The position numbers and the translations under genes were made by a program. From Alphaproteobacteria bacterium (GTDB lineage Bacteria; Pseudomonadota; Alphaproteobacteria; DATDPM01): a stretch of DNA of 36,385 nt. Shown here one piece after another: positions 1 to 36,385 of the stretch. Positions within the stretch are counted from its first letter, which is position 1. Every line of letters begins with the position of its first letter. Below the pieces are notes generated by a model. The model did not search any database. It was given only the letters and a program-made list of their open reading frames with translations, and was not told the DNA's origin. The DNA lies in the NCBI GenBank assembly GCA_041479345.1, contig JBGOXX010000003.1, positions 1-36,385 of the forward strand, in the 5' to 3' direction.

Positions 1-579
1 AATGAGGTCGACAGCACGCTCACTTTGCGCCGTTCCTGCCGCGAAGGCATTTGCGGTTCCTGCGCCATGAATATCGACGGGACCAATACGCTCGCTTGTT
101 ACAAGCACATCAATGAAGTCAAAGGCGCGGTGAAGGTCTATCCCTTGCCGCACATGCCGGTGATCAAAGATCTGGTTCCCGATCTCAAGCAATTTTACCG
201 CCAATATGCGTCCATCGAGCCGTGGATGAAGACCTCGAGTCCGACGCCCGGCGATCGCGAACGGCTGCAATCGGAAGAAGACCGGGCCAAGCTCGACGGA
301 CCGTCCGACTGCATTTTATGCGCCTGTTGTTCGACGGCCTGTCCCAGCTATTGGTGGAACAGCGACAAATATCTCGGACCCGCCATCCTGCTTCAGGCCT
401 ATCGCTGGATCGCCGACAGCCGGGACGAAGCCTTGGACGAGCGGCTGGGCGCGCTGGACGACACCTTCAAGCTCTATCGCTGCCACACCATCATGAATTG
501 CACGAAGACGTGTCCGAAGCATCTCAACCCGGCAGAGGCCATCGGCGAAATCAAGAAGCTGATCGCGAGCCGGGAATGA
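1..579 (+). CDS. sdhB: Succinate dehydrogenase iron-sulfur subunit (5' end outside the window)
   Basis: Frame is open from base 1 ([24 protein letters not shown]). Fe-S motifs [17 protein letters not shown] and [12 protein letters not shown]. Stop TGA 577-579. Confidence 0.97.
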
Positions 580-604
580 CCGTGCGGAACTTGCGCGGTT
601 CGGC

Positions 605-1225
605 ATGACAAATTCGGAAACTCGATCGCTGCTGCTGAAAGCCCGGCGCCGGCACACTTGGATCGCCGCGGTGCCGCTGCTCCTGGCGTTTCTGGTCAGC
701 GACAGCTCGTGGAGCAATGTCTCGCTCCTTCATGCGCTCTATCAATGGATCGGCTATTTTCTGACCTTGATGTGCGTGCTCGGGCGCGGCTGGTGTTCGG
801 CTTATATCGGCGGCAGAAAAAATTATGAACTGATCACGGCCGGTCCTTACTCGGCGGTGCGCAATCCTCTCTATGTGTTCAGCTTCATCGGCGTCGCTGG
901 AATCGGATTTTGCACCGGCACGGTCACTTATCTGGTGATTTTGACCGTGCTGTTCGCCGCCTATTATCAAATCGTGGTTTGGCGCGAAGAAAAATTCATG
1001 GCGGAAACCTTCGGTCAGGCCTTTGCCGATTACAAAGCCCGGGTTCCGCGCTGGTGGCCCAACTTCGATCTCTGGCAAGACGTACCGGAAGTTCAGGCCC
1101 GGCCGCGGTTCCTTTACATCACGCTGCGCGACGGCGCGATGTTCTTTCTCGCTTTTCCGTTGCTGCGCCTGATCGAATATCTGCACGGCCTCGGCGCGCT
1201 TCCGGTTCTCCTGCGGCTCCCCTGA
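605..1225 (+). CDS. Isoprenylcysteine carboxylmethyltransferase/PEMT-family integral membrane methyltransferase
   Basis: Several hydrophobic helices, LITAGPYSAVRNPLY motif, and C-terminal EE..M...FG..F..YKARVPRW typical of the ICMT/PEMT family. Confidence 0.8.
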   Translation: MTNSETRSLLLKARRRHTWIAAVPLLLAFLVSDSSWSNVSLLHALYQWIGYFLTLMCVLGRGWCSAYIGGRKNYELITAGPYSAVRNPLYVFSFIGVAGIGFCTGTVTYLVILTVLFAAYYQIVVWREEKFMAETFGQAFADYKARVPRWWPNFDLWQDVPEVQARPRFLYITLRDGAMFFLAFPLLRLIEYLHGLGALPVLLRLP

Positions 1226-1236
1226 ATTTTCGGGCG

Positions 1237-1443
1237 CTATTCGAGGGCGATTTTACCGTCCACCACGTGGGTAAGACCGATTGTCCCGATGCTCAGCGTC
1301 ATCTTGGCCTCAAGCTTTTCATTGCCCTTAATTTTGCCGCTGCGGATCGCCGCTTCCACCGCGTGCTCGATTTCGCGCTGGGAGGTCACGCCGACGATCT
1401 TAAGAAATTTGCGGACTTCCATATTAAAGACGTCATCTTTCAT
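1237..1443 (-). CDS. Small conserved hypothetical protein (DUF6494-like)
   Basis: MKDDVFNMEVRKFLKIVGVTSQREIE resembles a conserved small proteobacterial family. GGAGG SD lies 7 nt upstream of ATG 1443. Confidence 0.7.
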   Translation of the reverse strand: MKDDVFNMEVRKFLKIVGVTSQREIEHAVEAAIRSGKIKGNEKLEAKMTLSIGTIGLTHVVDGKIALE

Positions 1444-1586
1444 CACCGCCCTCCGTTTTTTCCTATCCCCCTGCGATAGCTGGGGTTTTTCCCTGCGGTT
1501 GCCCAGCCAGAGTCATTGAAATCTGCTGGCGGGCTCCCTTGATTTAAGGTAACCCAACAATGCCGCGATTGGCACCCTGAGTCGCC

Positions 1587-2588
1587 ATGGCCATCATCGA
1601 GACCGACTTTTCCGCACCGAACGCACCGCTCACCGACGAGGAGCTTGAGCGCGAGATCGCGCGCCTGAAACGCGAGCGCAACGCCGTCATCCTCGCCCAC
1701 TACTATCAAGACGGCAATATCCAGGACATCGCCGATTTCGTCGGCGATTCGCTGGATCTTTCCCGGAAGGCCGCCGCCACTCAGGCCGATGTCATCGTGT
1801 TCTGCGGCGTGCGGTTCATGGCCGAAGTGGCGAAGATTCTGAGTCCCGAGCGCACGGTGCTGATCCCCGATTTCGACGCCGGCTGCTCGCTCGAATCGTC
1901 ATGTCCCGCGGACGCCTTCGCGGCGTGGCGGAAAAAACATCCCGGCCATGTGGCGATCACCTATATCAACTGCTCGGCGGAGGTGAAGGCGCTGTCCGAC
2001 ATCATCGTGACCTCGTCGAACGCCGAAGCGATCATTCGCCAGATTCCGGAAAACCAGCCGATCCTGTTCGCGCCCGATCGATTCTTGGGCGCCTATCTCG
2101 CGCGCAAGACGGGACGCAATCTCGTGCTTTGGCCCGGCACCTGCATCGTCCATGAACAATTCTCGGAGCGCGAACTGGTCAAATTGCGGACGCGCCATCC
2201 GAATGCCAAGCTGGCCGCCCACCCGGAATGTCCGGAATCGATTTTGCAAATGGCCGATCACATCGGCTCGACGTCATCGCTTCTTAATTATGTGACGAGC
2301 GCGCCCGACAAGGAATTCATCATCGCTACCGAGCCGCATATCATTCACCAGATGCAAAAGCGGTCGCCCGACAAACTTTTCATCCCGGCTCCCGGCATGG
2401 ACGAAAGTTGTTCCTGCAATAATTGCCCGTTCATGGCGCTCAATACCCTGGAGAAACTTTATCGCTGTTTGCGCGATATGAAACCGGCCCTCGATATGCC
2501 GGAAGAATTGCGCCGCGCTGCGTTTAAGCCGCTGCAGCGCATGCTGGATATGTCGCCGAAACCGGCGAAGCTTGCCGGTGCGGCGTGA
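1587..2588 (+). CDS. nadA: Quinolinate synthase A
   Basis: [36 protein letters not shown] and CPFM motifs, including the three 4Fe-4S cysteines. Confidence 0.96.
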
Positions 2589-2621
2589 GCGGTTGGGCGC
2601 CTCCTTGATTCATTTGTTCCC

Positions 2622-3455
2622 TTGAATCTTACCGCAAACGAAATTGAAGACTTCATTGCGCGGGCGCTGGCCGAAGATATCGGCGCGGGCGATATCACCT
2701 CCGAGGCGGTTATCCCTCAAAACGCCCGGCTTTCCGCGGAGATGCGCTGCCGCGAGGGGCTAATCGTCGCCGGGCTCGATATTGCACTCGGCGTTTTTCG
2801 CAAGCTCGTGCGCGGGTGCCGGATCGATGTTCTGATGAAGGATGGCCAGCGCGCCATCGCCGGCGCGGTTCTCGCCCGGATCGAAGGCCCGGCTCGTCCG
2901 ATGCTGACCGCGGAGCGCACGGCGCTCAACATCGTCCAGCATTTGTCGGGTATCGCCACTTTGACTCGCGCCTACGTGGATCAAGTCGCGGGAACCAAGG
3001 CGGTCATCTTGGATACGCGAAAAACGATTCCCGGTTTACGCCGCTTTGCCAAATACGCCACCAGCGTGGGCGGCGCGCAGAATCATCGCCTGGGTCTTTA
3101 TGACGGAGTCCTGATCAAGGACAATCACATCGCGGTATGCGGCGGCATCAAACCAGCGATTGCCGCAACCAAGGCGAAGAGGCTTTCGGAAATCGAAATC
3201 GAATGCGACACCCTCGATCAGGTGAAAGAGGCGCTTCAATCGGGCGCCCCGCATTTGCTTTTGGACAACATGGATCTCACGGCTTTGCGCGACGTGGTCG
3301 CGCTGGTCGCCGGCCGGGCGAAGCTCGAAGCTTCCGGCGGCGTTACTCTTGAAACCGTGCGGGCGATCGCCGCGACCGGCGTCGATTTCATTTCGGTCGG
3401 ACGCATCACCCAATCGGCGCCTGCCGTCGATATCGGCCTCGACTACACGGCTTAA
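2622..3455 (+). CDS. nadC: Nicotinate-nucleotide diphosphorylase (carboxylating), QPRTase
   Basis: LAED.G.GDITS, ERTALN, LDTRKT.PG, NHRLGL, LIKDNH, LLDNM and EASGG motifs. The TTG start is uncertain. Confidence 0.95.
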   Translation: MNLTANEIEDFIARALAEDIGAGDITSEAVIPQNARLSAEMRCREGLIVAGLDIALGVFRKLVRGCRIDVLMKDGQRAIAGAVLARIEGPARPMLTAERTALNIVQHLSGIATLTRAYVDQVAGTKAVILDTRKTIPGLRRFAKYATSVGGAQNHRLGLYDGVLIKDNHIAVCGGIKPAIAATKAKRLSEIEIECDTLDQVKEALQSGAPHLLLDNMDLTALRDVVALVAGRAKLEASGGVTLETVRAIAATGVDFISVGRITQSAPAVDIGLDYTA

Positions 3456-4559
<1,104 letters not shown>

Positions 4560-4780
4560 GCGCGATTTGAAGCCTGCCAATGCTGCAGCGCGCAAAAGCT
4601 TGAAATAGCCGCCGCAGCGCAAGACAAAGTTCAGGCGCGGCAATTCGCCTCAGGATTGATGGCGGCAAGGCGACTCGGAACGGTTGCGCGAGGTCCGGCG
4701 CATGGCTATTAATGCGGGCTTTGTTTTGGGGGCCTTAAGCGGTGGCGACAACCGCGTCGGCCGATGTAGGGCGGGGCAAG

Positions 4781-5950
4781 ATGGATATCCACGAATATCA
4801 AGCGAAGCAACTTCTCGCGAAGTACGGCGTGCCCGTGCCTTTGGGCGATATCGCCTTTAAGGCGCATGAGGCTGAAAACGTCGCCAAGTGGCTCGACGAA
4901 GAATTGATGGTGGTCAAAGCCCAGATCCACGCCGGCGGCCGCGGCAAGGCCGGGGGCGTGAAAGTCGTGCGGTCGGTGGACGAGGCGGTCGACGCCGCCG
5001 ACAAGATGTTCAATATGACGTTGGTCACCCATCAGACCGGACCGAAGGGCCGTCCCGTTCATCGCGTCTATATCGAAGCCGGCGTGTCCTATGATCGCGA
5101 ACTCTATTTCTCAATTCTGAACGACCGCGAAACCGCGGGCATCACCATCATCGCGTCCACCGAAGGCGGCATGGACATCGAAGAGGTGGCGGAGAAATCA
5201 CCCGACAAGATTCTTAAAATTTGCCTCGCCCCGGCCCAAGAGCTGCATCAACACCACGCCCGCAGCCTTTCTTATGATCTCGGCTTGAAGGGCAAGACGG
5301 CGCGAGCGGCGCAAAAAGCGATCCTCAATTGCTTCCGCGCGTTCTACGACCTCGATGCGTCTCTGCTCGAAATCAATCCGCTGGTGGTGACCAAGGCCGG
5401 CGATATCATGGCGCTCGATTGCAAAATGAGTTTTGACGACAACGCGTTGTTCCGTCACCGCGACATCACCGAGCTGCGCGACGACGATGAAATCGATCCG
5501 CTGGAACTCGAAGCGGCGCGTCACGATCTCAACTATGTAAAATTGCCGGGCTCCATCGGCCTGATGGTCAACGGCGCCGGCCTTTCGATGGCGACCATGG
5601 ACATCCTGAAACATTACGGGGGTGCTGCCGCCAATTTCATGGACGTGGCCGGTGCGGCGACGCCCGAACGGGTCGCTGCGGCGTTCAAGCTCGTCTATTC
5701 CGATCCCGACGTGAAGGGAATCTTGCTCAACATCTTCGGCGGCATGATGCGCTGCAATTCGATCGCCGAAGGTCTGGTGAATGCCGCCCGTGAAGTCGGG
5801 CTTAAGAAGCCGCTCGTCGTTCGCCTCGAAGGCACAAATGTCGAGTTGGGGCGTGAAATTCTCGAAAAATCCGGTCTGCCGATTCAGCCTTGCTCTTCGA
5901 TGGACGAAGCGGCGAAGAAGATCGTCGAAGCCGTGAAGAAGGTGGCGTGA
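4781..5950 (+). CDS. Divergent succinate--CoA ligase beta-like subunit (paralogue; substrate unknown)
   Basis: [28 protein letters not shown] and DDNALFRH are present. Substrate loops differ from the canonical copy ([25 protein letters not shown]). Confidence 0.88.
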
Positions 5951-6828
5951 TGTCGGTCCTCATCACGCGCGAATCGAAGATTATTTGCCAGGGCTTCACC
6001 GGAGCCCAGGGCACGTTCCATTCGGAACAGGCGATCAAATATGGCACGAACATGGTGGGCGGCGTTACGCCGGACAAAGGCGGCACCTCGCATTTGAATC
6101 TGCCTGTGTTCAACACCGTGGCGGAAGCGGTGGCGAAGACCGGCGCCAATGCTTCCGGCATTTATGTTCCGCCCCCTTTTGCGGCGGACGCGATTCTCGA
6201 AGCGGTCGATGCCGGCCTCGAACTTGTCGTCTGCATTACCGACGGCATCCCGGTCCGCGATATGCAGCGGGTCAAAGCCGAAATGAAGGGCAAGAAGACC
6301 AGGCTTGTCGGCCCGAATTGCCCGGGCGTCATTTCCCCGGGCATCGGGAAAATCGGAATCATGCCGGGCTACATTCATAAGCCGGGCAAGGTCGGCGTGG
6401 TGTCGCGCTCAGGCACGCTCAGTTACGAAACCGCGGTTCGCACCGGCATCGCGGGGCTCGGTCAATCGACCATTATCGGCATCGGCGGCGACCCGGTGAA
6501 CGGCACCAATTTCGTCGATGCGCTGACGCTTTTCCTCGACGATCCGGACACCGACGCCATTGTGATGATCGGCGAAATCGGCGGCACTGCCGAAGTTGAC
6601 GCCGCCGAATTCATCAAGTCGTGGAAGACGAAGAAAAAGCCGGTGGCGGCTTTCATCGCGGGCGCCGCGGCGCCGCCGGGCAGACGCATGGGTCACGCCG
6701 GCGCCATCGTTTCAGGAGGCAAGGAAACGGCGGACGCCAAAAAAGACGCACTGAAGAGCGCGGGCGTCGCCGTGGCGGAAACTATCGTCGATATCGGCCA
6801 GGCCATGGTCAAGGCCATGAAGGGCTAG
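5950..6828 (+). CDS. Divergent succinate--CoA ligase alpha-like subunit (paralogue)
   Basis: TGATG overlap with the upstream gene. [25 protein letters not shown] and phospho-His motif RMGHAGA. Confidence 0.88.
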
Positions 6829-6864
6829 ATCGCGACGGTCAGATAAAGGGAGGATTTTCACCAC

Positions 6865-7389
6865 ATGGCCGACAATGCGCTCATTTCCTATATCGGTCCC
6901 GATCGAGCGGGCCTGATCTCGAAGATCACCGGACGGCTTTTCGAGATGGGCGGTAGCTTGGGGGATTTGACCTTCGCCGGGCTCGGCGAGGCGGCGGAAC
7001 TCACCATGCTCTATGAAATGCCGAAAGACATGACGATCGATGGGCTGCGGCGTGAGATCGAAGTCTTGCCGGAAGTCCAGGGCGGCGAGTTGCGGGTGAA
7101 GGAAATCCAGGTCAAGACCACGCTGGGCGTTAGCAGCCGCATCACCCACCGAGTCATCCTTTCGGGGGGCGACCGGGCGGGCCTCGTGGCCAAGATCATC
7201 AAAATCATGGACCAGCACGGCGCCCGGGTCATCCGTATGAATGCGGAACGGCTGGCGGGCGCGATGGGCAGTCAATATATCGCCCGATTCGCCATTTCGG
7301 TTCGTGATGAACGTGCCCCCGCTTGTTTGGCCGCGATCGTCAGTTTGGCCGGCGAGCTCAAGCTCACTTTCAGATACGAAACCGCCTGA
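6865..7389 (+). CDS. Tandem ACT-domain protein (GcvR-like amino-acid-binding regulator)
   Basis: Two ACT signatures, ISYIGPDRAGLIS and ILSGGDRAGLVA. GGGAGGA SD upstream. Confidence 0.82.
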   Translation: MADNALISYIGPDRAGLISKITGRLFEMGGSLGDLTFAGLGEAAELTMLYEMPKDMTIDGLRREIEVLPEVQGGELRVKEIQVKTTLGVSSRITHRVILSGGDRAGLVAKIIKIMDQHGARVIRMNAERLAGAMGSQYIARFAISVRDERAPACLAAIVSLAGELKLTFRYETA

Positions 7390-7497
7390 CGGCGGCTGGC
7401 CGATACGAAACCGCCTGACGGCGGCTGGCCGATACGAAACCGCCTGACGGCGGCTGGCCGATACGAAACCGCCTGACGGCGGCTGGCCGATACGAAA
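7373..7497. repeat. Tandem repeat: 4 exact copies of a 29-bp unit plus a degenerate fifth
   Basis: GATACGAAACCGCCTGACGGCGGCTGGCC starts at 7373, 7402, 7431 and 7460; partial copy at 7489. Each unit contains the hairpin CCGCC-TGAC-GGCGG. No spacers. Confidence 0.97.
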
Positions 7498-7667
7498 TCG
7501 CCTCCACGGATGCCGCTATGCGACCGCCAAGCGGCACCGCCACGGCGAAACGGCTTAAAGCGGCATTTCGGCGCCGGATTATAGACGCCACGGGGCTTGC
7601 GCCCGGGCGGTATTTCGGCTTTTGCTAGAGACGCCACAATCTGCTGGCGTCCCAAAACCCGGCGTCG

Positions 7668-8837
7668 ATGAATATCCACGAATATCAGGCTAAACAGCTG
7701 CTCGCCCGTTTCGGCGTGGCGGTGCCGCGCGGCGCCATTGCCTATACGCCGAAGGAAGCCGAGCAAGCCGCCAAGACTCTGGGCGGCAATGTCTGGGTCG
7801 TCAAAGCGCAAATTCACGCCGGCGGTCGCGGCAAGGCCGGGGGCATCAAGGTCGTCAAATCCCTCGCCGACGTGCGCGATGCCGCCAAGGCGTTGCTCGG
7901 CACCAAGCTCGTCACCAAGCAGACGGGGCCCGAGGGCAAAGAAGTCAAACGCGTCTATATCGAAGAAGGCTGCGGCATCGCCAACGAGCTCTATGCCAGC
8001 CTGTTGATCGATCGCGCGACCAGCCGCGTCACCATTCTGGCTTCGGATGCCGGCGGCATGGATATCGAAGAGGTCGCCGCCAAGGAACCGAAACGGCTCA
8101 TCAAGGTTGCGATTGATCCGGCCAGCGGCATTGAACCGTTCCACGCGCGCAAAGTGGTGTTTCATTTAGGCCTTTCGGGAGACGTCGCGGCCCGGGCGAT
8201 CGAGCTTTTGACCGCGCTCTATCTCGCTTTCATGACCTGCGATGCGAGCCTGATCGAGATCAATCCCCTCGTCGTCACCAAGGACGGAAGGGTGCTTGCG
8301 CTCGACGCCAAGATGAATTTCGACGACAACGCGCTATTCCGTCACAAGGAAATCGAAGAGCTTCGCGATGAAGACGAAGAAGATGCGACCGAAACCGAGG
8401 CGGCGCGCAACGGCCTCAATTACGTCAAGCTCGACGGCAATATCGGCTGCATGGTGAATGGCGCCGGTCTTGCCATGGCGACCATGGACACGATCAAGAT
8501 GGCGGGCGGCGACCCCGCGAATTTTCTCGATGTCGGCGGCGGGGCGACCCGCGAGCGCGTCGCGACGGCCTTCAAATTGATCGTGCGCGATCCGAAGGTC
8601 GAAGGAATTATGGTCAATATTTTCGGCGGTATCATGCGCTGCGACGTGATCGCGGAAGGGATCATCGCCGCCATGCGCGAAGTGAATCTCGTGGTGCCAT
8701 TGGTGGTTCGCCTGGAAGGCACCAATGTCGAGCTGGGAAAGGAAATCCTCGCCAAATCGGGTTTGAAAATCATCGCCGCGAATAGCTTGGAAGACGCCGC
8801 GCGCAAAATCGTCAAAGCCGTGCGGAGCGCGGCGTAA
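7668..8837 (+). CDS. sucC: Succinate--CoA ligase [ADP-forming] beta subunit
   Basis: Canonical [34 protein letters not shown] and [10 protein letters not shown] motifs. Confidence 0.96.
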
Positions 8838-9709
8838 TGGCGGTCCTCGTCGACAAAAAGACGAAAGTGATCTGTCAGGGCTTTACCGGGGCCCAAGGCA
8901 CCTTCCATTCCGAACAGGCGATTGCTTACGGCACGAAAATGGTCGGCGGCGTGACGCCGGGCAAAGGCGGCACGAAGCATCTCGATCTCCCGGTTTTCGA
9001 TACGGTCGCCGATGCGGTGGCGAAAACCGGCGCCGATGCCAGCGTCATATATGTGCCGCCGCCTTTTGCCGCCGACGCGATTTTGGAGGCGATCGACGCC
9101 GAGGTGAAACTCGTCGTCTGCATCACCGAAGGTATTCCCGTGCTCGACATGGTCCGTGTGAAACGCGCCTTGCAAGGATCGAAGACCCGCCTTATCGGCC
9201 CCAATTGTCCCGGCATCATCACGCCCGGCGCGTGTAAAATCGGAATCATGCCGGGGCACATCCATAAGCCCGGCCATGTCGGCATCGTCTCGCGCTCCGG
9301 AACGCTCACTTACGAGGCGGTCGCGTACACGACGGCGGCCGGGCTCGGTCAATCGACCTGCATTGGGATCGGCGGGGATCCGGTGAATGGCACCAATTTC
9401 ATCGATTGCCTCGAACTGTTTCTGGCCGATCCCGACACCCGCGGCATCGTGTTGATCGGCGAAATCGGCGGCACCGCCGAAGAGGAAGCCGCGGCCTTTC
9501 TGAAATCAGCGCGCTCCAAAAAGCCGGTGGTTGCCTTCATCGCCGGGCGTACCGCTCCGCCGGGCCGCCGCATGGGTCATGCGGGGGCCATCGTTTCCGG
9601 GGGCAAGGGAAGGGCCGAAGACAAGATCGAAGCCCTGAAAAGTGCCGGTGTTGCGGTTGCCAAGACCCCGGGCGAAACCGCCGCTTTGTTGGCCAAGAAG
9701 CTGAAATAA
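8837..9709 (+). CDS. sucD: Succinate--CoA ligase alpha subunit
   Basis: TAATG overlap with suc[19 protein letters not shown] and RMGHAGA motifs. Confidence 0.96.
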
Positions 9710-9758
9710 AACGGAAATTCCCGGAAATGCCGTATCAAAGGTCGATGTTTTTGGCCTT

Positions 9759-9797
9759 TTGACATTAGCCCTTCCAGCAACAACATCTTAACCATAG
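9759..9797 (+). promoter_or_regulatory. Putative internal promoter region for sucA (TTGACA plus a TTAACCAT motif)
   Basis: AT-rich intergenic DNA with a perfect TTGACA at 9759-9764 and TTAACCATAG at 9788-9797. No clear -10 element. Confidence 0.35.
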
Positions 9798-9852
9798 TTT
9801 TGTATCTCTAATCAGACCGCGCCCCTTAGAACGCGGCGCCCTCCGGCCGGCC

Positions 9853-12741
9853 ATGGAATCGCGAAACACCCAAGACTCTTTGCTCCTCGGCGCGAACGCT
9901 ACTGTCGTCGCCGAGCTCTACCTCCAATATCTGGAAGACCCAGGCTCAGTCGATCCAAGCTGGGCCGCCTATTTTGCGTCTCTCGGCGATGACGCAAGCC
10001 AACTGGTCTCCGATCTGAAAGGGGCGAGTTGGGCGCCCCGCAAAACCAAAGTGATCGGCGCTAACGGCGCGAATGGTGCTGCGGCGCCCGCGCGCCTTCC
10101 GCAAGCCGGAATTCCGAGCGAGGAAATCTCGGAGCAATTGCGCTCCGCCTGCCGGGATTCGATCCGGGCGATTGCCATGATCCGCGCCTATCGCGTGCGC
10201 GGCCATTTGATGGCCGATCTCGATCCCCTCGGCTTGGAAGGCCGCGGCGCGCATCCCGAGCTTCAGCCCGAGACTTACGGATTTATCGAGGCCGATCTCG
10301 ACCGCGAAATCTATGTCGGCAAATTCATGGGCTTCGAGCGGGCGACGCTCCGGCTGATCCTGGAAAAACTTCACCGGACTTATTGCCGCTCGGTCGGCGT
10401 TGAATTCATGCATATCCAGGATCCCGATCAAAAGAATTGGATCCAGGAACGCGTCGAGCGCAATGAAAGTCAGCCGAACTATTCGGCGCAAAATAAACGC
10501 GCGATCCTCGCCGGTTTGATCTCCGCCGAAACCTTCGAGCGATTCCTCGACCGCAAATTCACCGGCACCAAGCGTTTCGGGCTCGATGGCGCCGAATCTG
10601 CGATTCCGGCCCTTGAGCAAATTTTATCCAGTGGCGCCTCGCTCGGTGTGGAAGAGATTATCGTCGGCATGCCACACCGCGGCCGTCTCAATGTGCTCGC
10701 CAACTTCCTGGGCAAGCCGTTCGCCGCGATCTTTTCCGAGTTCCAGGGCGGTACCGCGTTCCCCGACGACGTGCTCGGCTCCGGCGACGTGAAATATCAC
10801 CTCGGCACCTCTTCCGACCGCGACGTGGAAGGCCATTCTGTGCATCTCTCGCTCACCGCCAATCCCTCGCATCTCGAGGCTGTCGATCCGGTCGTGCTCG
10901 GCAAGGTGCGGGCGAAGCAGACTCGGCGGAGCACCGGCAATGGCGCCCGCGATATGCGCGACAAGGTCATGGGATTGTTGATGCACGGCGACGCCGCCTT
11001 CGCCGGCCAGGGCTTGGTCGCCGAGACATTCGATCTTGCCGAATTGAAAGGGTATCGCACCGGCGGCACGATCCATTTCATCGTCAACAATCAGATCGGC
11101 TTCACCACCAGCCCCAACTATTCTCGCTCCTCGCCCTATTGCTCGGATTTGGCGAAGGGCGTTCAAGCCCCGATCTTCCATGTCAACGGCGACGATCCGG
11201 AGGCGGTGGTGTTCGTCTCGGGGCTCGCGATGGAATTCCGCCAGCAATTCAAGAAAGACGTGGTGGTGGACATGTTCTGCTACCGCCGCTTCGGCCACAA
11301 TGAAAGCGACGAGCCGGCCTTCACCCAACCGCTGATGTATAAAACCATCGGCAAGCATCCGACGACGCGTGAAATCTACGCCGAAAGGCTCGAAAACGAA
11401 GGCATGCTCGCTGCCGGCGAGGCGGATGCGATGGTTGCCGAGTTTCAACGCATTCTCGAAGACGCTCTGGCTTCGTCGAAGGCCTATAAGCCCAACAAAG
11501 CCGATTGGCTCGAGGGCACGTGGAGCGGATTCGAAGTGGCGCGCGGCGAGGCGCGGCGCGGCGAAACGGCCGTGCCGGAAAAGATGCTGCGCGACATCGG
11601 CATGCAGCTGGTCAAGGTGCCGAAATCCTTCCATCTTCACCCAAAGCTGGGACGGCAATTCACGGCCAAGCGCGAGATCATCGAGAAAGGTGCCGATATC
11701 GATTGGGCAACCGCCGAAGCCCTCGCCTTCGGCACGCTTCTGAGCGAAGGCACTCCGGTCCGCCTGAGCGGCCAGGATTCGGGACGCGGCACCTTCAGCC
11801 AGCGTCACGCCGTCCTGATCGATCAAGAAACCGAAGACCGGTTCATTCCGCTCAATAATCTCGCGAAAGGGCAGGCGCTGTTCGAAGTTATCGACAGCCC
11901 GCTTTCGGAAGCGTCGGTTTTGGGTTTCGAATACGGTTACAGCTTGGCCGAACCCCACGCCCTGGTCATCTGGGAGGCCCAGTTCGGCGATTTCGCCAAT
12001 GGCGCGCAGGCCATCATCGATCAGTTTATCTGCTCCGGCGAATCAAAATGGCTGCGCATGTCCGGTCTCGTCATGTTGCTGCCCCACGGCTATGAAGGCC
12101 AGGGACCGGAACATTCTTCCGGCCGCATGGAGCGGTACTTGCAGCTCTGCGCCCAGGATAATCTCCAGGTCGCCAATTGCACGACCCCGGCCAGCTATTT
12201 CCACATTCTGCGCCGCCAAGTGCGCCGTCCGTTCCGCAAACCGCTGATCGTCTTCACGCCGAAATCGCTGCTGCGCCACAAACTCGCCGTTTCGTCCTTT
12301 GACATGATGGCGGAAGGCAGCTCGTTCCATCGCGTGCTTCTCGAACACGGGCGGCTCTGCCCCGATGACGACGTAAAACGGGTCATCTTGTGCTCGGGCA
12401 AGGTCTATTACGATTTGTGGGAGGAACGGCAAAAGCGCGACTTGAAGAATGTCTTCTTTATCCGTCTGGAACAGCTCTATCCGTTTCCGTACCGGGCGCT
12501 GGCGGCGGAACTTGCGCGCTTCCCCAAGGCGGACGTCATCTGGTGCCAGGAGGAATCGATGAATATGGGCGCCTGGACTTTTGTGGCGCCGCGTATTCAA
12601 GATGTGCTGACGCAAGTCAAAACCGCGAGCAAGACTCCGGTCTATGTGGGTCGCGGCGAATCGGCGTCGCCCGCCACCGGCTTACATAGCCGCCATATCG
12701 CGGAACAGCGGCAATTGGTCGATCAGGCCCTGACTCTTTAG
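9853..12741 (+). CDS. sucA: 2-oxoglutarate dehydrogenase E1
   Basis: AYRVRGH, GMPHRGRLN, ThDP motif HGDAAFAGQG...NNQ, RLSGQD, WEAQFGDF and GPEHSS. Confidence 0.97.
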   Translation: MESRNTQDSLLLGANATVVAELYLQYLEDPGSVDPSWAAYFASLGDDASQLVSDLKGASWAPRKTKVIGANGANGAAAPARLPQAGIPSEEISEQLRSACRDSIRAIAMIRAYRVRGHLMADLDPLGLEGRGAHPELQPETYGFIEADLDREIYVGKFMGFERATLRLILEKLHRTYCRSVGVEFMHIQDPDQKNWIQERVERNESQPNYSAQNKRAILAGLISAETFERFLDRKFTGTKRFGLDGAESAIPALEQILSSGASLGVEEIIVGMPHRGRLNVLANFLGKPFAAIFSEFQGGTAFPDDVLGSGDVKYHLGTSSDRDVEGHSVHLSLTANPSHLEAVDPVVLGKVRAKQTRRSTGNGARDMRDKVMGLLMHGDAAFAGQGLVAETFDLAELKGYRTGGTIHFIVNNQIGFTTSPNYSRSSPYCSDLAKGVQAPIFHVNGDDPEAVVFVSGLAMEFRQQFKKDVVVDMFCYRRFGHNESDEPAFTQPLMYKTIGKHPTTREIYAERLENEGMLAAGEADAMVAEFQRILEDALASSKAYKPNKADWLEGTWSGFEVARGEARRGETAVPEKMLRDIGMQLVKVPKSFHLHPKLGRQFTAKREIIEKGADIDWATAEALAFGTLLSEGTPVRLSGQDSGRGTFSQRHAVLIDQETEDRFIPLNNLAKGQALFEVIDSPLSEASVLGFEYGYSLAEPHALVIWEAQFGDFANGAQAIIDQFICSGESKWLRMSGLVMLLPHGYEGQGPEHSSGRMERYLQLCAQDNLQVANCTTPASYFHILRRQVRRPFRKPLIVFTPKSLLRHKLAVSSFDMMAEGSSFHRVLLEHGRLCPDDDVKRVILCSGKVYYDLWEERQKRDLKNVFFIRLEQLYPFPYRALAAELARFPKADVIWCQEESMNMGAWTFVAPRIQDVLTQVKTASKTPVYVGRGESASPATGLHSRHIAEQRQLVDQALTL

Positions 12742-12768
12742 ACGGGCCGGCAGGGGAACGGGGAACTC

Positions 12769-14043
12769 ATGACGACACAAATCACGGTGCCCGCACTGGG
12801 CGAATCGGTGACCGTCGCGACGGTCGCCAAATGGCTCAAAAAAGTCGGCGAGCCGGTCGCCGTCGATGATGCGCTGGTTGAGCTCGAAACCGATAAAGTG
12901 ACATTGGAGGTCTATGCCCAGACCTCCGGCACCCTGGCCCAAATCCTGGCCGAAGAAGGCGCGGAAGTCCCGGTGGGCGGTGCGCTGGGCGTCATTACCG
13001 AGGAAGCGGCGATGCAGGCGGCACATCGGCCCGGCCGGACCGTCGCAGCGCCCAAAGTCGAACCTCCGGCTGCGCGCCCAGCGCCCATCCTGGCACCTCA
13101 ACCGGTGGCGCCTCAAGCCGCGGCGGCGCAGCTCCTGGCGCCGGCGGTGCGGAGATTGGTGGACGAGCATCGCCTGAACCCAGCGGCCATTCACGGCAGC
13201 GGAAAAGGCGGCCGCGTGACCAAGGGCGACGTGCTCGCCGTCGTCGAAACGCGTAAACACGAGCCGCCGAAACCGGCGCCGACATCGATACCGATGCCAC
13301 CGGGGTTCGAACCTTCGCCCGAACCGGTGGCCCCCGAGACCAGGCCGCGGGAAGAACGCACCCGCATGACCGGCTTGCGCCGGCGCATCGCCGAGCGGCT
13401 GAAAGCCGCGCAAAACACCGCGGCGATGCTGACCACCTTCAACGAAGTGGACATGACGGCAACTTTGGCGGCCCGCGACCGCTACCGCGAAGCCTTCGAA
13501 AAGAAATACGGCGCCAAGCTCGGCTTCCTCTCCTTTTTCGTCAAAGCGGCGATTGCGGCGCTGAAGGAAATTCCGGCGGTAAACGCCGAGGTCGACGGCG
13601 AAGACATCGTCTACAAGAATCATTACGACATCGGGGTTGCGGTCGGAACGCCCCAAGGTCTGGTGGTTCCGGTGGTGCGCGACGCCGACCGTCTATCGAT
13701 TGCCGCGCTCGAACTCAAAATCGCCGAACTGGCGAAGAAGGCGCGGGACGGGAAGCTGGCGCTCGGCGATCTCTCCGGTGGAACCTTCACCATCACCAAT
13801 GGCGGCGTCTACGGCTCGCTGATGTCGACGCCGATTCTCAATCCGCCGCAATCGGGAATCTTAGGGATGCACAAGGTTCAGCAGCGACCCGTGGCGGTGG
13901 ACGGCAAAATTGAAATCCGTCCGATGATGTACGTGGCGCTCACCTACGACCACCGCGTCGTCGATGGGCGCGAGGCGGTGACGTTTCTGGTGCGCGTCAA
14001 GGAATGCATCGAGGACCCGCAGCGCATGCTGCTCGATATCTGA
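12769..14043 (+). CDS. sucB: Dihydrolipoamide succinyltransferase E2
   Basis: Lipoyl motif ELETDKV, E3-binding [10 protein letters not shown], and catalytic YDHRVVDG. Confidence 0.96.
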
Positions 14044-15458
14044 TGGCGAAGGCGAACGGCACATACGATCTAGCGGTCATCGGGGCCGGGCCCGGCGGCT
14101 ATGTCGCGGCAATTCGTGCGGCACAATTGGGCATGAGTGTCGTTTGCGTCGACAAGCGCGAGACTCTCGGCGGAACTTGCCTCAATGTCGGCTGCATTCC
14201 GTCGAAGGCGCTGCTCACTTCCTCGGAGAAATTCGCGGAAATCGGCCACGGCCTCGAGCGATTTGGAATATCGGCGGGAAAACCGTCGCTCGATCTCACG
14301 GCCATGTTGGAAAACAAAGATAAGAACGTCAGCGACAATACCAATGGCGTCGCCTATCTCTTCAAGAAGAATAAAATCACCGCGATGACCGGTGCCGCAC
14401 GGCTCGCCGGCAACGGCGCCGTCGAAATCACGAACGGCTCGAAAAAGCCGGAAACGATTCAGGCCGGCAATATTGTGATCGCGACCGGGTCCGAACCGAT
14501 CCCGCTCCGCAACGTCCCCATCGACGAAAAACGAATCGTCACCTCGACCGGCGCATTGTCGTTAACTTCTGTGCCGAAGCGCATGGTGGTTGTCGGCGGC
14601 GGCTATATCGGGCTCGAACTCGGTTCGGTTTGGCATAGGCTGGGCGCTGAGGTGACGGTCGTCGAGTTTCTTGACCGCATCGTTCCCGCCGTGGACCGGG
14701 AAATCGGCCAGCAGTTCAAACGCATTCTCGAAAAGCAGGGATTGAAGTTCCGGCTATCGATGAAAGTTACCAGCGCCGAAACGACGAAGACCGGCGTCTT
14801 GCTGAAAATCAGTCCCGCCAATGGCGGTAACGAAGAATCTCTCGAAGCCGATGTGGTGTTGGTGGCGATCGGCCGGCGGCCCTTTACGGAGGGGCTTGGA
14901 TTGGCGGAAGCAGGGGTTGCCATCGATAATTCGGGACGCATCAAAATCGACGAGCATTTCCGGACTTCGGCCGAAGGCGTCTATGCCATCGGCGACGTGA
15001 TCGCCGGACCGCAACTGGCCCATAAGGCGTCGGACGAGGGCATTGCGGTCGCCGAAATTCTCGCCGGCCAAGCGGGTCATGTGAATTACGAGGCAATCCC
15101 GTCGGTGGTTTACACCGCCCCCGAAGTCGCCTCGGTGGGGCGCACGGAAGAAGAGCTGAAGGACGCAAGCGTTCTCTATAAAGTCGGAAAATTCCCCTTC
15201 ACCGCCAATCCCCGCGCCCGCATTTACGGCGCCGTCGAAGGCATGGTGAAGATTCTGGCGGACGCCAAAACCGATCGCATCTTGGGCGTGCACATTCTTG
15301 GCGCCGATGCGGGAACGATGATTCACGAAGCGGTGGTGGCGATGGAATTCGGCGGATCGGCGGAAGATCTGGCGCGCATCTGCCACGCCCATCCGACCTT
15401 GAACGAAGCCGTCCACGAAGCGGCTCTGGCCGTCGGCGGCCGGGCTATTCACATCTGA
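14043..15458 (+). CDS. lpdA: Dihydrolipoamide dehydrogenase E3
   Basis: GAGPGGY, GGTCLNVGCIPSK, GGGYIG and HPTLNE motifs. TGATG overlap with sucB. Confidence 0.96.
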   Translation: MAKANGTYDLAVIGAGPGGYVAAIRAAQLGMSVVCVDKRETLGGTCLNVGCIPSKALLTSSEKFAEIGHGLERFGISAGKPSLDLTAMLENKDKNVSDNTNGVAYLFKKNKITAMTGAARLAGNGAVEITNGSKKPETIQAGNIVIATGSEPIPLRNVPIDEKRIVTSTGALSLTSVPKRMVVVGGGYIGLELGSVWHRLGAEVTVVEFLDRIVPAVDREIGQQFKRILEKQGLKFRLSMKVTSAETTKTGVLLKISPANGGNEESLEADVVLVAIGRRPFTEGLGLAEAGVAIDNSGRIKIDEHFRTSAEGVYAIGDVIAGPQLAHKASDEGIAVAEILAGQAGHVNYEAIPSVVYTAPEVASVGRTEEELKDASVLYKVGKFPFTANPRARIYGAVEGMVKILADAKTDRILGVHILGADAGTMIHEAVVAMEFGGSAEDLARICHAHPTLNEAVHEAALAVGGRAIHI

Positions 15459-15505
15459 CGGACATTTCCCTCCGAGCAAACACGCAGGATTTAACGCTCA
15501 CGTGT

Positions 15506-16495
15506 TTAACGCGCCCGGGGATGCGCCTTGGCATAAACCTTCATCAATTGGGCTTGGTCCACCGCGGTATAGCGCTGCGTCGTGGACAGCGACGCGTGAC
15601 CCAGCAATTCCTGAATCGCCCGCAAATCGCCGCCATCGGAAAGCAGATGGGTGGCGAAGCTATGCCGCAGGGCATGGGGTGTCGCGGTTTCCGGCAAGCC
15701 TAGATAGCCGCGCAGCTTGCGCATTTGACGCTGCACCACCCCGGCCTGAAGCCGTTTGCCGCGGGCTCCGACGAAAAGCGGATCGCCGGGCTGCAGTCGG
15801 AACGGGCAGGCGGCGAGGTAGCGCACGATCGCATCGCTGACAGCGGATAGGACCGGCACGACGCGTTCCTTATTGCCCTTGCCTTTGATCCGCAACAGAT
15901 CATCGAAGGGCGCCGCGCGCCGTTCCAAAGACAATGCTTCGTCGATGCGAAGGCCGCAGCCGTAGAGCAGGGATATGAGGGCTACGTCGCGCAAGCCGAT
16001 CCAGGGCTCTGCCGCCATGTCGCCGATCCGCGCCACCGCGTCCGCCGCTTCGTCTTCCGATAAAGGTTTCGGCAAGGAACGGGGAAGTTTCGGCGTGCGG
16101 ATGATCTTCAGCGACGGGTTGGAGAATTTTCGGCTGCGCTCGAGAAAACGAAAGAAGCTTCGCAGAGCCGACAACGCCCGCGCGGTCGAGGTTTTTGCGC
16201 GCTTCTCCGAAGTCCGCCTCGCCAGCCAAGCCCGGAAATCGGCGGCGCGCATTTTTTCAAGATCGGAAAGTTGAAGGGCGTCGCCCAGATGTCCGGTGGC
16301 GAAGGCCAGGAAATTCCCGATGTCGCGGCGATAGGCGGCAATCGTATGGCGCGCGCCGCGCCGCTCATGTTCGAGCCAGGAAAGCCAATCCGCGACGACG
16401 GAAGTGAGATCGGAAAAATCCGATTTCTTTGTCGCCCGGCCCGGCGTCACTTGGCCCGGTGCCATTCGGGCCGGCGGCATTCGGGCCGGCGTCAC
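15506..16495 (-). CDS. xerC: Tyrosine recombinase XerC
   Basis: LLYGCGLR, KGKGNKER, HALRHSFATH, LLGH and TQRYT motifs. Lies downstream of DUF484 as in typical xerC operons. Start is ambiguous among four in-frame codons. Confidence 0.9.
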   Translation of the reverse strand: MTPARMPPARMAPGQVTPGRATKKSDFSDLTSVVADWLSWLEHERRGARHTIAAYRRDIGNFLAFATGHLGDALQLSDLEKMRAADFRAWLARRTSEKRAKTSTARALSALRSFFRFLERSRKFSNPSLKIIRTPKLPRSLPKPLSEDEAADAVARIGDMAAEPWIGLRDVALISLLYGCGLRIDEALSLERRAAPFDDLLRIKGKGNKERVVPVLSAVSDAIVRYLAACPFRLQPGDPLFVGARGKRLQAGVVQRQMRKLRGYLGLPETATPHALRHSFATHLLSDGGDLRAIQELLGHASLSTTQRYTAVDQAQLMKVYAKAHPRAR

Positions 16496-16500
16496 TCGGG
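16441..16500. repeat. Four degenerate 15-bp tandem units at the DUF484/xerC junction
   Basis: ccggcgtcacttggc / ccggtgccattcggg / ccggcggcattcggg / ccggcgtcactcggg. Confidence 0.85.
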
Positions 16501-17232
16501 AAGATCGAGCCACACTCGGACGCTAAGCTCGACGACGCGGGCCAGGAAATTCAGCAATTCGGTTCCCTGGCCGGGGTGGAACATGTCGTCATGACGGGAG
16601 CCCATCGCCAAAATGCCGGTGGGGCTCTTGGCGCCGAAGCGCAGGCGCAACAAGGCGCTCGACTGCACGAGGCCGGTTGCGCTGCCGAATACCGCGCGCT
16701 CGCCCGGCCGCTTGCGGAAAAGTATGAAATCATGCCCGGCGCCGATCAGTTCGTCCACCGCGCCCCGTTGCAGGGTAAAGACGCCGCCTCCGACCGAGCG
16801 CGGCCATTTGGTATCGGCGACCTCGACGCATAGCGTCACCACATCGAGATCGAGGATCAGCGCCAGATCGGTGGTAATGACATGGATCAATTGCTCGAAA
16901 TCGTGGGCGCCAATGAGGGCCAGGGCCGCATCGTGAATCCGCCGCTGGCCCGACAGATTGTCGCGGCTGGTGAGCAGCAAATCGCGGTTATCGGCTTGGA
17001 GCCGCTCGGCTTCCGCGCGCAATCGCGCGATCAGGAAGTTCTGGAAATCCTCGACATTGTCGCCGCTCTGTTTGGCGGGGGGCGTCAAGGTCGCGATCAG
17101 GTCGGGATGACGGAGCAGAAAATCGGGGTTTTTCCGCAGGAATGCCGCAACCCGTGCGCCATCGAGTTCAGCCTTCGCCGAAGCGACGCCGTTGGCGGGA
17201 TTACGCGTGATCGGTTCCTGCTCCTGCGACAT
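16492..17232 (-). CDS. DUF484 (YigA-like) protein
   Basis: VAAFLRKNPDFL, a coiled coil, and a GAF-like C-terminus FHPGQGTELL.FLA. AAGGAAGGAA SD precedes ATG 17232. Confidence 0.85.
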   Translation of the reverse strand: MSQEQEPITRNPANGVASAKAELDGARVAAFLRKNPDFLLRHPDLIATLTPPAKQSGDNVEDFQNFLIARLRAEAERLQADNRDLLLTSRDNLSGQRRIHDAALALIGAHDFEQLIHVITTDLALILDLDVVTLCVEVADTKWPRSVGGGVFTLQRGAVDELIGAGHDFILFRKRPGERAVFGSATGLVQSSALLRLRFGAKSPTGILAMGSRHDDMFHPGQGTELLNFLARVVELSVRVWLDLPE

Positions 17233-17287
17233 TTCCTTCCTTGAGCATCCGTCCCGAGATGCTGCCGAGACTTCCACCGGATTGGGG

Positions 17288-17311
17288 ACCAGATCGGTCA
17301 CCAGATCGGTC
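17288..17311. repeat. 12-bp direct repeat x2 in the divergent DUF484/priA intergenic region
   Basis: accagatcggtc at 17288-17299 and 17300-17311. Confidence 0.8.
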
Positions 17312-17376
17312 AAAAACCCGGCTTGGCCGCTGCGCCATCGTGGCAGTGTTTTCGCAGCCCGGCTAGAGTGTATCCC

Positions 17377-19602
17377 ATGCCGGAAACGGGCGCCAGTTCC
17401 TCACAGCCGCTTGACATTCGCAACGAACCGGCGCGTGCGCGCGTGCTTCTGCCATTAGCGATTGATGGGGCTTACGACTATCGCGCACCGGCGCAGCTTT
17501 CGATTGCGCCGGGCGATTTCGTCGCCGTGCCGCTTGGCAATCGCGAACGGATCGGCTGTGTTTGGGATGGCGATCCAAGCGACAACAAGATTGCATCATC
17601 CCGCCTGAAAGATATCAAGCGCCGGTTGGAGGCCTTGCCGCTTACCGCTTCATTGCGCCGATTCGTCGATTGGGTGGCGCGCTACAATTGTGCGGCGCGA
17701 GGCGCCGTTCTCAAGATGGTGATGAGCGCGCCCGATGCGCTCGATCCCGAAAAGCCGCAGAGCGGCTATGTGCTCACCGCGAATTTCACGCCGCCGCCGA
17801 AATTCAAATGGACGGAGGCGCGGGAGCGGGTTCGCCGGGCCCTTTTGGCCAACCCGGCGCTTTCCGCCGCCGATCTTTCCCGCGAGGCCGGCGTTACGGC
17901 CTCGGTGATCAAGGGATTGACCGAAGCGGGAGCGCTCCGAACCGTCCCGATCGGAAGAGCACCGGTCTTCGCGGCGCCCGAAATCAAATCATCGGGGCCG
18001 CCGCTTTCGCCCGATCAACGGGCCTGCGCCGACGATCTCTCGGCAAAAGCCCGGTCCGGCGGATTTTCGGTGACGCTGCTCGATGGCGTCACCGGCTCCG
18101 GCAAGACCGAAGTTTATTTAAGTGCGATCGCCACCGCACTTTCCGCAGGCAAGCAGGTTCTGGTGCTGGTTCCCGAAATCGCCCTGACCGCGCAATGGCT
18201 GGGGCGATTTGAAGAGCGATTCGGAGCGCCACCCGCGGAATGGCATTCCGATCTAACCTCCGCTCAGCGCCGTCACATTTGGCGCGCGGTTGCGCAAGGG
18301 CGCGCCCGTGTCGTGGTCGGCGCCCGCTCCGCGCTGTTCCTGCCCTTTGCCGAACTGGGTCTGATCGTGGTCGATGAAGAGCACGATGCATCCTTCAAAC
18401 AGGAAGAAGGTGTCATCTATCAGGCCCGCGATATGGCTGTGGTGCGCGCCCATATCGAAAACATCCCGATTGCGCTGGTCTCGGCGACACCGTCGCTCGA
18501 AACTTTCGCCAATGTCGAATCGGGACGTTATCAACGCCTCCATCTGCCGGACCGCTTCGCCGGGGCGAAGCTGCCGGAAATTTCGCTCGTCGACATGCGC
18601 GCCGATAGGCCGCCGCGCCAAGCCTGGATTGCGCCGACTTTGCGTAAAGCTTTGGACGAGACCTTTGCGGCGGGCGAGCAAGCTCTGCTGTTTCTCAATC
18701 GCCGCGGCTACGCGCCGCTTACCTTATGCCGAACTTGCGGCCATCGCCTGCAATGCCCGAATTGCACGGCTTGGCTAGTCGAGCATAGACGGGAATCACG
18801 GCTGCGCTGCCACCATTGCGGGTTCACGACCCCGCCGCCGGCGACCTGTCCGAAATGCCAGTCCACCGATTCTTTTGCCGCCTGCGGGCCGGGGGTCGAA
18901 CGTTTGGCGGACGAAGCCACCGCACTTTTCCCGAAAGCCCGGATCGGCGTCATGACCAGCGACACGCTGCGCGGCCCCGGTGCGGCCGGCGATTTCATCG
19001 CCCGGGTGGAGGCGCGGGAATTCGATCTCATCATCGGAACCCAAGTGGTGGCCAAGGGGCATCACTTTCCGTTGCTGACCTTGGTCGGGGTGGTCGACGG
19101 TGACCTCGGACTTGCCGGCGGCGATCTTCGTGCCTCCGAACGCACCTATCAGTTGCTCTCCCAAGTATCGGGGCGCGCAGGAAGGGCCGAGCGCCCGGGC
19201 CGGGTCTACATCCAGACCTTTATGCCCGAGCATCCGGTCATGCAGGCGCTGCTGTCCGGCGATCGCGATCGATTCTATCAAGCCGAAGCCGCCTCGCGTC
19301 GCGCCCATGGCATGCCGCCCTATGGCCGTTTGGCGGCGATCATCGTGACCGGCGGCGACGAAAATGCGGTCATTGCCGCCGCGCGGAGCTTGGCACGCTG
19401 CGCTCCAACCGGGCCGGGGCTGACGGTTCTTGGCCCGGCACCCGCTCCCTTGCGCCGTCTGGCCTCCCAGTACCGCTGGCGGCTCTTGGTCAAGGCGGGC
19501 CGCGACGTGAACGTTCAGGCCGCCATCCGCGATTGGCTGGAAAGGGTTAAAGCGAAGGGGGTTCGCATCCGGATCGATATCGACCCCTACAGCTTCCTTT
19601 AG
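17377..19602 (+). CDS. priA: Primosomal protein N' (replication restart helicase)
   Basis: GVTGSGKT, DEEH, SATPS, two Zn-finger CxxC clusters, QVSGRAGR and terminal DIDP. Confidence 0.96.
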   Translation: MPETGASSSQPLDIRNEPARARVLLPLAIDGAYDYRAPAQLSIAPGDFVAVPLGNRERIGCVWDGDPSDNKIASSRLKDIKRRLEALPLTASLRRFVDWVARYNCAARGAVLKMVMSAPDALDPEKPQSGYVLTANFTPPPKFKWTEARERVRRALLANPALSAADLSREAGVTASVIKGLTEAGALRTVPIGRAPVFAAPEIKSSGPPLSPDQRACADDLSAKARSGGFSVTLLDGVTGSGKTEVYLSAIATALSAGKQVLVLVPEIALTAQWLGRFEERFGAPPAEWHSDLTSAQRRHIWRAVAQGRARVVVGARSALFLPFAELGLIVVDEEHDASFKQEEGVIYQARDMAVVRAHIENIPIALVSATPSLETFANVESGRYQRLHLPDRFAGAKLPEISLVDMRADRPPRQAWIAPTLRKALDETFAAGEQALLFLNRRGYAPLTLCRTCGHRLQCPNCTAWLVEHRRESRLRCHHCGFTTPPPATCPKCQSTDSFAACGPGVERLADEATALFPKARIGVMTSDTLRGPGAAGDFIARVEAREFDLIIGTQVVAKGHHFPLLTLVGVVDGDLGLAGGDLRASERTYQLLSQVSGRAGRAERPGRVYIQTFMPEHPVMQALLSGDRDRFYQAEAASRRAHGMPPYGRLAAIIVTGGDENAVIAAARSLARCAPTGPGLTVLGPAPAPLRRLASQYRWRLLVKAGRDVNVQAAIRDWLERVKAKGVRIRIDIDPYSFL

Positions 19603-19815
19603 TTCCCCGGTGCATCGCTTGCGTGGGCCATTAACCATAGGAAATTATTGATTCTTTTCGTTCAGACGGCGGCCTCGATTGGGACGGTTTGCCGCGTCTC
19701 GTGCCGTTGCAAGCCCCCAGAGCCTGTGATACCTATCGCTGCCTTTTCCGGCGCGCTTTTGGGCAGCGTAGGAAAAGTTTTTTTGTTCGCGGCGCCCTCA
19801 AAACGCGCCCCGATC

Positions 19816-19845
19816 TCAAGGGCCCAGCTTTCAAGGGCCCCGCTT
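19816..19845. repeat. 15-bp direct repeat x2 in the atpH leader
   Basis: tcaagggcccagctt / tcaagggccccgctt, followed by a partial ttaaagg. Confidence 0.8.
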
Positions 19846-19868
19846 TTAAAGGTAGGGGACAGGGTTCA

Positions 19869-20422
19869 GTGGCATCCCAACGTACCGGGAAAATCGCATT
19901 GCGTTATGCGACGGCCTTATTCGAGCTCGCCGATGAAGGCGCTGCGCTTGATCAAGTCGCAAACGATCTTCGCGCGCTGAAGGACATGCTGGCGCAGAGC
20001 GAGGATTTGCGGCGTTTGGTGCGCAGCCCCGTTCTTTCCCGCGGCGAGCAGGCCAGAGCCCTCGGTGCCGTTCTCGATCGCGCAAAAATAAGTACGCTGG
20101 TTCGCAATTTCGCGGCGCTGGTCGCCGCCAATCGCCGTCTCTTCGCGCTGGAACGGATGATCGACGCGTATTTGGCCGAGCTCGCCGCCCGCCGCGGCGA
20201 AATTACGGCGGAAGTCACGGCGGCTCAGCCGCTCAACCCAGCACAGACCGCATCGCTGACCGAAATGCTGAAGAAGCTCGTCGGCGGCAAGGTGGCCATT
20301 CAAACGCGTATCGACCGCGATCTTTTGGGCGGGCTTGTCGTCAAAGTCGGATCGAAACTTTTCGACGCATCGCTGAAGACCAAGTTACGCAAGCTCGAGC
20401 TTGCGATGAAGGGGGCGAGTTA

Positions 20423-20423
<1 letters not shown>
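19869..20423 (+). CDS. atpH: ATP synthase F1 delta subunit
   Basis: [13 protein letters not shown] and [18 protein letters not shown] motifs. Probable GTG start at 19869. Confidence 0.93.
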
Positions 20424-21952
<1,529 letters not shown>

Positions 21953-21975
21953 GATCGGGCGCGGGGTAAGCCAGG

Positions 21976-24332
<2,357 letters not shown>

Positions 24333-24343
24333 GGAGACCTATT

Positions 24344-24754
24344 GTGGCCGACGCCGCCAAGCTTTCCTTCGAACTGGTCTCGCCCGAGCGGCTGCTGTTC
24401 TCGGCCACCGTCGATATGGTGGTGGTACCGGGCAGCGATGGCGATTTCGGCATCCTGCCGGGGCACTCGCTATTCCTGTCCTCGGTGCGCCCCGGCGTCA
24501 TCGATATCTACAATAAGGGCACCGTAACCGACCGCATCTTCATCGCCGGCGGCTTTGCCGAAGCGACCCCCGAGCGCTGCACGGTTCTGGCCGATGCCGC
24601 GATGCCGATTTCCGACCTAAAACGGGAAGAAATTGAGCCGAAACTCAAGGACGCCCGGGAAGACGTCGGGGATGTGGTGGACGAAACTGGCCGCAAAGCC
24701 GCCGAAAAGCGGGTTCTCGTCCTGGAGGCCATGCTGGCCGCCTGCCGGGGATAG
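24344..24754 (+). CDS. atpC: ATP synthase F1 epsilon subunit
   Basis: FELVSPE, GDFGILPGH and GGFAE motifs. AAGGAG SD precedes the GTG start. Confidence 0.95.
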   Translation: MADAAKLSFELVSPERLLFSATVDMVVVPGSDGDFGILPGHSLFLSSVRPGVIDIYNKGTVTDRIFIAGGFAEATPERCTVLADAAMPISDLKREEIEPKLKDAREDVGDVVDETGRKAAEKRVLVLEAMLAACRG

Positions 24755-24769
24755 CCCATTTTCGGAACT

Positions 24770-24797
24770 TTGAAGCCTACCTTCCAGTTTATATAAT
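24770..24797 (+). promoter_or_regulatory. Putative sigma70 promoter of the ferritin-like gene
   Basis: TTGAAG (24770-24775), a 16-nt spacer, then TATAAT (24792-24797). Confidence 0.55.
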
Positions 24798-24822
24798 AGG
24801 CTAAGCCGCTTGGGGGCGGGCC

Positions 24823-25644
24823 ATGAAACATTGGACTCTCGACGATATCGCCTGGGATAAGCTCGACCATTCGAAGGTCGATACCGATGTTCTCGCGGTC
24901 GTGAAGGCCGCGAGTTTGGTCGAGCACAATGGCGGCGATTACGCGACCTATCTTTGCAACGTGTTCGGCGACGATCCCGAATTCCAGCAAGTGGCCCGAG
25001 CCTGGGCGCTGGAAGAAGTTCAGCACGGTCAGGCGCTCGGCAAATGGGCCAGGCTTGCCGATCCCGAATTCGATTTCGACGCCGCCTTCAAACGGTTTAC
25101 CGACGGCTATCGTTTGCCTCTCGAGTCGACACTCTCCGTGCGCGGATCCCGCACCGGCGAGCTTATCGCCCGCTGCATCGTCGAAACCGGAACCAGCTCT
25201 TATTATACCGCCCTCAGCGAAGCGGTGGCGGAGCCGGTGCTGAAGGAAATCTGCCGGCGCATCGCAGCCGATGAACTCCGCCACTACAAGATGTTCTACA
25301 CCTACATGAAGCGTTATCTCGACCGCGAACCGCTCGGGTTTTTTGCCCGGGTGAGGATCGCTCTCGGGCGGGTGTTCGAAAGCGAAGACGACGAACTCCC
25401 TTACGCCTATTTCGCCGCGAACGGCAGCGGCTCTTATGAGCGCCGGCGCGTCGTCCGCGCTTATGTACGCCAAGCTTATGGATACTATCGTCCGCACCAC
25501 GTCGAACGGGCGATGGCCATGATCCTGAAAGCGGTCGGAGCCAATCCCAATGGGTGGCTGGGGCGCGTTCTTTCGGCGCTGTCCTACCGTTTCATGCAAT
25601 ACCGTGTCCGGCGATTGACGCTGGCCGAGACCACTGGCGTCTGA
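24823..25644 (+). CDS. Ferritin-like di-iron carboxylate protein (acyl-ACP desaturase-like fold)
   Basis: Di-iron ligand pattern: SLVE, EEVQH, CIVE, DELRH. Confidence 0.8.
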   Translation: MKHWTLDDIAWDKLDHSKVDTDVLAVVKAASLVEHNGGDYATYLCNVFGDDPEFQQVARAWALEEVQHGQALGKWARLADPEFDFDAAFKRFTDGYRLPLESTLSVRGSRTGELIARCIVETGTSSYYTALSEAVAEPVLKEICRRIAADELRHYKMFYTYMKRYLDREPLGFFARVRIALGRVFESEDDELPYAYFAANGSGSYERRRVVRAYVRQAYGYYRPHHVERAMAMILKAVGANPNGWLGRVLSALSYRFMQYRVRRLTLAETTGV

Positions 25645-25716
25645 GCGTCATTCCTGGAAATTCCGCCCCGGTCCGACCCGATCAATCCTGTCATTGCATC
25701 GTCACTCCCGCGGCCC

Positions 25717-25748
25717 CGTTTCGCGCTAAGGCTCGTTTCGCGCTAAGG
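25717..25748. repeat. 15-bp direct repeat x2 (17-bp period) upstream of the arcE-like gene
   Basis: cgtttcgcgctaagg at 25717-25731 and 25734-25748. Confidence 0.85.
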
Positions 25749-25788
25749 TGAGAGCACCGTTCTGATCGAACGAGTGGGGGATGGGCCC

Positions 25789-27144
25789 ATGACCGGAGCA
25801 AAAGGGCGCCGGCGCATTATCATTCTGGGGGCGGGCGGACGCGACTTTCACAATTTCAACGTCGTCTACCGCAAGGATCCGGGCGTTGAAGTTGTTGCGT
25901 TCACCGCGGCGCAAATCCCTGGCATCGCCGGCCGGATCTATCCGTCCGAGCTCGCCGGCCCGCTTTATCCGCAGGGCATTCCAATCCACGAGGAAAGCGC
26001 GCTCGAGGATCTTTGCCGGCGATTTTCTGTGAACGAAGCGGTGTTCGCCTATAGCGATGTGACGCACGCGACCGTAATGCATCTGGCATCCCGTGTGCTT
26101 GCCGCCGGCGCCGACTTCACCTTGCTTGGGCCCGACCGCACCATGCTTGAATCGGCAAAGCCCGTCATCGCCGTTACCGCGGTGCGCACCGGATGCGGAA
26201 AGTCGCAGGCCGCGCGCTATCTCTCCCGGCGGCTGAGCGGCCGGGGCTTGCACGTTGCCGTGGTGCGGCACCCGATGCCCTACGGCGATCTCGCGCGCGA
26301 ACGGCTGCAGCGCTTCGCAACGTTGGAAGACCTCGCCGTTGCGCGGTGCACGATCGAGGAGCGCGAGGAATACGAGCCGCACATCGCCGCTGGCAACATT
26401 GTCTTCGCCGGGGTCGATTACGCGCAGGTTCTCGCCGCCGCCGAGAGCGAGGCGGACGTCATCCTTTGGGACGGCGGCAACAATGATTTTCCGTTCTTCC
26501 GCCCCGCGCTCCACATCGTGCTCGTCGATGCGCTCCGCCCCGATCAGACGGCAAGTCATCATCCCGGCGAGAGCGTCTTGCGCATGGCGGATATCATCGT
26601 CGTCGCCAAGACTGACGTGGCCGGGCCTGTCGCTACGGAACAGGCCGCCGCCGCCGCGCGCGCCGTCAATGCGCGGGCGCCGATCCTGCGCGCGGCTTCT
26701 CCGATCCGCCTCGATGCGGCGGTTCCGCTTCAAGGCCGCCGTGTTCTCGTCATCGAAGATGGCCCCACCATCACCCACGGCGGCATGGCGTATGGGGCGG
26801 GGTTCATCGCGGCCTCGCGTGCCGGCGCGCAAATCGTCGACCCCCGGCCCTTCGCCGCGCCGCTGATTGCCGAGATCTATGCCCGATATCCCCATATCGG
26901 CGCAGTGCTGCCGGCCGTGGGTTACAGCGAAGCTCAGATAACGGCGCTCGCCCAAACCATTGCGGCAAGCCCGGTCGATGTCGTGGTCGCCGCAACGCCG
27001 ATCGATCTCGCACGACTGATATCCATTGAGAAACCGGTGGTGCGCGCGGTGTATGAGTTCGCCGAGGCGGGCGAGCCGAAGCTTGCCGATCTTCTCGATG
27101 CGTTTCTCGCCCGCGCCGTGCGCCCGCACGAAATCGCCCGATGA
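25789..27144 (+). CDS. arcE: COG2403/CpgS-like P-loop ligase; probable arginine synthetase
   Basis: GAGGRDFHNFN, P-loop AVRTGCGKS, RHPMPYG, TIEEREEYE, WDGGNND and EDGPTITHGG motifs. Directly upstream of carbamate kinase. Alternative GTG start at 25774. Confidence 0.72.
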   Translation: MTGAKGRRRIIILGAGGRDFHNFNVVYRKDPGVEVVAFTAAQIPGIAGRIYPSELAGPLYPQGIPIHEESALEDLCRRFSVNEAVFAYSDVTHATVMHLASRVLAAGADFTLLGPDRTMLESAKPVIAVTAVRTGCGKSQAARYLSRRLSGRGLHVAVVRHPMPYGDLARERLQRFATLEDLAVARCTIEEREEYEPHIAAGNIVFAGVDYAQVLAAAESEADVILWDGGNNDFPFFRPALHIVLVDALRPDQTASHHPGESVLRMADIIVVAKTDVAGPVATEQAAAAARAVNARAPILRAASPIRLDAAVPLQGRRVLVIEDGPTITHGGMAYGAGFIAASRAGAQIVDPRPFAAPLIAEIYARYPHIGAVLPAVGYSEAQITALAQTIAASPVDVVVAATPIDLARLISIEKPVVRAVYEFAEAGEPKLADLLDAFLARAVRPHEIAR

Positions 27145-27164
27145 ACCGCCGCCCGATGAATCGC
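27135..27164. repeat. 15-bp duplication spanning the arcE stop codon
   Basis: cgcccgatgaaccgc / cgcccgatgaatcgc. Confidence 0.8.
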
Positions 27165-27184
27165 CACCTGGGGAGAGATCACTC

Positions 27185-28108
27185 ATGCGCGTTGTGATCG
27201 CGCTCGGCGGAAATGCGCTATTGCGGCGCGGTCAGCCGCTCGAAGCCGATATTCAACAGCGCAATGTCGCTGTTGCGGCGCAGGCCATTGCCGAAGTCGC
27301 GCGCGAAAACGATGTTGTCGTGACTCACGGCAATGGGCCGCAGATCGGCCTCTTGGCGCTCCAAGCCCAGGCCTACAGCAAGGTCCGGCCGTATTCCCTC
27401 GACGTGCTGGGCGCTCAAAGCGAAGGAATGATTGGCTACTTCATCGAGCGGGAGCTCGCGAACCGTTTGCCGCGGCGCGACATCGCAACATTGCTTACCA
27501 CGGTCGAAGTCGATGCCAATGACCCCGCCTTTGCTGCCCCGACCAAGCCGATCGGCCCGGTCTATGCCGAGAGCGAAGCGCGTCAGTTGCGCGATTTTTC
27601 CGGATTTACAATGGCGCGCGATGGTGATGGCTTCCGGCGGGTGGTGCCGTCGCCCGAACCGCGCCGCATCCGCGAACTCGCGGCGATCCGATTGCTGGTC
27701 GAAGCCGGGGTCATCGTGATCTGCGCCGGCGGTGGCGGCATCCCGGTCGTCACAACCCCGGGCGGGGGTTTGCGCGGCGTGGAAGCGGTAATCGACAAAG
27801 ATCTTTCGGCGTCTCTGCTCGCTGTGGAGATAGGCGCCGAGGCCCTGCTGCTTTTGACCGATATCGAATCGGTCGAAACCGGATGGCGCACGCCGGCCGG
27901 CCGCAAGATCCATGAGGCTTCGCCGGAAGCCCTGCGCGGCCAATCCTTCGAAGTGGGAACCATGGCGCCGAAGGTCGAAGCGGCGGTCCGCTTTGTGGAG
28001 CGGACTGGTGGCTTTGCCGGCATCGGCGCGCTAGCGGCCGCGGCCGAAATTCTTCGCGGCGAGGCGGGGACCATCATCCGCGCCGGCACTACGATGACAT
28101 GGTACTGA
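27185..28108 (+). CDS. arcC: Carbamate kinase
   Basis: VIALGGNAL, THGNGPQIG, PTKPIGP, RRVVPSP.P, GGGGIPV, EAVIDKD and GTMAPKV motifs. GGGGAG SD. Confidence 0.95.
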   Translation: MRVVIALGGNALLRRGQPLEADIQQRNVAVAAQAIAEVARENDVVVTHGNGPQIGLLALQAQAYSKVRPYSLDVLGAQSEGMIGYFIERELANRLPRRDIATLLTTVEVDANDPAFAAPTKPIGPVYAESEARQLRDFSGFTMARDGDGFRRVVPSPEPRRIRELAAIRLLVEAGVIVICAGGGGIPVVTTPGGGLRGVEAVIDKDLSASLLAVEIGAEALLLLTDIESVETGWRTPAGRKIHEASPEALRGQSFEVGTMAPKVEAAVRFVERTGGFAGIGALAAAAEILRGEAGTIIRAGTTMTWY

Positions 28109-28116
28109 CGGCTGCT

Positions 28117-28614
28117 TCAGTGCCGCTTGGCGGCGTCGATCAGCGGCCCGAACTCGGCGACCAAATCCCCATAGAGCTTGCGCTTGAAGGGGACGATGAG
28201 GCGGGGAAGCGCCGCAACCTTCGCCCATTTCCAATCGAGAAATTCCGGATGCTCGGTTTCGATATCGATGTCGGAATCTTTGCCCGTGAAGCGCAGCAAA
28301 AACCATTTCTGGGTTTGGCCGCGAAAGCGCCCGCCCCAGATTTTCGGAATCAAATCGGCGGGCAGATCGTAAGTCAGCCAGTTCTTGCTTTCGGCCACGA
28401 TCTTGGCTTTGTCGGTGCCGATCTCTTCTTGCAGTTCGCGCAGGGCCGCTTCCCGGGGGCTTTCGCCTTCGTCGATCCCGCCCTGGGGCATTTGCCAGGC
28501 TTGGCTCGGCGTGTCGATGCGGCGTGCAACGAATACCAGGTCCGCAGCATTGACGAGCATGATCCCGACACCCTTGCGATAGGGACGTTCGGTAATCGTC
28601 GAGTTTCGCGTCAC
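28117..28614 (-). CDS. rppH: RNA pyrophosphohydrolase (Nudix)
   Basis: YRKGVG, WQMPQGG, Nudix box GGIDEGESPREAALRELQEEIG, GQTQKWF and IVPFKRKLY. Confidence 0.93.
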   Translation of the reverse strand: MTRNSTITERPYRKGVGIMLVNAADLVFVARRIDTPSQAWQMPQGGIDEGESPREAALRELQEEIGTDKAKIVAESKNWLTYDLPADLIPKIWGGRFRGQTQKWFLLRFTGKDSDIDIETEHPEFLDWKWAKVAALPRLIVPFKRKLYGDLVAEFGPLIDAAKRH

Positions 28615-30140
28615 TTTGCGATCTGCTTATTGACCAGGGCGGAAACCGGTGCGATGGCGAAGCCGCGTTGCTCCGCTTTCGGCACCCAAGCGGCGACGCG
28701 TTCCATGGTCACCGGATAGGCCGTTCCCATCGCCACCGCAAAACCGGTTTTCTTGGCAAGTTTTTCAACCTCATCCAATTCGCCGTCGATCGCATCGCGC
28801 GACGCCTCGGCATCGATGAAACGGCTGTTGAAGGTGGTCGGCATGCCCATATCGCTCGCCATTTTGGCGGCGATGCTTTGGTCGGAGGACCGGCTGTCGA
28901 GGAAAAGAAGCCCGCGCGCCTTGATCGCATCGAGCACCGGTTTCAGATCGGGGCCGGAGGTGGTGAAGCGCGAACCCATGTGATTGGTGACACCGACATA
29001 GCCGGTGGTGCGGCTCAGCAGCCATTGCATCTTGAACAAATTCTGACGGGGATCGATCGAGGTCAGCAGCGTGTAGGGGCCTGGATCCTGTTCGGGATAA
29101 TCGATCGGCTCCATCGGCAGGTCCATCAAGACTTCGTGGCCGGCGGCGCGCGCAAGATTGGTCCATTGATCGAGGCCCTTCGCGTAAGGCGAGAAAGCGA
29201 GGCTGACGCTTCCCGGAAGCTGCTGAATCGCGGTTTCGGTTGCAGCACCGGAAAGCCCGAGATCGGTAATGACGACGGCAATTCGCGGCCGCTTGTCGGT
29301 CTGATCGAAGGGCCGCGCATAAACCTGCCACGGTTCGCGCCCATCGGGCCCGATGATGGGGAGCGGTCCCTCGCGCCCGTGTTCGACCAGATTGGGATCG
29401 GGAGCCGGGGAAAGCTTGGGTTCGGGGAGGGCAGCGACCTGAGTTTTCTCCGGAGTCGGCTTTTCCGGCGCCGCCTCTTTCGCTTTTGCCGGTTCGGGTT
29501 CCGCTTTGGCCATTTCTTTTGGCTTCTCGGGCGGTTTTTCCGCCGCTTTTTCGGCGGTGTGTTTTTCAGGCTTCGCTTCGGGTGGTTTCACCTCAGCGGG
29601 TTTGGATTCCGCCGCCTTGGTTTCGGCCGGCTTTGCTTCGGGCGCCTTCGATTCAAGCGCCTTCGCTTCGGATTCGGGGGGCTTGGCTTCTTTGGCCGCG
29701 GTTTCGCCAGATGGCGTTTCGACTTTCGGCGCTTCGACCTTGGCTGGTTCGGGCTTTGGAGGTTCCGGTACGGATGCTTCGGCCTTGGGCGGTTCCTGCG
29801 GGGTTTCCGGCTTTGCCGCTTCCGCGGGCGGCGTTTCGGATTGCGGCCCCGCTGGTGGAGTAGCCGCTGGCGGCGGTCCGGGCACTGGGGCTTGGGCTTC
29901 CGGTGGTGTTGCCGCTGCCGGTGCCGGCGGCATTTGCTCGGGGGCCTGCGCGGTTTGCTTGGGCGCTGCCGGCGGTATCGGCGCCACGATACCTGGCACG
30001 GCGGCGGTGGCGCCGGGACCGCCCGGCTCTCCATAGAAGTAGAGCCAGGTTACGGTCCCGGATACCAATGCGAATAGGATCAGCCAGGCGACAAGAAGAA
30101 GACCGCCCGAACTCCCGCCCTCTTTATCCCTCGTCCTCAC
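28611..30140 (-). CDS. Divergent polysaccharide deacetylase (YibQ-like) with an N-terminal TM helix and a long P/E/A/K linker
   Basis: IAVVITDLG, GHEVLMDLPMEP, NHMGSRFT and FLDSRS motifs. Lies downstream of ctpA. Confidence 0.88.
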   Translation of the reverse strand: MRTRDKEGGSSGGLLLVAWLILFALVSGTVTWLYFYGEPGGPGATAAVPGIVAPIPPAAPKQTAQAPEQMPPAPAAATPPEAQAPVPGPPPAATPPAGPQSETPPAEAAKPETPQEPPKAEASVPEPPKPEPAKVEAPKVETPSGETAAKEAKPPESEAKALESKAPEAKPAETKAAESKPAEVKPPEAKPEKHTAEKAAEKPPEKPKEMAKAEPEPAKAKEAAPEKPTPEKTQVAALPEPKLSPAPDPNLVEHGREGPLPIIGPDGREPWQVYARPFDQTDKRPRIAVVITDLGLSGAATETAIQQLPGSVSLAFSPYAKGLDQWTNLARAAGHEVLMDLPMEPIDYPEQDPGPYTLLTSIDPRQNLFKMQWLLSRTTGYVGVTNHMGSRFTTSGPDLKPVLDAIKARGLLFLDSRSSDQSIAAKMASDMGMPTTFNSRFIDAEASRDAIDGELDEVEKLAKKTGFAVAMGTAYPVTMERVAAWVPKAEQRGFAIAPVSALVNKQIAK

Positions 30141-30176
30141 ATCGCCGCCTGTGACTGCCGCGCCGATGGATCATGG

Positions 30177-31607
30177 TCAGTTCGACGCGCGCTGTTTGGC
30201 GAGTGCCAAGCCGTGCAGAAGATCCACCGCCCGGGCGAGCTGATAATCGTTAGGACCGCCGAATTCCAGCACCTCCGGCTTGGCGGCTTCGCCGCCGGGT
30301 GCGCCAGTCTTGTCGGTGCTCGTCTTGTCGCCATTAGGAGCATTCTTGCTTTCCGGCGTCTTCGCCTTATCGGGCGTCTTGTTTTCGGGCGTTTGGCCTT
30401 CCGGCGGTTTGCCTTCCGACGGATTCTTGCTGTCGTCCGACGGCGGCTTATTGGCATCGTCCGGATTGGACAGGGCCCCCTTCAGATCCGCTTCGCGGCG
30501 GCGCGACGGTTGCTCGATGATTTCGATCTTGGCTTGCGGGACCTCGATATCCGGTTCGATGCCCTTGCCCTGAATCGAGCGTCCGGATGGCGTGTAATAG
30601 CGCGCGGTGGTCAGCCGCATCGCGCCCTTGTTGCTGAGCGGAATGATGGTCTGAACCGAACCCTTTCCGAACGACGTCGTGCCCATGACGATCGCGCGGT
30701 GATGATCCTGGAGCGCGCCGGCGACGATTTCCGATGCCGAAGCCGAACCGCCATTGATCAGGACCACCAGCGGTGCGCTATCCGCAAGGTCGCCGGCTTT
30801 GGCATTGAATCGTTGCGCCATTTCCGGCTTGCGGCCACGGGTCGAGACGATTTCGCCCTTGTCCAGAAAATCATCCGAGACGGCGACGGCTTGATCGAGC
30901 AATCCCCCCGGATTATTGCGCAAGTCGACGACGTAACCTTTGAGCTTGTCGCCGACCTTCGACTTGATGTCGGTGAGGGCGGTCTGCAGGCCGCTGTCGG
31001 TCTGTTCGTTGAAGCTGGTAATGCGGATGTATCCGACATCGTCCATGATTTTCGAGCGCACGGATTGAATTTTGACGACCGCGCGGGTCAACGTGACGTC
31101 GAAGGGCTCCTTGCCCTCGCGCGCGATCGTGAGCTTGATCGAGGTGTCGACCGGCCCGCGCATCTTGTCCACCGCTTCCTGCAGCGTCATGCCGAGTACC
31201 GAATCGCCGTCGAGATGGGTGATGATATCGCCCGGCTTCACGCCGGCTTTTGCCGCCGGCGTGTCGTCGATGGGGGACACCACTTTCACGTAGCCATTCT
31301 CCATCGTGACTTCGATGCCAAGCCCGCCGAACTCGCCCTTGGTCTGGACCTGCATGTCCTTGAAGTTGTCGGGATTGAGATAGCTCGAATGGGGATCGAG
31401 CGAGGTCAGCATGCCGTTGATCGCCGACTCCACGAGCTTTCCGTCCGAAATCTCTTCGACATAGTCGGCGCGCACGCGCTCGAATACTTCGCCGAAGAGA
31501 TTGAGTTGCCGATAGGTATCTGAGGCTCCTTCTTGGCCGAAGAGAGCCACGGGGGCCAAGAGCAAGACGCCCGCTGCGAGCGCCACCAGTCCAAACTTAC
31601 GAGTCAT
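30177..31607 (-). CDS. ctpA: S41 carboxyl-terminal processing protease
   Basis: LDPHS, PDZ GGLGIEV, DLRNNPGG, SASASEI and FGKGSVQ motifs. Confidence 0.94.
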   Translation of the reverse strand: MTRKFGLVALAAGVLLLAPVALFGQEGASDTYRQLNLFGEVFERVRADYVEEISDGKLVESAINGMLTSLDPHSSYLNPDNFKDMQVQTKGEFGGLGIEVTMENGYVKVVSPIDDTPAAKAGVKPGDIITHLDGDSVLGMTLQEAVDKMRGPVDTSIKLTIAREGKEPFDVTLTRAVVKIQSVRSKIMDDVGYIRITSFNEQTDSGLQTALTDIKSKVGDKLKGYVVDLRNNPGGLLDQAVAVSDDFLDKGEIVSTRGRKPEMAQRFNAKAGDLADSAPLVVLINGGSASASEIVAGALQDHHRAIVMGTTSFGKGSVQTIIPLSNKGAMRLTTARYYTPSGRSIQGKGIEPDIEVPQAKIEIIEQPSRRREADLKGALSNPDDANKPPSDDSKNPSEGKPPEGQTPENKTPDKAKTPESKNAPNGDKTSTDKTGAPGGEAAKPEVLEFGGPNDYQLARAVDLLHGLALAKQRASN

Positions 31608-32842
31608 CCATTCACCTTTTCACTGTGAGACGCCATCCACGGCAGCGGATTGATCGGTTCGCCGTCGTGACGCAGCTCGACATAGAGTTGCGGATCGCCG
31701 TTTTCCGCGGGTCCCATGACACCAACGGGCTCGCCGGCCTGAAGCCACTGACCGACGACGCAGTCGATACGGGATAATCCTGCGAGAAGAATATGATAGC
31801 CCTCGCCCTGATCGATGATCAAGAGTTGCCCGTAGCCGCGGAACGGTCCGGCGAAAGCCACCTGTCCGTCATAGGGGGCGACCACGCGGGCATCCGACCG
31901 GGTGGTGATGGTTACCCCCCGGTTGGCCAATCCGGATGCCGCCGACTGGCCGAACAGCTTGACGATCCGGCCCCGCGCCGGCAGCAACAAGGAACCATGT
32001 GCCGCCGAGAAGGATTTGCCCCCGGTTACCGCCCCGGGCGGGGGTTGCAGGGCGGCTTCCTGGGTATTTTTTGGGGCGGCGCCCGCAGCGTCCTGGGCCG
32101 GCTCCTTGGGCCGCTGAGCCGCGATTCGAGCCAGCAAGTCCTTAAGATCCTTGGCGTCCGAGCTAAGCTTTTCAATCCGGTCAGCGGTCTCCGCGCTGTC
32201 GTTTTGGGCCTTTTCCTGAAGGGCCACCATGCGGGTCATCAAGGCATCGAGTCGGGCGCTTTCCTGCTTGAGGCTTCCGGTGGCGGCAAGCTTGTCGTCC
32301 TGTTCCTTGGCGATTTTCGCCTTTAGCTGCGCCAGTCCGGCCAATTCATCGCCCAGAGCGCGGATGTCGGACTCGATCGGGGGCAAGGCGGCGCGAAGGA
32401 CCATGACGCCACGCATGGCGTCGATGGGCGGACCCGGCATCAGCAGCGCCGCTTCCGGCGGATTTCGCGCCAGCCGCGCCAAGGCTAGGGTCATTGCCGC
32501 ATATTGGCCGCGGCGTTTGCCGAGCGAATCCTTGACCGCGTCGGCTTCCGCATTGAGTTCCACCAGTTGCAATTCGATCGTCGAGAGGCCTTCTTCGGTG
32601 TCTTGAATGGCCGCAGCCGTCCCAATGGTCTGTTTGCGCAATGCCGCGATGTCGTTGGAGAGACTTTCGACCTCCGCATTCACTTCCGTCTGATGCTTGA
32701 CGCCCTCTTCGAGGGCGTTTTTTACGACCTGTAGGCGGCTTTCCGCCGCCGCGGGCTGGTCGGGTGATTCAGCAGCCGCAGGAAAGGCAGTGCCGATTGC
32801 GCAGATCAGGACGAGCGGAAGAACCGCCTCAAGCCGAGGCAC
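31604..32842 (-). CDS. envC: Murein hydrolase activator EnvC (coiled coil plus degenerate M23/LytM domain)
   Basis: Signal peptide, long coiled coil, and a LytM-like C-terminus lacking Zn ligands (FRGYGQLLIID, LYVELR). Start is GTG 32842 or TTG 32875. Confidence 0.85.
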   Translation of the reverse strand: MPRLEAVLPLVLICAIGTAFPAAAESPDQPAAAESRLQVVKNALEEGVKHQTEVNAEVESLSNDIAALRKQTIGTAAAIQDTEEGLSTIELQLVELNAEADAVKDSLGKRRGQYAAMTLALARLARNPPEAALLMPGPPIDAMRGVMVLRAALPPIESDIRALGDELAGLAQLKAKIAKEQDDKLAATGSLKQESARLDALMTRMVALQEKAQNDSAETADRIEKLSSDAKDLKDLLARIAAQRPKEPAQDAAGAAPKNTQEAALQPPPGAVTGGKSFSAAHGSLLLPARGRIVKLFGQSAASGLANRGVTITTRSDARVVAPYDGQVAFAGPFRGYGQLLIIDQGEGYHILLAGLSRIDCVVGQWLQAGEPVGVMGPAENGDPQLYVELRHDGEPINPLPWMASHSEKVNG

Positions 32843-34409
32843 GCCGTTGCGCCTCGGCTGACGCGGTCGCTTCAACGAGCAGCGAATGGCCGGTCATCTC
32901 GATCGGCTTCTTGATGCCGAGCAGAGTCAAAAGGGTGGGGGCAATATCGGCGAGACGGCCGTTCTTGAGAGCGGAAACGGTCTTCGGTCCGTTGACGAGA
33001 ATAGCGGGTACGAGACTATGGGTATGGGAGGTATGCGGCTGTCCCGTTTTCACGTCGCGCATGAATTCGCAATTGCCGTGATCGGCGGTGATGAACAGGA
33101 TGCCGTTCACTTTCTTGACCGCCGCTTCCAAACGCTCCAGGCAGCCGTCGATCGTTTCGACCGCCTTGACGGCGGCGGCGAGGTCCCCGGTGTGACCGAC
33201 CATATCGGGATTCGCGTAATTGACAACGATGAAGCCGTATTTGTTGCTTTCGACCGCTCCGACCAATTTGTCCGTCAATTCCGCCGCCGACATTTCCGGC
33301 ATCAGATCGTAGGTCGCGACCCTCGGCGAGGGGACGAGAATGCGATCCTCGTTTGGAAATTTTTGTTCTTCGCCGCCGCTGAAGAAAAAGGTGACATGGG
33401 CGTATTTCTCGGTTTCGGCGATGCGCAGCTGCGCCAAGCCCTCTTCGGCGATGACCTGGCCGAGCGTGTGCTCCAGCTCGATCGGCGGAAATAAAGTCCC
33501 CAGGAATTGATCGAGGTGACGCGAATATTCCGTCATACCCAAAGTCGCCGCGAAATTGATGACGGTGCCGCGATCGAATCCGTCAAAGGCGGGATCGACC
33601 ATGGCGGCGGCAATCTGGCGAATGCGGTCGGCGCGATAATTGGTGAAGAGCACGCCGTCGCCGTCTTTCATGCCTTCGTAATCGCCGATCACCGTCGGCT
33701 TCACGAATTCGTCGGAAATGCCAAGATTGTGGTTTTCGAGAATGGCGGCGATCGGATCGTCGGCCGATTGGCCCCAGCCCTTCACCACCGCGTCATAAAC
33801 GAGCTGCGTTCGCTCCCAGCGCTGGTCTCGGTCCATCCCGAAATAGCGGCCGGAGATCGTGCAGATACGGAACCGGGGAAGCCCCTTCACCCGGCGCAGG
33901 AACCGCACGAAGTGGTATTCGGCGCTCTCGGGCGGCGTGTCGCGGCCGTCGAGGAATCCGTGAACCCGGACCGGAATGTCTTCGCGGGTCAGAATTCGCG
34001 CCAAAGCGACCATATGGTTTTGGTGGGCGTGCACGCCGGCCGGCGAAATGAGTCCGACCAAATGGCACACACCCTTGCTCTCGCGCAGTTTTTCGATGAA
34101 TTCGACCAGCGGCGGCAAAGAAGCGATCTTGCCTTCTTCGATCGCCCGGTCGACGCGCGGCAGAGTTTGGGAAACGATGCGCCCGGCGCCGATATTCATG
34201 TGGCCGACTTCGGAATTACCGAACTGTCCGCCGGTTAAACCCACATCGGCCGAGGATGCCTCGAGCAAGCCGTGAGGGCAGCTCGCCGTCAACCGGTCCC
34301 AGACCGGTTTTTTGGCCTGAGCGATGGCATTGTGATCGGTTTCGACGCGGTGACCCCAGCCGTCGAGGATGCAGAGAACGAGGGGACGTCGTTGACGTTT
34401 ATCAGTCAT
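32829..34409 (-). CDS. gpmI: 2,3-bisphosphoglycerate-independent phosphoglycerate mutase
   Basis: ILDGWG, GNSEVGH, DGRDT, AETEKYAHVT, NPDMVGHTG and TADHGN motifs. Confidence 0.96.
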   Translation of the reverse strand: MTDKRQRRPLVLCILDGWGHRVETDHNAIAQAKKPVWDRLTASCPHGLLEASSADVGLTGGQFGNSEVGHMNIGAGRIVSQTLPRVDRAIEEGKIASLPPLVEFIEKLRESKGVCHLVGLISPAGVHAHQNHMVALARILTREDIPVRVHGFLDGRDTPPESAEYHFVRFLRRVKGLPRFRICTISGRYFGMDRDQRWERTQLVYDAVVKGWGQSADDPIAAILENHNLGISDEFVKPTVIGDYEGMKDGDGVLFTNYRADRIRQIAAAMVDPAFDGFDRGTVINFAATLGMTEYSRHLDQFLGTLFPPIELEHTLGQVIAEEGLAQLRIAETEKYAHVTFFFSGGEEQKFPNEDRILVPSPRVATYDLMPEMSAAELTDKLVGAVESNKYGFIVVNYANPDMVGHTGDLAAAVKAVETIDGCLERLEAAVKKVNGILFITADHGNCEFMRDVKTGQPHTSHTHSLVPAILVNGPKTVSALKNGRLADIAPTLLTLLGIKKPIEMTGHSLLVEATASAEAQRRASA

Positions 34410-34535
34410 CGAACTGGGTTGCGCGGACTATATGAGAATTCCAGGGTATAGATAAGATAATTATTTGAGAAATCACGGGGTCGCCGCCGCAATTTTGTCA
34501 TCGGCACGGTCTATTTTTAGTTAATTACCGTGTTT

Positions 34536-34994
34536 TTAACCGCGGTGATAAGGATGGCCGGCTAAAATCGTTTGGGCGCGATAAAGCTGCTCGGCGAGCA
34601 GGACTCGGACCAGAAGATGGGGCCAGGTCATGGACCCCAGCGAAAGAGTCAAATCCGCGGCTTTCTTGGCCTCTTTGGCCAAGCCGTCGGCGCCGCCGAT
34701 CAAAAACGCCAGATCCTTCACGCCGTCGTCACGCCAAGCCCCGATCCTTTTCGCGAAGATCGGGCTGGTCAGGCTCTTGCCGGTTTCGTCCAGTGCGACG
34801 ATGACAGAATCCTCGGGAATTGCAGCGAGCAAGAGGCGGCTTTCTTCGGCAATGCGGCGCTCGAGAGGCAAGTTTCCGCGAGCGATCACCTCCCGCAGGG
34901 TGAGCGGCCAAGTCAGCCTTCCGGCATAATGATCGAACAGTTTTACCGCCGGGTCCGATCCCGCGCGGCCGATTGCGGCGAGCCACAGCCGCAT
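34536..34994 (-). CDS. rlmH: 23S rRNA pseudouridine(1915)-N3-methyltransferase
   Basis: FLIGGADG, MTWPH, EQLYRA and HPYHR motifs. Confidence 0.96.
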   Translation of the reverse strand: MRLWLAAIGRAGSDPAVKLFDHYAGRLTWPLTLREVIARGNLPLERRIAEESRLLLAAIPEDSVIVALDETGKSLTSPIFAKRIGAWRDDGVKDLAFLIGGADGLAKEAKKAADLTLSLGSMTWPHLLVRVLLAEQLYRAQTILAGHPYHRG

Positions 34995-34997
34995 TGA

Positions 34998-35516
34998 CTA
35001 AAGAGCGATGCGCTCTTCCCCGCTTTCCGGGAAAGGGCCGCTCCACATCTTTTCGAGATTGTAGAAGCGCCTCACCTCGGCCCGGAACAGGTGCACGACC
35101 ACGTCGCCGGCGTCGATCAGCACCCAATCGGATTGGCTGAGACCTTCGACAGGTGGTGTTGCGAACCCTTTGGCTTTGATTCGTTCGCGCAAATGCTCCG
35201 CCATGGCGGCGACGTGGCGGGTCGAAGTACCGGTCGCGATAACCATAAAATCGGTGAGAGAGGATTTGCCGACGAGATCGATGACCACGATATTCTGGGC
35301 CTTGTCGTCATCGAGGGACTTTTGAACGAGTCCGAGAATCGGGCTCTTCTTTGGCCGTGCGGCCCTCTTTGGGCGCGGGGCCCTCTTTGAGTGCGTGGCC
35401 CTCTTTGAGTGCGTGGCCCTCTTTGGGCGCGTGGCCTTAGGCGGTGCTGACTTCTTCTTTGTGGCTATGGCGGTGCCCCTTTTCTTGCTCCTGTTGGCGA
35501 TGCGTTTTTTTGTCAC
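34998..35516 (-). CDS. rsfS: Ribosome silencing factor (Iojap) with a basic N-terminal extension
   Basis: LDDDKA, DFMVIATG, DWVLIDAGDVVVHLF and FYNLEKMW motifs. GTG start overlaps the nadD stop (GTGA). Confidence 0.93.
   Translation of the reverse strand: MTKKRIANRSKKRGTAIATKKKSAPPKATRPKRATHSKRATHSKRAPRPKRAARPKKSPILGLVQKSLDDDKAQNIVVIDLVGKSSLTDFMVIATGTSTRHVAAMAEHLRERIKAKGFATPPVEGLSQSDWVLIDAGDVVVHLFRAEVRRFYNLEKMWSGPFPESGEERIAL
35361..35432. repeat. 18-bp tandem repeat x4 in the rsfS N-terminal extension
   Basis: Units ggccctcttt(g)(g/a)g(c/t)gcg(g/t) encode the KRATHS/KRAPRP-type hexapeptides. Confidence 0.9.
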
Positions 35517-36385
35517 TTCCGGCGTTTCGACTTCTTGATCCTGGTTTTCTTGTTGATCTTGATTGCCCTGCTGATTTTAGTTGCCGTGCGTTTTGCGCTC
35601 TTGAATTTTTTGACCTTCGTCTTTCGGCTTTTCGACACCTTGTTCGCTCTGGTTTTGCGCGCAAGGCTCTTGGCTTTTCCGATTTTTGGTTTCGCCTTCG
35701 TTACACGCGCCTTGGCTTTTTTCTTTATTCCGACTTTTGCCGTTTTTTGCGCTTTCGTACTTCCCGCGCTCTGCGCCTGCTTGATCCCAGCGCCTCGCGC
35801 TTGCCTGATCCCAGCGCTTCGCGCTTGCCTGATCGAAGTGGCGGAGGCCGGATGAGGCCGGGCGTCGAAAAAAATCCAGGCCGGCGGCTTGCTTCCCGCC
35901 AAGCTCTTCGCTTGCCGTAGCCGCAAACGATACCGCGCGAAACGCTGTGCCGCCTTGCCGCTGAGCGCCCTTAAAGAATAGGTAGGGCGGTTGAAAACCG
36001 CAATGGGCACCGCCTCGAAAATCGCCGTCCATTCTTCCCAGCGCGGAATCTCGCTCAGATTGTCGGCCCCCATCAGCCACACGAATTTGAGCCGCGGGAA
36101 GCGGGACTTAAGGGCTCGCAAGCTGTCCGCGGTATACCGGGTTCCCAGTCGCTGTTCGATGCCGGTAACCTTAACGCGCGGATCCCGCGCCATCGCCCGG
36201 GCCGATTTCATCCGTTGCGCGAAGGGTGCCATGCCGCGGGGCGATTTGAGGGGATTCTGGGGCGAAACCATCCACCAGATTTCGTCCAAGCCGAGATTTT
36301 TCAGGGCCAGGCGCGAAATATACAAATGACCTTCGTGAGCGGGATTGAACGAGCCGCCCAGCACCCCGACGCGGCGCAGGCGGCG
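35513..36385 (-). CDS. nadD: Nicotinate-nucleotide adenylyltransferase (5' end outside the window) with a ~100-aa Lys/Arg-rich C-terminal tail
   Basis: GGSFNPAHEGH, SPQNPLK, WLMGADN and SATSIR motifs. Lies upstream of rsfS-rlmH. Confidence 0.93.
   Translation of the reverse strand, partial: RRLRRVGVLGGSFNPAHEGHLYISRLALKNLGLDEIWWMVSPQNPLKSPRGMAPFAQRMKSARAMARDPRVKVTGIEQRLGTRYTADSLRALKSRFPRLKFVWLMGADNLSEIPRWEEWTAIFEAVPIAVFNRPTYSLRALSGKAAQRFARYRLRLRQAKSLAGSKPPAWIFFDARPHPASATSIRQARSAGIRQARGAGIKQAQSAGSTKAQKTAKVGIKKKAKARVTKAKPKIGKAKSLARKTRANKVSKSRKTKVKKFKSAKRTATKISRAIKINKKTRIKKSKRRK
35773..35834. repeat. 24-bp tandem repeat (about 2.6 copies) at the junction of the NadD domain and its tail
   Basis: Encodes IRQARSAG / IRQARGAG / IKQAQSAG. 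Confidence 0.85.

Follow-up and report, generated by a model that had tools for sequence, protein, structure and literature searches.

Organization and conservation of the sucC2-sucD2-ACT locus

Analysis of the window (the whole 36,385-nucleotide stretch of DNA that was examined) identified a trio of genes, sucC2, sucD2 and a gene for a protein with two ACT domains, situated between mdh and the canonical sucCD-sucAB-lpd genes. The features of the locus are as follows.

3597..4559, + strand: mdh, malate dehydrogenase (NCBIfam NF004863, 468 bits), directly 5' of the cassette
4560..4780, + strand: region 5' of sucC2, 221 bp, carrying a conserved box
4781..5950, + strand: sucC2, 389 aa, beta (ATP-grasp) subunit of a putative paralogous ADP-forming dicarboxylate-CoA ligase
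5950..6828, + strand: sucD2, 292 aa, alpha subunit (CoA-binding, phosphohistidine) of the same putative ligase
6829..6864, + strand: spacer between sucD2 and the ACT gene, 36 bp, with a Shine-Dalgarno-like AAAGGGAGG before the ACT gene
6865..7389, + strand: ACT gene, 174 aa, two ACT domains, of the GcvR-like or "amino acid-binding protein" family
7373..7503, + strand: 29-bp tandem repeat, 4.5 copies (TRF score 255, 99% matches)
7668-8837, + strand: canonical sucC, passing the NCBIfam SucC cut-off and followed by sucD
8837-9709, + strand: canonical sucD, passing the NCBIfam SucD cut-off and followed by sucA, sucB and lpd

The initial annotation had described two complete sucCD pairs in tandem, with translational coupling in the first pair and a two-ACT gene 36 bp downstream of it, and all of these were found in the sequence. 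The sucC2 stop codon (TGA) and the sucD2 start codon share bases in the sequence TGATG (5947-5951), and sucC2, sucD2 and the ACT gene probably form one operon. The upstream region of about 220 bp that had been credited to the first pair corresponds to the 221 bp between the end of mdh at 4559 and sucC2; the NF004863 match that identified mdh begins at residue 40 of the open reading frame 3480-4559. A box in this upstream region at approximately 4683-4727 (GTTGCGC-N17-CTATTAATGCGGGCTTTGTTTT) was kept in five of seven aligned loci and represents either an mdh terminator hairpin or a promoter-like element. Scans flagged 4699-4716 as terminator-like and found no sigma-70 consensus on the + strand 5' of sucC2. 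At the other end of the operon, the unit of the 29-bp repeat comprises the last five ACT codons, the stop codon and a short hairpin, with the hairpins seen in the fold; this repeat is strain-specific, being absent from a locus of the same genus (L024). A search with Rfam over 4400-7800 identified nothing above threshold; the only match was to an sRNA, whose 25 bits fell short of the gathering score of 81.

Relatives of the ACT protein were sought in 185,579 species genomes and 65 loci were found. The sucC2-sucD2 pair was directly 5' of the ACT gene in all 39 loci whose ACT relative was at least 43% identical, and a search with a SucC2 motif identified five further trio loci, bringing the adjacency to 44 of 44 loci, in at least seven alphaproteobacterial families. 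Co-occurrence of the three genes, which the initial annotation had named as a check, was thus upheld. None of the 26 loci whose ACT relative was more distant had a succinyl-CoA synthetase (SCS) gene within 10 kb, and the distant homologues (36–46% identity) had no common neighbourhood. The spacer between sucD2 and the ACT gene was approximately 8–25 bp in marine loci and approximately 8–36 bp over all loci, and mdh was directly 5' of sucC2 in nearly all of the cassette loci. An ACT-less sister pair was present in family f37, where a PEPC-like gene was next 3' in 3/3 genomes. Genome G003 has a solo extra copy of sucC2 that adjoins a gene for a 714-aa acyl-CoA dehydrogenase.

All three cassette genes are under purifying selection. 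In comparisons with four related loci, dN/dS was 0.08–0.15 for sucC2 and sucD2 and 0.12–0.24 for the ACT gene, near that of the canonical pair. These low values ruled out decay of the cassette, in agreement with the initial annotation, which had pointed to the kept ATP-grasp, CoA and phosphohistidine motifs. The trio was also retained in streamlined genomes of 1.1–1.7 Mb. There was a single exception to the intact genes, sucC2 being in two frames in genome G001, by assembly error or frameshift. The cassette had been described as inserted between mdh and sucCD; the position is correct, but a recent insertion or horizontal transfer was ruled out by a GC content like that of the flanks, by synteny kept across families and by the tree position of SucC2D2 next to the canonical pairs of the carriers themselves. 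"Inserted" was an interpretation of what is an old, conserved arrangement.

Relationship of SucC2D2 to succinyl-CoA synthetases

Succinyl-CoA synthetase is among the textbook enzymes of metabolism, and SucCD is the annotation that its paralogues routinely receive. SucC2 and SucD2 are 60% and 73% identical, respectively, to the beta and alpha subunits of the canonical pair of the same genome. Both passed the equivalog cut-offs of that family (SucC2, NF001913, 539.2 bits versus 370; SucD2, NF004230, 437.7 bits versus 336), and the nearest solved structures were of E. coli SCS (E 5e-114 and 3e-116). Membership of CcsAB/ACL was ruled out, as the matches to 6hxq (E 1.9e-34 for beta and 9.3e-42 for alpha) were far from the values of around 1e-114 obtained with E. 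coli SCS. SucC2 also failed the malate-CoA ligase model NF010647 (517.7 bits versus a cut-off of 604), on which the genome's canonical SucC scored higher (582.5 bits); this model was passed in nine of 301 genomes of the class, none of them a carrier of the cassette.

In the careful concatenated tree SucC2D2 formed one clade (support 100/100) that fell within alphaproteobacterial SucCD (99/100), next to the canonical pairs of the same carriers (98/92), and the canonical pair of the window grouped with other alphaproteobacterial SucCD in the trees. In the best tree, therefore, SucC2D2 would be an old duplicate of alphaproteobacterial SucCD. SucC2D2 was apart from MtkAB in all maximum likelihood trees, both single-gene and concatenated. 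A sister grouping of the two was not rejected in the concatenated tree (p-AU 0.31, 9.07 lnL worse), nor was their placement together in AU tests on the single-gene trees (p 0.67 and 0.76). The single-gene trees were quick trees and under-searched, in that constrained searches reached better likelihoods, and so we relied on the concatenated tree.

These findings bear on the proposal of the initial annotation that the substrate is a non-succinate acid, which was not established: the pair is much nearer to SucCD than to CcsAB, scores below the cut-off for MtkA and lies among SucCD in the best tree. By the criterion of the initial annotation itself, the grouping with SucCD counts against the non-succinate idea, but a sister relationship to MtkAB was not rejected (p-AU 0.31). 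They also fit a simple alternative, in which SucC2D2 is an ordinary SCS isozyme, e.g., an anabolic one that forms succinyl-CoA or one that serves the product of methylmalonyl-CoA mutase, with the ACT protein as its allosteric regulator. We regard this as a real possibility, if a somewhat doubtful one. The cut-offs passed, the nearest structures and the nesting in alphaproteobacterial SucCD are all as such an isozyme would have them, but canonical sucCD is kept alongside SucC2D2 in six of seven carrier families, which argues for distinct roles.

The residues of the active site gave a second line of evidence. The motifs RMGHAGA, GEIGG and PNCPG of SucD2 and E197 of SucC2 are kept and are invariant, or nearly so, in the alignments; Glu209-alpha and Cys124-alpha are among the residues retained. 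In E. coli numbering, we take His246-alpha (the phosphohistidine), Glu208-alpha, Glu197-beta and Cys123-alpha to be the catalytic and CoA-site residues of SCS. Judged from these alignments, the ATP-grasp domain, phosphohistidine loop, catalytic glutamates and CoA site of SucC2D2 are intact.

Each subunit also has a clade signature, consisting of E40, L261, S269, A283, A290, A292, Y306, M322, N326 and K343 in SucC2 and of G70, D98, G133, S158, A162, V163, A233, A240, E259 and I279 in SucD2. Against a canonical reference of 58–62 enzymes from three proteobacterial classes, the beta changes C261L, A269S, P283A, G290A, I322M and D326N each replace a residue found in 62/62 canonical enzymes and G292A one found in 59/62, while the alpha changes E98D, T158S, V162A and T240A each replace a residue found in 58/58. 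The replacements were present in 36–40 of 40 or 18–20 of 20 clade members. Some of the changed residues presumably contact the substrate, an assignment that draws on the E. coli and pig SCS structures. On this reading of the alignments, the residues that line the site where the CoA thiol, acyl substrate and phosphohistidine meet are remodelled, and the initial view of the pair as a distinct paralogue is well founded, since it is a conserved clade in which canonical-invariant residues at the CoA and phosphohistidine site have been replaced.

Replacement of eleven invariant or nearly invariant residues (seven beta and four alpha) is not expected of an ordinary SCS isozyme, although the changes could tune kinetics or regulation and not the choice of substrate. 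Nor does that explanation lead one to expect changed alpha positions in common with MtkB. Among the 120 alpha columns that are at least 95% invariant in canonical SucD, six are changed in SucD2 and 17 in MtkB, with an overlap of four (hypergeometric P 0.0036); SucD2 and MtkB both have D98 and A162, and E259 is common to the two at a further, less invariant column. In the beta subunit, the MtkA changes at 262, 289 and 320 adjoin the SucC2 changes at 261, 290 and 322. Every beta residue changed in SucC2 is, however, unchanged in MtkA, and the beta remodelling is therefore not Mtk-like.

The tandem-ACT protein

The ACT protein was assigned from a Pfam ACT_6 match at residues 6–76 and a weak second ACT match at 96–131, and its AlphaFold2 model (pLDDT 86.1) has two beta-alpha-beta-beta-alpha-beta domains. 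Comparison of the model by Foldseek identified 2nyi (TM 0.73), the SerB2 ACT pair (0.67) and the putative GcvR 1u8s (0.62–0.65), and the profile similarity to the last of these was weak (E 1.2e-4). The name given to the protein by JGI is also after GcvR, the glycine-responsive co-repressor of the gcv operon, which has two ACT domains. The clade of ACT proteins that is linked to SCS has invariant motifs of its own, ITHR and RYET(A/S).

A complex of the ACT protein with SucC2D2 was predicted with an ipSAE of 0.34 (0.01, 0.40 and 0.34 in the individual runs), versus 0.00 for the best of three controls. The runs agreed in at least 17% of contacts, and partner pLDDT was at least 81. Among solved complexes, 58 of 80 came up to the mark used for such scores, as did two of 110 mismatched pairs; the range of ipSAE up to 0.60 held only seven of the 80 solved complexes and both of the passing mismatches, and scores of this weak class are [quoted passage not shown]. 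The prediction thus lends weak support to binding of the ACT protein to SucC2D2. The initial annotation had proposed a dedicated regulatory subunit, of which the gene linkage stands, and the idea of a subunit draws on that linkage together with this weak prediction (ipSAE 0.34).

A further possibility, in our estimation a somewhat doubtful one, is that the ACT protein is not a subunit at all and that SucC2D2 works without it, the protein being a GcvR-type transcription co-regulator that acts via a LysR-type partner, or a metabolite binder co-transcribed for dosage. The GcvR-like fold and naming are consistent with such a role, as are the more distant homologues in unrelated contexts. The ACT-less pair of family f37 indicates that the enzyme can exist alone, and a search for longer ACT proteins, in itself weak evidence, found no ACT domain fused to a protein of SucC or SucD length. 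Set against these points are the adjacency in every one of the 44 loci with such short spacers, the retention of the gene in streamlined genomes, the motifs that belong to the SCS-linked clade alone and a predicted contact with SucC2D2 that exceeds, weakly, all three controls.

Pathway context and proposed function

Crotonyl-CoA carboxylase/reductase (Ccr), a marker of the ethylmalonyl-CoA pathway, was identified over its cut-off in 16/16 carriers from eight families versus 47/151 genomes in a class-wide sample, where the figure for the carriers overstates independence because their families are related. The pathway genes searched for were those of Ccr, Ecm-type mutase, Mcm and Mcl1. An ecm-like mutase gene adjoins ccr, Mcm is present and a Mcl1 orthologue was found in all carriers checked. 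Searches of genome G000 and of four genomes of the marine family f9 identified neither isocitrate lyase nor malate synthase (A or G). The strict association with Ccr is left unexplained if SucC2D2 is only an ordinary isozyme.

In the two f9 genomes checked SucC2 was the only SucC-like gene (one match each), 2-oxoglutarate dehydrogenase (OGDH) E1 over its cut-off was found in 0/41 genomes of the family, and 2-oxoacid:ferredoxin oxidoreductase was likewise not found in four. The accessible portions of PMC10308909 and PMC11366302 make no mention of a loss of 2-oxoglutarate dehydrogenase. ALA synthase and DapD were identified in both f9 genomes checked, and methylmalonyl-CoA mutase in all four. 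ALA synthase and DapD are users of succinyl-CoA and methylmalonyl-CoA mutase is a producer of it. As the sole SucC-like enzyme coexists with these enzymes, SucC2D2 has probably retained activity on succinate. The same observations favour the ordinary isozyme, whose ACT partner could make the supply of succinyl-CoA depend on an amino acid, for example glycine (which ALA synthase uses as co-substrate), as the naming of the ACT protein after glycine-sensing GcvR would suit.

The handling of malyl-CoA in these genomes provided further context. The only HpcH-family gene in family f9 is the Mcl1 orthologue (PDB 5ugr, E 6e-145), exactly one gene of that family being present in 10/16 genomes, and the f9 genomes checked had no thioesterase paralogue of the Mcl2 type and no other step from malyl-CoA to malate. 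Type-A genomes also carry a CitE/Mcl2-like gene, and so there is no pathway hole in them.

The remodelled acyl site and the association with Ccr and Ecm could also point to a thiokinase with a salvage or proof-reading role, which activates or de-activates some other dicarboxylate of the ethylmalonyl-CoA pathway or its side reactions, such as methylsuccinate, mesaconate, beta-methylmalate, ethylmalonate, methylmalonate, itaconate or citramalate. The solo sucC2 copy beside the acyl-CoA dehydrogenase gene in G003 and the CitE/RipC-like lyases of type-A genomes would agree with such a role. We consider it improbable, as no hydratase, lyase or dehydrogenase for such an acid was linked to the cassette at any of the 44 loci, where mdh was the constant neighbour, and family f9 has only one HpcH-family lyase.

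The explanation that we favour, tentatively, is that SucC2D2 is an ADP-forming thiokinase for malyl-CoA and succinyl-CoA whose partner is an ACT sensor. SucC2D2-ACT would be an anciently duplicated and functionally diverged ADP-forming enzyme of the SCS family, accompanied by a small ligand-sensing protein, that uses ADP/ATP to convert CoA esters of C4 dicarboxylic acids to the free acids and back. Its putative substrates are (S)-malyl-CoA/malate plus succinyl-CoA/succinate. In bacteria that have the ethylmalonyl-CoA pathway and are negative for isocitrate lyase and malate synthase, it could free malate, beside Mdh, as well as succinate from both end products of the pathway, with the thioester energy saved as ATP, and in reverse it could make malyl-CoA or succinyl-CoA. 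The two-ACT protein may bind a small metabolite, with glycine, a glyoxylate-derived compound or another amino acid as candidates, and modulate SucC2D2, probably via direct contact.

In support of the malyl-CoA/succinyl-CoA thiokinase, mdh 5' of the cassette and the PEPC-like gene at the f37 pair recall the gene order of the serine cycle, given as PEPC-Mdh-Mtk-Mcl1 in the accessible part of PMC2948502, and PMC5964204 gives a precedent in Methylococcus capsulatus, whose "SucCD-2" is a malate thiokinase. Counted against action on malyl-CoA are the SucC and SucD equivalogs passed, an NF010647 score below that of the canonical copy, the tree position in SucCD and the sole SucC-like gene of family f9, which fits a plain SCS.

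A more specific reading, which we think unlikely, is that of a previously unrecognised enzyme of three proteins, a malyl-CoA/succinyl-CoA thiokinase that conserves ATP, takes the place of malyl-CoA thioesterase at the end of the ethylmalonyl-CoA pathway, is switched by a metabolite via a dedicated tandem-ACT subunit and forms the sole link between C4 CoA-esters and free acids in family f9. In such an enzyme, SucC2D2 together with Mcl1 would act as an "ATP-yielding malate synthase", and a switch signal, glycine or a glyoxylate-derived candidate, would set direction or activity. The abundant marine family f9 would then have lost both 2-oxoglutarate dehydrogenase and canonical SCS.

The paralogues make up a coherent clade, found in at least seven alphaproteobacterial families, with a remodelled active site, linkage to an ACT gene and a distribution that tracks the ethylmalonyl-CoA pathway. 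A literature search found no paper that describes an ACT sensor tied to this SCS family, and handling of malyl-CoA plus succinyl-CoA by an ACT-linked SucCD paralogue has probably not been described before. If malyl-CoA is handled, the carbon metabolism of a streamlined marine lineage would have one gap fewer, and metabolic engineers would gain a malate thiokinase with regulation of natural origin; synthetic serine-cycle and malyl-CoA pathways have a known bottleneck in the Mtk enzymes now in use. Even as no more than a regulated SCS, SucC2D2 would, as far as the literature search shows, be the first reported with an ACT-type allosteric partner.

Compared with SucCD (E. coli 1SCU/2SCU/1JKJ), SucC2D2 has the same two-subunit architecture, domain order and length, with beta numbering that corresponds one to one, and the catalytic His, both catalytic Glu and the CoA-site Cys are common to both. 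SucC2 differs from SucC clade-wide, including in the motif FGGI-RCD, as does SucD2 from SucD, including in AGRTAPP, and the pair is always followed by the ACT gene and not by sucAB, with a canonical pair also present in most carrier families. MtkAB is likewise an SCS paralogue in organisms with malyl-CoA lyase; the present pair adjoins mdh and its f37 relative adjoins a PEPC-like gene, and the alpha subunits have D98, A162 and E259 in common, with four of the six changed invariant alpha positions coinciding. SucC2D2 nevertheless falls below the NF010647 cut-off, stands apart from MtkAB in the best tree and has beta changes that are not those of MtkA. There is no serine-cycle gene cluster around SucC2D2, and Mtk is without an ACT partner in five Mtk loci.

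GcvR and the ACT protein are both proteins of approximately 175–190 aa composed of two ACT domains and nothing else. The genomic partner of the ACT protein is an enzyme operon and not gcvTHP or gcvA, and the ACT protein has its own invariant motifs and weak sequence similarity to the putative GcvR 1u8s. The two-ACT architecture is also that of the tandem-ACT modules of the SerB2 N-terminus (the ACT pair with TM 0.67) and the small subunits of AHAS and aspartate kinase. Lastly, the Mcl2 thioesterase of Rhodobacter sphaeroides and Methylobacterium extorquens would, by analogy, carry out the same step that we propose here, malyl-CoA to malate. Its fold is unrelated, and as a hydrolase it wastes the thioester bond, which SucC2D2 would conserve as ATP.

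Gene order and conservation of the cassette

In the window, sdhB, a methyltransferase gene, nadA, nadC and mdh precede the cassette, which is followed by the canonical sucCD genes:

4781-5950, sucC2
5950-6828, sucD2
6865-7389, ACT gene (174 aa)
7668-8837, sucC
8837-9709, sucD

Downstream of the canonical sucD are sucA, sucB, lpd, then xerC (minus strand), priA and atpHAGD. The layout described in the initial annotation was borne out: the gap between mdh and sucC2 is 221 bp, sucC2 and sucD2 share a TGATG overlap, the ACT gene follows sucD2 after a 36-bp spacer containing AAAGGGAGG, and the phosphohistidine motif RMGHAGA is present. SucC2 and SucD2 share 60% (beta) and 73% (alpha) identity with the window's canonical pair. 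Purifying selection acts on all five genes, and no difference in GC content was found between the cassette and its flanks. The source assembly (2.32 Mb, 230 contigs, 94% complete) contains no SucC-like genes beyond the two of the window, and a single ACT gene of this type. Elsewhere in the window, four long minus-strand ORFs (363, 486, 241 and 509 aa) at 24508-30140 had no NCBIfam match at 1e-5, and the 29-30 kb bin had a strongly negative AT skew (-0.39).

A scan of one genome per species (185,579 species) with an ACT-alignment pattern produced 65 loci, which were compared with the window's proteins by tblastn. Eight (type A, L024-L031) had the window's complete gene order: sdhB, nadA, nadC, mdh, sucC2, sucD2, ACT, sucC, sucD, sucA, sucB, lpd, xerC. 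Another 31 (type B, L032-L061 and L075), mostly from marine single-cell and metagenome genomes, had neither a second sucCD nor sucAB-lpd; in 28 of them the order sdhB, nadA, nadC, mdh, sucC2, sucD2, ACT led at once to xerC and/or priA. Compared with type A, type B thus corresponds to type A minus the sucCD-sucAB-lpd block. Co-occurrence of the three genes held wherever the ACT relative was close (at least 43% identity), with sucC2-sucD2 immediately upstream in 39/39 such loci. The ACT relatives at the other 26 of the 65 loci were only 36-46% identical, and no SCS gene lay closer than 10 kb to any of them.

Searched for as a DNA pattern, the SucC2 motif FGGMMRCN matched in 17 of 401 class-level genomes. 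The new matches were in families f61, f69, f180 and f219, each with mdh-sucC2-sucD2-ACT, and in f37, with the pair but no ACT gene. Adding f1, f18 and the marine family f9, at least seven families carry the cassette; f9 and f18 were set outside the window's own family and are listed at class level only. The cassette is a real, old and conserved three-gene unit, and a literature search of titles and abstracts found no paper joining SCS with an ACT protein.

Two genomes of the window's genus had unusual beta genes. In one (L162, G003:C15, 1279-4876), a third, solo sucC2-type gene, 84% identical to the window's, has no alpha gene after it and is followed by a 714-aa acyl-CoA dehydrogenase gene; it could come from a contaminating relative (G003 contamination 2%). 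In the other (L027, G001:C3:5108-6270), sucC2 is split between overlapping reading frames, one for residues 1-196 and one for residues 179-388, which is a frameshift or assembly error.

Upstream of sucC2, a conserved box at about 4683-4727 (GTTGCGC, 17 bases, CTATTAATGCGGGCTTTGTTTT) was kept in five of seven aligned upstream regions. In a sequence scan, part of this box scored as a terminator-like hairpin, and no sigma-70 consensus was found. Possibly the terminator of mdh, possibly a promoter, the box in either case divides the cassette from mdh. An Rfam search of the cassette region gave no family match. At 7373-7503, a 29-bp unit, consisting of the ACT gene's last five codons and stop plus a CCGCC-TGAC-GGCGG hairpin, is repeated 4.5 times (99% matches); because it is missing in the same-genus locus L024, the expansion is recent and strain-specific. 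AAG/GCG/GCC repeats are abundant after the conserved mdh end in L028 (7412-7560), L030 (7470-7700) and L029 (7393-7500), and this stretch looks like a Lys/Ala-rich Mdh C-terminal extension or a separate small basic ORF.

Active-site signature and descent of SucC2D2

We compared 20 SucC2 with 62 canonical SucC sequences, and 40 SucD2 with 58 canonical SucD sequences. The canonical sets were from Alphaproteobacteria and other Pseudomonadota, and five pairs of malate thiokinase (MtkAB), recognised by NF010647 scores above 625 bits, were included. Since SucC2 of the window aligns 1:1 with the E. coli beta subunit, beta positions follow E. coli numbering; alpha positions are numbered by the window's SucD2.

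Beta-subunit signature: change; canonical residue in SucC; changed in SucC2
C261L; 62/62; 20/20
A269S; 62/62; 20/20
P283A; 62/62; 18/20
G290A; 62/62; 19/20
G292A; 59/62; 20/20
I322M; 62/62; 20/20
D326N; 62/62; 19/20

Further beta markers of the SucC2 clade were G40E, L306Y and V343K. In the alpha subunit, E98D, T158S and T240A were each found in 40/40 SucD2 sequences, against the canonical residue in 58/58, and V162A in 37/40; C133G, G259E, V70G and P279I were also observed. By analogy with the E. coli and pig structures, the signature motifs, among them beta NGAGLAM, DVGGGA and FGGI-RCD and alpha ITEGIP, probably form the site at which the CoA thiol, the carboxylate substrate and the phosphohistidine come together.

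MtkA kept the canonical residue at all seven tabulated beta positions, and its changed columns had no overlap with those of SucC2 (0 of 11 against 8), although MtkA changes at 262, 289 and 320 adjoin SucC2 changes at 261, 290 and 322. By contrast, MtkB had D98, A162 and E259 in common with SucD2 (5/5 sequences) and was also changed at alpha 133, 158 and 256. Canonical SucD has 120 alpha columns with an invariance of 95% or more; SucD2 was changed at 6 of these and MtkB at 17, with 4 coinciding (hypergeometric P 0.0036).

In quick single-gene trees, SucC2 and SucD2 each formed one clade on a long stem (0.63 and 0.47) within alphaproteobacterial SucC and SucD, separate from MtkA and MtkB. Forced union with Mtk, however, raised the likelihood by 12.7 (p-AU 0.67) and 23.5 (p-AU 0.76), which indicated that these trees were under-searched. 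A careful IQ-TREE search was therefore made on concatenated beta and alpha sequences (43 operon pairs, 680 columns).

Groups in the concatenated tree (ultrafast bootstrap/SH-aLRT)
SucC2D2 clade; 100/100
SucC2D2 + f37 pair; 100/99
SucC2D2 + f37 + one further alphaproteobacterial pair (L116); 97/84
Preceding group + f1 and f69 canonical pairs (carrier lineages); 98/92
Alphaproteobacterial clade, MtkAB outside; 99/100
MtkAB clade; 100/100

The best tree places the pair, which the initial annotation had called divergent, within alphaproteobacterial SucCD, and SucC2D2 is best read from these sequences as a probable ancient duplicate of the lineage's own sucCD that then underwent accelerated change. 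A sister relationship with MtkAB is possible: forcing SucC2D2 and the f37 pair together with MtkAB was 9.07 log-likelihood units worse, a difference that the AU test did not reject (p-AU 0.307).

The f37 pair, found in G041, G217 and G413, which all belong to one genus, has a partial signature (beta A290, A292, M322 and N326; alpha D98, S158, A162, A240 and E259) and no adjacent ACT gene, suggesting that remodelling of the core preceded ACT recruitment. In 3/3 genomes (L157, G041:C16 3779-9050; L164; L165) the next gene encodes a 1032-aa PEPC-like protein, with only a weak PEP carboxylase match (Pfam PEPcase, 72 bits over residues 158-638). This neighbour suggests that the pair was set in C4-acid metabolism from its ancestor onwards.

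The ACT protein

Pfam identified ACT_6 at residues 6-76 of the ACT protein and a weak second ACT domain. Its AlphaFold2 model (17 sequences, pLDDT 86.1) has two beta-alpha-beta-beta-alpha-beta units; the closest structures were 2nyi, an unknown protein (TM 0.73), the ACT pair that binds serine in SerB2 of Mycobacterium avium (TM 0.67) and the putative GcvR 1u8s (TM 0.62-0.65), whereas the regulatory subunits of aspartate kinase and acetohydroxyacid synthase matched far more poorly. Relatives are named 'ACT domain-containing protein' or 'glycine cleavage system transcriptional repressor' in public sources, and a protein atlas groups the protein with 'amino acid-binding protein' and GcvR-family clusters. 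The SCS-linked ACT clade has its own invariant motifs, ITHR and a C-terminal RYET(A/S). A search for a longer, fused ACT form found none, which is weak evidence.

We predicted the complex of SucC2, SucD2 and ACT from custom alignments and scored ACT as the partner. The ipSAE was 0.34 (runs 0.01, 0.40 and 0.34) against 0.00 for the best of three controls, with contact agreement between runs of at least 17% and partner pLDDT of at least 81. Of 80 solved complexes, 58 reached the mark used, as did 2 of 110 mismatched pairs; at values of 0.60 or less, only 7 of the 80 did so, plus both passing mismatches. For the dedicated regulatory subunit proposed initially, the prediction lends weak support to direct binding to SucC2D2, raising its odds a little and no more. 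The ACT protein may be a subunit or only a co-regulator, a question separate from the enzyme's substrate.

Metabolic context and candidate substrate

The ethylmalonyl-CoA pathway yields succinyl-CoA and malyl-CoA, the latter hydrolysed by malyl-CoA thioesterase (Mcl2). Crotonyl-CoA carboxylase/reductase (Ccr) scored over its cut-off in 16/16 carriers tested, from eight families, and in 47/151 genomes of a class-wide sample that itself contains seven carriers; the carrier families are perhaps related, so that 16/16 overstates independence. Next to ccr, in divergent orientation, is an ecm-like second mutase gene, and the genomes also have Mcm. Searches of G000 and four f9 genomes found neither isocitrate lyase nor malate synthase A or G. 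A malyl-CoA lyase (Mcl1) orthologue lies between xerD and accA in every carrier checked (that of G013, an f9 genome, matched PDB 5ugr at 6e-145 and 4l9y at 1.6e-109), and type-A genomes have an additional CitE/CLYBL/Mcl2-like gene of about 300 aa. In an f18 genome, a CitE/Mcl2-like HpcH gene (G022:C105:36835-37479) shares a contig with the cassette, about 9 kb upstream of it and ahead of the sdh genes; mcl2 of Rhodobacter sphaeroides is similarly placed.

The f9 genomes (e.g., G013, G197, G339 and G366; L032-L061) are 1-2 Mb marine Alphaproteobacteria with Ccr, two acyl-CoA mutases and Mcl1. SucC2D2 was the only SCS-family enzyme found in the two checked: just one SucC-like gene, of SucC2 type, is present in G013 (98% complete), and G013 and G197 gave one match each in the class-wide scan. 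2-Oxoglutarate dehydrogenase E1 was over its cut-off in 0/41 f9 genomes (including nine with completeness of 90% or more and contamination of 5% or less), and a search of four f9 genomes found no 2-oxoacid:ferredoxin oxidoreductase.

That SucC2D2 is a regulated ordinary SCS isozyme is a possible, slightly less likely reading than the thiokinase favored below. Both pairs of the window passed the NCBIfam SucC and SucD equivalog cut-offs, and neither beta subunit reached the malate-CoA ligase cut-off of 604 (first copy 517.7, second 582.5). The succinyl-CoA users ALA synthase and DapD, as well as methylmalonyl-CoA mutase, are present in f9.

Among 16 f9 genomes at least 85% complete, ten had exactly one HpcH-family gene, of Mcl1 type; of the other six, one had an Mcl1-type gene split on two contigs, one (5% contamination) three matches, one a weak partial match only, and three none. 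As Mcl1 makes malyl-CoA and an Mcl2-type gene is absent in the genomes checked, the only known way to malate in f9 would be the thiokinase-like SucC2D2, encoded beside mdh. Another pathway-related acid is an improbable substrate.

The serine cycle, for comparison, has the order PEPC, Mdh, Mtk, Mcl1 (PMC2948502). We tentatively favor the cassette being a malyl-/succinyl-CoA thiokinase that serves the ethylmalonyl-CoA pathway and is paired with an ACT sensor.

Follow-up and report, generated by a model that had tools for sequence, protein, structure and literature searches.

The gene pair arcE-arcC of an alphaproteobacterium is most likely a new example of the known arginine synthetase system, and it probably constitutes an acquired, ATP-yielding module for arginine catabolism that makes use of the resident ArgF. 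The pair is encoded in the window, which is the whole stretch of 36,385 nucleotides that was analyzed and whose gene order is compatible with an alphaproteobacterium. The arcE homologue (25789..27144, + strand) encodes a P-loop enzyme of 451 amino acids assigned to the arginine synthetase (ATP-forming arginine deiminase) family. Its open reading frame extends from 25774 to 27144 (+), with an in-frame ATG at 25789 following a purine-rich stretch. After a spacer of 40 bp (27145..27184, +), which carries GGGGAGAG at 27170-27177 and thus 7 nt before the next ATG, arcC follows in the same orientation (27185..28108, +). It encodes a protein of 307 amino acids that begins with MRVVIALGGNALL, with the ATG at 27185 and the stop at 28108. 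The left neighbor is a rubrerythrin/ferritin-like gene (24823-25644, 273 amino acids), while the right neighbor rppH (28117-28614, - strand) is convergent with arcC, the two stop codons being 8 bp apart.

The second protein is a carbamate kinase according to a curated profile cut-off and end-to-end matches to solved structures. It reaches 447.8 bits with the NCBIfam profile NF009008 (cut-off 361) and 352.6 bits with TIGR00746, slightly below the cut-off of 358.25, and it matches the PDB entries 8crv with an E-value of 4.6e-100 over residues 1-298 and 1e19 with 1e-68. It is the only carbamate kinase gene found in the genome. For ArcE, which has the Walker A motif TGCGKS at residues 134-139, the sole Pfam match is a marginal one to cobW (21.4 bits, cut-off 20.7), no family match was obtained with NCBIfam, and the comparison with PDB sequences yielded a weak and partial match to the cDPGS 9sxb (E 0.0079). 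This pattern fits the CpgS/COG2403-like P-loop protein of the original prediction, and the coordinates and the NF009008 score agree with the clear, co-oriented carbamate kinase that it had placed 40 bp downstream. Its further statement that the window contains no arginine deiminase, ornithine carbamoyltransferase (OTC) or antiporter also holds for the other 30 open reading frames, all of which were scanned with NCBIfam and six of them with Pfam as well.

By its phylogeny and conserved residues, the product of the first gene is a member of the ArcE (arginine synthetase) family, to the exclusion of cDPGS. Of 61 genomes from the class that includes a Methanofastidiosia MAG and that we take to be the GTDB Thermococci, 59 encode a homologue in single copy, and the best 30 of these homologues are 54-58% identical to ArcE over the full length. 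The link to TK2200 of Thermococcus kodakarensis is an indirect one, by way of genera named in PMC11032458 and of homologues from what is presumably the same class. Over 446-450 columns, ArcE shares 53.6-56.9% identity with 11 ArcE-type proteins of the class of genome G440; its identity is 47.4% to the protein of Hyperthermus butylicus and 48.6% to that of Pyrodictium occultum. Identity to four true cDPGS amounts to 22.2-23.7%. A profile search of genome contigs with an archaeal-led alignment gave no Thermococcus record among 80 loci, and the proteins P0130 and P0129, which composition and a quick tree had suggested to be from Thermococcales, proved to be of Thermoproteota and DPANN/Bathyarchaeota types. 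An IQ-TREE phylogeny of 70 rows separates 66 ArcE-type from 4 cDPGS rows with 100% SH-aLRT support; the branch between them is very long, measuring 2.17 to either side of the root. Hyperthermus, Pyrodictium, and 11 sequences of the G440 class are among the ArcE-type rows. The window ArcE falls into a mostly proteobacterial clade of 15 rows with 99% support, which bears out the suggestion that it groups with ArcE-type proteins at a distance from true cDPGS.

Conservation across 65 ArcE-type rows reaches at least 97% in 40 columns. The window ArcE has the consensus residue at every one of them, and 32 of the 40 differ in all four cDPGS. The motifs GAxGRD, TGxGKS, RHPMPYGD, EEREEYEP, WDGGNND, and EDGPTxTHGG are present. 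Four archaeal genomes of the class with the Methanofastidiosia MAG encode both an ArcE-type homologue and a separate cDPGS, so that the two families are distinct paralogues. The archaeal cDPGS L141 matches 9sxb with an E-value of 2.1e-181. A search of the window genome for a cDPGS-type gene returned none (best tblastn E 0.018). The AlphaFold model of ArcE has a mean pLDDT of 93.9, and its best Foldseek matches are the M. fervidus cDPGS structures 8oru (E 8e-18) and 8ork (E 6e-17), followed by LpxK 4ehy (E 2.6e-9, TM 0.66 on the target). The predicted fold is thus a P-loop NTPase resembling LpxK, as is the authors' model of TK2200, which was superimposed on 4EHY (PMC11032458). Homologues are labeled 'predicted GTPase', 'GTPase' or 'cyclic 2,3-diphosphoglycerate synthase' in databases, and the automatic names in a protein atlas are 'cyclic 2,3-diphosphoglycerate synthase family' and 'GTPase family'; the mislabeling as GTPase or cDPG synthetase had been anticipated from the letters of the DNA.

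According to PMC11032458, ArcE homologues are widespread in bacteria, at times beside arcB and/or arcC, and arcE homologues occur throughout the Thermococcales as well as in Hyperthermus and Pyrodictium. In the DNA around 80 genome loci, a carbamate kinase gene is found near arcE in 17 cases, 9 of them without an OTC gene. Among the 80 metagenome loci listed, the respective numbers are 20 and 12. For the closest 22 metagenome relatives among the matches listed, arcC is nearby in 9, and 8 of these 9 lack an OTC gene. A third partner that recurs in different phyla is an OTC-type gene, present at 13 of 80 genome loci and 14 of the 80 metagenome loci listed. Four other arcE loci were found in 40 relatives, three of which have an adjacent arcC (L013, L015, L016). 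The metagenome protein P0125 with 766 amino acids is a natural fusion of carbamate kinase and ArcE. The more similar an ArcE is to that of the window, the more similar its neighboring ArcC tends to be as well (Spearman 0.73 over 27 non-independent loci).

The window genome is a MAG of 230 contigs with 94% completeness, in which absent genes are to be read as not found. It encodes argG, argH, and carB as well as one OTC, ArgF, on contig C9 within the cluster argD-argF-hslO. This gene context is biosynthetic, which counts against a catabolic reading. For arcA, no match to TIGR01078 was obtained in the 94%-complete genome, and the best genomic match to the ArcD antiporter profile TIGR03810 scores 44.1 bits at a cut-off of 591; neither an arginase nor an ornithine cyclodeaminase gene was found in the genome. 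This inventory of one argF together with argG, argH, and carB, and with arcA not found, is consistent with the original prediction, and the sole OTC lies on another contig, as its notion of a borrowed, unlinked ArgF implies. With arcC adjacent, an OTC elsewhere, and arcA not found, the genome also has the co-occurrence pattern of ArcE, which has been reported to be complementary to ArcA among holders of ArcC (PMC11032458, PMC13260591).

In the proposed catabolic module, the substrates, flux direction, reverse use of ArgF, and low-oxygen link of which we infer, ArcE would convert L-arginine, ADP, and Pi into L-citrulline, NH3, and ATP. Citrulline would then be cleaved into ornithine and carbamoyl phosphate by the resident biosynthetic-type ArgF operating in reverse, and the co-acquired carbamate kinase would transfer the phosphate of carbamoyl phosphate to ADP with the release of CO2 and NH3. 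Substrate-level phosphorylation would in this way provide as many as two ATP for each arginine, which might benefit a sediment bacterium under limited respiration. With carB, argG, and argH, the genome can already supply carbamoyl phosphate and synthesize arginine, so that an additional carbamate kinase is most sensible for catabolism; the same argument has been made for Pyrococcus furiosus (PMC11032458, PMC13260591). Each of the computational checks initially suggested favors the energy-conserving catabolic reading put forward with them, with enzyme activity and direction of flux as its predicted components. Because neither the antiporter nor the cyclodeaminase was found, this scheme explains neither how arginine enters the cell nor what becomes of the ornithine. 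The ArcE reaction is reported to be near equilibrium with K = 10.1 at 80 °C (PMC11032458), so its direction would be set by metabolite levels.

It is fairly unlikely that the same enzymes run in the anabolic direction or both ways. Carbamate kinase would then form carbamoyl phosphate from NH3 and CO2 at the expense of one ATP, ArgF would produce citrulline, and ArcE would add free ammonia to citrulline with a further ATP. This could provide cheap, aspartate-independent arginine in ammonium-rich sediment or a reversible buffer for energy and nitrogen. TK2200p has indeed been reported to form arginine from citrulline, ATP, and NH3 in vitro and to support growth on citrulline and ammonium in vivo, and a K of 10.1 implies ready reversibility (PMC11032458). 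A pair of arcE and arcC without arcB suits both directions equally, ArgF being required either way, and the negative searches for an antiporter and an ornithine-consuming enzyme also speak for this reading. However, carB, argG, and argH are already present in the genome, the carbamate kinase of T. kodakarensis is described as insufficient to supply the carbamoyl phosphate for growth, for which CPS is sufficient (PMC13260591), and the ArcE authors regard the enzyme as catabolic in organisms that also possess ArgG and ArgH. A distinctly unlikely variant is that the pair is reversible in a respiring bacterium with CPS, ArgG, and ArgH, and that arginine acts as a rechargeable store of energy and nitrogen. 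If so, ATP would be drawn from the arginine pool under energy limitation, and arginine would be formed from citrulline and ammonia at half the classical ATP cost when ammonium and energy are in excess.

It is quite improbable that the bacterial branch acts on a different guanidino or ureido substrate while the carbamate kinase uses carbamoyl phosphate from another transferase. An assay of a member of the bacterial branch was not found in the literature, all biochemistry having been done with a single enzyme of a hyperthermophilic archaeon. The archaeal proteins are just 47-57% identical to the window ArcE, and an arginine transporter was not identified, the match to TIGR03810 being below the cut-off. 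This idea is countered by the retention of all 40 family-conserved positions, by the recurrence of OTC-type partners across phyla, by the presence of just one OTC-type carbamoyltransferase in the genome, and by the reported rejection of D-arginine, agmatine, guanidine, and arginine-containing dipeptides by TK2200p (PMC11032458).

The pair most likely represents an operon that was horizontally acquired from other bacteria. It lies within a lineage-specific block (~25614..28135, strand not applicable), which is confined to the window species (G000) and its closest relative G003 among the genomes compared. In these two genomes, the block adds about 2.5 kb between the rubrerythrin/ferritin-like gene and rppH. 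The same two genes are separated by 35 bp in G001 from the same genus and by 317 bp and 144 bp in G004 and G005 from the same family, and the absence of the block there is in line with the predicted insertion between the atp/ferritin block and rppH. The G+C content is 0.656 for arcE and 0.645 for arcC compared to 0.607 for the genome, and a scan of the window revealed no integrase, tRNA or transposase flanking the block. Both block junctions are crossed by contigs from public sediment runs, the left one by a contig of run X8 and the right one by contigs of X2, X3, and X8. The whole stretch is also found on one contig of X1, which may itself be the source of the window DNA. A joint across the site, representing the block-free form of the chromosome, was not found in four runs, for which only contigs were searched, which lose rare variants. 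The stretch is present in whole or in part in 20 runs from 15 studies, mostly labeled as sediment metagenome, and 13 of these runs contain at least half of its words. In a metagenome search, the best match listed was 69% identical to ArcE; relatives with about 80% identity were seen in a separate search and are not among the matches listed.

Neither reading frame is disrupted in G000 or G003, two species with a dS of 0.12-0.23, and both genes are under purifying selection with dN/dS values of 0.18 for arcE and 0.22 for arcC. Together with the retention of all conserved residues, this makes it very improbable that the pair is a recent passenger without present function. Such a passenger would be compatible with the patchy presence of ArcE: in a sample of 400 further genomes of the phylum, one had a match at E <= 1e-30. 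Within the genus, 2 of 4 genomes have the gene, as do 4 of 40 relatives. It would also be compatible with the finding that no recognizable promoter was detected (0 sigma-70-like sites in 25400-28800) and that no RNA run containing the stretch is among the 21 runs listed. That ArcE is a true cDPGS making a thermoprotectant solute, as the naming of homologues in several databases and the closest solved structure might suggest, is refuted as far as sequence goes by the identity of only 22-24%, the 32 of 40 deviating columns, the fully supported split in the tree, the four archaeal genomes with separate genes for both families, and the adjoining carbamate kinase gene.

The arginine synthetase pathway of T. 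kodakarensis consists of ArcE (TK2200), ArcB (TK0871), and ArcC (TK2158) (Michimori, Yokooji, and Atomi 2024, PMC11032458; Michimori et al. 2026, PMC13260591). The window system resembles it in the ArcE family, as judged from tree and conserved positions, in the predicted LpxK/cDPGS-like P-loop fold, in the carbamate kinase partner, and in having the OTC elsewhere in the genome and no arcA. Unlike T. kodakarensis, the host of the window pair is a bacterium; it is mesophilic, respires, and has a complete TCA cycle as well as an F1Fo ATP synthase that is encoded in the window. It also has CPS, ArgG, and ArgH, which T. kodakarensis lacks. Furthermore, arcE and arcC are adjacent and apparently co-acquired in the window, and the activity of the pair is a predicted one. 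The classical ADI pathway (arcA-arcB-arcC and arcD, for example in Pseudomonas aeruginosa) likewise leads from arginine to ornithine, NH3, and CO2 with ATP formation by carbamate kinase. Unlike organisms with this pathway, the window genome has no detected ArcA, no dedicated catabolic OTC, and no ArcD above the cut-off, and the proposed first step would itself yield ATP, resulting in two ATP per arginine instead of one. The cDPGS proteins (8ORK/8ORU from Methanothermus fervidus; 9SXB) are distant homologues of ArcE, being P-loop proteins that are ATP-dependent and of similar length, but differ from it in clade, conserved columns, predicted substrate, and genomic context. LpxK (tetraacyldisaccharide 4'-kinase, Aquifex aeolicus 4EHY) shares the P-loop kinase core and was used by the ArcE authors to infer nucleotide binding (PMC11032458). 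The match is confined to this core, whereas LpxK is a membrane-associated lipid kinase and functionally unrelated.

The pathway has so far been characterized in one hyperthermophilic archaeon only, and the window would add a mesophilic, probably aerobic-capable proteobacterial lineage to its holders. The minimal transferable unit would be arcE and arcC, placed between housekeeping genes and relying on the biosynthetic ArgF of the host. The pair also provides a concrete case of mislabeling, as homologues are named 'GTPase' or 'cDPG synthase'. An ArcE from a mesophile would lend itself well to assays and could settle the direction of the pathway in organisms with ArgG and ArgH.

Searches for a promoter, an FNR box, and a terminator around arcE and arcC were negative, which counts against the proposed module. 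In the intergenic leader upstream of arcE (25645..25788, +), which contains a direct repeat and a purine-rich ribosome-binding stretch just before the ATG, a search allowing as many as 2 mismatches detected no FNR/Anr-type box; the nearest FNR-type matches are intragenic at 23295 and 27854. No terminator-like site was found between arcE and arcC or after arcC, and the three sites that were detected do not exceed the number in shuffled sequences. The exact 15-bp direct repeat CGTTTCGCGCTAAGG is located at 25717-25731 and 25734-25748, corresponding to a tandem duplication of 17 bp, and is confined to the arcE leader in the genome. A role as a regulator site was considered first and rejected, since a contig of run X8 has only one of the two copies, with 17 bases gone at 25717, and G003 shows a degenerate version. 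The repeat has the look of a tandem duplication at the level of strains.

The arcE homologue is located on the forward strand at 25789-27144 and encodes 451 amino acids from an in-frame ATG behind a purine-rich stretch; the open reading frame as listed runs from a GTG at 25774 to the stop at 27144. It is followed on the same strand, after a gap of 40 bases, by arcC (27185-28108, ATG at 27185) encoding a carbamate kinase of 307 amino acids. The gap contains a ribosome-binding site, with GGGGAGAG located 7 nt 5' of the arcC ATG, and no terminator was found in it. ArcC scores 447.8 bits against NF009008 (cut-off 361) and 352.6 bits against TIGR00746, slightly below the cut-off of 358.25, and matches PDB 8crv with E 4.6e-100. 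The window further contains the housekeeping genes sdhB, nadA, nadC, mdh, two sucCD-like pairs, sucA, sucB, lpdA, xerC, and priA as well as atpA, atpG, atpD, and atpC, followed by a 273-aa rubrerythrin/ferritin-like gene. Past the pair, rppH, a polysaccharide deacetylase gene, ctpA, an EnvC-like gene, gpmI, rlmH, rsfS, and nadD are located on the opposite strand. No arginine deiminase, ornithine carbamoyltransferase (OTC), or antiporter is encoded among the window's other genes, and the observation behind the original prediction, a P-loop gene paired with a carbamate kinase gene and no arcA, arcB, or arcD in the window, was confirmed in every detail.

For the 451-aa protein, Pfam gives no more than a marginal cobW match and NCBIfam no family, and its sole PDB match by sequence is weak and partial (cyclic 2,3-diphosphoglycerate synthetase, cDPGS, 9sxb; E 0.0079). 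At least 8000 homologues were found at E <= 0.001, labeled 'predicted GTPase', 'GTPase', or 'cyclic 2,3-diphosphoglycerate synthase' in databases; an exhaustive search of cluster representatives returned 3569 at E <= 0.001 and 565 at E <= 1e-30. Among the matches listed, the nearest homologues beyond the genus are ~80% identical. According to the available sections of PMC11032458, the arginine synthetase ArcE of Thermococcus kodakarensis, TK2200, catalyzes Arg + ADP + Pi <-> Cit + NH3 + ATP, has homologues that are widespread in archaea and bacteria and in some cases encoded near arcB and/or arcC, and shares only distant similarity with cDPGS. The link of the window protein to TK2200 runs through two proxies, the genera named in PMC11032458 and the archaeal class holding a Methanofastidiosia MAG. 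The arcE holders named in these sections include Hyperthermus and Pyrodictium, and the relatives of P0130, a Thermoproteota protein 48% identical to the window protein, include proteins of Hyperthermus butylicus and Pyrodictium occultum. For the second proxy, the search was centered on the genome behind the named MAG (locus L102). Of the 61 genomes in its class, 59 encode an ArcE homologue. The best 30 are 54-58% identical to the window protein along the full length and are nearly all located on single-contig genomes of 1.7-2.2 Mb. We take this class to be GTDB Thermococci, the home of the Thermococcales.

Four genomes of this class (G453, G451, G475, and G491) contain a second, very weak match (E 5e-6 to 7e-4), and this second open reading frame is a true cDPGS (E 2.1e-181 to PDB 9sxb). 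ArcE and cDPGS are present as separate genes in the same genomes (loci L141-L144 and L133, L134, L136, L138) and are therefore distinct paralogues; the four genomes give a clean natural control for their functional distinctness. Their cDPGS rows served as outgroup in an IQ-TREE analysis (LG+G4, SH-aLRT) of 70 rows. The tree divides the 4 cDPGS from the 66 ArcE-type rows at 100% support, and the two branches that meet at the root each measure 2.17. Deep among the ArcE-type rows, the window protein pairs with the protein of G003, a genome of the same genus; the metagenome proteins P0008, P0013, and P0016 branch next, followed by Binatia, Thiohalocapsa, Rhodocyclaceae, and Formivibrio rows. It is 53.6-56.9% identical to 11 rows of the Methanofastidiosia MAG's class, 47.4% to H. 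butylicus, and 48.6% to P. occultum, compared with 22.2-23.7% to the four true cDPGS. Conservation across 65 ArcE-type rows reaches at least 97% at 40 columns; the window protein carries the consensus residue at each of these, and all four cDPGS differ at 32 of them. An AlphaFold model (45 sequences; pLDDT 93.9, pTM 0.91) best matches M. fervidus cDPGS (8oru, E 8e-18; 8ork, E 6e-17) and next LpxK of Aquifex aeolicus (4ehy, E 2.6e-9), the structure on which the TK2200 model was superimposed by the ArcE authors in a section of PMC11032458. A cDPGS-type gene was not found in the window's own genome (best tblastn E 0.018). The possibility raised with the original prediction that the protein clusters with true CpgS (cDPGS) was not borne out, as tree, identities, and conserved columns place it with the ArcE-type proteins.

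In all four sediment runs, contig depth rises several-fold at window 26274-26541. Here, numerous short contigs from other organisms align to the window over just the most conserved part of ArcE (near EEREEYEP...GVDY) and then diverge; ArcE-type genes therefore seem to be common in these sediment communities.

The window belongs to a 2.32-Mb MAG assembled into 230 contigs, with a completeness of 94% and a contamination of 0.36%. This genome encodes one ArcE, one carbamate kinase, argG, argH, carB, and a single OTC (374.5 bits, above cut-off) within argD-argF-hslO; neither arcA nor an arginase-family protein was found in this 94%-complete genome. Judged by sequence, both proteins of the pair belong to their families with conserved residues kept, and the pair is probably a minimal version of the arginine synthetase pathway, transferred as two genes and dependent on the resident ArgF. 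Family tests and genome content thus support the interpretation first proposed, an ArcE and a carbamate kinase served by an unlinked ArgF. By analogy, ArcE would convert L-arginine, ADP, and Pi into citrulline, NH3, and ATP, the resident ArgF would split citrulline into ornithine and carbamoyl phosphate, and ArcC would use carbamoyl phosphate and ADP to form ATP, CO2, and NH3. This would yield up to two ATP per arginine, as stated for the archaeal pathway in sections of PMC11032458 and PMC13260591.

The catabolic direction is favored because the genome already has CPS, ArgG, and ArgH, because the module brings its own carbamate kinase, and because carbamate kinase gave too little carbamoyl phosphate for growth in T. 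kodakarensis, according to a section of PMC13260591. An anabolic or two-way role, against which both the resident enzymes and the T. kodakarensis result count, is unlikely; it retains some weight because the ArcE reaction is near equilibrium (K = 10.1 at 80 °C, given in a section of PMC11032458) and because neither an arginine/ornithine antiporter above cut-off (best 44 bits vs 591) nor an ornithine-consuming enzyme, including ornithine cyclodeaminase, was found in the 94%-complete genome.

An arcE-arcC arrangement without arcB is not unusual. With phmmer and a threshold of 150 bits, the open reading frames of 160 loci were scored against the window ArcC and the ArgF of the window's genome; flank lengths vary, and the neighbor counts are lower bounds. 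Among the 80 loci listed on genome contigs, at least 17 have arcC, at least 13 OTC, and at least 8 both, with 9 having arcC only, including Actinomycetota, Methanothrix, WOR-3, and Brocadia MAGs. The respective numbers for the 80 loci listed on metagenome contigs are at least 20, 14, and 8, with 12 arcC only, and those for the 22 closest metagenome relatives (ArcE score >= 570) among the loci listed at least 9, 2, and 1, with 8 arcC only. Neither gene is adjacent within 1.5-kb flanks at the 30 loci of the Methanofastidiosia MAG's class, matching the dispersed arc genes of T. kodakarensis described in part of PMC11032458. The 766-aa metagenome cluster representative P0125 is a predicted natural fusion of a carbamate kinase (residues 3-311, 45% identical to the window ArcC) and an ArcE (residues 327-758, 51% identical to the window ArcE); as a single predicted protein, it is only a hint. 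Across 27 mutually related loci, similarities of ArcE and adjacent ArcC to the window pair correlate descriptively (Spearman 0.73). In an Anaeromyxobacteraceae MAG, a 733-aa open reading frame (L094:2792-4990) with carbamate kinase similarity (202 bits) ends at the arcE start; at well over the usual length of a carbamate kinase, it may represent a second fusion or an artefact of ORF calling.

ArcE was found in 4 of 40 relatives. These are G003 (95% identical), the only carrier among the three other genomes of the genus, and 3 of the 35 further class members; neither of the family's two other genera has it. In an evenly drawn sample of the phylum, 1 of 400 other genomes encodes it (E <= 1e-30). 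The distance from the rubrerythrin-like gene to rppH is 35 bp in the same-genus genome G001 and 317 and 144 bp in the same-family genomes G004 and G005, compared with ~2.5 kb extra in the window's genome and G003; in G002, the sole match stops 11 bases before its locus end, so that this genome does not bear on the comparison. In the atpD-atpC part of the stretch searched, G003 is much nearer to the window's genome (93% DNA identity, over the 6-kb stretch) than G001 (80%) and G002 (82%), and a single gain of the pair in the common ancestor of both carriers is therefore simplest. The genes were gained together and maintained, with dN/dS between both genomes of 0.18 for arcE and 0.22 for arcC indicating purifying selection (atpD 0.01, rubrerythrin-like gene 0.05). 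Their G+C is 0.656 and 0.645 vs 0.607 for the genome, and no mobility gene flanks them among the window's open reading frames. For arcE (25789-27141 vs the G003 locus L017), dS is 0.12, roughly half the values of arcC (0.23) and the flanking genes (0.26-0.30); a more recent exchange of arcE, or constraint on codons or G+C, could account for this. Contigs from public sediment runs rule out an assembly artefact: the whole stretch is spanned in X1, possibly the run from which the window derives, the left junction in X8, and the right junction in X2, X3, and X8.

An exact 15-bp direct repeat with a 17-bp period is located at window 25717-25750, 40-70 bp upstream of arcE and at no other place in the genome. 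An X8 contig lacks one 17-base copy and the repeat is degenerate in G003, so that a conserved regulator site was rejected; it looks like a strain-level tandem duplication. No FNR-type box was found upstream of arcE, and a promoter scan around the pair gave no match. No RNA runs are listed among the public runs that contain the organism's DNA, which are chiefly labeled sediment metagenome; this occurrence fits a possible use of the pair under oxygen limitation.

The pair is a further example of the already known arginine synthetase system. In contrast to the archaeal model, the host is a mesophilic respiring bacterium, its genome also has full classical arginine biosynthesis, and arcE and arcC are linked. 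The proteobacterial ArcE holders named in the available sections of PMC11032458 are Beta- and Gammaproteobacteria, not Alphaproteobacteria, and literature searches returned no paper assaying a bacterial ArcE.

The 273-aa protein (24823-25644), called ferritin in the original prediction, belongs to no NCBIfam family, and its Pfam matches of the rubrerythrin and acyl-ACP-desaturase di-iron types are weak (E 1.4e-5 and 8.4e-8). The gene is conserved in each of the five relatives examined, always between atpC and rppH. Two succinyl-CoA-synthetase-like beta/alpha pairs lie in tandem at window 4742-9709 (4742-5950 and 5890-6828; 7668-8837 and 8837-9709), with a two-ACT-domain gene (6865-7389) between them. 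At 517.5 and 582.5 bits, both beta subunits also fall slightly short of the malate-CoA ligase cut-off (604), so that one of the pairs may encode a malate thiokinase.
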